Positions 1 through 64,000 of a DNA stretch of 64,000 nucleotides are shown piece by piece. Position 1 is the first letter of the stretch, and each line of letters begins with the position of its first letter. The translations under genes were made by a program, and so were the position numbers. The stretch comes from a bacterium (GTDB lineage Bacteria; UBA8248), in the NCBI GenBank assembly GCA_965261085.1, contig OZ253442.1:1248001-1312000 (forward strand). The letters are read 5' to 3'. A model generated the notes under the pieces. The model ran no database searches and was not told the DNA's origin. It saw only the letters and a program-made list of their open reading frames with translations.

Positions 1-939
1 GCAATGATCGCCCAGCAGAATTTCCCGGCCCAGCAGATCGGCGGGCGCTACGTCCCAAAGCTTCAGGGGCGTCCCGTTGCCCAGGGACATGTTGAGCATC
101 TGGTTGAAGTCGCAGTCATACAGCACGCCGTCCCACCCCACGCTGATGAGGTTTCGGCACATCAGTTCGGGCAGCGTCCCGGGGTTGTAGGCTTCGCGCA
201 GCGTTGTCATGTAGGAATCCAGTTTGCCGTTCACCTTCAGATAACTGGCGAAACGGGTGATGGGCATGTTGGTGATGGTGTAGAGACGATGAAAGCGAAT
301 GCCGTAGCGCTTGAGGAGTTCGCGTTTGTAGTCCGCCTCGAGCGCCTCCTGGGGTGGCGGGAGATTATCATCCACGGGGTTATAGACGAGGTTTAAGGCC
401 AGGTCTCCCAGCGGGCCGAACCCCGCCTCGTTCAGGTCCCGGAGCGCGCGGATGGATTTTTCAAAAACGCCGTCTCCGCGCTGGGCATTCACGTTTTCCT
501 CGAGATAACAGGGCAGTGAGCAGATGAGCTCCACCCGGTTCTCGCGGTAGAAGTCGATCAAATCCTCCTGGCCCGGCTCGTAGACGACCGTGAGGTTGCA
601 ACGAACCATCACGTGGCGGCCCTTGCGGCGGGCAGAGGCGACGATGCGCCTGAAGTGAGGGTTGAGTTCGGGAGCTCCTCCCGTGACGTCGACGTTGGGT
701 ATCTGCGTATCCTCGAGCCATTCGATGATGCGGCTCGCCGTCTCCTCGGTCATGATCTCCTTTCGGTGCGGACCCGCGCCCACATGACAGTGCGCGCACT
801 TCTGGTTGCAGTACTTGCCCACGTTGATCTGCAGCGTGGAGAGTTCGGTGCGCTCCAGGCGGGGAACGTTCTCCTGAATGCGGTCTGCGAACTTTAGTGC
901 CCCGTTCGAGGACAGGGGCAAGGAAATGGATGCGGGCAT
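1..939 (-). CDS. arsS: Radical SAM / Cys-rich (DUF3641) protein, ArsS-like; 3' end runs off the window
   Basis: Not in the ORF track (no stop in window). Manual translation from ATG 939: LQINVGKYCNQKCAHCH (CxxxCxxC), VDVTGGAPELNP, LNLVYNP, LMCRNLISVGWDGVLYDCDFNQM, ending ...LGDHC at position 1. Confidence 0.85.
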   Translation of the reverse strand, partial: MPASISLPLSSNGALKFADRIQENVPRLERTELSTLQINVGKYCNQKCAHCHVGAGPHRKEIMTEETASRIIEWLEDTQIPNVDVTGGAPELNPHFRRIVASARRKGRHVMVRCNLTVVYEPGQEDLIDFYRENRVELICSLPCYLEENVNAQRGDGVFEKSIRALRDLNEAGFGPLGDLALNLVYNPVDDNLPPPQEALEADYKRELLKRYGIRFHRLYTITNMPITRFASYLKVNGKLDSYMTTLREAYNPGTLPELMCRNLISVGWDGVLYDCDFNQMLNMSLGNGTPLKLWDVAPADLLGREILLGDHC

Positions 940-982
940 TTTTTCTCCCGAAGCGGTGGCGTTGTTGGTCGTCTCTTTCAGT

Positions 983-1390
983 CTAGGCGGTTCTCACGAG
1001 TTTTCTGCGGAGTGATTTGATGCGCCTTCTCACGCGCTTGAGCTGAACGCCGTCTTTCGTCTCGATATGCTGATCCCGCGTGTTCTTGAGAGCTTTAATC
1101 TGTTGTTTGACGGCGCTTCTGTCGATTTTGGAGGTGCGCTTCGCCTCGATCAACGGAATGTCGTTTATCTCCTTGAGGGCCCGGATCAGCTGGGTTTTGT
1201 CCATGCCGTGGACGCCCGAAATCTTTCCGCCGTACGACAGAGCGGCTTCCTTGAGCTTGGGCACGTTCATCTTGTTGATCTCTTTCGCCGTCAAGACGGG
1301 ACCCTCGGGTTCGGGGGCCGCCGCTTCCTCTTGGGGAGCTTCCGCTTCCTGTTCGGTGGCTTCCGCTTCGTTTTTTTCTTCTTCCGCCAT
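983..1390 (-). CDS. Small protein with acidic N-terminal tail and Rho-termination-factor N-terminal-like helical domain
   Basis: KEINKMNVPKLKEAA...VHGMDKTQLIRAL resembles Rho_N; GGAG RBS at 1397-1400 favours ATG 1390. Confidence 0.65.
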   Translation of the reverse strand: MAEEEKNEAEATEQEAEAPQEEAAAPEPEGPVLTAKEINKMNVPKLKEAALSYGGKISGVHGMDKTQLIRALKEINDIPLIEAKRTSKIDRSAVKQQIKALKNTRDQHIETKDGVQLKRVRRRIKSLRRKLVRTA

Positions 1391-1739
1391 TTTCATCTCC
1401 AGTGAAAAACGATTTCGCCCCGATGCGTATCCAGTCGCATTCATGGGGGATGTCCGGCTGAATAGTTCCCGCTGATGCGGGCTGACCGCCAAACCTAGCA
1501 AAACGGGGTTTCTTGATCAATGGCGTCGGGGGAATGAGGCGCGCCGGGAGCAAAAAGGATTTTGAGAAAGGGCCGAATCGCACCGTGTCCGGGCGAGGCG
1601 GAATCGTTTCCCGGGGGGATTTATTCTCCAAATGCGTCGATAGACTCCTTGAGACTTGCCCGCTGGTGGCCGCAATGTTAGAAATTGGACATACATTATT
1701 TTGCAGCGCGAATTTTCACTGAACAAGAGAGGCGTGGCC

Positions 1740-2753
1740 GTGGCCGAGAAACTACTGGAAGTAAAAGATTTGGTGAAGTACTTCCCCGTTCGGGGGGGCG
1801 TATTCTCCCGGGTTCGCAACTATGTGCGCGCCGTGGACGGGGTGAGCTTCGATCTGGAGCCGGGCGAGACGCTCGGGCTGGTCGGGGAGAGCGGGTGCGG
1901 GAAATCGACCACCGGCCGGGCCATCCTGCGCCTCATCGAGCCGACGTCGGGCGAGGTGAACTTCGAGGGCACCGACGTCTGCTCCCTGAACAGGGAGTCG
2001 ATGCGCAAGCTGAGGCGGGAGATGCAAATCATCTTCCAGGACCCGTATGCGTCCCTGAACCCGCGCATGACGGTGGGCAGCATCGTCGGCGAGCCGTTGA
2101 CCATCCACGGCATCGCCAAGGGAAATGAAAAAAAAGAGCAAGTCGCCGCGCTCCTCCACCGGGTGGGCTTGAGGCCGGAGCATATACGGCGCTATCCGCA
2201 TGAGTTCTCGGGCGGACAGCGCCAGCGCATCGGCATCGCCCGCGCTCTGGCGCTCAACCCGAAGCTCATCATCGCGGACGAGCCCGTCAGCGCGCTTGAC
2301 GTGTCGATTCAGGCGCAGGTGATCAACCTGCTCGAAGACCTGCAAAAAGAGTTCGGAATCGCGTTTGTGCTCATCGCGCACGATCTGGCCGTCGTCCAGC
2401 ACGTGAGCGACCGCATCGCCGTCATGTATCTGGGCAAGATCGTGGAGATGGCCACGGCCGACAAGGTGGTGATGGAACCGAAGCATCCCTATACCGAGGC
2501 TCTGCTCTCCGCCGTGCCGATTCCCGACCCGACGCTCAAGAAAAAGCGCATGATCCTGACCGGCGACGTGCCCAGTCCCGTGAACCCTCCCTCGGGGTGC
2601 CGATTCCATACGAGATGCCCCTACAAGGAAGACAGGTGCGTCGCCGAGGAGCCGCCGATGCGGGAGATCGCGACGGGTCATTTCGCCGCGTGTCACTTCT
2701 CGGAAAAACTCTATGGCGGGGCGCCGATAACGAACGGGGCGCCCGCGGGCTAG
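1740..2753 (+). CDS. Oligopeptide/dipeptide ABC transporter ATP-binding subunit (OppF/DppF/AppF type)
   Basis: Walker [28 protein letters not shown]-terminal [12 protein letters not shown]; GTG 1740 follows AGAGG. Confidence 0.93.
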
Positions 2754-2843
2754 ACGGTTCTACCCGTCGCCCGACGATGCGCGGGCGCATCGCTTTTCCT
2801 CAGGCGGGGCGCATCGCCCGGCGAGGGCATCGGTCGACGTGTG

Positions 2844-4412
2844 ATGGATGAGAATTCCAAAAAATCAATTTCCCCTCTCCTGCTTTTTGCGCTCATCACG
2901 GCCCTCTTTGCGGCGGGTGCGACCTATTTCGCCCATCGAGCCGTTCAGGGTGTGCTTCTGAGCCGACACGCCGAACGCGACGCAAGGCGCCTGCAGGACC
3001 TCAAAACCAGGATGCGTGGCCGCGTCGATTCGTTGGTCGGGAAGATTCAAGGGGCCGAGCTTCTGATGGCGGCGGTTTCGGGTGTCTCGAACAGGGAGGG
3101 GAAAGCGCTTTCTTTTCTCCTGGGCGGGGAATCCAGGGAATCCTTCGCCGCCTCGGCGCTGCTCGATGAGCGGGGAGGGATTGTGGACTCGCGCAGGGTG
3201 GGGAGGATGCCGCCCCCGGGAGCCGAGGAGAAGGGTCTCTGGTCGGGGGCGAGGCGTTCGCTCCTCTCCTTGATGAGGCGAGAAGGGGAGGCGGGACCGC
3301 CGAGGAGGAAATTCGACGTTCAATCGAGCACACTGAACGGCGCGCCGGTGGTGCTGGTGTTGGCCCCCTCGGCGTCGACCAAGGGTTTTTGGGGCGTCGT
3401 CACTTCCGCGGAATCCTTATTGCCCTTGCGAAAGAGCGAACTGGCTCCCGGTGAGAGCGTTTTTCTTTTGGCGGAACCCGAGCAGAAGGTGCTCTTCGCC
3501 AGGCGGGGGGAAAAGTTCTTCTCTGAGAGCATCGCAGGGGCCTTCAAGAAAGAACTCGCCTCTGCCCTCGGCATTGCGGTTTGCTGCGATTCCGCCGCGT
3601 TTAACGCCGCGAACGAGAACAAACGCTCGATGGCGCAGTCCATATTCTACCTCGGGGTGAGACGAATGCGCCTCGTCCACCTAGCGGAACGCTCGGGAAC
3701 GGGCGCCGGATTGACAATAATGGCTGGTGTGATGATGGCGGGCTGGCTCGCATCGCTCGCCTTGTTTTATTTCCTGAAACCCGGGGAGGAACACAAAACC
3801 GGAGTTCGCCAGACGAGTGAAGTCGGGGGGGACGAGGAGGCATCCGGGCGGCGGCTCGATTCGAATCAGCTCGCGCTCATTTGCAGGGTGAGCGAATCAG
3901 TCGCGGCAGGCGCGCACTTTAGCGACGTTATTCTCACCGTCGCGCGGGAGGGTTCCCGCTTTGTCTCGACCGACAGGTATTACGCCGCGTTGTACGACGA
4001 AGCGACGGAGCGGTTTCAGGAGGTTTGTTCCTCGCGCCTGGGCCAGGCCTACCGGCGCGCCATCACCTCCCCCGACTCCGGCCTGCCGGAGAGGATTGCC
4101 CTCAGGGAAAAAGAGATCGTCGAGGTGCCATGCACCGATGAATGGTACGGTGCGCCCGAAGTGCTGAAGGCTGAAAAAGTGGGTGGCGCCGTGGTCTTTC
4201 CGCTGGTCGCGCTGGGAAAAGTGGTGGGGCTGGCCTCCTTTTATTTCGATGCCCCCCGGGAGATGACCGATGAGGAGGTCGACTATTGCGCCGTCCTCCT
4301 TCAGCAGGCCGCCGTGGCCATATCGCGGGCCCTGGCCGCCTCCCCGCAGGCCGCCGCTCGCAGGATCCCCCCGGCGGATTCGCCCAAAGACGCAAGCGAA
4401 GATGAGGCGTAG
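2844..4412 (+). CDS. Membrane-anchored protein with extracytoplasmic region and C-terminal GAF domain
   Basis: Two hydrophobic segments flanking a ~250 aa loop; C-terminal FPLVALGKVVGLASFYFDAPREMTDEEVDY..LLQQAAVAI is GAF-like. Confidence 0.65.
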   Translation: MDENSKKSISPLLLFALITALFAAGATYFAHRAVQGVLLSRHAERDARRLQDLKTRMRGRVDSLVGKIQGAELLMAAVSGVSNREGKALSFLLGGESRESFAASALLDERGGIVDSRRVGRMPPPGAEEKGLWSGARRSLLSLMRREGEAGPPRRKFDVQSSTLNGAPVVLVLAPSASTKGFWGVVTSAESLLPLRKSELAPGESVFLLAEPEQKVLFARRGEKFFSESIAGAFKKELASALGIAVCCDSAAFNAANENKRSMAQSIFYLGVRRMRLVHLAERSGTGAGLTIMAGVMMAGWLASLALFYFLKPGEEHKTGVRQTSEVGGDEEASGRRLDSNQLALICRVSESVAAGAHFSDVILTVAREGSRFVSTDRYYAALYDEATERFQEVCSSRLGQAYRRAITSPDSGLPERIALREKEIVEVPCTDEWYGAPEVLKAEKVGGAVVFPLVALGKVVGLASFYFDAPREMTDEEVDYCAVLLQQAAVAISRALAASPQAAARRIPPADSPKDASEDEA

Positions 4413-4421
4413 CGAGAAAAG

Positions 4422-5099
4422 ATGAACGAGGCGAGGCTGCGGCCGAAGGATTTTGAGGCTCTCTACGCGGATTTAGCGAGTCCGCCCGCGCGGTTCGACT
4501 GCGGAAAAAAATGCGCGCCCTTTAATGAGGGCGTCCCTTTTTGCTGCGATTCGGGCTGGGTGGTTCCCGTCGCCTACCGCAAGGAATGGAGATTTCTTGA
4601 ACCGCGCACGCGGCTCTGGCACGAGTTCAGGCCGCGCTCGGCGTCTGAACTCGCGATGGTCGAAGAAGTCGACGAGGAACAGAGCGTGTTCATCGAGTGC
4701 CGGGGCGTCGCGCATTGCGAACGGGAAAACCGCTCCGTCTCGTGCCGCACGTTTCCCTATGAACCCTATTTTGATGGCGAGGAGAATTTTCTGGGCCTGG
4801 TCTACAACCGGGTGCTGGAGGGAAAATGCTACCTTGTGGATCGCCACCGCGTGGCGACGAAAAAGTTCGTCGGTGAGTTTATCCGCTTCTTCAACCGGCT
4901 TTTCGAATTGCTGCCCGTCGAACGCGAACTTTATATCGGACAAAGCAGGCGCTATCGCCAAAAGATGAGCAGGCAGAAAAAGCCCCTCGTGGTCTTGACG
5001 TCCGAGGGTCCATACGAGGCGGCCTACCGGGGCGGAAAGCTCATCGGGCCCTGGCGGGAGCCCGACCCTCCCGAGAGCGCGTATCGGCCCGGGGGCTGA
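4422..5099 (+). CDS. Cys-rich conserved hypothetical protein (possible Fe-S/Zn, YkgJ-like)
   Basis: DCGKKCAP..PFCCD, ECRGVAHCER..SCRTFPY, GKCYL; starts 9 bp after the GAF gene. Confidence 0.6.
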   Translation: MNEARLRPKDFEALYADLASPPARFDCGKKCAPFNEGVPFCCDSGWVVPVAYRKEWRFLEPRTRLWHEFRPRSASELAMVEEVDEEQSVFIECRGVAHCERENRSVSCRTFPYEPYFDGEENFLGLVYNRVLEGKCYLVDRHRVATKKFVGEFIRFFNRLFELLPVERELYIGQSRRYRQKMSRQKKPLVVLTSEGPYEAAYRGGKLIGPWREPDPPESAYRPGG

Positions 5100-5130
5100 T
5101 GGGGCTTTACCGTTGGAATATATGTGTAAT

Positions 5131-5155
5131 CACTCCCCCCTTGAAGGGGGAGTGA
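5131..5155. repeat. GC palindrome CACTCCCCCCTTGAAGGGGGAGTG, same family as the ends of 19440-19597
   Basis: Near-identical to the left end at 19443-19464; lies between convergent genes. Confidence 0.65.
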
Positions 5156-5207
5156 TTTTCGTTATAGTCGTCATCCCCGAATTAACGCCCACGCCCCGCG
5201 GCTGCGC

Positions 5208-6416
5208 TCAATCACCCATCTCCTCGGCCATGTCGGCGATGGCCTTTCCGATCATCAGAGACGCCGTCGCACCCGGCGAGGGGGCGTTGCACACGTGGAC
5301 CGCGCCCTCCGTCCGGATGATGGAGAAATCATCGAGCAGGCCGCCGGCCCGGTCCACCGCCTGCGCGCGAACGCCCGCTCCTGCGGGAACGAGGTCTGAT
5401 TCGCGAATCTCGGGCATGAGCTTTTGCAGCGCGCGCGTGAAGGCGGACTTGCTGATGGAGCGGACCATCTCGCCCAGCCCCGTCTTCCAGTATTTAAGAG
5501 CCAGCTTCAAGAAGCCGGGGTAGGTGAGGGTTTCGAAGAGATCGTAGGGGTCGATGCGCGTTTTCGTATAACCCTCTCGCATGTAGGCCAAAACGGCGTT
5601 CGGCCCCGCTTCGACGCTCCCGTCCACGCGGCGGGTGAAGTGCACTCCCAGAAAGGGAAACGCGGGGTCCGGCACCGGGTAGATCAGGCTCTTGACGAGC
5701 GAGCGGCGCTCGGGCGTGAGTTCGTAATACTCACCCCGAAAGGGCACGATCTTCATCGGCGGCGCACCGCCCGCGAGCTTCGCTATCCTATCGGCGTAAA
5801 GTCCCGCGCAGTTCACGATGAGTTTTCCCGCGAAATCCCCCGCCGTCGTCTCGACGAGTTTTTCTCTTCCCGCGACGGCGATGCCGGTGACTTGCGTGGA
5901 GGTCTCGATTCTCTGCCCCGCTTCGGTGACGATGCGCGCATAGGCGCGCACGACGGCGCCATAGTCGATGATGCCGGTGGAGGGCACCCGAAGGGCCTTG
6001 ACGCCACGGGTATGGGGCTCGATTTCCCGGAGTTCTTCGGGTCCCAGAACAGCGATGTTCTCGATGCCGTTCGCTACGCCCCGGCGGCGTAGTTCCTCGA
6101 GCCGGGAGATTTCCGCCTCGGTGGTGGCGACGACCACCTTCCCGCAAATCTCATGGTCGATGCCGTGCTCTTGCGCAAAACGCACCATGGCCGCCGCGCC
6201 CTCCACACAGGTCTTCGCCTTGAGCGAGCCGGGGCGGTAGTAGAGTCCGGCATGAATTACGCCGCTGTTGTGGAGCGACTGGTGGCGGCCGACGCCGGCC
6301 TCTTTCTCCAGGACGAGGACGCGCTTGCGGGAATGGCGGCGGGTGATCTCCATGGCGGTGGAAAGACCGAGTATGCCGCCCCCGATGACGATGACGTCCC
6401 ACGCTGTCCGGTTCAT
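5208..6416 (-). CDS. lhgO: L-2-hydroxyglutarate oxidase
   Basis: GGGILG FAD motif, HNSGVIHAGLYY, FRGEYY, IYPVPDPAFPFLGVHFT, GVRAQA, NAPSPGATASL. Confidence 0.9.
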   Translation of the reverse strand: MNRTAWDVIVIGGGILGLSTAMEITRRHSRKRVLVLEKEAGVGRHQSLHNSGVIHAGLYYRPGSLKAKTCVEGAAAMVRFAQEHGIDHEICGKVVVATTEAEISRLEELRRRGVANGIENIAVLGPEELREIEPHTRGVKALRVPSTGIIDYGAVVRAYARIVTEAGQRIETSTQVTGIAVAGREKLVETTAGDFAGKLIVNCAGLYADRIAKLAGGAPPMKIVPFRGEYYELTPERRSLVKSLIYPVPDPAFPFLGVHFTRRVDGSVEAGPNAVLAYMREGYTKTRIDPYDLFETLTYPGFLKLALKYWKTGLGEMVRSISKSAFTRALQKLMPEIRESDLVPAGAGVRAQAVDRAGGLLDDFSIIRTEGAVHVCNAPSPGATASLMIGKAIADMAEEMGD

Positions 6417-6498
6417 TGTCCGACCTCGAAGCCAGAATAAGATAAAGACGAGAAATTTTCAGGCGAAAAGGATACCCCAACGAGGCGCAAATGGCTTG

Positions 6499-6527
6499 TT
6501 GACAACAGGTTTTTCGCTCTTTATCCT
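6499..6527 (+). promoter_or_regulatory. Putative sigma70 promoter of the TAXI operon
   Basis: TTGACA-17 bp-TATCCT upstream of ATG 6703. Confidence 0.5.
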
Positions 6528-6702
6528 TCAAATAGGCAATCATCCATAGAAAAAGAATTTGCAAAGACATAACTCAGAGGTTTTCCGAAGAATTCGCCAT
6601 CCACAAGGAGCACCTGTGGATGCCGTTTACACATTGGAAACGCTCATCAGCAATACTTGGTAAGTCTATTATCTACTTCACCTCACTCAAGGAGAATATC
6701 CG

Positions 6703-7671
6703 ATGAAAAAAGCAATGAAGTTTCTGCTCGCTTCGGTAGTGGCGGTTTCGATCGCGGGCGTGGCGGTTCCGGCGAGCGCCGCGAAGTTCCTGGTGGTCGG
6801 CGGCGGCTCCACCACGGGCGTGTACTACCAGGTGGCTCTCAACGTCTGCAAGCTGGTGAACAAGGGCTTGAAGAGCAAGGGCTATAACTGCATCGGCCGT
6901 CCCGCGCTGGGTTCGGTGTTCAACATCAACGCCATCAAGCGCGGCCTGCTGAACTTCGGCGTCGCCCAGTCCGACAGGAACTTTCAGGCGTATAACGGCA
7001 CGGCCGACTGGAAGGGCAAAGCCTACAAGGGTCTCAGGAGCGTCTTCAGCGTTCACCCGGAAACCATCATGCTTGTCGCGCGCGCGGATTCGGGCATCAT
7101 GAAGGTATCGGACATCAAGGGACGCCGCATCAACATCGGCAACCCCGGCTCCGGCCAGCGCGGAAACGCGACGGACATTCTGCGCATCTACGGCATCAAT
7201 AAAGACAAGGACATCAAAGCCGAGGGCTTGCAGCAGGGCGGGGCGAACCGCGCGCTGGTGGACAAGAAGATCGACGCGTTCTTCTACACCGTCGGCAACC
7301 CCTGGGGCGGCGGTCTCGAGATCTCCAACAGCACGGCTATTCGCATGATTCCCGTTAACTCCATGGGCATCCAGAAGCTCGTGGCCGGCAAGCCCTACTA
7401 CGTGATGACGAACATCCCGGGCGGCATTTACAAGGGCGTCGACAAGGACGTGCCCACCTACGCGGTGAAGGCCACCTTCGTGACCGGCGCCAAGCAGCCC
7501 AACGACGTGGTCTACAACGTCGTGAAGACCATCTTCGATAATCTCGACCAGCTCCGCGCCACACACGCGGCGTTCAAGTACCTGACGAAGAAAGACATGC
7601 TCGGGGGCCTCTCGGCTCCCTTCCATCCGGGCGCAACGCGGTATTACAAGGAAAAAGGCCTGATGAAGTAG
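6703..7671 (+). CDS. TAXI-family TRAP transporter solute-binding protein
   Basis: Signal peptide, GSTTGVYYQVA, GSVFNI, AQSD, IGNPGSGQR, PFHPGA.RYYKEKG. Confidence 0.93.
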   Translation: MKKAMKFLLASVVAVSIAGVAVPASAAKFLVVGGGSTTGVYYQVALNVCKLVNKGLKSKGYNCIGRPALGSVFNINAIKRGLLNFGVAQSDRNFQAYNGTADWKGKAYKGLRSVFSVHPETIMLVARADSGIMKVSDIKGRRINIGNPGSGQRGNATDILRIYGINKDKDIKAEGLQQGGANRALVDKKIDAFFYTVGNPWGGGLEISNSTAIRMIPVNSMGIQKLVAGKPYYVMTNIPGGIYKGVDKDVPTYAVKATFVTGAKQPNDVVYNVVKTIFDNLDQLRATHAAFKYLTKKDMLGGLSAPFHPGATRYYKEKGLMK

Positions 7672-7786
7672 TAGTTTGCAAGAATATCCACCGCATGGGC
7701 CGGGGGGCGCTTCGCCTCCCGGTCTCGTGTGGTGATTCGAGTTTCATTCTTTCATGAAGTGAGGAAATTGTTTGAGGGGCGGATGA

Positions 7787-10036
7787 ATGAGCGAGCCGGG
7801 TGATTCCGCAGACGTTTTGGGCGCAGAGATCGACGAAGAATCCAAGCGGGCAGGGGAGGAAATCGCCGCAGAAGCTGAATCCGGCGGGCGGCAGCCCAAG
7901 AACCTCACGGCTTGGCTCGTCTCGGTTCTGGCGATCTCCTGGTCCTGTTTTCAGCTCTACATCGCCTACACCCCCCTGAACTCCATCATCGCCAGAAGCA
8001 TCCATCTCACCTTCGCCATCATGATGGTCTATCTGGCCTTCCCGGGGACGAAAAAGCCCGGTGAGAGTTGGGTTCAGCGCGTATCTCTCCAGCTTTTCCC
8101 CGGTTTCTTGCGGCCCCAGCGCTCCACGCGGGAGGTCATCCCCTGGTACGACTACGCGCTGGCGATCATCGCAGGCATGGGCGCGCTCTACATGGCCTGG
8201 GACTACGTGAACATCATCCAGCGCTCGGGCCTTCCCATTCAGCGCGACGTCATCATAGGGGCGATTCTCGTCGTTCTCCTGCTGGAAGCGGCGCGCCGCG
8301 CGCTCGGGCCCGCACTACCGATTCTCGCCATCCTATTCTTGCTTTATTGTTTCGTGGGTCCCTATATGCCCTCGTTCATCGCGCATCCGGGCATTCCGCT
8401 CGAATTCGTCGTGGACCACATGTATCTGAGCGACAGCGGCATCTGGGGCGTGCCCATCGGGGTGTCGACGAGCTTCGTGTTCCTCTTCGTGCTGTTCGGC
8501 TCCCTGCTCGACAAGGCGGGGGCGGCGAACTACTTCGTGCAGGTGGCCTTCGCGGCGCTGGGCCGCTTCAGGGGCGGACCCGCCAAGGCGGCCGTGGTCG
8601 CCTCAGGGATGACGGGTCTTGTTTCGGGCTCATCCATCGCGAACGTGGCGACGACGGGCACCTTCACGATTCCGCTGATGAAAAAAGTGGGCCTACCCGA
8701 CTACAAGGCGGGCGCCGTGGAGGTGGCCGCGAGCACGAACGGACAGCTCATGCCGCCGGTCATGGGCGCCGCCGCGTTCATCATGGCGGAATTTCTGGGT
8801 CTGGCCTATCTCGACGTGGTGCGCGCCGCCATACTGCCGGCCCTGCTCTCCTATATCGCCCTTTTCTACGTGGTTCACCTGGAAGCGCTCAAGCTCGACT
8901 TGAGGCCGCTCGAAGCGGATGAGTTGCCCGCTTTCTGGAACACGCTCATCAGCGGCATCCACTACGTCGTTCCCATCCTGGCTTTGATCTACACGCTGGT
9001 CATCCTGCGCATGTCGGCCGTGGCGTCCGCGTTCAACGCGATTCTGCTGACCATGGCGATCATCGTGGTTCAGCGTCCCATGCAAAACACCATCGCCGTC
9101 CTGCGCGACATGAAGCGGGAGAAGAACGTCGCCCACCTGCGCGAGCTATTCGGCGAAGCGCATTTCAATGAATTGGAAGATCGCCTCTGGTACGGGGTGC
9201 TCGCAGGCTTCGGCCAGAGCTTCGGCGACGTGTGGCAGGGCATGCTGGCGGGGGCCAAGAACATGATGGGCATCGGCGTGGCGACCGCGGCGGCGGGCAT
9301 CATCGTCGGCACCGTCACGCTCACCGGTCTCAGCGGCCGCTTCATCGAGCTTATTGAAATCGTTTCTCTGGGCAACGTGGTGCTCATGCTCCTGCTCACC
9401 GCGATATGCTCCCTCGTCCTGGGGATGGGACTGCCCACGACGGCGAACTACATCGTCATGGCGACGCTCACCGCGCCCGTCATCGTGAGCCTGGGCGCCA
9501 AGTCGGGCCTCGTGGTGCCGCTGCTCGCGGCCCATCTGTTCGTCTTTTATTTCGGCATCCTGGCCGACGATACGCCGCCCGTGGGTCTCGCCGCGTTCGC
9601 CGCCTCGGCGATAGCCAAGTCAGACCCCATCCAGACGGGCGTGCAGGGCTTCGTCTACGACTTGCGGACCGCCGTCCTACCGTTCGTGTTCATCTACAAC
9701 CTCGAGTTGTTGATGATGCAGGGGGTCGGCCCCAAGGGAGAGATCATCTGGATCAACGACGTGATGAAAATCGCCTGGGTGTGCTTTGTCTCCCTTGTGG
9801 CGATTTTCGCCTTCGCGTCTGCGCTTCAGGGTTATTTCGCCGATAATTGCAACTGGGGCGAGCGGGCGCTCTTGATGGTGGTGAGCATCGCGGCGTTCCG
9901 GCCCTCGCTCATAACGGGCTTCACGGGCGGGCCGCGCCCCGTCGTGCAGCTTCTGGCGGTGGCGGTGTTCGCCGCCTTGTACTGGTATCAGCACAGCAGG
10001 CGAAAAGGGCAAACGGCGCAGCCCGCGCCCGCCTGA
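7787..10036 (+). CDS. TRAP transporter fused 4TM/12TM permease (TAXI type)
   Basis: GGPAKAAVV, SGSSIANV, STNGQLMPPVMGAAAF, GMGLPTTANY, TPPVGLAAF. Confidence 0.93.
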   Translation: MSEPGDSADVLGAEIDEESKRAGEEIAAEAESGGRQPKNLTAWLVSVLAISWSCFQLYIAYTPLNSIIARSIHLTFAIMMVYLAFPGTKKPGESWVQRVSLQLFPGFLRPQRSTREVIPWYDYALAIIAGMGALYMAWDYVNIIQRSGLPIQRDVIIGAILVVLLLEAARRALGPALPILAILFLLYCFVGPYMPSFIAHPGIPLEFVVDHMYLSDSGIWGVPIGVSTSFVFLFVLFGSLLDKAGAANYFVQVAFAALGRFRGGPAKAAVVASGMTGLVSGSSIANVATTGTFTIPLMKKVGLPDYKAGAVEVAASTNGQLMPPVMGAAAFIMAEFLGLAYLDVVRAAILPALLSYIALFYVVHLEALKLDLRPLEADELPAFWNTLISGIHYVVPILALIYTLVILRMSAVASAFNAILLTMAIIVVQRPMQNTIAVLRDMKREKNVAHLRELFGEAHFNELEDRLWYGVLAGFGQSFGDVWQGMLAGAKNMMGIGVATAAAGIIVGTVTLTGLSGRFIELIEIVSLGNVVLMLLLTAICSLVLGMGLPTTANYIVMATLTAPVIVSLGAKSGLVVPLLAAHLFVFYFGILADDTPPVGLAAFAASAIAKSDPIQTGVQGFVYDLRTAVLPFVFIYNLELLMMQGVGPKGEIIWINDVMKIAWVCFVSLVAIFAFASALQGYFADNCNWGERALLMVVSIAAFRPSLITGFTGGPRPVVQLLAVAVFAALYWYQHSRRKGQTAQPAPA

Positions 10037-10128
10037 CGCGCGTAGGCCTGTCGGCTCCCGTTCATTTCGGTTTTTCTCCCCTTTGGTTCCAGTGCGAGAA
10101 AGGGTTGTGGTACGCTAGGCCGCCTCAT

Positions 10129-10205
<77 letters not shown>

Positions 10206-10372
10206 TGTGAAATCCCCTCTATGATGCCCCTCCCAAGCCGAGAGGGAAGCGCTTCCTCAAATCGTGAAATTACCCCTTTCCGCACTGCGCAAACGCGATA
10301 AATTCTGATATCTTAGGGGCGGATGAATCTCCCTTATTCTTGAATCGTTGTATTTTTCACAGGAGCCTGTAC

Positions 10373-11560
10373 GTGCAGAATAATTCACTACCCCTTTCGC
10401 GTTTCAAGGTCCTGGATCTCACCCGCGCGCGGGCCGGCCCCACGGCGGTTCGCCAGTTCGCGGACTGGGGGGCGGACGTCATCAAGATAGAAGCGCCTCT
10501 CTCGAGCGGCTATGCGGACAACATGATGAATCCCCGGAGCGGCTATGAGGCGCAAAATCTGCACCGCAACAAAAGGGCCATGACGCTCAACCTGCGAGAG
10601 GAAAAGGGCCGCGAGATATTCTTCCGCATGGTGAAGGGCGCCGACGTCGTGATCGAAAACTACCGGCCCGACGTGAAGCACCGCCTGGGGGTGGATTACG
10701 AGGCCTGCCGCGCGGTCAACCCGCGCATCGTCTACGGGAGCATCTCCGGTTTCGGGCAGGAGGGGCCATACCGCACGCGGCCGGGGCTGGACCAGATAGC
10801 CCAGGGGCTGAGCGGCCTCATGTCCGTTACCGGAAAGCCGGGGGATGGCCCCATGCGGGTGGGCATCCCGATTGCCGACCTCTCCGCGGGCTTCATGCTC
10901 GCGCAGGGGCTTCTCATCGCCCTGCTCGAGCGCGAAGTATCCGGCGAGGGACAATGGGTTTATACATCGCTCCTCGAAGCCCAGATTCAGATGATGGACT
11001 TTCAGGCCGCCCGATATCTGCTATTCGAAGAGGTGCCCACACAGCAGGGAAACAACCACCCCACCTTTTTGCCTGCGGGCGTCTTCGAGACGGCCGACGG
11101 GCGAATCAACATCCAGTCCGGCCCCCAGCATCTCTGGGAGCGCCTCGCGCATGCCCTGGAAGTGCCCGAACTGCTTGAAAACCCCGACTATGCGAGCCTC
11201 GAGAAGCGCTACGAAAACCGCGAGGCGCTTCACGAGGCCATCGCGCGCCGGACGCGGACGAAGCCCGGGGCCGAGTGGATTGAGATCCTGAACGAGGCGG
11301 GAATCCCCTGCGGCCCCATCTACACGGTAGACCAGACGTTCGCCGACCCCCAGGTCAAGGGGCTGAACATGTCGCCCGAGGTGGAGCATCCCGAGATGGG
11401 GCCCATAAAAATCGTGGGCCAGGCGGTGAAGCTTGCGCGAACGCCGCAGAAGATGCGCAACGCGGCGCCCGAGTTGGGGGCGCATACGGAAGAGATTTTG
11501 AAGGAAATGGGCTACGATGCGGAATCGATAGATCAATTGCGAGATGAGGGCATCGTCTGA
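10373..11560 (+). CDS. Family III CoA transferase (CaiB/BaiF)
   Basis: VLDLTRARAGP, WGADVIKIE, HRNKR, ADVVIENYRP, SGFGQEGPY..RPGLD, APELGAHTEEIL; AGGAG precedes GTG 10373. Confidence 0.92.
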   Translation: MQNNSLPLSRFKVLDLTRARAGPTAVRQFADWGADVIKIEAPLSSGYADNMMNPRSGYEAQNLHRNKRAMTLNLREEKGREIFFRMVKGADVVIENYRPDVKHRLGVDYEACRAVNPRIVYGSISGFGQEGPYRTRPGLDQIAQGLSGLMSVTGKPGDGPMRVGIPIADLSAGFMLAQGLLIALLEREVSGEGQWVYTSLLEAQIQMMDFQAARYLLFEEVPTQQGNNHPTFLPAGVFETADGRINIQSGPQHLWERLAHALEVPELLENPDYASLEKRYENREALHEAIARRTRTKPGAEWIEILNEAGIPCGPIYTVDQTFADPQVKGLNMSPEVEHPEMGPIKIVGQAVKLARTPQKMRNAAPELGAHTEEILKEMGYDAESIDQLRDEGIV

Positions 11561-11603
11561 AAACAATCCTGCCCCCTCGGGGGCGCAGCGTATGGAGCAT
11601 GGA

Positions 11604-12398
11604 ATGCAGTTATCGACGGAGAAAATGGCTTGCGAGGTGGATGGTGGAATCGGCTGGATGATCTTCAACAACCCCGAGCGGAGAAACGCGCTCTCGCTCG
11701 AGATGTGGGGGGCCATCGCCGAGATACTCGAAAATTTCGAGGCCGACGACGCCGTCCGTGTCGTGGTGATGAAGGGCTCAGGCGATAAGGCGTTCGTATC
11801 GGGCGCGGACATCTCGCAGTTCGCTAAAAACAGGAGCAACGCCGAGCAGGCCGCCGAGTACACGCGGATATCGGAAGAGGCCAAAGAGATCATGGTGGGG
11901 ATGAAAAAGCCTCTGATCGCCATGATCCAGGGCTATTGCCTGGGTGGCGGGCTGGGCATCGCGCTGAACGCCGACATCCGGGTGGCGTCTGATGATTCGC
12001 AGTTCGGCATCCCCGCCGGGCGTCTGGGCATCGCCTATGGTTTTGACAACTTGAAGCAGCTCGTCGATTTGGTGGGACCCGCGAAGGCGAAGGAGATTCT
12101 CTTCACCGCCCGGCGCATCCCGGCGGCGAAAGCGCTTGAGATCGGGCTGTTGAACGACGTCACACCCGTGGATGAACTGGAGGATTTCGTGGTGGATATG
12201 GCTTCCACCATCGCGAACAACGCGCCGCTTTCGATCAAGGCGTCCAAGCTCACCATCGGCGAGGTGGTGAAAGACGGCGCGGATCGCGATTTCGAGACGA
12301 TCGCCAGAATCTCGAAAGAATGCTTCGACAGCGCCGACTACAAAGAGGGCCGCACGGCGTTCATGGAGAAGAGAAAGCCCGTCTTCACGGGCAGATAA
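11604..12398 (+). CDS. Enoyl-CoA hydratase/isomerase (crotonase) family protein
   Basis: NNPERRNAL, AFVSGADISQF, GYCLGGG, DYKEGRTAFMEKRKPVF. Confidence 0.92.
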   Translation: MQLSTEKMACEVDGGIGWMIFNNPERRNALSLEMWGAIAEILENFEADDAVRVVVMKGSGDKAFVSGADISQFAKNRSNAEQAAEYTRISEEAKEIMVGMKKPLIAMIQGYCLGGGLGIALNADIRVASDDSQFGIPAGRLGIAYGFDNLKQLVDLVGPAKAKEILFTARRIPAAKALEIGLLNDVTPVDELEDFVVDMASTIANNAPLSIKASKLTIGEVVKDGADRDFETIARISKECFDSADYKEGRTAFMEKRKPVFTGR

Positions 12399-12422
12399 GA
12401 AGGCTTGAGCCTGGAGAATCCG

Positions 12423-13028
12423 ATGAACGAGGAGATATTCACCGGCATCATCTCCCCCGCAGGCATTCCCAGAATACCGGATGAGGCTCTGAAACCCAGA
12501 CCCGAGACGTTAGAGGGTGCGACTCTCGGTATCCTGGAGAACAACAAGGAATTCTCCGACTGGGTGCTGGACAGGGTGCGCGACCGGCTTCGGACGTCCT
12601 TTGAAATCACCGAAGTCGTCCAGCGCCGCAAGCACCATCTCGCCCAGTCGGCATCCCCTGAAATCCTGGAGGAGTTGAACGCGCGCTGCGACGCCGTTCT
12701 GGTCGGCGTGGGGCACTGAGGCTCCTCCACGTCGTGGAGTGTCCGCGACGCGGTGGAGCTTGAGAGGCTGGGAAGCCCCGCCTGCGTCATCGTGAGCCGG
12801 GGCTTCAGCCATAGTGGCCGCGCGATAGCGAGAAGGCAGGGCTACGGCGGCCTGCCCATCGTCGAGATGGACCATCCCCTCGCTGCACCTGAGAGAGAGG
12901 CGCTTCACCCCAAGGCGGACGCCATAGTGGAAGAAGTCGTCCACGCGCTCACGGCGGATGCGGGAGAGCTCCAGGCCGAATACAGGGTGAAGAAATTCAA
13001 AGGCCCCCGGAATCTTTGCCCGAAATAG
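12423..13028 (+). CDS. UGSC-family selenoprotein, 201 aa, Sec at codon 99 (TGA 12717-12719)
   Basis: ORF-track pieces 12405-12719 and 12753-13028 are one frame joined by GVGH-TGA-GSSTSWSVRDAVELE; SECIS-like hairpin immediately 3'; selA and selB in the window. Confidence 0.88.
12720..12760 (+). promoter_or_regulatory. Bacterial SECIS element
   Basis: GCTCCTCCACGTCGTGGA-GTG-TCCGCGACGCGGTGGAGC: 18-position stem with 2 mismatches and 1 GU pair; apical loop begins with GU 19 nt after UGA. Confidence 0.8.
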
Positions 13029-13041
13029 GGGGAGGTGGAGC

Positions 13042-14115
13042 TTGGCCGAAAACGTCGAAAACCCCTCCGCGGAAGCGGGCAGGCGGGTTCTGCCTATCAC
13101 CGGCTCCCTCGATGAGGTAAACGCCTATTTCTACGAACGCGGCTGGACGGACGGGCTGCCCATCGTCCCGCCGACTCACGAGCGCGTGGAGCATCTGCTC
13201 GGCGGCCGGCCGGGGGAGCCGGACGAGGAAATCGCCGAGGTTCCTCCCCTGATGGGAGTGGCGACGGTCCGCGCGGTCGCTGTGAACGCCGTGATGGCGG
13301 GCTGTGCGCCCGAGTATCTGCCCGTCGTCGTCACAGCCGTCTCGGCCATCACCAAGCCGCGCTATGGCCTCAGCCACCGGCAGACGACGACGCACCCCGC
13401 CACCGCGCTCATCATCGTGAACGGCCCCATCGCAAGGCGTCTCAGGATAAACTCCGGCTCGGGCCTTTTCGGCCCCGGGTGGCGGGCGAACGCGACGATA
13501 GGCCGCGCGCTCAGGCTCTGCCTCATCAACCTGGGCGGAGCGATTCCCGGCGAGGTGGACCGCGCCCAGCACGCCCATCCCGGCAAATACACCTACTGCA
13601 TCGCCGAGAATGAAGACGCGAACCCCTGGGATCCTTATCACGTGGAGCGCGGCTTCGCGCGCGATGAGAGCACCGTAACGCTCATGTGCGGCGAGTCGCC
13701 CCACTGCATCACGGACAACTACAATACCGACCCCCACGCGCTTCTCTTCGGCTATGCGGACTCGATGGCGACGCTGGGCGGGAACAATCTCTCCTCCCAG
13801 GGAGAGCCCGTGCTCGTCATGGCGCCCGAGCACGCCGCCTATATCGCGCGGGCGGGCTGGAGCAAGGCGGACGTGAAGCGCTACCTCTTCGAGAAGGCGA
13901 GAAAGCCCTGGAAGCACGTGGGCGTTCGCGGAAAATCGAAAGGCCCCACCTTTCCCGTCTGGGTCGACAGAACGAACCCCGAAGCCTCCGTGCCCATCCT
14001 CACCCACGCGGACGCCCTCATCCTCATCATCGGGGGAGGCGAGGGACAAAAATCCATGTGGATTCCCACCCCCGGCGCGCAGACGCTGAGCGTCATCGAG
14101 AAAATCCGGGAGTAG
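13042..14115 (+). CDS. Conserved hypothetical protein of the family found next to UGSC (seleno)proteins
   Basis: GWTDGLPIVPPT, AVNAVMAGC.PEY, RANATIGRALRL, AENE..NPW; GGAGG RBS before TTG. Confidence 0.8.
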   Translation: MAENVENPSAEAGRRVLPITGSLDEVNAYFYERGWTDGLPIVPPTHERVEHLLGGRPGEPDEEIAEVPPLMGVATVRAVAVNAVMAGCAPEYLPVVVTAVSAITKPRYGLSHRQTTTHPATALIIVNGPIARRLRINSGSGLFGPGWRANATIGRALRLCLINLGGAIPGEVDRAQHAHPGKYTYCIAENEDANPWDPYHVERGFARDESTVTLMCGESPHCITDNYNTDPHALLFGYADSMATLGGNNLSSQGEPVLVMAPEHAAYIARAGWSKADVKRYLFEKARKPWKHVGVRGKSKGPTFPVWVDRTNPEASVPILTHADALILIIGGGEGQKSMWIPTPGAQTLSVIEKIRE

Positions 14116-14155
14116 GGGAGAGTTTGTGGTAGTGCAAGTCTGGATATAGAAATAC

Positions 14156-14184
14156 TTGCACGGATGTATTCTGCAGGATACAAT
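14156..14184 (+). promoter_or_regulatory. TA operon promoter with overlapping palindromic operator; probably leaderless transcript
   Basis: TTGCAC-17-TACAAT; near-perfect palindrome TGTATTCTGCAGGATACA; GTG start lies 6 nt after the -10. Confidence 0.6.
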
Positions 14185-14190
14185 TAGATA

Positions 14191-14481
14191 GTGGTAGAGG
14201 TTCGCCAAACCGATCAATATGCCCGATGGTTCGAGAGGCTTCGAGACGGGCGAGCAAAGGCGCGCATCAACACTCGCATCAGACGGTTGTCATTGGGCAA
14301 TCCCGGAGATGTGCGGGCGGTCGGGGGAGGGGTCTCGGAGCTTCGGGTCGACTATGGGCCCGGCTATCGCATTTACTTCGTGCAGCAAGGACAATCCTTG
14401 GTGCTCCTGCGGGCCGGAGGGGATAAAAGCACTCAAGCTCGTGATATCCAAAGGGCGAGGAATCTGGCGAGAGAGTTATAG
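14191..14481 (+). CDS. RelE/ParE-family addiction module killer protein
   Basis: GNPGDVRAVGGGVSELRVDYGPGYRIYF, GGDKSTQARDI. Confidence 0.9.
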   Translation: MVEVRQTDQYARWFERLRDGRAKARINTRIRRLSLGNPGDVRAVGGGVSELRVDYGPGYRIYFVQQGQSLVLLRAGGDKSTQARDIQRARNLAREL

Positions 14482-14490
14482 GGGTTTGTG

Positions 14491-14775
14491 ATGGCGAAGA
14501 CGAAGACCAAGCCATGGGATGCGGCGGAGCACCTTGAGACCAAAGAGGATATCGCTCTCTATCTCGAGGCGGCTTTCGAGGATGGCGATCCGGCGCTCAT
14601 CGCGGCGGCATTGGGCGACGCTGCGAGGGCCAAGGGGATGACAAAAGTCGCCGCCGAAGCCGGTTTGGGCAGGGAGAGTCTCTACAAGGCGCTCTCGCCC
14701 AAGGGGAATCCCGAGTTCGCCACCATTCTCAAGGTCATTCGCGCCCTGGGTTTGCGGCTTCGCGCATCCGCTTGA
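14491..14775 (+). CDS. Addiction module antidote protein (HI1420-like HTH)
   Basis: WDAAEHL, ALGDAARAKGMTKVA.EAGLGRESLYKALS..GNPEFATILKV. Confidence 0.9.
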   Translation: MAKTKTKPWDAAEHLETKEDIALYLEAAFEDGDPALIAAALGDAARAKGMTKVAAEAGLGRESLYKALSPKGNPEFATILKVIRALGLRLRASA

Positions 14776-15004
14776 GCGCCCGGCAACGATTTTATGGGCT
14801 CCGGGCGGGTATGCCGGTACGCCCCCTCCAATCCATATGCAGCTTGATGAATGCCTTATCCACCCCGCTGGCCAAAGATTTCATAAAAAAAAGGTTGTGA
14901 GAAAATCCCCATCATGTTATTTTTTATTTCCACATTTGCGACACGCCAGAGGACGTTTCTATATTTTCTTGATGCCCACGAGGGCCCACGAGGGAGACAT
15001 TGCG

Positions 15005-16030
15005 ATGAAACAGTACTTATCCACCGTAGTATGCGCGATTGTTGTCTTGGTATTGACTGCAAGCGCCGCGTTCGCCGCCAGCGCGACGCTGGAGACGGTG
15101 AAAAAGCGCGGCAATCTCATTTGCGGCGTCAACACCGGCCTCACGGGCTTCTCCTCGCCCGACGACAAGGGCGTCTGGAGAGGTTTCGACGTCGATTACT
15201 GCCGCGCCGTCAGCGCCGCTGTTTTCGGCAATCCCGACAAGGTGACCTACAAGCCGCTGACCGGTAAGACGCGCTTCCCGGCGCTTCAATCGGGTGAAAT
15301 CGACGTTCTCTCCCGCAACACGACGTGGACCTTCAAGCGCGACGTGAACCTGGGCTTCGAGTTCGTCGGCGTGCTGTATTACGACGGGCAGGGCTTCATC
15401 ACCCGCAAGTCCCTCGGCCTCAAGAGCGCCAAGGAGCTCGACGGCTCTTCGGTCTGCATTCAGACGGGCACCACGACCGAACTCAATCTGGCCGACTATT
15501 TCCGCAGCAACAAGATGAAGTTCAAATCGGTCGTCGTCGAGGACGCGGCCGAGGCGCGCCAGAACTACGCCGCCAACCGCTGCGACGCCTACACGACGGA
15601 CCGCTCCGGCCTCGCGGCCCAGCGCTCCGTGCTCAAGAACCCGGACGCGCACGTGGTCCTGCCCGAAATCATCTCGAAGGAGCCCCTCGGCCCCGTCGTG
15701 CGCCACGGCGACAACGTATGGGGCGACATCGCCCGCTGGGTGCGCAACGCGCTCATCGTCGCCGAGGAACTCGGCCTCACTTCCAAGAACGTCGACGCCA
15801 TGAAGAAATCGAACAACCCCGAGATCAAGCGCTTTCTCGGTCAGGAAGGCGACTTGGGCAGCATGCTCGGCCTCTCGAAGGACTGGGCCTACAACGTCAT
15901 CAAGGGCGTGGGCAACTACTCCGAGATCTACGAGCGCCACATCGGCCCCAAGACGGCCATCGGCCTCGCGCGCGGCTACAACAACCTGTGGACGAACGGC
16001 GGCATTCTCTACTCGCCTCCGTTCCGCTAG
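15005..16030 (+). CDS. aapJ: General L-amino acid ABC transporter substrate-binding protein
   Basis: CGVNTGL.GFS, RFPALQSGEIDVLSRNTTWT, ISKEPLGP, NNLWTNGGILYSPPFR. Confidence 0.9.
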   Translation: MKQYLSTVVCAIVVLVLTASAAFAASATLETVKKRGNLICGVNTGLTGFSSPDDKGVWRGFDVDYCRAVSAAVFGNPDKVTYKPLTGKTRFPALQSGEIDVLSRNTTWTFKRDVNLGFEFVGVLYYDGQGFITRKSLGLKSAKELDGSSVCIQTGTTTELNLADYFRSNKMKFKSVVVEDAAEARQNYAANRCDAYTTDRSGLAAQRSVLKNPDAHVVLPEIISKEPLGPVVRHGDNVWGDIARWVRNALIVAEELGLTSKNVDAMKKSNNPEIKRFLGQEGDLGSMLGLSKDWAYNVIKGVGNYSEIYERHIGPKTAIGLARGYNNLWTNGGILYSPPFR

Positions 16031-16149
16031 GCTGCTTCTGCAACCGGTAACATGAACCCGCTCCGGCCTCGGGGATTTCCCCGGGGCCGGGCGGCGCGTT
16101 CTCGAAGCAAAGATACCGCGCCGGCGACTTCGCACTCCGGGGGCTCGAT

Positions 16150-17349
16150 ATGGCGGTAGACTCTCAAGACGGCGGCGGACGGCCAAGCGCCGCCCGCTGG
16201 TGGTATGACCCCAAAGTCCGGGCGATCGCGTTCCAGGTCGCCTTCGTGCTGACCCTCATCGGCCTTGGCGTCTACCTGATCCACAACACGATCATCAATC
16301 TCGAGAAACGCAACATCAAGGCGGGGTTCGATTTCCTCAATAGCCCGGCGGGCTTCGAGATTCCGCTCACGCTCATCCCCTACTCCGTCGAGGCGGGCTC
16401 GACCCACGGCGCGGTCTTCATCGTCGGCCTGCTGAACACGCTCCTGATTTCGGTCTTAGGGATCGTGCTGGCGACGATTCTGGGTTTTATTCTCGGCGTA
16501 CTCAGGCTCTCGAACAACTGGCTGGTCTCGCGTCTGGTGGGGGTCTATATCGAGAGCGTGCGCAACGTGCCGCTACTGCTGCAATTTTTGTTCTGGCACT
16601 TCGCCGTCTTTCAGTCGCTTCCCCTGGTGCGCCAGGCGATACCGCCGTTCGGTACGATTTTTATCCACAACCGCGGCCTCACGATACCGAAGCCGCTCCC
16701 GCAGCCGGGCTTCTGGGTGGTCGCGCTCTCGGTCGTACTCGCCGTCGCGGGGATTCTCTATCTCAAAAAATGGGCGCGCAGACGCCAGGACGCGACCGGG
16801 GAGCAGTTCCCCGTGTTCTGGGCGTCGCTCGGCGTACTGATAGGCGCGCCGCTGCTCGCCTCGGTTGCGACCGGTTTTCCGCTGGCCTGGGAATACCCCG
16901 AACTGGGCCGGTTCCGCTTCACGGGCGGCCTCGAAATCCAGATAGAACTGTTCGCTTCGCTGGCCGCGCTCACGGTCTACACGTCTTCGTTCATCGCCGA
17001 AATCGTCCGCGCCGGCATTCTCGCCGTCTCGCGCGGCCAGCAGGAAGCCGCCTATTCGCTGGGGGTGCGGCCGGCGCCGACGCTCAAGCTCGTCATCATT
17101 CCCCAGGCGCTCCGGGTCATCGTGCCGCCGCTGGTGAGCCAGTACCTGAACCTGATGAAAAACTCCTCGCTCGGCATCGCCATCGGCTATCCCGATCTGT
17201 TCAACGTCTTCGGCGGCATCTCGCTGAACCAGACCGGCCAGGCCATCGAGATTATCGCCATGTGCGTGGTGGTGTATCTCACCTTCAGTATGCTGATATC
17301 GCTCTACATGAACTGGTACAACCGGCGCATATCGCTGGTGGAGAGATGA
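16150..17349 (+). CDS. aapQ: General L-amino acid ABC transporter permease
   Basis: GLLNTLL, RNVPLLLQ, AEIVRAGI, QYLNLMKNSSL, NQTGQAIE. Confidence 0.88.
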   Translation: MAVDSQDGGGRPSAARWWYDPKVRAIAFQVAFVLTLIGLGVYLIHNTIINLEKRNIKAGFDFLNSPAGFEIPLTLIPYSVEAGSTHGAVFIVGLLNTLLISVLGIVLATILGFILGVLRLSNNWLVSRLVGVYIESVRNVPLLLQFLFWHFAVFQSLPLVRQAIPPFGTIFIHNRGLTIPKPLPQPGFWVVALSVVLAVAGILYLKKWARRRQDATGEQFPVFWASLGVLIGAPLLASVATGFPLAWEYPELGRFRFTGGLEIQIELFASLAALTVYTSSFIAEIVRAGILAVSRGQQEAAYSLGVRPAPTLKLVIIPQALRVIVPPLVSQYLNLMKNSSLGIAIGYPDLFNVFGGISLNQTGQAIEIIAMCVVVYLTFSMLISLYMNWYNRRISLVER

Positions 17350-17353
17350 GGCC

Positions 17354-18484
17354 ATGAGCGATATCGCGAAAAATCCGGACAGAAGTTTCGTTCGCACCGA
17401 AGACGTCCCGCAGGCGGCGCCGCCGATCTCGACCGCGGGCGTAGCCGGCTGGCTGCGGACGAACCTTTTCTCCTCGCCAGCCAATACGGCGCTCACGCTG
17501 CTGACGATTTATTTCCTCTATCTGGTCGTGCCGCCGCTGTTCGAGTGGGTCTTCGTCAACTCGCTCTGGGAAGGGGAGTCGAACAAGGATTGCCGGGGGA
17601 TTGAGGGCGCCTGCTGGGTTCTGATACCGAAACGATTCGGGCAGTACATCTACGGCTTCTACCCCGAGCCCGAGCGCTGGCGGGTGAACCTCACCTTCAT
17701 CCTGTTCTGCATCAATCTCTTGCCGGTGCTATCGGACAGGGTGCCGGGCCGCACCTTCGCAGCGCTTTTCCTCGTCTTCGGTTTTCCGATTATCGCCTTC
17801 GTTCTGCTCCACGGCGCTTTCGGCTTGGAAGTGGTGCCGACGCACAAGTGGGGCGGCCTGACGCTCACCCTCGTGTTCGCCTCTGTCGCCATCCTGTTCT
17901 CCTTGCCGATCGGGGTTCTGCTCGCGCTCGGGCGGCGCTCGGAGATGCCCGTCATCCGCACGATCTGCATCGCCTTCATCGAGCTCTGGCGCTCGGTGCC
18001 GCTCATCACGGTGCTCTTCATGGCCTCTTTCATGCTGCCGCTGTTCACGCCCGAGGGGGTGAACGCCAACGAACTGCTGCGCGCCCTGATAGGGTTCATC
18101 ATGTTCGCATCCGCCTATATGGCCGAGGTCGTACGCGGAGGCCTGCAGGCCCTGCCGAAGGGCCAGATCGAGGCGGCCCAGGCGCTGGGGCTGAACTACT
18201 TGAAGTCGATGCAGCTCATCATCCTGCCCCAAGCGCTCAAGATAGTGATTCCGGGCATCGTCAACACCTTCATCGGCCTGTTCAAGGATACCGCCCTGGT
18301 CTCGATCATCGGGCTGTTCGACTTGCTGCTCGTGGCCCGCTCCTCGGTGACGGACCCCAAATGGCTGGGCCTGGAGCATGAATCCTACATCTTCGCGGCT
18401 CTCATCTATTTCATATTCTGCTTCAGCATGTCGCGCTACAGCCTGTGGCTCGAGCGCAAGCTCGACACGGGCCACCAAAATTAA
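17354..18484 (+). CDS. aapM: General L-amino acid ABC transporter permease
   Basis: [34 protein letters not shown]. Confidence 0.88.
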
Positions 18485-18501
18485 GCGGGAGGAACCGATC
18501 C

Positions 18502-19293
18502 ATGAGTGAAAACGCGGGCGAAGCCGGGGCGGCCGACGCCCCACAGGCCCTCTCGGATGAGCCGATTATCCGCATCGAGGGCATGAACAAGTGGTTCGGC
18601 CAGTTCCACGTTCTGCGCGACATCGACCTCACGGTCTACCGGGGCGAGCGCATCGTCATCTGCGGGCCCTCGGGTTCGGGCAAATCGACGCTCATCCGCT
18701 GCATCAACCGCCTGGAAGAACACCAGAAAGGCGCCATCGTGGTCGAGGGCATCGAGTTGACGGGCGACCTGAAACAAATAGAAAACGTGCGCCGGGAAGT
18801 CGGCATGCTGTTCCAGCAGTTCAACCTCTTCCCGCACCTCACGGTGCTGGAGAACTGCGCCCTGGCCCCCATATGGGTGCGCAAGACGCCCAGGGCGGAG
18901 GCCGAAGAAATCGCGATGGAATACCTCACCCGCGTCAAGATTCCCGAGCAGGCCCTGAAATACCCCGGCCAGCTATCGGGCGGCCAGCAGCAGCGCGTCG
19001 CCATTGCGCGCTCGCTCTGCATGCGGCCCAAGATTATGCTCTTTGATGAACCCACCTCCGCGCTCGATCCCGAGATGATAAAAGAAGTGCTGGACGTGAT
19101 GGTCGAACTCGCCGAAACCGAGATGACGATGCTGGTCGTGACGCATGAGATGGGCTTCGCGCGCCAGGTCGCCCACCGGGTCATCTTCATGGACGAGGGC
19201 CAGATCGTCGAGCAGAACGAACCCGAAGAATTCTTCTACCGCCCCCAATCGGAACGCACGAAACTCTTCCTGAGTCAGATACTCTCGCATTAG
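18502..19293 (+). CDS. aapP: General L-amino acid ABC transporter ATP-binding protein
   Basis: [48 protein letters not shown]. Confidence 0.9.
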
Positions 19294-19439
19294 GATCAAT
19301 CGCGACTGATGAAGGAGCGATTGTAGGCGGATGAGGAACAATTGGTCCGCAATTCCATCCTCTTCGCTCGGAATTCACTCCCACTGGTGCGGTAGCGAAC
19401 TTCGCCCTTGGACAGCATCGCGAACCAACGAGGGAGAAG

Positions 19440-19597
19440 AACCACTCCCCCCTTGAGGGGGAGTCAGCGCGGCAAGGACAATGTCCGCAGCCGCGCTGGT
19501 GGGGGGAGCTTTTCCAATTTTAGAATCGTCCCCCCACCGCATCAACCTTCGCATAAATCGCTCGGCTTCTTCGACTCCCCCTCAAGGGGGAGTGGTT
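19440..19597. repeat. ~160 bp palindromic element with near-perfect 25-26 bp inverted ends
   Basis: AACCACTCCCCCCTTGAGGGGGAGTC ... GACTCCCCCTCAAGGGGGAGTGGTT, plus an internal GGTGGGGG/CCCCCACC pair. Confidence 0.75.
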
Positions 19598-19796
19598 GTT
19601 AGGCTTTCTCCCCGGTCGGCTCCATACGCTGAATCACGAAATCAGGGCTTTTTCAACGGCCCCATTAGGGGTAAGGCTCGCGTTCAGGCGTGTTCAGTGG
19701 TTGTACTCGTGCGTGTATTGTAGGAAAGATGCGTGTCCGGCGTGGGACGCAGCGGATAATTTTGAAACCAGATGAGTTCTGAGAGGGAATAAGTAT

Positions 19797-39288: not shown

Positions 39289-39514
39289 CTAATGCATTAC
39301 ATTTCGGCAAGATTCGGATGAGAAAGGCATCATGCTGGTGGTGATAGTTTCCTGAGCGGTCTTGTTTTAGTTATTCCTATACACAATCGGCAATAATTTC
39401 TGAAAAAGTTATAAAAACAAATAAGAAAGTTGCAAATAAAACAATAATTAGTTTATAGTTCGCCGCATTAAGTTGTAAATATTAAATGAGAAAGTTTTAA
39501 ATAGGTCGTTTCAT

Positions 39515-40543
39515 ATGGTCAAAATCAGACAAACCGAGGAAATAAGAGAGTACATCCTCAACAGCGTAGAAGCGCATCCCCAGCATATCGCCAGGATGAC
39601 GTCCGAGAGATTCGGGATCTCCAGGCCCGCCGTGAGCAAACACTTAAGGTCGCTTATAGAGGGTGGTTTTCTGGAGGCGAGCGGCTCAACGAGCGCGCGT
39701 AGGTATTCGCTGCGAGAAATCCTGGATGAGAGTTGGAGGTTCAAGGTCGATGAAATCGAGGAAGACCGCGTTTGGCGTGAAAATGTACGACCCCACCTTA
39801 AGGAGCTTCCCGAAAATATTTTTGACATTTGTTATTACGGTTTTACGGAAATGCTCAACAATGTGATTGATCATTCAGAGTCGGAAGAAGCCCTGGTTCA
39901 CCTGTCTCGAACTGCAACGAACCTTACGATTAATGTGATAGACGCAGGCGTTGGAATTTTCAAGAAGATTCAGGCGGAGTTTGACTTGCATGATCCCCGC
40001 CACGCTCTCCTGGAACTATCGAAAGGGAAACTCACGACGGATGAGGCGAGGCACACTGGCGAAGGGATATTTTATACTTCGCGAATGTTCGACAAGTTTA
40101 CTATCGTCTCGGACACTCTTTGTTTTATTCGTGAAAACGATGAAGATGACTGGCTGATTGAAACATCGGAGGGAGAGAGCCTTCAAGGAACCATAATCAG
40201 GCTGGAAATAAAAACAAAGACCCAAAGAACGTCGCTGGAAGTTTTCGAGAAATTCGCCGCCGGGGAGGAGGATCTGGATTTTTCCCGAACCCACGTTCCT
40301 CTTCAGCTTCTATTATATGAAGGAGAAGAGCTTATTTCCCGCTCCCAGGCGAAGAGATTGTTGATACGCCTCGATGGCTTCAGGGAAGTCCTCCTCGATT
40401 TCAAGGGGATCAAAAGAATCGGACAGGCTTTCGCGGATGAAATTTTCAGGGTCTACAAGAACACGCATCCCCATGTAGAAATTGTTGACGTCGGGGCGAC
40501 CGAGCATGTGCAGCAAATGATCAACCGGGCAAGACGCCGTTGA
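39515..40543 (+). CDS. HTH + HATPase-like + STAS-like (DUF4325) protein
   Basis: ISRPAVSKHLRSL, FTEMLNNVIDHS, DAGVGIF, HTGEGIFYTSR, SRSQAKRL, LDFKGI..IGQAFADEIFRV. Confidence 0.85.
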   Translation: MVKIRQTEEIREYILNSVEAHPQHIARMTSERFGISRPAVSKHLRSLIEGGFLEASGSTSARRYSLREILDESWRFKVDEIEEDRVWRENVRPHLKELPENIFDICYYGFTEMLNNVIDHSESEEALVHLSRTATNLTINVIDAGVGIFKKIQAEFDLHDPRHALLELSKGKLTTDEARHTGEGIFYTSRMFDKFTIVSDTLCFIRENDEDDWLIETSEGESLQGTIIRLEIKTKTQRTSLEVFEKFAAGEEDLDFSRTHVPLQLLLYEGEELISRSQAKRLLIRLDGFREVLLDFKGIKRIGQAFADEIFRVYKNTHPHVEIVDVGATEHVQQMINRARRR

Positions 40544-40800
40544 TGCGTGTGTGAATGAAGAGGCGGCTTTCTGGCCGATTCCTCATCGGCGCAGAGGCTT
40601 CACGCCGAAGAGCAGCGTGGCGTCGCCGCTCCCTTGTAATCAGTGTAATCAGTCGCTCCCCCGCTACAGCCGATGAGAGCGAAAAAGGCGATGAGGGGCG
40701 TGGGGCGTTTTCGCATGAGGGGTGGCCCTTGTGGCGTCGGGTCCATCAGTGGAGCCATGCGTGATGTTAGCCCACATGGGGATTTGGGGCTATGGGGGTA

Positions 40801-41334
40801 TTAGCTCACCAGTGCTTTGTAATATATGGACTGGCCACATTTGATTGTCTTAAAGGGACGATTTGGTTGCTTGTTTTTTACTGGAGTAGATCTACGTTTT
40901 TTGATGCTGCCAGTGATATGAAGCAAAATGAGATGCTGATTTTTAATCGCAGGATTTAGATAATTTGGGTCATTAAAAAAACGATAGCCTATAGAAGCGC
41001 AATAATCCATCACGCACTGTGCTCCATGAAGTTGCCGCTCGACTTCCGTTCTTTGAAATTTGCCGGATTTAAGCTCGATAAATACGATTTCATCATTATT
41101 GACTACCGCATAATCGGCGCGTTTTGCTATGCCGTGCCTGCCGTTTAAGAAATCGGTTTTCTCCTTGAACCTGTCTATTTTTACGAGGAGGCTATCCGGC
41201 GGCAAACCTTTCAATTCGATTTGATAAGGATTCGATGGGTCGGTTTCTTTCAGAATCGCCACGCCTTGGCTAGAGACTTTTGTGATGGATGATTGATGGA
41301 GAATGCCGCGTAAATTATCGGTGCAGGGCGCCAC
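40801..41334 (-). CDS. Putative PD-(D/E)xK nuclease-like protein
   Basis: KRADYAVV...IVFIELKSG...QL motif; start abuts the ATPase stop. Confidence 0.6.
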   Translation of the reverse strand: MAPCTDNLRGILHQSSITKVSSQGVAILKETDPSNPYQIELKGLPPDSLLVKIDRFKEKTDFLNGRHGIAKRADYAVVNNDEIVFIELKSGKFQRTEVERQLHGAQCVMDYCASIGYRFFNDPNYLNPAIKNQHLILLHITGSIKKRRSTPVKNKQPNRPFKTIKCGQSIYYKALVS

Positions 41335-42741
41335 TTAGTCTTCCTCCCACATGATGGCATCCTGTATGCGGTTCATGTCATCAATCGTGGTATCGAAACT
41401 TCGCGCCTCGATACCTAACTCCGGGTCTATTTTCGCTTCCACCAAGGTTTGGCATCTGGTCCTGCGTTGGTTGCCGTCGAGTTTAACGAGCGCTTCTTCC
41501 GCGATATAAACTTTGATTTTTTCGGAGCCTAGAAGTTCGGAACTGTCATACCCTTCTCGCTTGGCGATTTTTTTCAAGTGGGGTTTATTCTGGCTTAGCA
41601 TGATCAGGGTGTTGAGTTCCTTGACGATGTAATCGCTATGCGTGGTGATGAAGACCTTGATACCGAGATTCACCAGCCGCGCAAAAAGCCGCGCGATGCG
41701 GCGTTGGTTTTCGGGATGCAGGTTCAATTCCGGCTCATCCACAATTAACAAGTCGCCGCGTTTGGCGACATGTCGCAAATAGAAACCGATATCGAGCATG
41801 GAGCGCACCCCGCTGGAGCTCTCGTCCATGTTCAGCCTGATGCGCTTGCCCCTGGGTATGAAATACAGTTCGTCGTTGCGCATCACCCTATATGTCCCAC
41901 CAATGATGTCGGCGAACCGCTTCAACACTTCGGGATGCTTGGCGGCGAGAAAACTTTTTTGTTTGGCAACGTCCTCAAGCTGACGTGTGAAATCAACATT
42001 TTTTTCAACAGGCAATGGGTAGTCCTGGTAAGACTTGTACAGTAGTTCACGAGGGTCAATCTTATCATCCGCCTGGCTCATTTCTTTCAACAAACGATTG
42101 CGGGCGAAGTTCAGTTCCTTTCGGAAAATTGCGGCGCCCGTCCGTTCAGCGCTGGCGATGAAAGGAGTGGGAAAAAACGGGCCGAAAATGATTTCATTGA
42201 TAGCCCCGGCAACCCTTCGCTTAAACAAACTAGGCGGCCTGTACACGGCTTGCATGTCCATTAGCAATGAGACTTCCAGTTCCTCACTTCCTTTGCTCTT
42301 AGAAAGGAAGATGATTTCACGATTCAAAGCGCGTATGTTGCGCTCAAAAGACATTGGTTTTATTGAACGGAACAAAGCCTTCTCTTCCAGCGATACCTGA
42401 AACCGACTACCCTGAAATTTCTCTCGTGATGCTGCAAAAACATTATGTAAATCCAAATAGTAACCACGACAGATCCGATTAAGGATTTTTTGCGCGTTTT
42501 GGGCGTATTCCGGGAGGTTGATCCGCGTGACACCATTTTCCCTTAACTCATCGAATGCCTTGTCGGGTAAATAACGGTAGTCATCGGTACGAAAACGCTT
42601 CCGCAACAAATCCAAGAAACCATACAGAGCATAAGTCGCGTAGGTTTTACCGGTATTGTTTTCACCACAGATGATGGTGAAATCGCCCAGGCTGAACTCC
42701 GCCTGTTTTAGAACACCGAGATTTTTGACTATTATTTTCAT
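41335..42741 (-). CDS. ABC-type (AAA_15/AAA_21-like) ATPase
   Basis: KNLG, GENNTGKT, SAERTG, SSSGVRS, IVDEPELNLHP.NQ, ITTHSDY. Confidence 0.88.
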   Translation of the reverse strand: MKIIVKNLGVLKQAEFSLGDFTIICGENNTGKTYATYALYGFLDLLRKRFRTDDYRYLPDKAFDELRENGVTRINLPEYAQNAQKILNRICRGYYLDLHNVFAASREKFQGSRFQVSLEEKALFRSIKPMSFERNIRALNREIIFLSKSKGSEELEVSLLMDMQAVYRPPSLFKRRVAGAINEIIFGPFFPTPFIASAERTGAAIFRKELNFARNRLLKEMSQADDKIDPRELLYKSYQDYPLPVEKNVDFTRQLEDVAKQKSFLAAKHPEVLKRFADIIGGTYRVMRNDELYFIPRGKRIRLNMDESSSGVRSMLDIGFYLRHVAKRGDLLIVDEPELNLHPENQRRIARLFARLVNLGIKVFITTHSDYIVKELNTLIMLSQNKPHLKKIAKREGYDSSELLGSEKIKVYIAEEALVKLDGNQRRTRCQTLVEAKIDPELGIEARSFDTTIDDMNRIQDAIMWEED

Positions 42742-42997
42742 AACCTCACCTCCACGACGCTCACCGTATCGTTGTTGAAGGTGTCTCCAAGTTTCTTCGC
42801 ACGAAGCTCGTCAACCTCACGTTTGCTCCATTTAATTGCATGAACTACTCCGCCGCACTATAGGTGCGTATGCGTCCGAAAGGCAAGATTGCCTTGTGAT
42901 GTCTAAACCATGTGCGGCGTGCGCAGGTGAGTGAAAAGTCGGCGCATAATCAAAGTGAACGAGTCATAGCCGAGCGATGCCCCCCGCGATGCGCGAC

Positions 42998-43543
42998 TCA
43001 GGAAGGTGCGGTTTCGTCGCCCTCGCCCAAGGCGCGCTGCATGATCACGCAGTCGAGCCATCGGCCGTGCTTGAACCCGATGGACTCAAGAGCGCCGACG
43101 AGTCGGAAACCGGCGCGCTCGTGCAGCTTGATCGAGGCCGCATTCGCGCTGTCGCCGATGACCGCGACCATCTGGCGCAAGCCCTTTTCGGCGCATGAAT
43201 CGATCAACGAGTCGAGAAGCGCGCCGCCGAGGCCCCGGCGCACGGCGCCCTGCTCGACGTAGACAGAATTTTCGACGGCGTGGCGGAATGCCGGCCGGTG
43301 GTGATAGGGCGCGGCATAGGCGTAGCCGCAGACGGCGCCTTCGATCTCCGCCACGAGATAGGGGAGGCCTTTGGCTCTGACGGCGCGGAAGCGGCGGCGA
43401 ATTTCATGGACATCTGGCGGCTTCTCCTCGAACGAGGCCAGCCCATGCAGCACGTGGTGGGCGTATTTCTTCTGGATTACGGGCAAATCTTCTTCGCGGG
43501 CGTCTCGAACGAGCGGCCCCGCTTTCGAAGCGGCCTTATTCAA
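42998..43543 (-). CDS. GNAT N-acetyltransferase (phosphinothricin/methionine-sulfoximine type)
   Basis: ASFEEKPP, GYAYA, VENSVYV, GLGGALL, NAASIKLHE..GF, GFKHGRWLD. Confidence 0.88.
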   Translation of the reverse strand: MNKAASKAGPLVRDAREEDLPVIQKKYAHHVLHGLASFEEKPPDVHEIRRRFRAVRAKGLPYLVAEIEGAVCGYAYAAPYHHRPAFRHAVENSVYVEQGAVRRGLGGALLDSLIDSCAEKGLRQMVAVIGDSANAASIKLHERAGFRLVGALESIGFKHGRWLDCVIMQRALGEGDETAPS

Positions 43544-43753
43544 TGGTCCTGACTCCCGGCTTTCGTGGATTCGTGGATTCGGCGCACCGGGTGCGCCAGT
43601 GAAACGAGTTGTCGAACTATATACACGGAATCATTTCCATTGGCGATGAAAACCATGCTGGATGAGTCGCGCATGCCGCGATGCTCCCATCACATCACCT
43701 GACATCTAAACAAAATTCTTTTCTTCCCGGTCGAGGCCGGCGTGTGCACAATC

Positions 43754-43824
43754 CCTCCTTCAGCAGTCGGCAAATCCTCCTTCAGCAGTCGAATTTGACC
43801 TTCCTTCAGCAGTCGGATTTGACC
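43754..43824. repeat. Three tandem copies of TCCTTCAGCAGTCG (22-24 bp period)
   Basis: Read directly from the sequence. Confidence 0.8.
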
Positions 43825-43938
43825 ACATCGGTCAAGACTGACACAGGCATTTACCCGCATTTGCCGTCATCGGACTCAAGACGCGCGCGTGTATGATTGC
43901 GAAGCGCATCGCCGCGTTCGAGAATAAGGAATTTCTGA

Positions 43939-43973
43939 AAATATCGATAAATTCACGGGGTTTTTCGATAAAT
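43939..43973. repeat. 35-bp AT-rich sequence, perfect inverted copy of 56729-56763
   Basis: AAATATCGATAAATTCACGGGGTTTTTCGATAAAT. Confidence 0.85.
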
Positions 43974-44186
43974 AAATGAATACTTTTGGGAGGGTCGAAA
44001 AGACGCCGCCGCATCGCAGCGCAGGGGAATTCTGACATGGTCCGCGACTCCCGCGATGACGGATGATGCGCGGATTTGCGGGGAGTTGCGGGGGTGAAAT
44101 TCCCCCGGGCGCGCTTTGCATGGACGCGCGCGTTTTGCCAGAATGCGCGCGGTTGGTTTCGTGTGGTTTTCCTGGGAGAGGCGAGT

Positions 44187-44882
44187 ATGGCGCGGCGCAT
44201 GATTCTGGTGTTGACCCTGGGCGTTCTCATCGGACTGGCGGGTGCGCCCGCCTGGCGCTGGCTCGAAAGAAGCCTTTTCGAGAGCCTGCCCGTCTACTCG
44301 CAACTACCTGATTTTGAATTGGTTGACGCATCGGGCCGCAAGTTCACGAGAGAGCGCCTCAGCGGGAAAGTCTGGGTGGCGGACTTCATATACACGCGCT
44401 GTGAGGATACCTGTCCGCTTCAAACCGCCGAGATGAGGCGGCTTCAGCAGGTGTTCGGTACGCATGAAGACTTCCGGCAGATATCCATCACCACGGACCC
44501 TGCGCATGATAAGGAGGCGCTGTTGTCGGACTATGCGCGGAAATTCGGCGCAGATACGAAACGGTGGTTTTTCCTCACGGGTAAGGAAAAAGAAATCAAA
44601 GACTTGGCGCTCAAGGGCTTTCGCCTGAGCTATGCGACCAAACGAGCCATGCGCTCTCCGAATGGCATCGGTGATTGGGCTTTACGGCTTCTTCCGCCCA
44701 GTGCGCACGCCCATCATCCCGGGCATCAAGAAGAGGGAAAGACGCCGGGAATCCTGATCTCCCACAGTTCGCGCTTCGTGCTCATCGACAGGAATTTCAC
44801 CATCCGGGGCTATTACCACAGCGACGACGCCGATTCCCTCAAAAAGTTGAGGCGGGAATTGAGGATGTTGCTAGATAATTGA
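44187..44882 (+). CDS. SCO/SenC-family copper chaperone
   Basis: N-terminal TM, GKVWVADFIYTRCEDTCP (CxxxC), DP.HD, W.FLTG, HSSRFVLID..IRGYY. Confidence 0.9.
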   Translation: MARRMILVLTLGVLIGLAGAPAWRWLERSLFESLPVYSQLPDFELVDASGRKFTRERLSGKVWVADFIYTRCEDTCPLQTAEMRRLQQVFGTHEDFRQISITTDPAHDKEALLSDYARKFGADTKRWFFLTGKEKEIKDLALKGFRLSYATKRAMRSPNGIGDWALRLLPPSAHAHHPGHQEEGKTPGILISHSSRFVLIDRNFTIRGYYHSDDADSLKKLRRELRMLLDN

Positions 44883-44889
44883 ATTTATT

Positions 44890-45753
44890 CTATTTACGTT
44901 GTTTTCCATCTGCAATCATCTCGGCATAGCCCTCCCGGTAAGACGGGTAGAGAAAGCGATAGCCGGCGGCCTTGAGCCTGGCGTTCGAGCATCTCTTGTT
45001 TGTCGCCGCGCGCGTGGAGACGGCTTTACCGGCACTGGTTTCGCGCGGATGCGGGACGCCCAGCCGATCCGCCAGCCAGTTCAGCACCTCGCGCCGGTCG
45101 GCAGGCGCATCGTCGACGCCGATGTATATCTCATCCGGTGCGTCCATCTGCATGAGGTGGAAGAGGGCGCCCGCGCAATCGTCGCGGTGAATGCGGTTCG
45201 TGAAGCGATGGGGTCCCGTATGGCTCTCGGCCCGGCCCGCCCGGACGGAGTCTATCAGGCGGGTGCGGCCGGGGCCGTATATGCCCGCGAGACGCAAGAT
45301 GGTGGCGGAATGGTTGCTCTCCAGTAAAGTACGCTCGCCTTCCAGCAGGATGCGGCCCGAATAATGGGTTGGCTGCGTAGGTGATTCCTCATCCACCCAG
45401 CAGCCATCGGTTTGCGCATAGACGGCCGTGCTCGAGGTGAAGAAAATTCGCTTGGGTCTTTCTCCTTTTTTATCAATCGCTTCGATGAGATTTCGGGGTC
45501 CATCGGCATACGCCGCCCGGTAGCCGGCCTCGCCGCCGCCACCCGAGGAGAGGGTGTAGAAGATGAAATCGAGGCCCTTGGGGAGGAAATCGCTCAGGTC
45601 TTTATCGTGGACGTCGGCCCCGAGCGGTTTGATGGATTCGGGCAGATTTTCGGGATTTCTACGCATTCCCCAGACGAGATGGCCTTCACCTGCGAGCGCC
45701 GCCCCGAGTGCTGAGCCGACGTAGCCGCATCCTATGATGAGAACGTTCGCCAT
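44890..45753 (-). CDS. NAD(P)-dependent epimerase/SDR (YeeZ-like)
   Basis: IIGCGYVG, SSTAVY, LRLAGIYGPGR, NRIHRDD, NKRCSNARL, YPSYREG. Confidence 0.88.
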   Translation of the reverse strand: MANVLIIGCGYVGSALGAALAGEGHLVWGMRRNPENLPESIKPLGADVHDKDLSDFLPKGLDFIFYTLSSGGGGEAGYRAAYADGPRNLIEAIDKKGERPKRIFFTSSTAVYAQTDGCWVDEESPTQPTHYSGRILLEGERTLLESNHSATILRLAGIYGPGRTRLIDSVRAGRAESHTGPHRFTNRIHRDDCAGALFHLMQMDAPDEIYIGVDDAPADRREVLNWLADRLGVPHPRETSAGKAVSTRAATNKRCSNARLKAAGYRFLYPSYREGYAEMIADGKQRK

Positions 45754-45782
45754 GAAGAGCCTGTGATTGAGAAATGTTTATC

Positions 45783-46631
45783 TTATGGCGTTTCGAGCGA
45801 GGGCACCTTGCCGCGAAATATGCTTTTCAGGTGATGCGGCATAACACGCAGACCGGCGTAGAAGGGCCCGAACTCGCCATACCAGACGCTGGCCTCATCG
45901 AAGCGCATTTCATATACGAGGCGCTTGAATACGAGCGGGTCTTGCGAGAACAGGTATACCCCCCACTCCCAGTCGTCAAAGCCTATGCTGCCCGTGATGA
46001 TTTGCTGAACGCGGCCGGCGTATCTTCTGCCGACGAAACCGTGTTCGCGCATCATTTGCTGGCGCTCCTCTATGGGCAGGCCGTACCAGTTCTTCTCCTC
46101 GCCCCTGCGCTTGTTCATTGGGTAAAAACACAAATATCTCGTTTGGGGGATATCCATGTAGAGGCGCTCTTTCATGCGTTCGCGCTGGTTGTCCATTTCT
46201 TCGGACCATTTCGATTTCCAGTCATCGCTTCCCGGCTCAAGACCCTCATCCACGAACTGGGCGTGGAGTTTCACGGTCATTTCGTAGAGGCCGAGTTCCA
46301 GGAACGAGAGGTAGGATGTCGTTTCATCCATATATTCCGCCAGCGCTAGCCGCCGTAGACCGAGTTCGACTTCATTGAGCGCATCGAGCGTGGGTCTGAA
46401 ATGAAGAAACAGTAAATCTCCTTTGTGGCCCAACAGGCTGAAAAGGGCGCTTTCTCCGGATTCGGGCCGGGCGATGGAGGCGAAGAATTCCGTCGCTTCA
46501 TCCAGTATGCTGTGTTGCCGGGCGCTCTCCAAGCGGTTCCAGGTGGGCCAATTCACCTTGAAAATGTGGTGCAGAATCGCCCATCCATCGAGCGTTTCTG
46601 GCATTTTGGCGTCTTTGAGGTTCGGATTCAA
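45783..46631 (-). CDS. chdC: Coproheme decarboxylase / chlorite-dismutase-like heme protein (HemQ/YwfI type)
   Basis: TLDGW..LH, GHKGDL, CFYPMNKRR...NWY, M.EHG..GR.YAG.V.Q.ITGS.GFDDWEWGV, VYEMRFDE.S. Confidence 0.85.
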   Translation of the reverse strand: MNPNLKDAKMPETLDGWAILHHIFKVNWPTWNRLESARQHSILDEATEFFASIARPESGESALFSLLGHKGDLLFLHFRPTLDALNEVELGLRRLALAEYMDETTSYLSFLELGLYEMTVKLHAQFVDEGLEPGSDDWKSKWSEEMDNQRERMKERLYMDIPQTRYLCFYPMNKRRGEEKNWYGLPIEERQQMMREHGFVGRRYAGRVQQIITGSIGFDDWEWGVYLFSQDPLVFKRLVYEMRFDEASVWYGEFGPFYAGLRVMPHHLKSIFRGKVPSLETP

Positions 46632-46737
46632 TTTCTACTCCCGGAAAATCGAGCGTATCGGCGATGCGTCGTCTTGGGAAAAGAGATACCCCAGAGTCGG
46701 CCATGTTGCAAACATCACGGCTTTAGAGCCCTTCCGG

Positions 46738-47619
46738 CTACCGGGTAGATGGTGAAGCGGGCAACTGGATGGGTTTGCCGGTGGAGTCCGCTTCCTGGAA
46801 GATTTGGTGGCATTTTGAGCAAAGTGTTCTTGCGGCGGCGAGGTTCTCGGCGAGCCGGTCGAAGTCCGGCTTTTTGGTGTTTTTCTCCATGATTTCGGCG
46901 AGGTCGAGTAGTTTCCGGGTCAAGCCATCATATAACTCCTGTGCTTCTCCCTCCCTGAGATTCGATATCCAGGGAACGAGGTACCGGAACTTTTCGGCTA
47001 ATTGCCCGATTTGGTGTTCTTTTCGCCGTGGGATGGACTTGCCGTCAAGACCCAAGGTGAGCGTTTCACGACCGAGGTTCGCCAGGGTTTTTTCTAGGTC
47101 CCTCATCACGTCCTTGACCGATTCGGGGTCGAAATCGAAAGAAAATTGCGCTCGTATGAGATGAGGCGCCAGACCGGATATGACAGCCGTGATGGTATAT
47201 GGACCTATTTCGCCTAGCTTGACGTTTGCGCCATAGATTATTTGTTTGCCTTTCTGGAATCTTTTGAGCGTGAAGGTCTTTTCCCATTCGTTTTGGGCGA
47301 ATTTCAATTTCACATCAATTTTTCTCGTTGAGTAATTACTGTCTTTGGCGTTGCTAATCCGCATCTCAAAACGATGGGTGAATCGAGATAAGAGCTTATG
47401 GGTGTGTCCAAGATATTTCGGAGCGTTTCTGTGTTTTATCAACCTTGGGGGCATGATGTTCAGTTCTATCTCAGTAGATCCTATATTCTTCTTGCCGACT
47501 TCTTGGAGGATATAGGCTATGGAACTGGTGTGGTGCGCAGGGCTGTTACGAGGGAAGAAAGCAATGCAGAATAGAAACAAGAGGAAGAGACTGATTGCCA
47601 AGTAGTGGAAATTTCTCAT
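46738..47619 (-). CDS. Exported protein: P19/Tp34-like domain plus C-terminal c-type cytochrome (CSKCH)
   Basis: Signal peptide; THRFE...YGANVKL..GPYTI; helical C-terminus ending CSKCH. Confidence 0.6.
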   Translation of the reverse strand: MRNFHYLAISLFLLFLFCIAFFPRNSPAHHTSSIAYILQEVGKKNIGSTEIELNIMPPRLIKHRNAPKYLGHTHKLLSRFTHRFEMRISNAKDSNYSTRKIDVKLKFAQNEWEKTFTLKRFQKGKQIIYGANVKLGEIGPYTITAVISGLAPHLIRAQFSFDFDPESVKDVMRDLEKTLANLGRETLTLGLDGKSIPRRKEHQIGQLAEKFRYLVPWISNLREGEAQELYDGLTRKLLDLAEIMEKNTKKPDFDRLAENLAAARTLCSKCHQIFQEADSTGKPIQLPASPSTR

Positions 47620-47951
47620 AGCCCTTATCTCACTGAAAATATTCTTAAAATCTGCACTGATCGGCCTCTTTTCGCGGCGGAATTCATGCGCTCTTTCATA
47701 ACAGCATTCGGCCCAATGAGGCAATGAATCAAGGTGAATTTCAAGGCCAACTACGAAGAGGGTTGACTTAGAGTGAAAGGTGCATTACTTGAATGGAGAA
47801 GGTGTGAGTTCCTGGCGGTTCCGATTTGATTAGAAGTCAATTTTATAGGTCCTGTGCCTGAAATCACCGATATTTCGTGTGCGAATGACTGCGTTGCACA
47901 TTTTTGAAAACAGTAGCTGCCAATCTGAAAAATTCTTTGAGAGGAGTAGGT

Positions 47952-48692
47952 ATGATTCCCAAACGCTTTCAATTGTGCTTGATGTTTGCGATGTGCCTGA
48001 GCATCGCCTTTGCTGGCTCCGCGGATGCTTATAAGGAAGGAAAAGTAAGCGGTGGGGGGTCGATTAGCGGAGCAATCAAGTTCGAAGGCACCGCCCCGAA
48101 ACCCAAAACGTTTTCCGTGAACAAAGACAAGAAAGTTTGCGGCAAAAAACCGATTACCGATGATAGTCTGGTTGTGAAAGACGGCGGCGTGGTATGGGCC
48201 GTCGTGTCTTTGAAAGGCGTGAAATCCGGCAAGAAGTGGTCGAAGAGCCAGAAAAAAGCGGTCGTTGACCAAAAAGGATGTGTGTACCTGCCTCGAGTCG
48301 CCGTGATGAAGCAAAAAACGAAACTTTTGATGAAAAACAGCGATAAAGTTCTCCACAATGTCCACACCTACCCTGGTAAAACCGGGAACTCGATAGCCAA
48401 TATCGCGCAGCCGAAATTTAAGAAAAAACTGAGAATGTCGACCCGCTATTTCAAGAAGCCCGGTATTATTTCAGTGAAGTGTGACGTACATGACTGGATG
48501 AGAGGGTATATCGTTGTGGCGGATAATCCCTATGTCGGCGTCACGGGGGCCGGGGGCAAATTCGAGATAAAAGATGTTCCCGCAGGCTCCTATACCCTCG
48601 AGATTTGGCATGAGGTTTTGGGCAAGAAATCCATGAAGGTGTCGGTGAAGGGTGGCGCTGCTACGGCGGTGAACGTAACACTGAAAAAATAA
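47952..48692 (+). CDS. Exported protein with cupredoxin-like core and carboxypeptidase-regulatory-like domains
   Basis: Signal peptide; DQKGC.Y.P, NSD..LHNVH, KCDVHDWM, DVPAGSYTL.IWHE; GAGGAG RBS. Confidence 0.8.
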   Translation: MIPKRFQLCLMFAMCLSIAFAGSADAYKEGKVSGGGSISGAIKFEGTAPKPKTFSVNKDKKVCGKKPITDDSLVVKDGGVVWAVVSLKGVKSGKKWSKSQKKAVVDQKGCVYLPRVAVMKQKTKLLMKNSDKVLHNVHTYPGKTGNSIANIAQPKFKKKLRMSTRYFKKPGIISVKCDVHDWMRGYIVVADNPYVGVTGAGGKFEIKDVPAGSYTLEIWHEVLGKKSMKVSVKGGAATAVNVTLKK

Positions 48693-48707
48693 CCCTGAGC
48701 CAAACAA

Positions 48708-48747
48708 CAAAAAAAGGCGGCGGTGAAATAACCGTCGCCTTTTTTTG
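48708..48747. terminator. Bidirectional rho-independent terminator
   Basis: A-run, GGCGGCGGT-GAAATA-ACCGTCGCC stem-loop, T-run, between convergent genes. Confidence 0.85.
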
Positions 48748-48767
48748 TGTGGTTTTGGGTTTTTCTT

Positions 48768-49955
48768 TTATCGTTTTCTTCTGCCAGCAGCTATTGTGGC
48801 TATCGCATTTGCAATCGAGTCCATTTCTTCTTCCGTGTTCAAATAATGAATGGAAACTCTCACGGCGGGAGGCTCTGTTACCACTGCCCTAAGGATGATT
48901 TGGTGTCTCCTGTAGAGTCTTTCCACAACATTTTGAGATTCCACGTTCTCAATTCGAAAAGAAATCAGACCAGACTGAGCCTCTCCTTCGGGTGTAATGA
49001 CATCAACGTTCTTGATTGCACGTATTTGGGACAGCAGGCGATTCGCCAGCGCCAGAATTCTTTTTTCGATGGATACGGGCCCTGTTCTCTTAAAGTGTTC
49101 GACCGCAGTACGGAATCCCAAGAAACCGGATGTATGAAGAGTGCCGACTTCGTAACGCATGGCGCTCGGCTCCGGCGTAAAAGATAGGGTTTTTAATCTC
49201 TTTTTTTGAGCTGATCGAAAACTTGCAGATGAAAGATGAATCTTTTTGCCTGCTCCGCGTCTAATATACACGGCCCCCGTACCATCCGGACCCATCAGCC
49301 ATTTTTGGCCTGATATGGTGTAGACGTCTACGCCGGTGTCTTTGACTTTGACTGGTATATGCCCGACGGATTGGGCGCCGTCTACGATGAAGAGCGCGTC
49401 TGCTGAGACGCAGATTTGGCCGATTGCCTCCAAAGGGAATCTCCTCCCATTTAGCCATGAGATGTGACTCACACAAACCACTTTTGTTTTTGGGGTGATA
49501 GCCTTTTCTAAATTTCGGAGAAGTTCCTGATCATTTTTACCGGTTTTGAATAATTTCACTTTGATGGAATTTCTCTTGCGCCATATCAACCAGGGCAGGT
49601 AGCCGCTTGGATGCTCTAAATCCGAGACAAGTACTTCATCCCCTGCATTCCATGCCAATCCGGCCGCCGCAATGTTGATCCCGACCGTTGTATTATTCGT
49701 TAGGGCGATTTCTGAAACTTCTACGCCGATGAGTTTTGCGCAGCTCTCTCTAGTCCGTTTCTGAGCTGCGGTGGTTTCATTCCTGATTTTTGGGTGAAAT
49801 GAGCCGAGTTCTAAATCGCGTTTCGTGAACTTATCCATTTCACGAAGAATCGATTTGGAAGATGGTCCCCCTCCACCCCAATTTACATAAATCTGATTTG
49901 CCAGTGCCGGGACATCGGAACGCAAGCGTTGGATTTTATTATTGTCGAGAGGCAT
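48768..49955 (-). CDS. Class V PLP aminotransferase (cyst(e)ine lyase C-DES/EgtE-like)
   Basis: YVNWGGGGP, SDLEHPS, VDGAQSVG, SGQKWLMGP.GTG, RYEVGT, RVSIHYLNT. Confidence 0.85.
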   Translation of the reverse strand: MPLDNNKIQRLRSDVPALANQIYVNWGGGGPSSKSILREMDKFTKRDLELGSFHPKIRNETTAAQKRTRESCAKLIGVEVSEIALTNNTTVGINIAAAGLAWNAGDEVLVSDLEHPSGYLPWLIWRKRNSIKVKLFKTGKNDQELLRNLEKAITPKTKVVCVSHISWLNGRRFPLEAIGQICVSADALFIVDGAQSVGHIPVKVKDTGVDVYTISGQKWLMGPDGTGAVYIRRGAGKKIHLSSASFRSAQKKRLKTLSFTPEPSAMRYEVGTLHTSGFLGFRTAVEHFKRTGPVSIEKRILALANRLLSQIRAIKNVDVITPEGEAQSGLISFRIENVESQNVVERLYRRHQIILRAVVTEPPAVRVSIHYLNTEEEMDSIANAIATIAAGRRKR

Positions 49956-49982
49956 TTTTTATTCCTTATGCATACAGGGATT

Positions 49983-51893
49983 TTATCTCGCGTCTGGCCG
50001 AAGCACTCTTTTGTCTCCCACCCGTAGCGTAACGCGTGCGGTATCGAAATATTCAAGCAAAGGTATGGCGTGTTTTCTTGTGATGCCCAACAGGTCCCGA
50101 AATTCCGCCGCCGAAATTTCGTTGTTGAGTGATAGATGTTCTTTAAGGAGGTTTTCTGCTTCGTTTAAAGCATTTTTATGATAGATAATGTTATCCTTCA
50201 GTCGCAGTAAGGCGCCTTGGTCGATGAGGATTTGCAAGGCATTTCGATTTGAGTTGTCTTTGTCGTCGCTGTGTGAGAATGCGTCTTCGACGGATGGCGG
50301 TTGAAAGTGGGCAATCTCGAAAATCTTCTCTAGTTTTGTTTTCACTTCTCCGAGTGTTTCATCAATTTCTACTGAATGGGAAGCGAGCCTTAGGATGGCG
50401 CCATTTTCAACTATTTCGTTTGATTCGCTTAAGTGTTTAAGTGCGGCGGCAAAGATTTTTTCATTGATGTCGCCTGCCTTACCGCGAACTTCTTCCTTAG
50501 GTGCTCCTGTGCGAAGAGGGTTCTCAGTATGATATTTCTTCAAAAAAGTGAGAATATTTTTTTGGGCTGTGTTGAAGTGGGCTGTAGTCATCGAGAAAAA
50601 ATTGACTTGGTCGATAATTTGCACTTCTCCTTGAGCAGCTAATTCTTGAATGGTTTTTTCGATGTCACTTCGCTTGAGTGTGAGACGGCCTGTGAGGACA
50701 GTGAGATCAACCCCATTCAACCGTGAGTCCTGGAGTAAAATGAGCAATCTTTCCGTCTCATCACCTTGATAAAGTGATTTCAAGTGATCTATAGACGAAC
50801 TCCGCAATCGTCTATGCTTGCGAGGCATAATATCCAAGATTTCCCCGCCACCTATCGTGATGATTGGCGAATAACTTCTGATGACAAATCGATCTCTGGG
50901 CAGTACGACGATAGGTTCCTCCAGCCGTATTTGGGCAAATGAATTATCTCCCGGTTCGAGCACATCTCGTCCGATGAGAGATATCCTGCCCATGATTTCA
51001 GCGGTACCTGCATGGAAGCGAATACGATTCCGGGTTTTCAAAGGACGAGGTGCGTCGGCCAGATGCTCAAGATGAACATCGAGCATATACGTTGTTTTCA
51101 GTTCACCACGATGACCGATGATGTCTCCCCTGAACACCTCCGCTCGCTCGAGGCCCTGAAGATTCACGGCGGTTCTGAGGCCGGCAGTCGATTTTTCCAC
51201 GGACTCCCCATGTACTTGTAAGCCACGAACGCGCGCCTGAAGAGCCTTTGGGTAAACTTCAATTTGTTCACCTACAGCCACACTTCCACTGAGCAAGGTT
51301 CCCGTTATCACGACACCGAAGCCCCGCATCGTGAATACACGGTCAATCGGTATTCGAAAGATACCCGTTTCGCTTTTTGCAGGCGTCTGATTTGCGATTT
51401 CGACCAAAGCTTTTTTGAGATTTTCCAGACCATCTCCAGTGTGAGCCGAAACCGGCACAATGGGTTTTTCTTCCAAAAAGGTATCTTTGACGAAGTTTTG
51501 TATATCGTCCATCACAAGTTCAACCCATTCTGGTTCGACCAGATCTGTTTTGGTGAGCACGATGAGGCCGGTTTTTACCCCGAGAAGTCGGCAAATCGAC
51601 AAATGCTCCCTCGTTTGCGGCATGACGCCTTCATCGGCAGCAATGATCAGCATCACCAAATCGATCCCTCCGACTCCTGCCAACATGTTTTTTACGAATC
51701 GTTCATGGCCCGGAACATCCACGATACCTGCGTGGATGTTACCGAGAATCAACTCCGCAAACCCGAGCTCGATGGTGATGCCGCGTTCTTTTTCTTCTTT
51801 TAGGCGATCAGTGTCTGTGCCGGTTAACGCTTTGACGAGAGAGGTTTTGCCATGATCAATGTGGCCAGCGGTTCCGATGACAACATGTTTCAT
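49983..51893 (-). CDS. selB: Selenocysteine-specific elongation factor
   Basis: [11 protein letters not shown]...[26 protein letters not shown]-terminal winged helices ending [19 protein letters not shown]...RVGDKR. Confidence 0.96.
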
Positions 51894-51941
51894 AAGATGG
51901 CTTCGCCTTCGTGGTTGATAGGCGAGATATAAAAATATCGA

Positions 51942-52745
51942 TTAGTCATGGCGATGGATGAATTCAAGGATCGATTCATTGAATTCAACCGGTTTTTCAA
52001 GATATACGAAATGGCCGCCTTCATCAAAAATTTTCAATTCAGCTCCAGGGATGGCATCGCTCAATTGGTGAGAATAATAGAGGGGAGTGACGACATCGTC
52101 TCTTGCCACTGCCACCAGCACTGGACTTGTGATTTGACCCAAGCGGTCCAACTGGTCATGCGCAATAATGCACTCGATTCTCTCGGCCATAATCTCAGCC
52201 GGAGGCGCGTTTGCAATCGATTGGTTTTCCTGCAATTGGATTGTCTGAAAGTTGTCGGTGAAAAACTTTGGGCTATGCAAGGTGAAGGTAGAAAACCTCG
52301 TGTAAGTCTCCCATCCCATCCCGAGCAAGACTTCTTTGCGTACACGAAACTGGCGGGTGAAATATTCGTCGCTCTTGGGCCAGGAACTTACTATGGAGCC
52401 GCTTTTGACACGGCCGGGATAGTCAATGCACATTACTTGGATGATGGCTCCGCCGGTTGAACTGCCGACGAGATGCGCTTTTTCTATTCCTAGGTCATCC
52501 ATGATAGCGGTGATATCTTTCGCCATGTTGGGAACGCTGTATACCCCGCTCGGTTTTGCGCTATTTCCTGTTCCCCTATGGTCATGAAGGATGAGTGGCC
52601 TGGTCGCAGAAAAAGCATCGATTTGCTTCGTCCATGATGCACGAATGCCTCCCAGCCCGCTGATCAGGAAAACAGGCGTATCGTTATGCTGGGGGTTGAT
52701 GACTTCATAATCTATTGCAACACCTTCGGAATTAACGGTTGGCAT
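51942..52745 (-). CDS. Alpha/beta hydrolase (RutD/PcaD-like)
   Basis: SGLGG, DHRGTGNS, GSSTGG nucleophile elbow, DD.VTP, GGH. Confidence 0.85.
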   Translation of the reverse strand: MPTVNSEGVAIDYEVINPQHNDTPVFLISGLGGIRASWTKQIDAFSATRPLILHDHRGTGNSAKPSGVYSVPNMAKDITAIMDDLGIEKAHLVGSSTGGAIIQVMCIDYPGRVKSGSIVSSWPKSDEYFTRQFRVRKEVLLGMGWETYTRFSTFTLHSPKFFTDNFQTIQLQENQSIANAPPAEIMAERIECIIAHDQLDRLGQITSPVLVAVARDDVVTPLYYSHQLSDAIPGAELKIFDEGGHFVYLEKPVEFNESILEFIHRHD

Positions 52746-52806
52746 CGGAAAATTGTCCCCTGTTTTCGTGTTAGCGAGAGAAATGAAATCCAGACAAGGT
52801 CGAAGA

Positions 52807-54249
52807 TTACTTTGCGAATTCGTTGAGAATCACGCCAAGTTGATTTATTTCCCCTACTCTAATGCATCGCAGGTCTAATATTACTTTATCCTCATGAATG
52901 CGTGCCACAACAGGTGGAGTAGCATTGCGCAGCTTGGTTTCCAACGATTTGGCGGAAAAATTTTTGGGAGATAATGTCACAGCGTAACTATCGAGTTTCG
53001 CCAGGGGCATTGCCCCGCCGCCTACCATCCCCGAAGTTTCTTCCACCTTGGCGCCGAGCACGGAACAAGTATGTTCCCCCATCAGATTCATCAAAGATTC
53101 CGCCTGTTTTTTCAGTTTTTCCCGGTTGGTGGACAACATTTGAAGAATCGGGATCTGGGTGTGGGCAGCATCAGGATCTAGATACACCCTGAGTGTTGCT
53201 TCTAATGCGGCGAGCGTTAGCTTATCCAGCCTGAGAATGCGCATGAGAGGATGTTTTTTCATTTTCTCTATCCATGTCGCCTTGCCTACAACAATCCCAG
53301 CCTGCGGGCCGCCGAGTAGTTTGTCTCCGGAAAAAGTAACGACATCGATTCCCGCTCGGATTGACTCTAGGACGGTGGGTTCATGAGGCAAACCATCAAT
53401 ATCAATCAGCGAACCGCTCCCCAGATCTTCTAGCGTGGGTATATTTGTTTCCCTGCTGAGTTTTGAGAGTTCATCGCGAGATACTTCTTCCGTAAAGCCG
53501 ACAATCCTGTAATTACTTGTATGTGCTTTCAGCAGCAATGCCGTATGTTGGGTGATGGCGTTGCGGTAGTCGTTTATTCTCGTTTTGTTGGTTGTCCCTA
53601 CTTCTATTAATTTTGCGCCGCTTTGGCGCATGATATCCGGAATTCGGAAAGAATCACCGATTTCGACCAGCTCTCCTCGTGAAACGATTACTTCAGCGGA
53701 ATTGGCCATCGTATGAATCGCGAACATCACGGCTGCAGCGTTGTTGTTGACGACCAATGCCGCCTCCGCCCCTGTAAGTTGGCAAAGAAGAGATTCCACA
53801 TCTACTCCTCTTTTTCCTCTCCGTCCGAGGTTCAAATCGAATTCCAGGTTTGAATATCCCTGGGTCACATCATTGAGGGCGGACCTTGCTGCCTCACTTA
53901 ATGGCGCTCGACCCAGATTTGTGTGCAGCACGATTCCTGTGGCATTAATGACTTTTTTCAAGCCAAGTTGTTTATTCGAAGAAAGGATTTGTTTTGCTTC
54001 ATTTAGAACGATATCCCGAAGCGTTTGCTCGGACAGCGATGCGTTTTCCGTAGGATTCGGGAATTCCTGGTTCGTTTGTTCAAGTAGAAGCTGTCTTTTC
54101 GTTCCGATTGCTTTTCTGACGGCATCGGATAGGGCGGTGTCTGATGAGCTATTTACACCGTCATTTTTGAGGCGGGTAACGATTTCATCCACCGAAGGTA
54201 ATAGCCGAAGCAGTTTGGATTGAAAATTTCGAGCGTCTGGAGAAGTCAT
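52807..54249 (-). CDS. selA: L-seryl-tRNA(Sec) selenium transferase
   Basis: VINATGIVLHTNLGRAPL, VVNNNAAAV, SRGELVEIG.SFRIPD, EVGTTN, FSGDKLLGGPQAG; likely start ATG 54249. Confidence 0.96.
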   Translation of the reverse strand: MTSPDARNFQSKLLRLLPSVDEIVTRLKNDGVNSSSDTALSDAVRKAIGTKRQLLLEQTNQEFPNPTENASLSEQTLRDIVLNEAKQILSSNKQLGLKKVINATGIVLHTNLGRAPLSEAARSALNDVTQGYSNLEFDLNLGRRGKRGVDVESLLCQLTGAEAALVVNNNAAAVMFAIHTMANSAEVIVSRGELVEIGDSFRIPDIMRQSGAKLIEVGTTNKTRINDYRNAITQHTALLLKAHTSNYRIVGFTEEVSRDELSKLSRETNIPTLEDLGSGSLIDIDGLPHEPTVLESIRAGIDVVTFSGDKLLGGPQAGIVVGKATWIEKMKKHPLMRILRLDKLTLAALEATLRVYLDPDAAHTQIPILQMLSTNREKLKKQAESLMNLMGEHTCSVLGAKVEETSGMVGGGAMPLAKLDSYAVTLSPKNFSAKSLETKLRNATPPVVARIHEDKVILDLRCIRVGEINQLGVILNEFAK

Positions 54250-54429
54250 GCCGCATCCCTTATATGAATACGAAGGATGACTATAAGATTGCAGGTTTTG
54301 AATGGTCAAGTCGTCAGGATCAAGGTCGGCTGAAGACTCATGGTGGCCATGGAGGGAGGTCATTTTCAAACAGCGGATAAAGGACGCGAAGAATTTGCTG
54401 TGTCGGGATTTCCCGAACCTTGATTCATC

Positions 54430-54458
54430 TTGACACTTACCTGACCCCCTGATAGTGT
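54430..54458 (+). promoter_or_regulatory. Putative sigma70 promoter
   Basis: TTGACA-17-TAGTGT upstream of ATG 54556. Confidence 0.5.
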
Positions 54459-54555
54459 TCGCGCCTAATCCATGTTTGCCTATGAGTTTTAACTAGCTGT
54501 TTACATTTCGTTTATTTAGATTTGGTTTTTCGGAACTTCGAAGGCAGGGTAGTAG

Positions 54556-55470
54556 ATGAACTCCCCCCAGAATAACCCTCCGATTTTTGTTCCTGACAAA
54601 AGTAAAGTTGTCGTTCCGTTTATGCGCGATGTTTTTACGATTCCCAGGAATTCTCGCCATAAGCCCAATCTCATTGGGTCTGTTTGTAGGGAATGCGAGG
54701 AGTATTTTTTCCCGAAAACCGGGTCGAAAACCACTTGCGACAACCCGGTTTGTCCGCGTAGCACGAGCGAAGTGCTTCTGAGCGGGAAGGGCAAACTTCT
54801 TTCGGCCACGATCACGCGTTCTTCCGTAGACGGGAATGTAGAACATGTCTCCGCGGTCATACTCCTGGATGAGGGGATAAAGATAAATTCCCACTTGATT
54901 GACTGGGAAGGTTACCGGGACATGTTGGTTCCCGGTTCTCCGGTGGAACTCGTGTTGCAGGATCTCGGAGAGAATGAATGGCGTGAAACGCAGGTGGGCT
55001 ATGCTTTTCGCTTGATGACAGGACGTAGAAAACCCGTATTCCCGCCTACGGAAGAAGAAAAACGGGCGGCCGAGGCGGCGCGCGCAGAAGATGAGAAAAA
55101 AGCGAAAAAACAACGGGCGCGGCAGAAAAAAGCTGCAGCGCAGAAAAAGCGAACGGCAGCCAGGAAAAAAGCCCCCGTTGTGAAGAAAAAAACGACTGCC
55201 GCTCCCAAGAAAACCACTACGGCGAATAGCAAAACGGCCAGCTCTCAAGGGAAAGCGGCTGCCGCAAAGAAAAAAGCGGCAACGACGCGGAAAACGGCGG
55301 CTAAAAAGAAAACGCTCGCCGGCAAAGCCGTGAATACTGCCAAGAAGAGGACTCCCGCTAGAAAAATCGCTGCAAACAAGGCGGCCAAGGCGAAGGCTCC
55401 GAAGAAAACAGCGGTGAAAAAGACCACTCAGAAGAAAACTGCCTCCAAAACCACCAGGAAGCGCCGCTAG
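54556..55470 (+). CDS. DUF35-like Zn-ribbon/OB-fold protein with a long Lys/Ala/Thr-rich (histone H1-like) tail
   Basis: LIGSVCREC..YFFP...C...C, LSGKGKLLS.T, I.LDEG, G.PVELV, YAFR, then KKAAAQKK.. low complexity. Confidence 0.75.
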   Translation: MNSPQNNPPIFVPDKSKVVVPFMRDVFTIPRNSRHKPNLIGSVCRECEEYFFPKTGSKTTCDNPVCPRSTSEVLLSGKGKLLSATITRSSVDGNVEHVSAVILLDEGIKINSHLIDWEGYRDMLVPGSPVELVLQDLGENEWRETQVGYAFRLMTGRRKPVFPPTEEEKRAAEAARAEDEKKAKKQRARQKKAAAQKKRTAARKKAPVVKKKTTAAPKKTTTANSKTASSQGKAAAAKKKAATTRKTAAKKKTLAGKAVNTAKKRTPARKIAANKAAKAKAPKKTAVKKTTQKKTASKTTRKRR

Positions 55471-55488
55471 AGAGAATTTACTCATCCG

Positions 55489-56655
55489 ATGCCACTCCTC
55501 CAGGGTTTGAAAGTCGTTGACGCCAGCCAGTTCAATGCCGGCCCCATCGTATCGCTCTATCTCGCGGGCTATGGGGCGGAAGTCATCAAGGTGGAGCGCC
55601 CCGGCGGAGAGGACAGCCGCGCCATCGGTCCTTTCAAAAACGGCGAGAGCAGCTATTTTATGAGCCTGAATCGCGGCAAGCGCTCCATCACGCTTGATCT
55701 CAAAAACCCGGAAGGTGTGGAGGTGTTCAGGAAGCTTTGCCGCGGGGCGGATGTTCTGGTGGAAAACCTCCTCCCCGGCGTGATGGATCGTCTGGGCGTC
55801 GGCTGGGAGGTACTGAAAGCCGAAAATCCCAGGCTCATATACGGCGCGGTCTCAGGCTTCGGCCAGAGCGGGAAAAACGCGAGGCGCCCCGCCTTCGACA
55901 GCCTCTTGCAAGCCGCGGGCGGCCTCATCAGCGTGACGGGGCCTGTGGACGGAGAGCCCGTGCGCGTGGGCGTCTCTATTGTCGACGTGGCGAGCGGCCT
56001 CTACCTCCTCTCGGGCGTTCTCACCGCCCTGTTCCGCCGAGAACGCACCGGAGAAGGCATGCGCGTGGATGCCTCGATGATGGGCGCGACCGTCAACATC
56101 ATGGAAAACCCGGTGGCGCGCCACACCTTTACAGGCCAAGTACCTGAACCAGAAGGGCTTTCCCATCCGGTGGTCTCTCCCTTTTCGGGCTATAAGACGA
56201 AGGACGGCCTCATATTCGTGGCAATCTCGAACACGAACCGCTACCGCGTATTCCTCGAAGCCATTGAAAAGCCTGCGCTCGCTGACGATCCCCGCTTCGC
56301 CGAGAACAAAGACCGCGTGGCGAACGACGCCGCCCTGCGCGCGATTCTCGAGGATATCCTCACTGAAAAGACGACCGCCGAGTGGGAGGAACTCCTTATT
56401 CCCCAAGGGGTTACGGTGAGCGCCATCAACGACGTGGCGCAGGTGAAAGAGCGCTTCCCGGAGGCCTTCGTCGAGGTCGACCACCCCGCGGCGGGGCCTG
56501 GGCTTCTGCCCGCCTCACCCTTGACGTTCGCAGGCGTTACCCCTGATTTTTCAAGGCCTTCGCCGGTGGTGGGCGAGCACACGCAAGCGATTCTCGCTGA
56601 ATTGGGCTACTCGGCGGAGGAAATCGCCCGCCTGCGCGCCGAAAGCGTCGTGTAA
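55489..56655 (+). CDS. Family III CoA transferase (CaiB/BaiF)
   Basis: GAEVIKVE, LNRGKRSITLDLK, ADVLVEN, SGFGQSG, GEHTQAILAELGY. Confidence 0.92.
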   Translation: MPLLQGLKVVDASQFNAGPIVSLYLAGYGAEVIKVERPGGEDSRAIGPFKNGESSYFMSLNRGKRSITLDLKNPEGVEVFRKLCRGADVLVENLLPGVMDRLGVGWEVLKAENPRLIYGAVSGFGQSGKNARRPAFDSLLQAAGGLISVTGPVDGEPVRVGVSIVDVASGLYLLSGVLTALFRRERTGEGMRVDASMMGATVNIMENPVARHTFTGQVPEPEGLSHPVVSPFSGYKTKDGLIFVAISNTNRYRVFLEAIEKPALADDPRFAENKDRVANDAALRAILEDILTEKTTAEWEELLIPQGVTVSAINDVAQVKERFPEAFVEVDHPAAGPGLLPASPLTFAGVTPDFSRPSPVVGEHTQAILAELGYSAEEIARLRAESVV

Positions 56656-56713
56656 TCTCTAACTATCTAATAAACAATCGCTTACAGAGATGTTTTCCCG
56701 TTCCAGGCATTCC

Positions 56714-56763
56714 CGAAAAACCCCGTTAATTTATCGAAAAACCCCGTGAATTTATCGATATTT
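56714..56763. repeat. Two tandem 21-bp units CGAAAAACCCCGT(T/G)AATTTAT; includes the inverted copy of 43939-43973
   Basis: Read directly from the sequence. Confidence 0.8.
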
Positions 56764-57045
56764 ATCGTATTGTTTACTTGTTTTTTAGCTATGGAAGGGA
56801 TGTTCGGGATGGTGCGGCCGGGTGCCGGTGAAACAGCGTCGCGGGGTCGGCTCTTCCCGGCTCGGAAGCGATGGGCCGAGGCGCCACTTGGGCCGATGGG
56901 TCTGCCCGCTTCCGGTGGGGATGAGCGCCGCCTTTCTCGAGGCGCGGCCCGTGGTGTAATCTACACACGCGCGCAGGTTTAGCGCGATGCGCAAGTGCGG
57001 GCAAATGCTGGCTCAAAGCCGAACGGGGTCAATCGCGACCGAGTA

Positions 57046-57237
57046 GGGGCTGTTGAAAAAGCCTTTGTCAAGGGAGCAACCCCCCTGTCCCCCCTTGTCA
57101 GGGGGGTAAAGGCGATGCCCCCCGACGAGGGGGTGGAAGAAAAGCCCCCCTGACAAGGGGGGACAGGGGGGTTGCTTTTACCAGTCGAAAGGGGTGTCCC
57201 CTCTACTCTCTAAAAAGGGGTCTTTTTCAACAACCCC
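57046..57237. mobile_element. 192-bp MITE-like element
   Basis: TIRs GGGGCTGTTGAAAAAG / CTTTTTCAACAACCCC (15/16), flanking GAGTA direct repeat, internal CCCCCTTGTCAGGGGGG inverted pair. Confidence 0.8.
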
Positions 57238-57374
57238 GAGTAGGGAGTGATTGCAGTTTGCCGCCCGCGCACGGATGCGGGGCGGACTCGAATTCAGAGC
57301 GCGCTTGCTGTCTCTACCGGGTCGATTCCGCAGGCGCCATGCGCCGTCCCCCAAATGCCTCGGGAGTATGAAAA

Positions 57375-57794
57375 ATGCTCATTGTGAACGAGAGGCTCCG
57401 AATCCCTTTGCGGGAAATCCACTTTCAGTTCGCGCGAAGCTCCGGCCCCGGCGGGCAGAACGTGAACAAGGTGTCGAGCAAGGCGGTGCTGCGCTGGAAC
57501 ATGGCCGCCTCGCCGAGCGCGCCCGATGACGTGAAGGAAAGGCTCCGCGCGCTCCACCCGCGCCGCGTGACGCGCGAGGGCGAGGTCGTCATCACGAGTA
57601 GCCGCTTTCGCGATCAGGGCCGAAACGTCGCCGATTGCCTCGAAAAGCTGCGCGCCGCCCTCGCCGAAGTCTCTACGCCTCCCAAACCCAGACGCCCCAC
57701 GCGCCCCACCCGCTCATCGGCCGAAAAACGCCTCCAGGAAAAACGCGAACGCGCCGAGAAGAAGAGGAAGAGGGGGAAGGTCAATCCCGACTGA
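57375..57794 (+). CDS. arfB: Alternative ribosome rescue factor B (peptidyl-tRNA hydrolase)
   Basis: ARSSGPGGQNVNKVSSK, R.Q.RN, basic tail PKPRRPTRPTRSS.EKRL.EK. Confidence 0.95.
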   Translation: MLIVNERLRIPLREIHFQFARSSGPGGQNVNKVSSKAVLRWNMAASPSAPDDVKERLRALHPRRVTREGEVVITSSRFRDQGRNVADCLEKLRAALAEVSTPPKPRRPTRPTRSSAEKRLQEKRERAEKKRKRGKVNPD

Positions 57795-57904
57795 GGAGGG
57801 AGGGATTGCGAGGCGAGGGGGTGTTCCGCTTGACCGGTTCGATTTTCGAAAGATAGACTCGCGTTCCGCCCGATTGGTGTTTCTTTACATTTGTTTTGTC
57901 ATTT

Positions 57905-57930
57905 GTAGGGGCCGTTCGCGAACGGCCCTA
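57905..57930. repeat. GTAG-type REP palindrome
   Basis: GTAGGGGCCGTTCGCGAACGGCCCTA. Confidence 0.7.
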
Positions 57931-57955
57931 TTCCATCAGGTATGCGAGCGATAAA

Positions 57956-60900
57956 ATGTCTTTGCGATTCTCGGACGACGGCCCGGAATTTCCCGATGAA
58001 CTTGTAGACGACCTGCTTAAAGGCGAGGTTGTGTTCCTATGCGGGGCTGGGGTAAGTGCGCCTCAACTGCCCGGGTTTAAGCAACTGGTTTGCCAGTGTT
58101 TTAAGCCTCTCAACGTTTCAATGAACGATACCGAAAAAATAGCCTTTAAAGCAGAACGGTACGAAGAAGTCTTGGGATCGCTTAGTCGACGTATAGTCGA
58201 CCCTAGCGAATTGACGAAAGTTGTCTCTAAGGAAGTACAAGCACCAAGTAGGGTCAACCTTTCCAACCATCGCACAATCCTTCGCCTATCACGCGACCTC
58301 GAAAATAGGCCTACTATCGTCACTACCAACTTCGACACTTTATTCGAGAGGGCAGTAAACGAAGCAGGATTCACAGACAAGGTTGCCAACCTCAGCTTTG
58401 CGGGACAAGAAATCCCCGCGCCCGGAAGCGTAGGCTTCGGTGGCATCATCCATATTCATGGCCGGATAGCCGATGAACAGATTCAACTCGGTCAGACACC
58501 ACTGGTTTTCACTAGCGCTGACTATGGCGATGCCTATCTGCGATCTGGTTGGGCATCCCGCTTCTTTTTCGATCTGGTGCGCTGCAAGACGCTCGTGCTC
58601 GTAGGATATAGCGCTGGTGATGCTCCGGTGCGTTATCTTCTGAATGTTCTTGAGAACGATCGAGAACGCTTCCCGGATTTGCGGTTGGTCTACGCGTTTG
58701 ATGGGATTGATACGGATGCTGCAGAAGCTGTGGCGCGCTGGGCATCATTGGCAGTTCCTCCGCTTTTCTATCAGAAGAAAAAGGATTCTAAAAAACGTCA
58801 CGAAGCTTTATGGAATGATCTTTCCTTATTGGCTGACCTGATTGAATGTCCTAAAGCGACTAGGCGTTCAATGGTTCAAGAAATTCTTGAGAAGTCCTTC
58901 GAAGAAACTGACGACAAAGAACGAGATAACGTTAGCTGGTTGTTTAACGAACGAAGCGATCTATGGGGCGTTGCTATCCGAGCGATTCATGATCCCGACT
59001 GGTTCGATTTTCTGGCAGATAAAAATCTATGGTCTAACGATGATGCTGCGTGGGTACTCGCCGCATGGATAGCCCGCGATTTTACAGATGCCCAGCGTTT
59101 TCAGACTGCAATCAAATGGCACAATCAGAAGCTCAGTGAAGAAATTGCCAGACGCCTATTGTATAGAGAATCAAAGCAGGAAGTTTCTGATATTTGGCTT
59201 CGAACTTGGCGTTTGTTGACAAGAAATGTACCTCTCCAAAATGCAGACGATGGAATCCCATTTTATGAAATCAAACAGATACTGGCGGGGCCAGTCGTCT
59301 TGCGTGCAGATATTGAGAAAGCTGTGGATTTACTTTCCCCAAGGGTTAAGCTCTCGACTCGGACTCTTTACGGTACACCTATACCGGAAAATCCCAATAG
59401 GCTTGCTGATCTGGCCTATGTGGAGATAACAGGCCCCAATCACAATGATTCATCCGATCTCATTGAGGCCTTGCTCAAGATTCCGTGTCACGAAGAACTA
59501 GTGGGAATTGCAACAACTGCTCTGCGTTCAGCTATTGGCTATATGGTCGATGCCGAGTTAATTGGCGATGCCTATGATGAGAATGACTTTAGCGTACCAT
59601 CAATCGAAAAGCATCCACAAAACAATCATCGTGACGGGGTTAGATTTTTGGTTCGGCTTTTGGTGGGACTACTACCACTGGTGGCGAAAACAGATCCCGA
59701 AGTCGTCAGGCGATATGTAGAAGAGTGGAAAAACATTCCAGGGCGCATAGGCAAGAGATTGTCGTTGCATGCGTTTAGGGATGAAGCGCTTTTCACGGCT
59801 AACGAAGCATTAAACTATGTTTTGAGTTTGTCCGAGGTGGACTTTTGGATAATTCGCCGTGAACTTGCTCTTGTGCTTCGGGACCGTGCTGGTACCGCCG
59901 ATGAAGCACTTGTTCGAGAGGTTGAAGAGCGCATCATCTCTGAAGGAGATCGGTTTTTTCAGCGTTATAGTGTCGAAGAAGGACAACCCGATTGGCGACC
60001 ATACGCTCGGGATAGAGATGTTTGGTTGTTACTCAACATGATGGCCGAAGCAATAGTCATTTCTGAAATTGGTCAAACAGAACTTGAAGAAATCAAGGCC
60101 AGACGTGCGCACCTTAAGCGCAAGGTCGAGTGCCGAGACTTTTTCAGTTCCTACACTTCTGGTGTTCGTACCGTAACCGGGGACGCAAAGCCGATTTTAG
60201 AAGCGGATGAGGATGATAAACTACGTGTCGCTCATGAGTTAATGCAGAGTCCAGATATCGAGAAACAAGAAGGGTGGAACACCTACTGCCGATCTGATCC
60301 GAAAGGTGCCCTCAACGTTCTAAAGGAAGCGCCTCTTGAACTCGCAAATACTCGCCTCTGGCAAGACTTAATTTCTGCGCTTTATATTGCCAACGAGGAG
60401 GAAAGAACAAAACGCGAACATATTGTTATTGATGTTTTCCAGATACTTGAGTCTGCAAAAAATGATTTCATCCTTAATCTCCTCATGGAACTCACCCAGT
60501 TGTACCGCTCTACGCCACGCAAAAAGATAACAAACAGTAATGATTGGTGGACTCGACTTTTTGAACTTACGAGCAAATCTGAAATTAGACTTCTTGACGC
60601 AAAGCAAAATTTTTATGGTCGCTCGATCAATTCACCCTCTGGTCATCTTACCGAGGCGCTATTGCTAGATGTAGAGGAATGTCACAAAGCGGCTCGGACA
60701 ATTCCAGAGGTATATCTAAACAATCTCATTACTGCCGCAACGTCCGACGGGTCTTCCGGCACTCTTGCCCGTGCGCCTCTTGTCCACAATGCAGCATTTC
60801 TTTTGTCAGTTATTCCTGAGTTTGATGCCACCCCCTTGGTTGATGCTTTATCAGGTGACGATACTGAAAGCGCTGGTTTGAGAGCAGTGCTTGTTACCAA

Positions 60901-61561
60901 CAGTTCAACCACATTGAAGTTTTTCCAAGTTTTTTCTTCTCAAATCCTGAGAGGAGCGAGAGAATTTGATGGTTCTGGTCATGAGACGCAAACCGCTGCC
61001 TCGAAAATATTACTGCCGCTCGTTTACGTTTTATTGGGAAACGAAGAAGCAAAGGATTGTGGGATTACAAAGCGAGAAGTCATTAGAACACTGCGTGAAG
61101 GCTCCAACGAACTTAGGGTCGGCGCTGTCCAATGTTTGTCGTATTGGGTAAGAAAACTCAGAGACCGGCCAGCCGAAAAAAACTGGAGAGACATAATAGG
61201 CCTACTTCACGACGCGGTTTGGCCGCGTGAACGTCGCTTCCGCGACTGTTCAATTAGCCAACACTTCGGATCACTCGCTGTTGGTGCAGGTGATGCCTTC
61301 CCGGAAGCACTGGAGCAGTTGCTGCCTTATCTTGTCCCGCTTACTCGTTATGGAAGTATCCATGATATTGAGCAGTCTAAGGCTCCAGACAAACATCCGC
61401 ACGAGACGTTGAAATTACTTTGGATTCTTTGTGGCCCCAAAAGCAATCGAGAGTTCCATGAAATGCCAAAGGTACTCAACCGCCTAATCGAAGCCGATCC
61501 TTCGATTGAAACTGATCGCAGATTCCAATGGCTGGAGCAAAACACGACACGCTTTGAGTAA
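57956..61561 (+). CDS. Large SIR2-domain protein, DSR1-like anti-phage sirtuin
   Basis: GPEFPDEL, VVFLCGAGVS, VTTNFDTLFE, HIHG, DYGDAYL.SGWASRF, VGYSAGDAPV; ~1200 aa helical C-terminus; AT-richer. Confidence 0.85.
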   Translation: MSLRFSDDGPEFPDELVDDLLKGEVVFLCGAGVSAPQLPGFKQLVCQCFKPLNVSMNDTEKIAFKAERYEEVLGSLSRRIVDPSELTKVVSKEVQAPSRVNLSNHRTILRLSRDLENRPTIVTTNFDTLFERAVNEAGFTDKVANLSFAGQEIPAPGSVGFGGIIHIHGRIADEQIQLGQTPLVFTSADYGDAYLRSGWASRFFFDLVRCKTLVLVGYSAGDAPVRYLLNVLENDRERFPDLRLVYAFDGIDTDAAEAVARWASLAVPPLFYQKKKDSKKRHEALWNDLSLLADLIECPKATRRSMVQEILEKSFEETDDKERDNVSWLFNERSDLWGVAIRAIHDPDWFDFLADKNLWSNDDAAWVLAAWIARDFTDAQRFQTAIKWHNQKLSEEIARRLLYRESKQEVSDIWLRTWRLLTRNVPLQNADDGIPFYEIKQILAGPVVLRADIEKAVDLLSPRVKLSTRTLYGTPIPENPNRLADLAYVEITGPNHNDSSDLIEALLKIPCHEELVGIATTALRSAIGYMVDAELIGDAYDENDFSVPSIEKHPQNNHRDGVRFLVRLLVGLLPLVAKTDPEVVRRYVEEWKNIPGRIGKRLSLHAFRDEALFTANEALNYVLSLSEVDFWIIRRELALVLRDRAGTADEALVREVEERIISEGDRFFQRYSVEEGQPDWRPYARDRDVWLLLNMMAEAIVISEIGQTELEEIKARRAHLKRKVECRDFFSSYTSGVRTVTGDAKPILEADEDDKLRVAHELMQSPDIEKQEGWNTYCRSDPKGALNVLKEAPLELANTRLWQDLISALYIANEEERTKREHIVIDVFQILESAKNDFILNLLMELTQLYRSTPRKKITNSNDWWTRLFELTSKSEIRLLDAKQNFYGRSINSPSGHLTEALLLDVEECHKAARTIPEVYLNNLITAATSDGSSGTLARAPLVHNAAFLLSVIPEFDATPLVDALSGDDTESAGLRAVLVTNSSTTLKFFQVFSSQILRGAREFDGSGHETQTAASKILLPLVYVLLGNEEAKDCGITKREVIRTLREGSNELRVGAVQCLSYWVRKLRDRPAEKNWRDIIGLLHDAVWPRERRFRDCSISQHFGSLAVGAGDAFPEALEQLLPYLVPLTRYGSIHDIEQSKAPDKHPHETLKLLWILCGPKSNREFHEMPKVLNRLIEADPSIETDRRFQWLEQNTTRFE

Positions 61562-61628
61562 GAGGCATGAGAGTATATTAACATTTTCGGAAACTGGCCC
61601 CTCCACGCCGCTCCGGGAGTATTCACCC

Positions 61629-61657
61629 ATGCTCATTGTGAACGAGAGGCTCCGAAT
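61629..61657 (+). pseudogene. arfB: Second arfB 5' end, interrupted by IS1595
   Basis: 29 nt identical to 57375-57403, preceded by the same CGGGAGTAT. Confidence 0.8.
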
Positions 61658-61745
61658 GGGAATTATATACGAAATTACCCAAAAACACTTTACAAATGAG
61701 TCGGGTTAGGGTAAACTGTTGCCATAAGTAAATGGAGGTTACAAG

Positions 61746-62726
61746 ATGGCGCAGAGAGCACCCGGCAAGGCATACCGGAAGGGGATTTCACTCGTAGAGT
61801 TAATTCGCATGTTTCCCGACGATGCGGCCGCGGAGGCATGGTTCATCAAGACGCGCTGGCCCGTGGGCGTATGTTGCCCCGAATGCGGGAGCCTGAACGT
61901 TCAGGAGCGCAAAACACGTAAGCCCCAGCCTTTCCGTTGCCGTGATTGCCGCAAGGATTTCTCGGTAAAGACCGGAACGCTCATGGAGGGGTCGAAGCTG
62001 GGCCTTCAAAAATGGGCCATCGCCTTCTACCTTTCCTCCACGAACCTCAAGGGCGTCTCCTCCATGAAACTACACCGCGATCTGGGCGTTACACAGAAAA
62101 CCGCATGGTTCATGATGCACCGTATCAGGGAGACGTGGCGCGATAATGGCGGGCTATTCGATGGCCCTGTCGAGGTAGACGAAACCTACGTGGGCGGGAA
62201 GCGAAAGAACATGCCGAAGGCCAAGCGGGAGAAATTAGAGGGTCGGGGAATCGCCGGGAAGGCCGTGGTAGCCGGCGTAAAGGATCGGGAAACGAACCTC
62301 ATTAAGGCCAGCGTGGTGGAATCGACCGATAAGGAAACATTGCAGGGCTTCGTTCATGAACGGGTAAAGAGCGGGGCCAAGGTATATACCGATGACCATA
62401 CCTCCTATCAGAACATGCGCGGATTCGACCATGAGGCCGTAAAGCATAGCGTCGGCGAATACGTGCGGAAGCAAGCCCATACGAACGGCGTGGAGAGTTT
62501 CTGGGCGATGCTCAAGCGGGCGCACAACGGCGTTTTTCACAAGATGAGCCGTAAGCATCTGGGCAGGTATGTAAACGAGTTCGCGGGCCGCCACAATATG
62601 CGCCCCATGGATACCATCGACCAGATGGAATCCATGGTTTCAGGAATGAACGGCAAGCGACTCCGCTATAAGGAATTGGTAGCACCAACACCTAAGCGTT
62701 CTCCGCAGGGCTTGTATCTGTTTTAG
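61746..62726 (+). CDS. IS1595-family DDE transposase
   Basis: RWP...CPECGS..FRCRDCRKDFSV.TGT zinc ribbon, KTAWFM.HRIR, VEVDETYVGG, VYTD, HTNGVESFW, Y.NEF..R.N. Confidence 0.95.
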   Translation: MAQRAPGKAYRKGISLVELIRMFPDDAAAEAWFIKTRWPVGVCCPECGSLNVQERKTRKPQPFRCRDCRKDFSVKTGTLMEGSKLGLQKWAIAFYLSSTNLKGVSSMKLHRDLGVTQKTAWFMMHRIRETWRDNGGLFDGPVEVDETYVGGKRKNMPKAKREKLEGRGIAGKAVVAGVKDRETNLIKASVVESTDKETLQGFVHERVKSGAKVYTDDHTSYQNMRGFDHEAVKHSVGEYVRKQAHTNGVESFWAMLKRAHNGVFHKMSRKHLGRYVNEFAGRHNMRPMDTIDQMESMVSGMNGKRLRYKELVAPTPKRSPQGLYLF

Positions 62727-62735
62727 GACAACACC

Positions 62736-62996
62736 TTATCCCGACAGAGAATGCCGCCGATTTTTTCTGTTTAGCGGGTCGGCCAAAATTGTTTTACGCA
62801 TGGCTTCTTTGTCAAAAGAAGGGGCCGTTTTTCGATCTGGCATTCTGGCGGCAATTTTCTTTAACAGTTCGTCCGTGCTTCGCATGATTCCGAGAACAGC
62901 GGTTTTGAATTGCTTAATTTGTCGGTCTTTTTCTTCTGGCGGAGCCATCATGAATTCAATCATGACATTGAGGCCAGTTCGTTGATTCGCGTGCAT
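62736..62996 (-). CDS. Hypothetical protein
   Basis: 86 aa ORF with a GAAGGG RBS-like sequence, convergent with the transposase. Confidence 0.45.
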   Translation of the reverse strand: MHANQRTGLNVMIEFMMAPPEEKDRQIKQFKTAVLGIMRSTDELLKKIAARMPDRKTAPSFDKEAMRKTILADPLNRKNRRHSLSG

Positions 62997-63034
62997 GTCT
63001 AAACCCTTCCGATAGGCACACCTATCCTAAGAGG

Positions 63035-63164
63035 TTGACATGAGCACTTTGTGGGGATATATTCAGGTTGCTTATGACTGAACATATCCCGTAAGCGGTC
63101 ATGTCAACCTGGCGAACGGGCGGAACGGAATTGAGGGCGTCGCGAGCGCCCTCTTTTCATTTTT
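63035..63164 (+). ncRNA. Putative ~95-nt small RNA unit (promoter plus intrinsic terminator, no ORF)
   Basis: TTGACA-17-TATATT at 63035-63063; GAGGGCG/CGCCCTC hairpin followed by TTTTCATTTTT at 63133-63164. Confidence 0.45.
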
Positions 63165-63426
63165 AGGATCAATGATCTGGCCCCGCTCGTCAAGCTCCGG
63201 CGAAAATCTCCTGTTGTATTTTCTGCTCTATTTCCATTACAATCCCCTCACGCCAAACGATTCAAACATAGACCCAGCACCACCGGGTCGCCCGCCGAAT
63301 AAAAGATCGCGCCACTCGGCGCGAGAATAGGCGGGGAATCCACCTTATGTTTGATTCGTTTGGCGACCGACCCGGCCCCAGAGGGGCTGGGCGGGCGGCC
63401 TGTTTTTACACACGGAGGGATGAACC

Positions 63427-64000
63427 ATGCGTTACGTTCTGGCGGTTGTGTTGTTGGTTTGTTCTGTATCATTCGCCTTTGGCGCAGACTACACGGTCAT
63501 CGAAAAGATCAACCGACCCTACAGTGGCCGCCATCGCTTGCTCATGAAGATACGGGCGACCGATGCGAATACGGGTGAGGCAATACTTGAGACCATGATG
63601 GACGCGGCCATGGATGCGCAGAAGGCAGAGGGAGCGCACGCCGTCAACGTGAAACTGTATCGAGACGTAAAGGGATCGGCGGATGGCATTATCACGTATT
63701 CCGTGGACGGATGCGGCTGGGCAAACCGGGAATGCAACGCCGGGAACAACTGGAGCCAAGTAATGGTCTGGGATCCTTATCGGCCCGGACATTTGGTGTT
63801 TAACAAGATTCCCGACCGCCTCAAGGATTATGGCCGCCCCACCGGCAAACAGATGAAAGCGGCCAAGGCGGGAACATGCAAAGCAGACTTGAATTGTTGG
63901 GATAAGAAACACCGGGTAGATGCCATCACCAGTTGCCAGATTATGATTGAGGTCATATCGGATCGGGCAAGATATAAATACAAGTGGACGACCGGATGGC
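63427..64000 (+). CDS. Secreted Cys-containing hypothetical protein, runs off the window
   Basis: Not in the ORF track. GGAGG RBS; MRYVLAVVLLVCSVSFAFGA signal peptide; open to the end of the window (..CKADLNCWDKKH..SCQIMIE..YKWTTGW). Confidence 0.7.
   Translation, partial: MRYVLAVVLLVCSVSFAFGADYTVIEKINRPYSGRHRLLMKIRATDANTGEAILETMMDAAMDAQKAEGAHAVNVKLYRDVKGSADGIITYSVDGCGWANRECNAGNNWSQVMVWDPYRPGHLVFNKIPDRLKDYGRPTGKQMKAAKAGTCKADLNCWDKKHRVDAITSCQIMIEVISDRARYKYKWTTGW

Follow-up and report, generated by a model that had tools for sequence, protein, structure and literature searches.

The closest described relatives of the gene analysed here are those of the UGSC family, familiar from the ocean metagenome surveys onwards. 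In its available portions, the GOS selenoproteome paper (PMC2398784) counts a 'UGSC-containing protein' among the most abundant environmental selenoprotein families, and describes its fusion to a domain named 'Unknown_1', which we assume to be the partner domain discussed below. The accessible parts of the selenoprotein reviews give no function for the family, and only UGSC/UxxC as its motif. A search of full-text literature for 'UGSS' together with 'selenocysteine' found nothing; Figure S1A and Table S1 of the GOS paper might show such sequences.

Further away stand selenoprotein B of the glycine, sarcosine and betaine reductases (GrdB, GrdF, GrdH) and PrdB of D-proline reductase, whose Sec-bearing C-terminal region bears a distant likeness to the UGSC family. 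According to the accessible parts of the sources, GrdB and PrdB carry Sec and function together with another subunit that binds the substrate, and this provides our working analogy for a UGSC protein and its partner. There are differences: selenoprotein B has about 430 aa and the protein described here about 200; GrdB and PrdB are given, in the same partial sources, as U-x-x-C, whereas the clade considered here is U-x-x-S; and the UGSC partner is not recognisable as GrdE or PrdA, which are of the pyruvoyl-proenzyme type (no Pfam or NCBIfam match, structural matches of Z at most 5.7). Arsenate reductase ArsC, rhodanese-like form 1 and the AhpC/TSA-like peroxiredoxin are described, again in the portions available, as U-x-x-S families in which Sec is followed by Ser at +3 with no nearby resolving Cys; these belong to different folds and families, and the likeness to UGSS is one of motif pattern.

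The gene at 12423-13028 of the window (the whole stretch of 64,000 nucleotides that was analysed) shares with the UGSC family (PF24696; NF041046) its membership match across the Sec position, the U/C column followed by Gly, and adjacency or fusion to the same partner domain; its turn is H-U-G-S-S, whereas that of the family is D-U-G-S-C. The features of the gene pair are as follows.

12423..13028, plus strand: selenoprotein gene of the H-U-G-S-S clade, UGSC family; 201 aa and a TAG stop (13026-13028)
12714..12728, plus strand: motif codons for His98-Sec99-Gly100-Ser101-Ser102, CAC TGA GGC TCC TCC
12717..12719, plus strand: UGA assigned as the Sec codon, residue 99; TGA in the genus loci, TGC or TGT in Cys-form orthologs
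13042..14115, plus strand: partner gene, 357 aa, unnamed family, 14 nt past the selenoprotein stop

The in-frame TGA and its hairpin

Two table-11 open reading frames, 12405/12423-12719 and 12753-13028, share one frame with TGA 12717-12719 between them, as an earlier note on this DNA had stated and as re-reading of the sequence confirmed. GGAGAA lies directly before the ATG at 12423, and reading the TGA as U yields 201 residues with DAVLVGVGH-U-GSSTSWSVRDAVELE across the codon (also ...VGH-U-GSSTSW...). The same note had proposed a selenoprotein of 201 aa from the UGSC family, and this is upheld by a Pfam match across the TGA, by conservation of the TGA itself and by the presence of Sec machinery in the genome. 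The match to PF24696 (Pfam UGSC) reaches 157 bits against a gathering cut-off of 25 (E 6.9e-46), and aligns residues 20-177 with profile positions 13-171 of 172. U99 and G100 are both present, at positions that the family alignment A2 fills with C and G almost without exception (at least 90%). Among 143 UGSC representatives that cover the site, 132 have Cys at the Sec column, 121 have Asp at -1, 120 have Cys at +3 and 102 show the complete C-G-S-C turn. The name-giving Cys at +3 is absent from our protein, in which His98 takes the place of the family's usual Asp, and Ser102 (codon TCC, 12726-12728, +3 from Sec99) that of the usual Cys. Seven other UGSC paralogs occur in the same genome, six with U-G-S-C and one with U-G-G-C. 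A word-indexed protein search brought up only 2 fragments for the selenoprotein, and the homolog set comes from an exhaustive search.

The NCBIfam equivalog model NF041046 scores the protein, with C written for U, at 124.2 bits, below its cut-off of 125 bits. Three Cys-form members of the same H-type clade score 104.4, 102.2 and 80 bits, and a further two proteins that have Ser at +3 reach 109.1 and 116.1, against 144.4, 138.2, 152.2 and 120 bits for classical CGSC members. This amounts to an annotation gap, in which both our protein and the four clade relatives tested fall below the naming threshold.

An ortholog with exactly one TGA is present in 20 of 22 same-genus genomes, and H-U-G-S-S-T-S-W-S-V-R-D-A is found in all 20 genus loci read at motif level (our own locus and 19 others, G016 being left out), with the TGA kept in every one. 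A sequencing error, which the earlier note had named as one observation that would overturn its reading, is contradicted by contigs from two further public runs of other studies, which bridge the codon (X1, 12421-13172; X2, 12334-13104), and no alternative letter occurs at 12717-12719 across four public runs; since independent contigs bridge the codon and no other letter stands there, the TGA is not an assembly slip. RNA-library contigs over the TGA start just 22-23 nt before it, below our bridging rule of 31 nt, and may derive from DNA in the library, so that they are not taken as a sign of expression.

Could the TGA nevertheless be a true stop, leaving a split or decaying gene with a fragment of 98 aa and an untranslated downstream frame? 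Gene callers do cut relatives here, as the database fragments P0002, P0003, P0007 and P0022 stop at ...VGH. We read these as probable Sec orthologs truncated at the TGA by the gene callers, and infer that genes of the H-type clade are often cut at this codon and left unnamed, with which the four fragments fit. However, the downstream half stays in frame and is conserved with the upstream half (76-92% identity over residues 1-201) in 20 genomes, and homologs align across the codon with Cys in its place, both in the 132 representatives mentioned above and in 28 Cys-form orthologs that have a Cys codon at this very position. Furthermore, the hairpin described below is kept in TGA forms only, the genome contains complete Sec machinery, and the Pfam match and a confident fold both run across the codon: the AlphaFold2 model built from 110 homologs has a pLDDT of 94.8, is confident through the site and places residue 99 between a strand (91-97) and a helix (100-116). 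We regard a true stop as barely credible and, judging from sequence, take 12423-13028 to be a genuine selenoprotein gene.

The Sec machinery comprises selA, selB, selD and a tRNA-Sec (75.9 bits), all found in the genome. The selD gene itself has an in-frame TGA, and selA and selB, the latter encoding the SECIS-binding elongation factor, both lie within the 64-kb window.

50001..50141, minus strand: selB C-terminal winged-helix domain (PF09107, 74.1 bits), inside an open frame of 652 aa
52861..53952, minus strand: selA, selenocysteine synthase (PF03841, 514 bits), at G000:C1:1300861-1301952

In bacteria, the apical loop of a SECIS is usually sought some 16-37 nt from the UGA. The hairpin downstream of our codon is a predicted SECIS in this sense, a stem-loop just 3' of the UGA with G and U in its loop.

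12719..12761, plus strand: full local hairpin of 18 main pairs (7+2+9), -34.7 kcal/mol; lower stem not conserved
12730..12750, plus strand: type A upper hairpin, conserved; nine pairs, 12730-12738 with 12742-12750

Folding bore out the geometry given in the earlier note, with its 18 positions and a GU loop 19 nt after the UGA: the apical loop is G-U-G (12739-12741), its first base lies 19 nt past the UGA, and the 57 nt at 12714-12770 reach -34.7 kcal/mol against a mean of -20.3 in 200 dinucleotide shuffles (z -4.96), none of which was as stable as the native sequence. Its description as a 'textbook SECIS' was right in that a SECIS-type hairpin is tied to the Sec forms, and overstated in that only the upper 6-9 pairs are conserved and most other members have a second form of hairpin. 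Indeed, the 18-pair stem is local: the full fold seen in the window is common to only 4 of 79 unique sequences folded, and the lower 3' arm is non-pairing in most orthologs read.

The first form, type A, is represented by 20 distinct sequences in which 93.9% of cells are paired; its core of six pairs (12733-12738 with 12742-12747) has no unpaired cell, and it shows one compensatory change (G-C to C-G) plus several wobble-compatible single changes. The second, type B, comprises 54 sequences, mostly labelled proteobacterial; its stem of eight pairs closes a C-G-U-G-A loop, 99.8% of its cells are paired, and a single compensatory change is seen. Both occupy the same codons, and because there are two types, the Sec forms taken together did not yield a common consensus fold. 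Of the 74 unique Sec forms, 73 have a fully paired stem of type A or B, against none of the 28 Cys forms, the stems having been defined on Sec sequences and the Cys forms being one related group, mostly Alphaproteobacteria, with an Arg-to-Ile change in the hairpin stretch. Mean folding energies are -15.9 kcal/mol for Sec forms and -11.4 for Cys forms. This contrast is a stronger argument than covariation, which is thin. Rfam gave no relevant match within 12600-12900.

A widespread clade without the second cysteine

To see how far the H-U-G-S-S turn extends, 160 loci were gathered from public genomes and metagenomes via the better-conserved downstream partner gene, and scanned with the UGSC family profile with TGA translated as U. 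This gave 153 profile matches in 141 of the loci; of the 19 without a match, 15 offer next to no sequence ahead of the partner gene. Of the 153 matches, 128 immediately precede the partner on its own strand, with the following motifs.

H-U-G-S-S: 82 of 128 adjacent genes
H-C-G-S-S: 28 of 128
D-U-G-S-C: 12 of 128
H-C-G-A-S: 1 of 128
D-C-G-S-C: 1 of 128
D-C-G-G-C: 1 of 128
gapped motif: 3 of 128

Throughout the 125 ungapped genes, H at -1 always goes with S at +3, and D always with C. Sorting by identity of the partner, a criterion independent of the motif, separates the two types.

Partner at least 55% identical: 113 genes; 110 H-[U/C]-G-S-S, 1 H-C-G-A-S, 1 D-U-G-S-C, 1 gapped
Partner below 55% identical: 15 genes; Ser at +3 in none, Cys at +3 in 13, gapped in 2

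The replacement of the resolving Cys at +3 by Ser, which the earlier note had reported for this one gene, thus proved stable in 20 of 20 genus loci and 110 of 113 genes with a close partner, and the tally of UGSC against UGSS that it had suggested comes out as UGSS in all 20 genus loci, and as 82 H-U-G-S-S to 12 D-U-G-S-C across the 128 adjacent genes. The motif had also been called unusual; it is so against the family as published, whilst proving to be the defining feature of a large and widespread clade, not of one odd gene. The coupling of Asp-to-His at -1 with Ser at +3 is an observation that the earlier note did not contain.

In a FastTree phylogeny of 164 sequences, from which fused proteins above 300 aa and gapped rows had been dropped, the sampled H-type sequences (15 of 111 H-type loci) form one clade with a support of 0.996; it contains 21 tips, all of which lack Cys at +3. 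Elsewhere in the tree this Cys appears to have been lost separately on a smaller scale, for example in a D-C-G-T-S group. The Sec forms come from MAGs labelled Nitrospinota, Betaproteobacteria or Burkholderiales, Acidobacteriota, Eremiobacterota and others; the Cys forms are, by label, mostly from Xanthobacteraceae and other Alphaproteobacteria. H-U-G-S-S is the mark of a widespread clade across several phyla and of a single evolutionary event. As the clade goes back to a single event, the coupled changes of Asp to His and Cys to Ser, and the switches in the partner described below (G109/N, N226/H, Q176/T), do not count as independent of one another.

The UGSC family itself is already known. 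What is new is the extent and coherence of the clade that lacks the second Cys, with its coupled Asp-to-His change, together with the two SECIS forms, their loss in Cys forms and the position of the clade below the NCBIfam naming cut-off. The clade offers a natural experiment: a large group of proteins lost the second Cys and kept Sec or Cys at the first position, which places the essential chemistry at the first position and shows that the clade can dispense with the +3 Cys.

The partner gene and a modelled shared site

What, then, does the Sec subunit work with? The adjacent gene at 13042-14115 has no Pfam or NCBIfam match, and we consider its product probably to be a second (large) subunit. 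It has 15 paralogs in the genome, and all eight UGSC paralogs there lie beside, are fused to or lie within 2.7 kb of partner homologs: the U-G-G-C paralog is fused to one in an open frame of 560 aa, and another lies at most 2.7 kb from a tandem array of four partner paralogs. Adjacency or fusion of UGSC and partner is near-universal. The partner family has at least 8000 matches, called 'hypothetical protein' wherever a source gives a name. Atlas searches with the partner gave some leads of a minor kind, namely unnamed clusters, one of them automatically named 'Thioredoxin family protein', and a cluster with 16% UGSC at a score of 0.89.

The model of the partner (pLDDT 83.6) has no convincing relative among solved structures (Foldseek TM at most 0.33, VIA Z at most 5.7), and a sequence search of the PDB gave nothing for the selenoprotein (best E 0.32) or the partner (best E 0.54). 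Resemblance to class I fumarate hydratase or to a Toblerone-fold hydrolase was weak (TM 0.19-0.33), and we draw no function from it.

The selenoprotein is modelled as an alpha/beta domain with five strands, and flavodoxin- and Rossmann-like chains match it best; these are generic alpha/beta matches (TM at most 0.47, Z at most 10.9), in which numerous unrelated families score alike. The available text of the GOS paper (PMC2398784) speaks of a 'likely Trx-like fold', and a 2026 review, as far as its accessible part goes, also places UGSC among Trx-fold proteins. One could then picture a thioredoxin-like redox protein acting on its own, with the neighbouring gene merely co-located, yet the best fold matches point elsewhere (even if match lists alone leave a Trx fold possible), the second redox Cys is absent in the H-U-G-S-S clade, the link to the partner is near-universal, and the complex model described below passes its controls. 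We hold this to be very unlikely, and prefer the reading in which the two gene products act together.

Relationship to the selenoprotein B group emerges at the level of the family. Among 110 UGSC family members, matches at E up to 0.01 were found to TIGR01917 (GrdB) in 34, TIGR01918 in 13, GrdF in 12, PrdB in 9 and GrdH in 5; the best GrdB-model match has an E of 2.9e-10 and lies far below the cut-off of 602 bits, and in the two members whose coordinates were inspected the TIGR01917 matches fall on the model's C-terminal region. Our own protein has no match to a GrdB/PrdB-type model (PF07355, TIGR01917/TIGR04483) at E up to 0.01. The UGSC profile aligned with the genome's own selenoprotein-B-like gene places Sec on Sec, if weakly (5.3 bits, E 0.015 in a tiny database). 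By these profile matches, the UGSC family is a distant relative of the C-terminal, Sec-bearing region of selenoprotein B, which is a matter of relationship and not of membership.

For a model of the complex we took P0013, a natural fused Cys-form of the H-type clade (G-H-C-G-A-S-S), and separated its two domains. These reached a median score of 0.66, against 0.01 for the best control; 58 of 80 solved complexes attained a score of 0.66, as did 2 of 110 mismatched pairs, a calibration that is rough given the use of our own alignment. Runs share at least 81% of contacts, and the partner has a pLDDT of at least 88. Since the halves of a fusion are expected to touch, the pass is in itself weak news, and it is the contact site that is informative. 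On the selenoprotein side, the modelled contacts comprise the N-terminal tail, the Sec-equivalent Cys and the turn residues G, A, S, S and W; on the partner side, P43, P44, T45, N82, V84, M85, G109-R113, T115-H118 and N163-G165, which cover most of its invariant and near-invariant positions. In the modelled complex, the Sec turn would thus sit in an interface with the conserved pocket of the partner. The selenoprotein and its neighbour become a concrete pair, with a modelled interface and specific candidate residues: His98, Sec99 and Ser102 on one side, and C88, C186 and T115-H118 on the other.

Proposed selenium chemistry and gene context

The explanation that we lean towards as probable runs as follows. 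SelB would read UGA 12717-12719 as Sec, directed by the hairpin just downstream, and Sec99 would open a helix within a Rossmann/flavodoxin-like domain. The selenoprotein would be the small, Sec-carrying subunit of a two-subunit enzyme with the 357-aa product as its large subunit, and its Sec turn and N-terminal tail may dock on the best-conserved motifs of the partner, GLPxxPPT, NAVMAGC and QTTTH, creating a shared active site. There, Sec99 would act as a lone nucleophile assisted by His98, and the intermediate may be released by substrate, water or an outside thiol. The helper role of His98 and a non-redox reading are suggested by sequence, and the chemistry and substrate class are likewise deduced rather than observed.

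What has become of the lost cysteine? Alignments of both classes, classical and H-type, gave no clade-specific, universal replacement Cys column in either the selenoprotein or the partner. Selenoprotein position 172 is Cys in 77% of the clade and Val in our own genus; C89 is equally common in both classes; and the partner residues C88 (91% against 84%) and C186 (100% against 91%) are conserved in both. As the +3 Cys is gone and no clade-specific replacement exists, the intramolecular U-x-x-C selenenylsulfide cycle would not be possible in this subunit. The suggestion of the earlier note, a mono-selenol resolved by the partner or the substrate, is plausible.

Sec99 might instead form a selenenylsulfide with C88 or C186 of the partner, or with an outside dithiol, in place of Cys102. 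C88 and C186 scarcely vary, the modelled interface includes M85, a residue three positions away from C88, and the related selenoprotein B enzymes are given as U-x-x-C reductases in the accessible part of a review. On the other hand, both cysteines are equally conserved where Cys102 is present, so neither is a specific replacement, and neither is among the confident contacts. Perhaps C88 or C186 could be the resolving thiol in all classes; taken as a whole, we see this redox route as a serious, if less likely, rival. A scan of the flanks for Trx/TrxR motifs gave 0 of 111 H-clade loci and 0 of 33 classical loci, a result that does not separate redox from non-redox readings.

Because His98 and Ser102 served to define the classes, a comparison at these two positions is circular. 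Columns that switch independently are, for the selenoprotein, 44 (F/N) and 125 (S/T) and, for the partner, 108 (Y/F), 109 (G/N), 176 (Q/T), 194 (N/S) and 226 (N/H). Position 109 is inside the modelled interface; residue 226 is not a confident contact. His98 with Asn226 in one class and Asp98 with His226 in the other look like a histidine moved between subunits, albeit across one evolutionary split. Going further, we could speculate that the H-U-G-S-S clade and its partner make up a distinct selenoenzyme, in which a Sec-His pair acts without an intramolecular Se-S redox cycle, for instance in a redox-neutral addition, elimination or isomerisation on a carboxylic acid or acyl-CoA, and in which the partner is a new fold contributing to a composite site. 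We consider this doubtful as a whole; if true, Sec would be used outside its usual thiol-disulfide-like pattern.

Gene context bears on the substrate. Upstream of the selenoprotein gene, the same-strand run contains two further genes.

10340..11560, plus strand: family III CoA-transferase (PF02515, E 6.6e-117), opening the same-strand run
11544..12398, plus strand: enoyl-CoA hydratase/isomerase (PF00378, E 3.3e-55), directly upstream of the selenoprotein gene

All 15 loci whose partner is at least 85% identical have the hydratase directly upstream, which is the case in none of 77 more distant loci, and the context of CoA-transferase and enoyl-CoA hydratase is specific to the genus. Across 95 distant loci, the neighbours that recur include a TctC-type carboxylate receptor (53), MmgE/PrpD (35), an ABC exporter (20), GntR-FCD (18) and asparaginase (17). 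These neighbourhoods point to organic-acid or acyl-CoA metabolism; since the genus and the distant loci have different surroundings, their substrates may also be different.

Pairing between the selenoprotein and its partner

Two positions, one in each subunit, distinguish the motif classes H-[U/C]-G-S-S and D-U/C-G-x-C:

window 12714-12716, plus strand: selenoprotein residue 98 (His or Asp)
window 13717-13719, plus strand: partner residue 226 (Asn or His)

Between the two classes, selenoprotein position 98 changes between His and Asp in step with the change between Asn and His at partner position 226, as if a histidine were transferred from one subunit to the other; the basis of this co-switch is one clade split, and 98-226 is not among the model's confident contacts.

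Elsewhere in the source genome (G000:C1, contig-wide coordinates), one U-G-S-C gene has a tandem array of four partner paralogs upstream of it, ~2.7 kb away (locus L012):

G000:C1:654343-658487: tandem partner paralogs
G000:C1:661157-661660: U-G-S-C gene

At another locus (L017, G000:C1:3191545-3193095), a U-G-G-C paralog runs stop-free into a partner-like domain in an open frame of 560 aa; this is a natural fusion within the source genome, and a further partner paralog follows it (C1:3190477-3191445). The genome search for UGSC gave no nearby match for three more partner paralogs (C1:1674633-1675601, 1701756-1702715 and 3059424-3060398).

Gene neighbourhood and strain variation

The surroundings of the pair include:

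window 10129-10205: tRNA-Pro (TGG), immediately upstream of a CoA-transferase gene
window 14191-14775: small two-gene pair, immediately after the partner gene
window 14837-16030: family 3 solute-binding protein, next after that pair

The CoA-transferase gene downstream of the tRNA is the first of the selenoprotein gene's same-strand run. One gene of the small pair encodes a Gp49-like protein (PF05973, 22.1 bits, slightly below the cut-off); the product of the other is, by its PF21716 match (E 1.9e-31), an addiction-module antidote protein. The pair is probably a toxin-antitoxin insert that terminates the operon.

Within the selenoprotein gene, the contigs of public runs X1 and X2 differ from the window at 13 positions in 25 nt (12510-12534), in the N-terminal part of the protein, a stretch that appears to vary among strains. 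In two RNA libraries, each from a separate study (X15, X16), contigs start inside the coding sequence at 12694/12695, which leaves 22-23 nt to the TGA, whereas DNA contigs continue through 12694-12695; the shared start could reflect either the end of an RNA or a break due to strain variation.

Selenocysteine machinery and selenoprotein-B-like genes

Components of the Sec machinery share the window with the selenoprotein gene, ~37 kb apart from it:

window 50001-50141, minus strand: selB C-terminal domain, inside a 652-aa frame
window 52861-53952, minus strand: selA

The top selD match in the genome (L004, G000:C1:3459-4421, 336 bits) has a single in-frame TGA, and selenophosphate synthetase is therefore probably itself a selenoprotein here. 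The genome also holds two full-length selenoprotein-B-like genes (L206, G000:C1:2149391-2150686; L207, 1206090-1207379), scoring 388 and 374 bits against TIGR01917, under the model's 602-bit cut-off, and three shorter GrdB-like matches; all five carry one TGA apiece. The L206 motif, A-T-U-G-T-G-T, is without Cys at +3, like that of the H-U-G-S-S selenoprotein.
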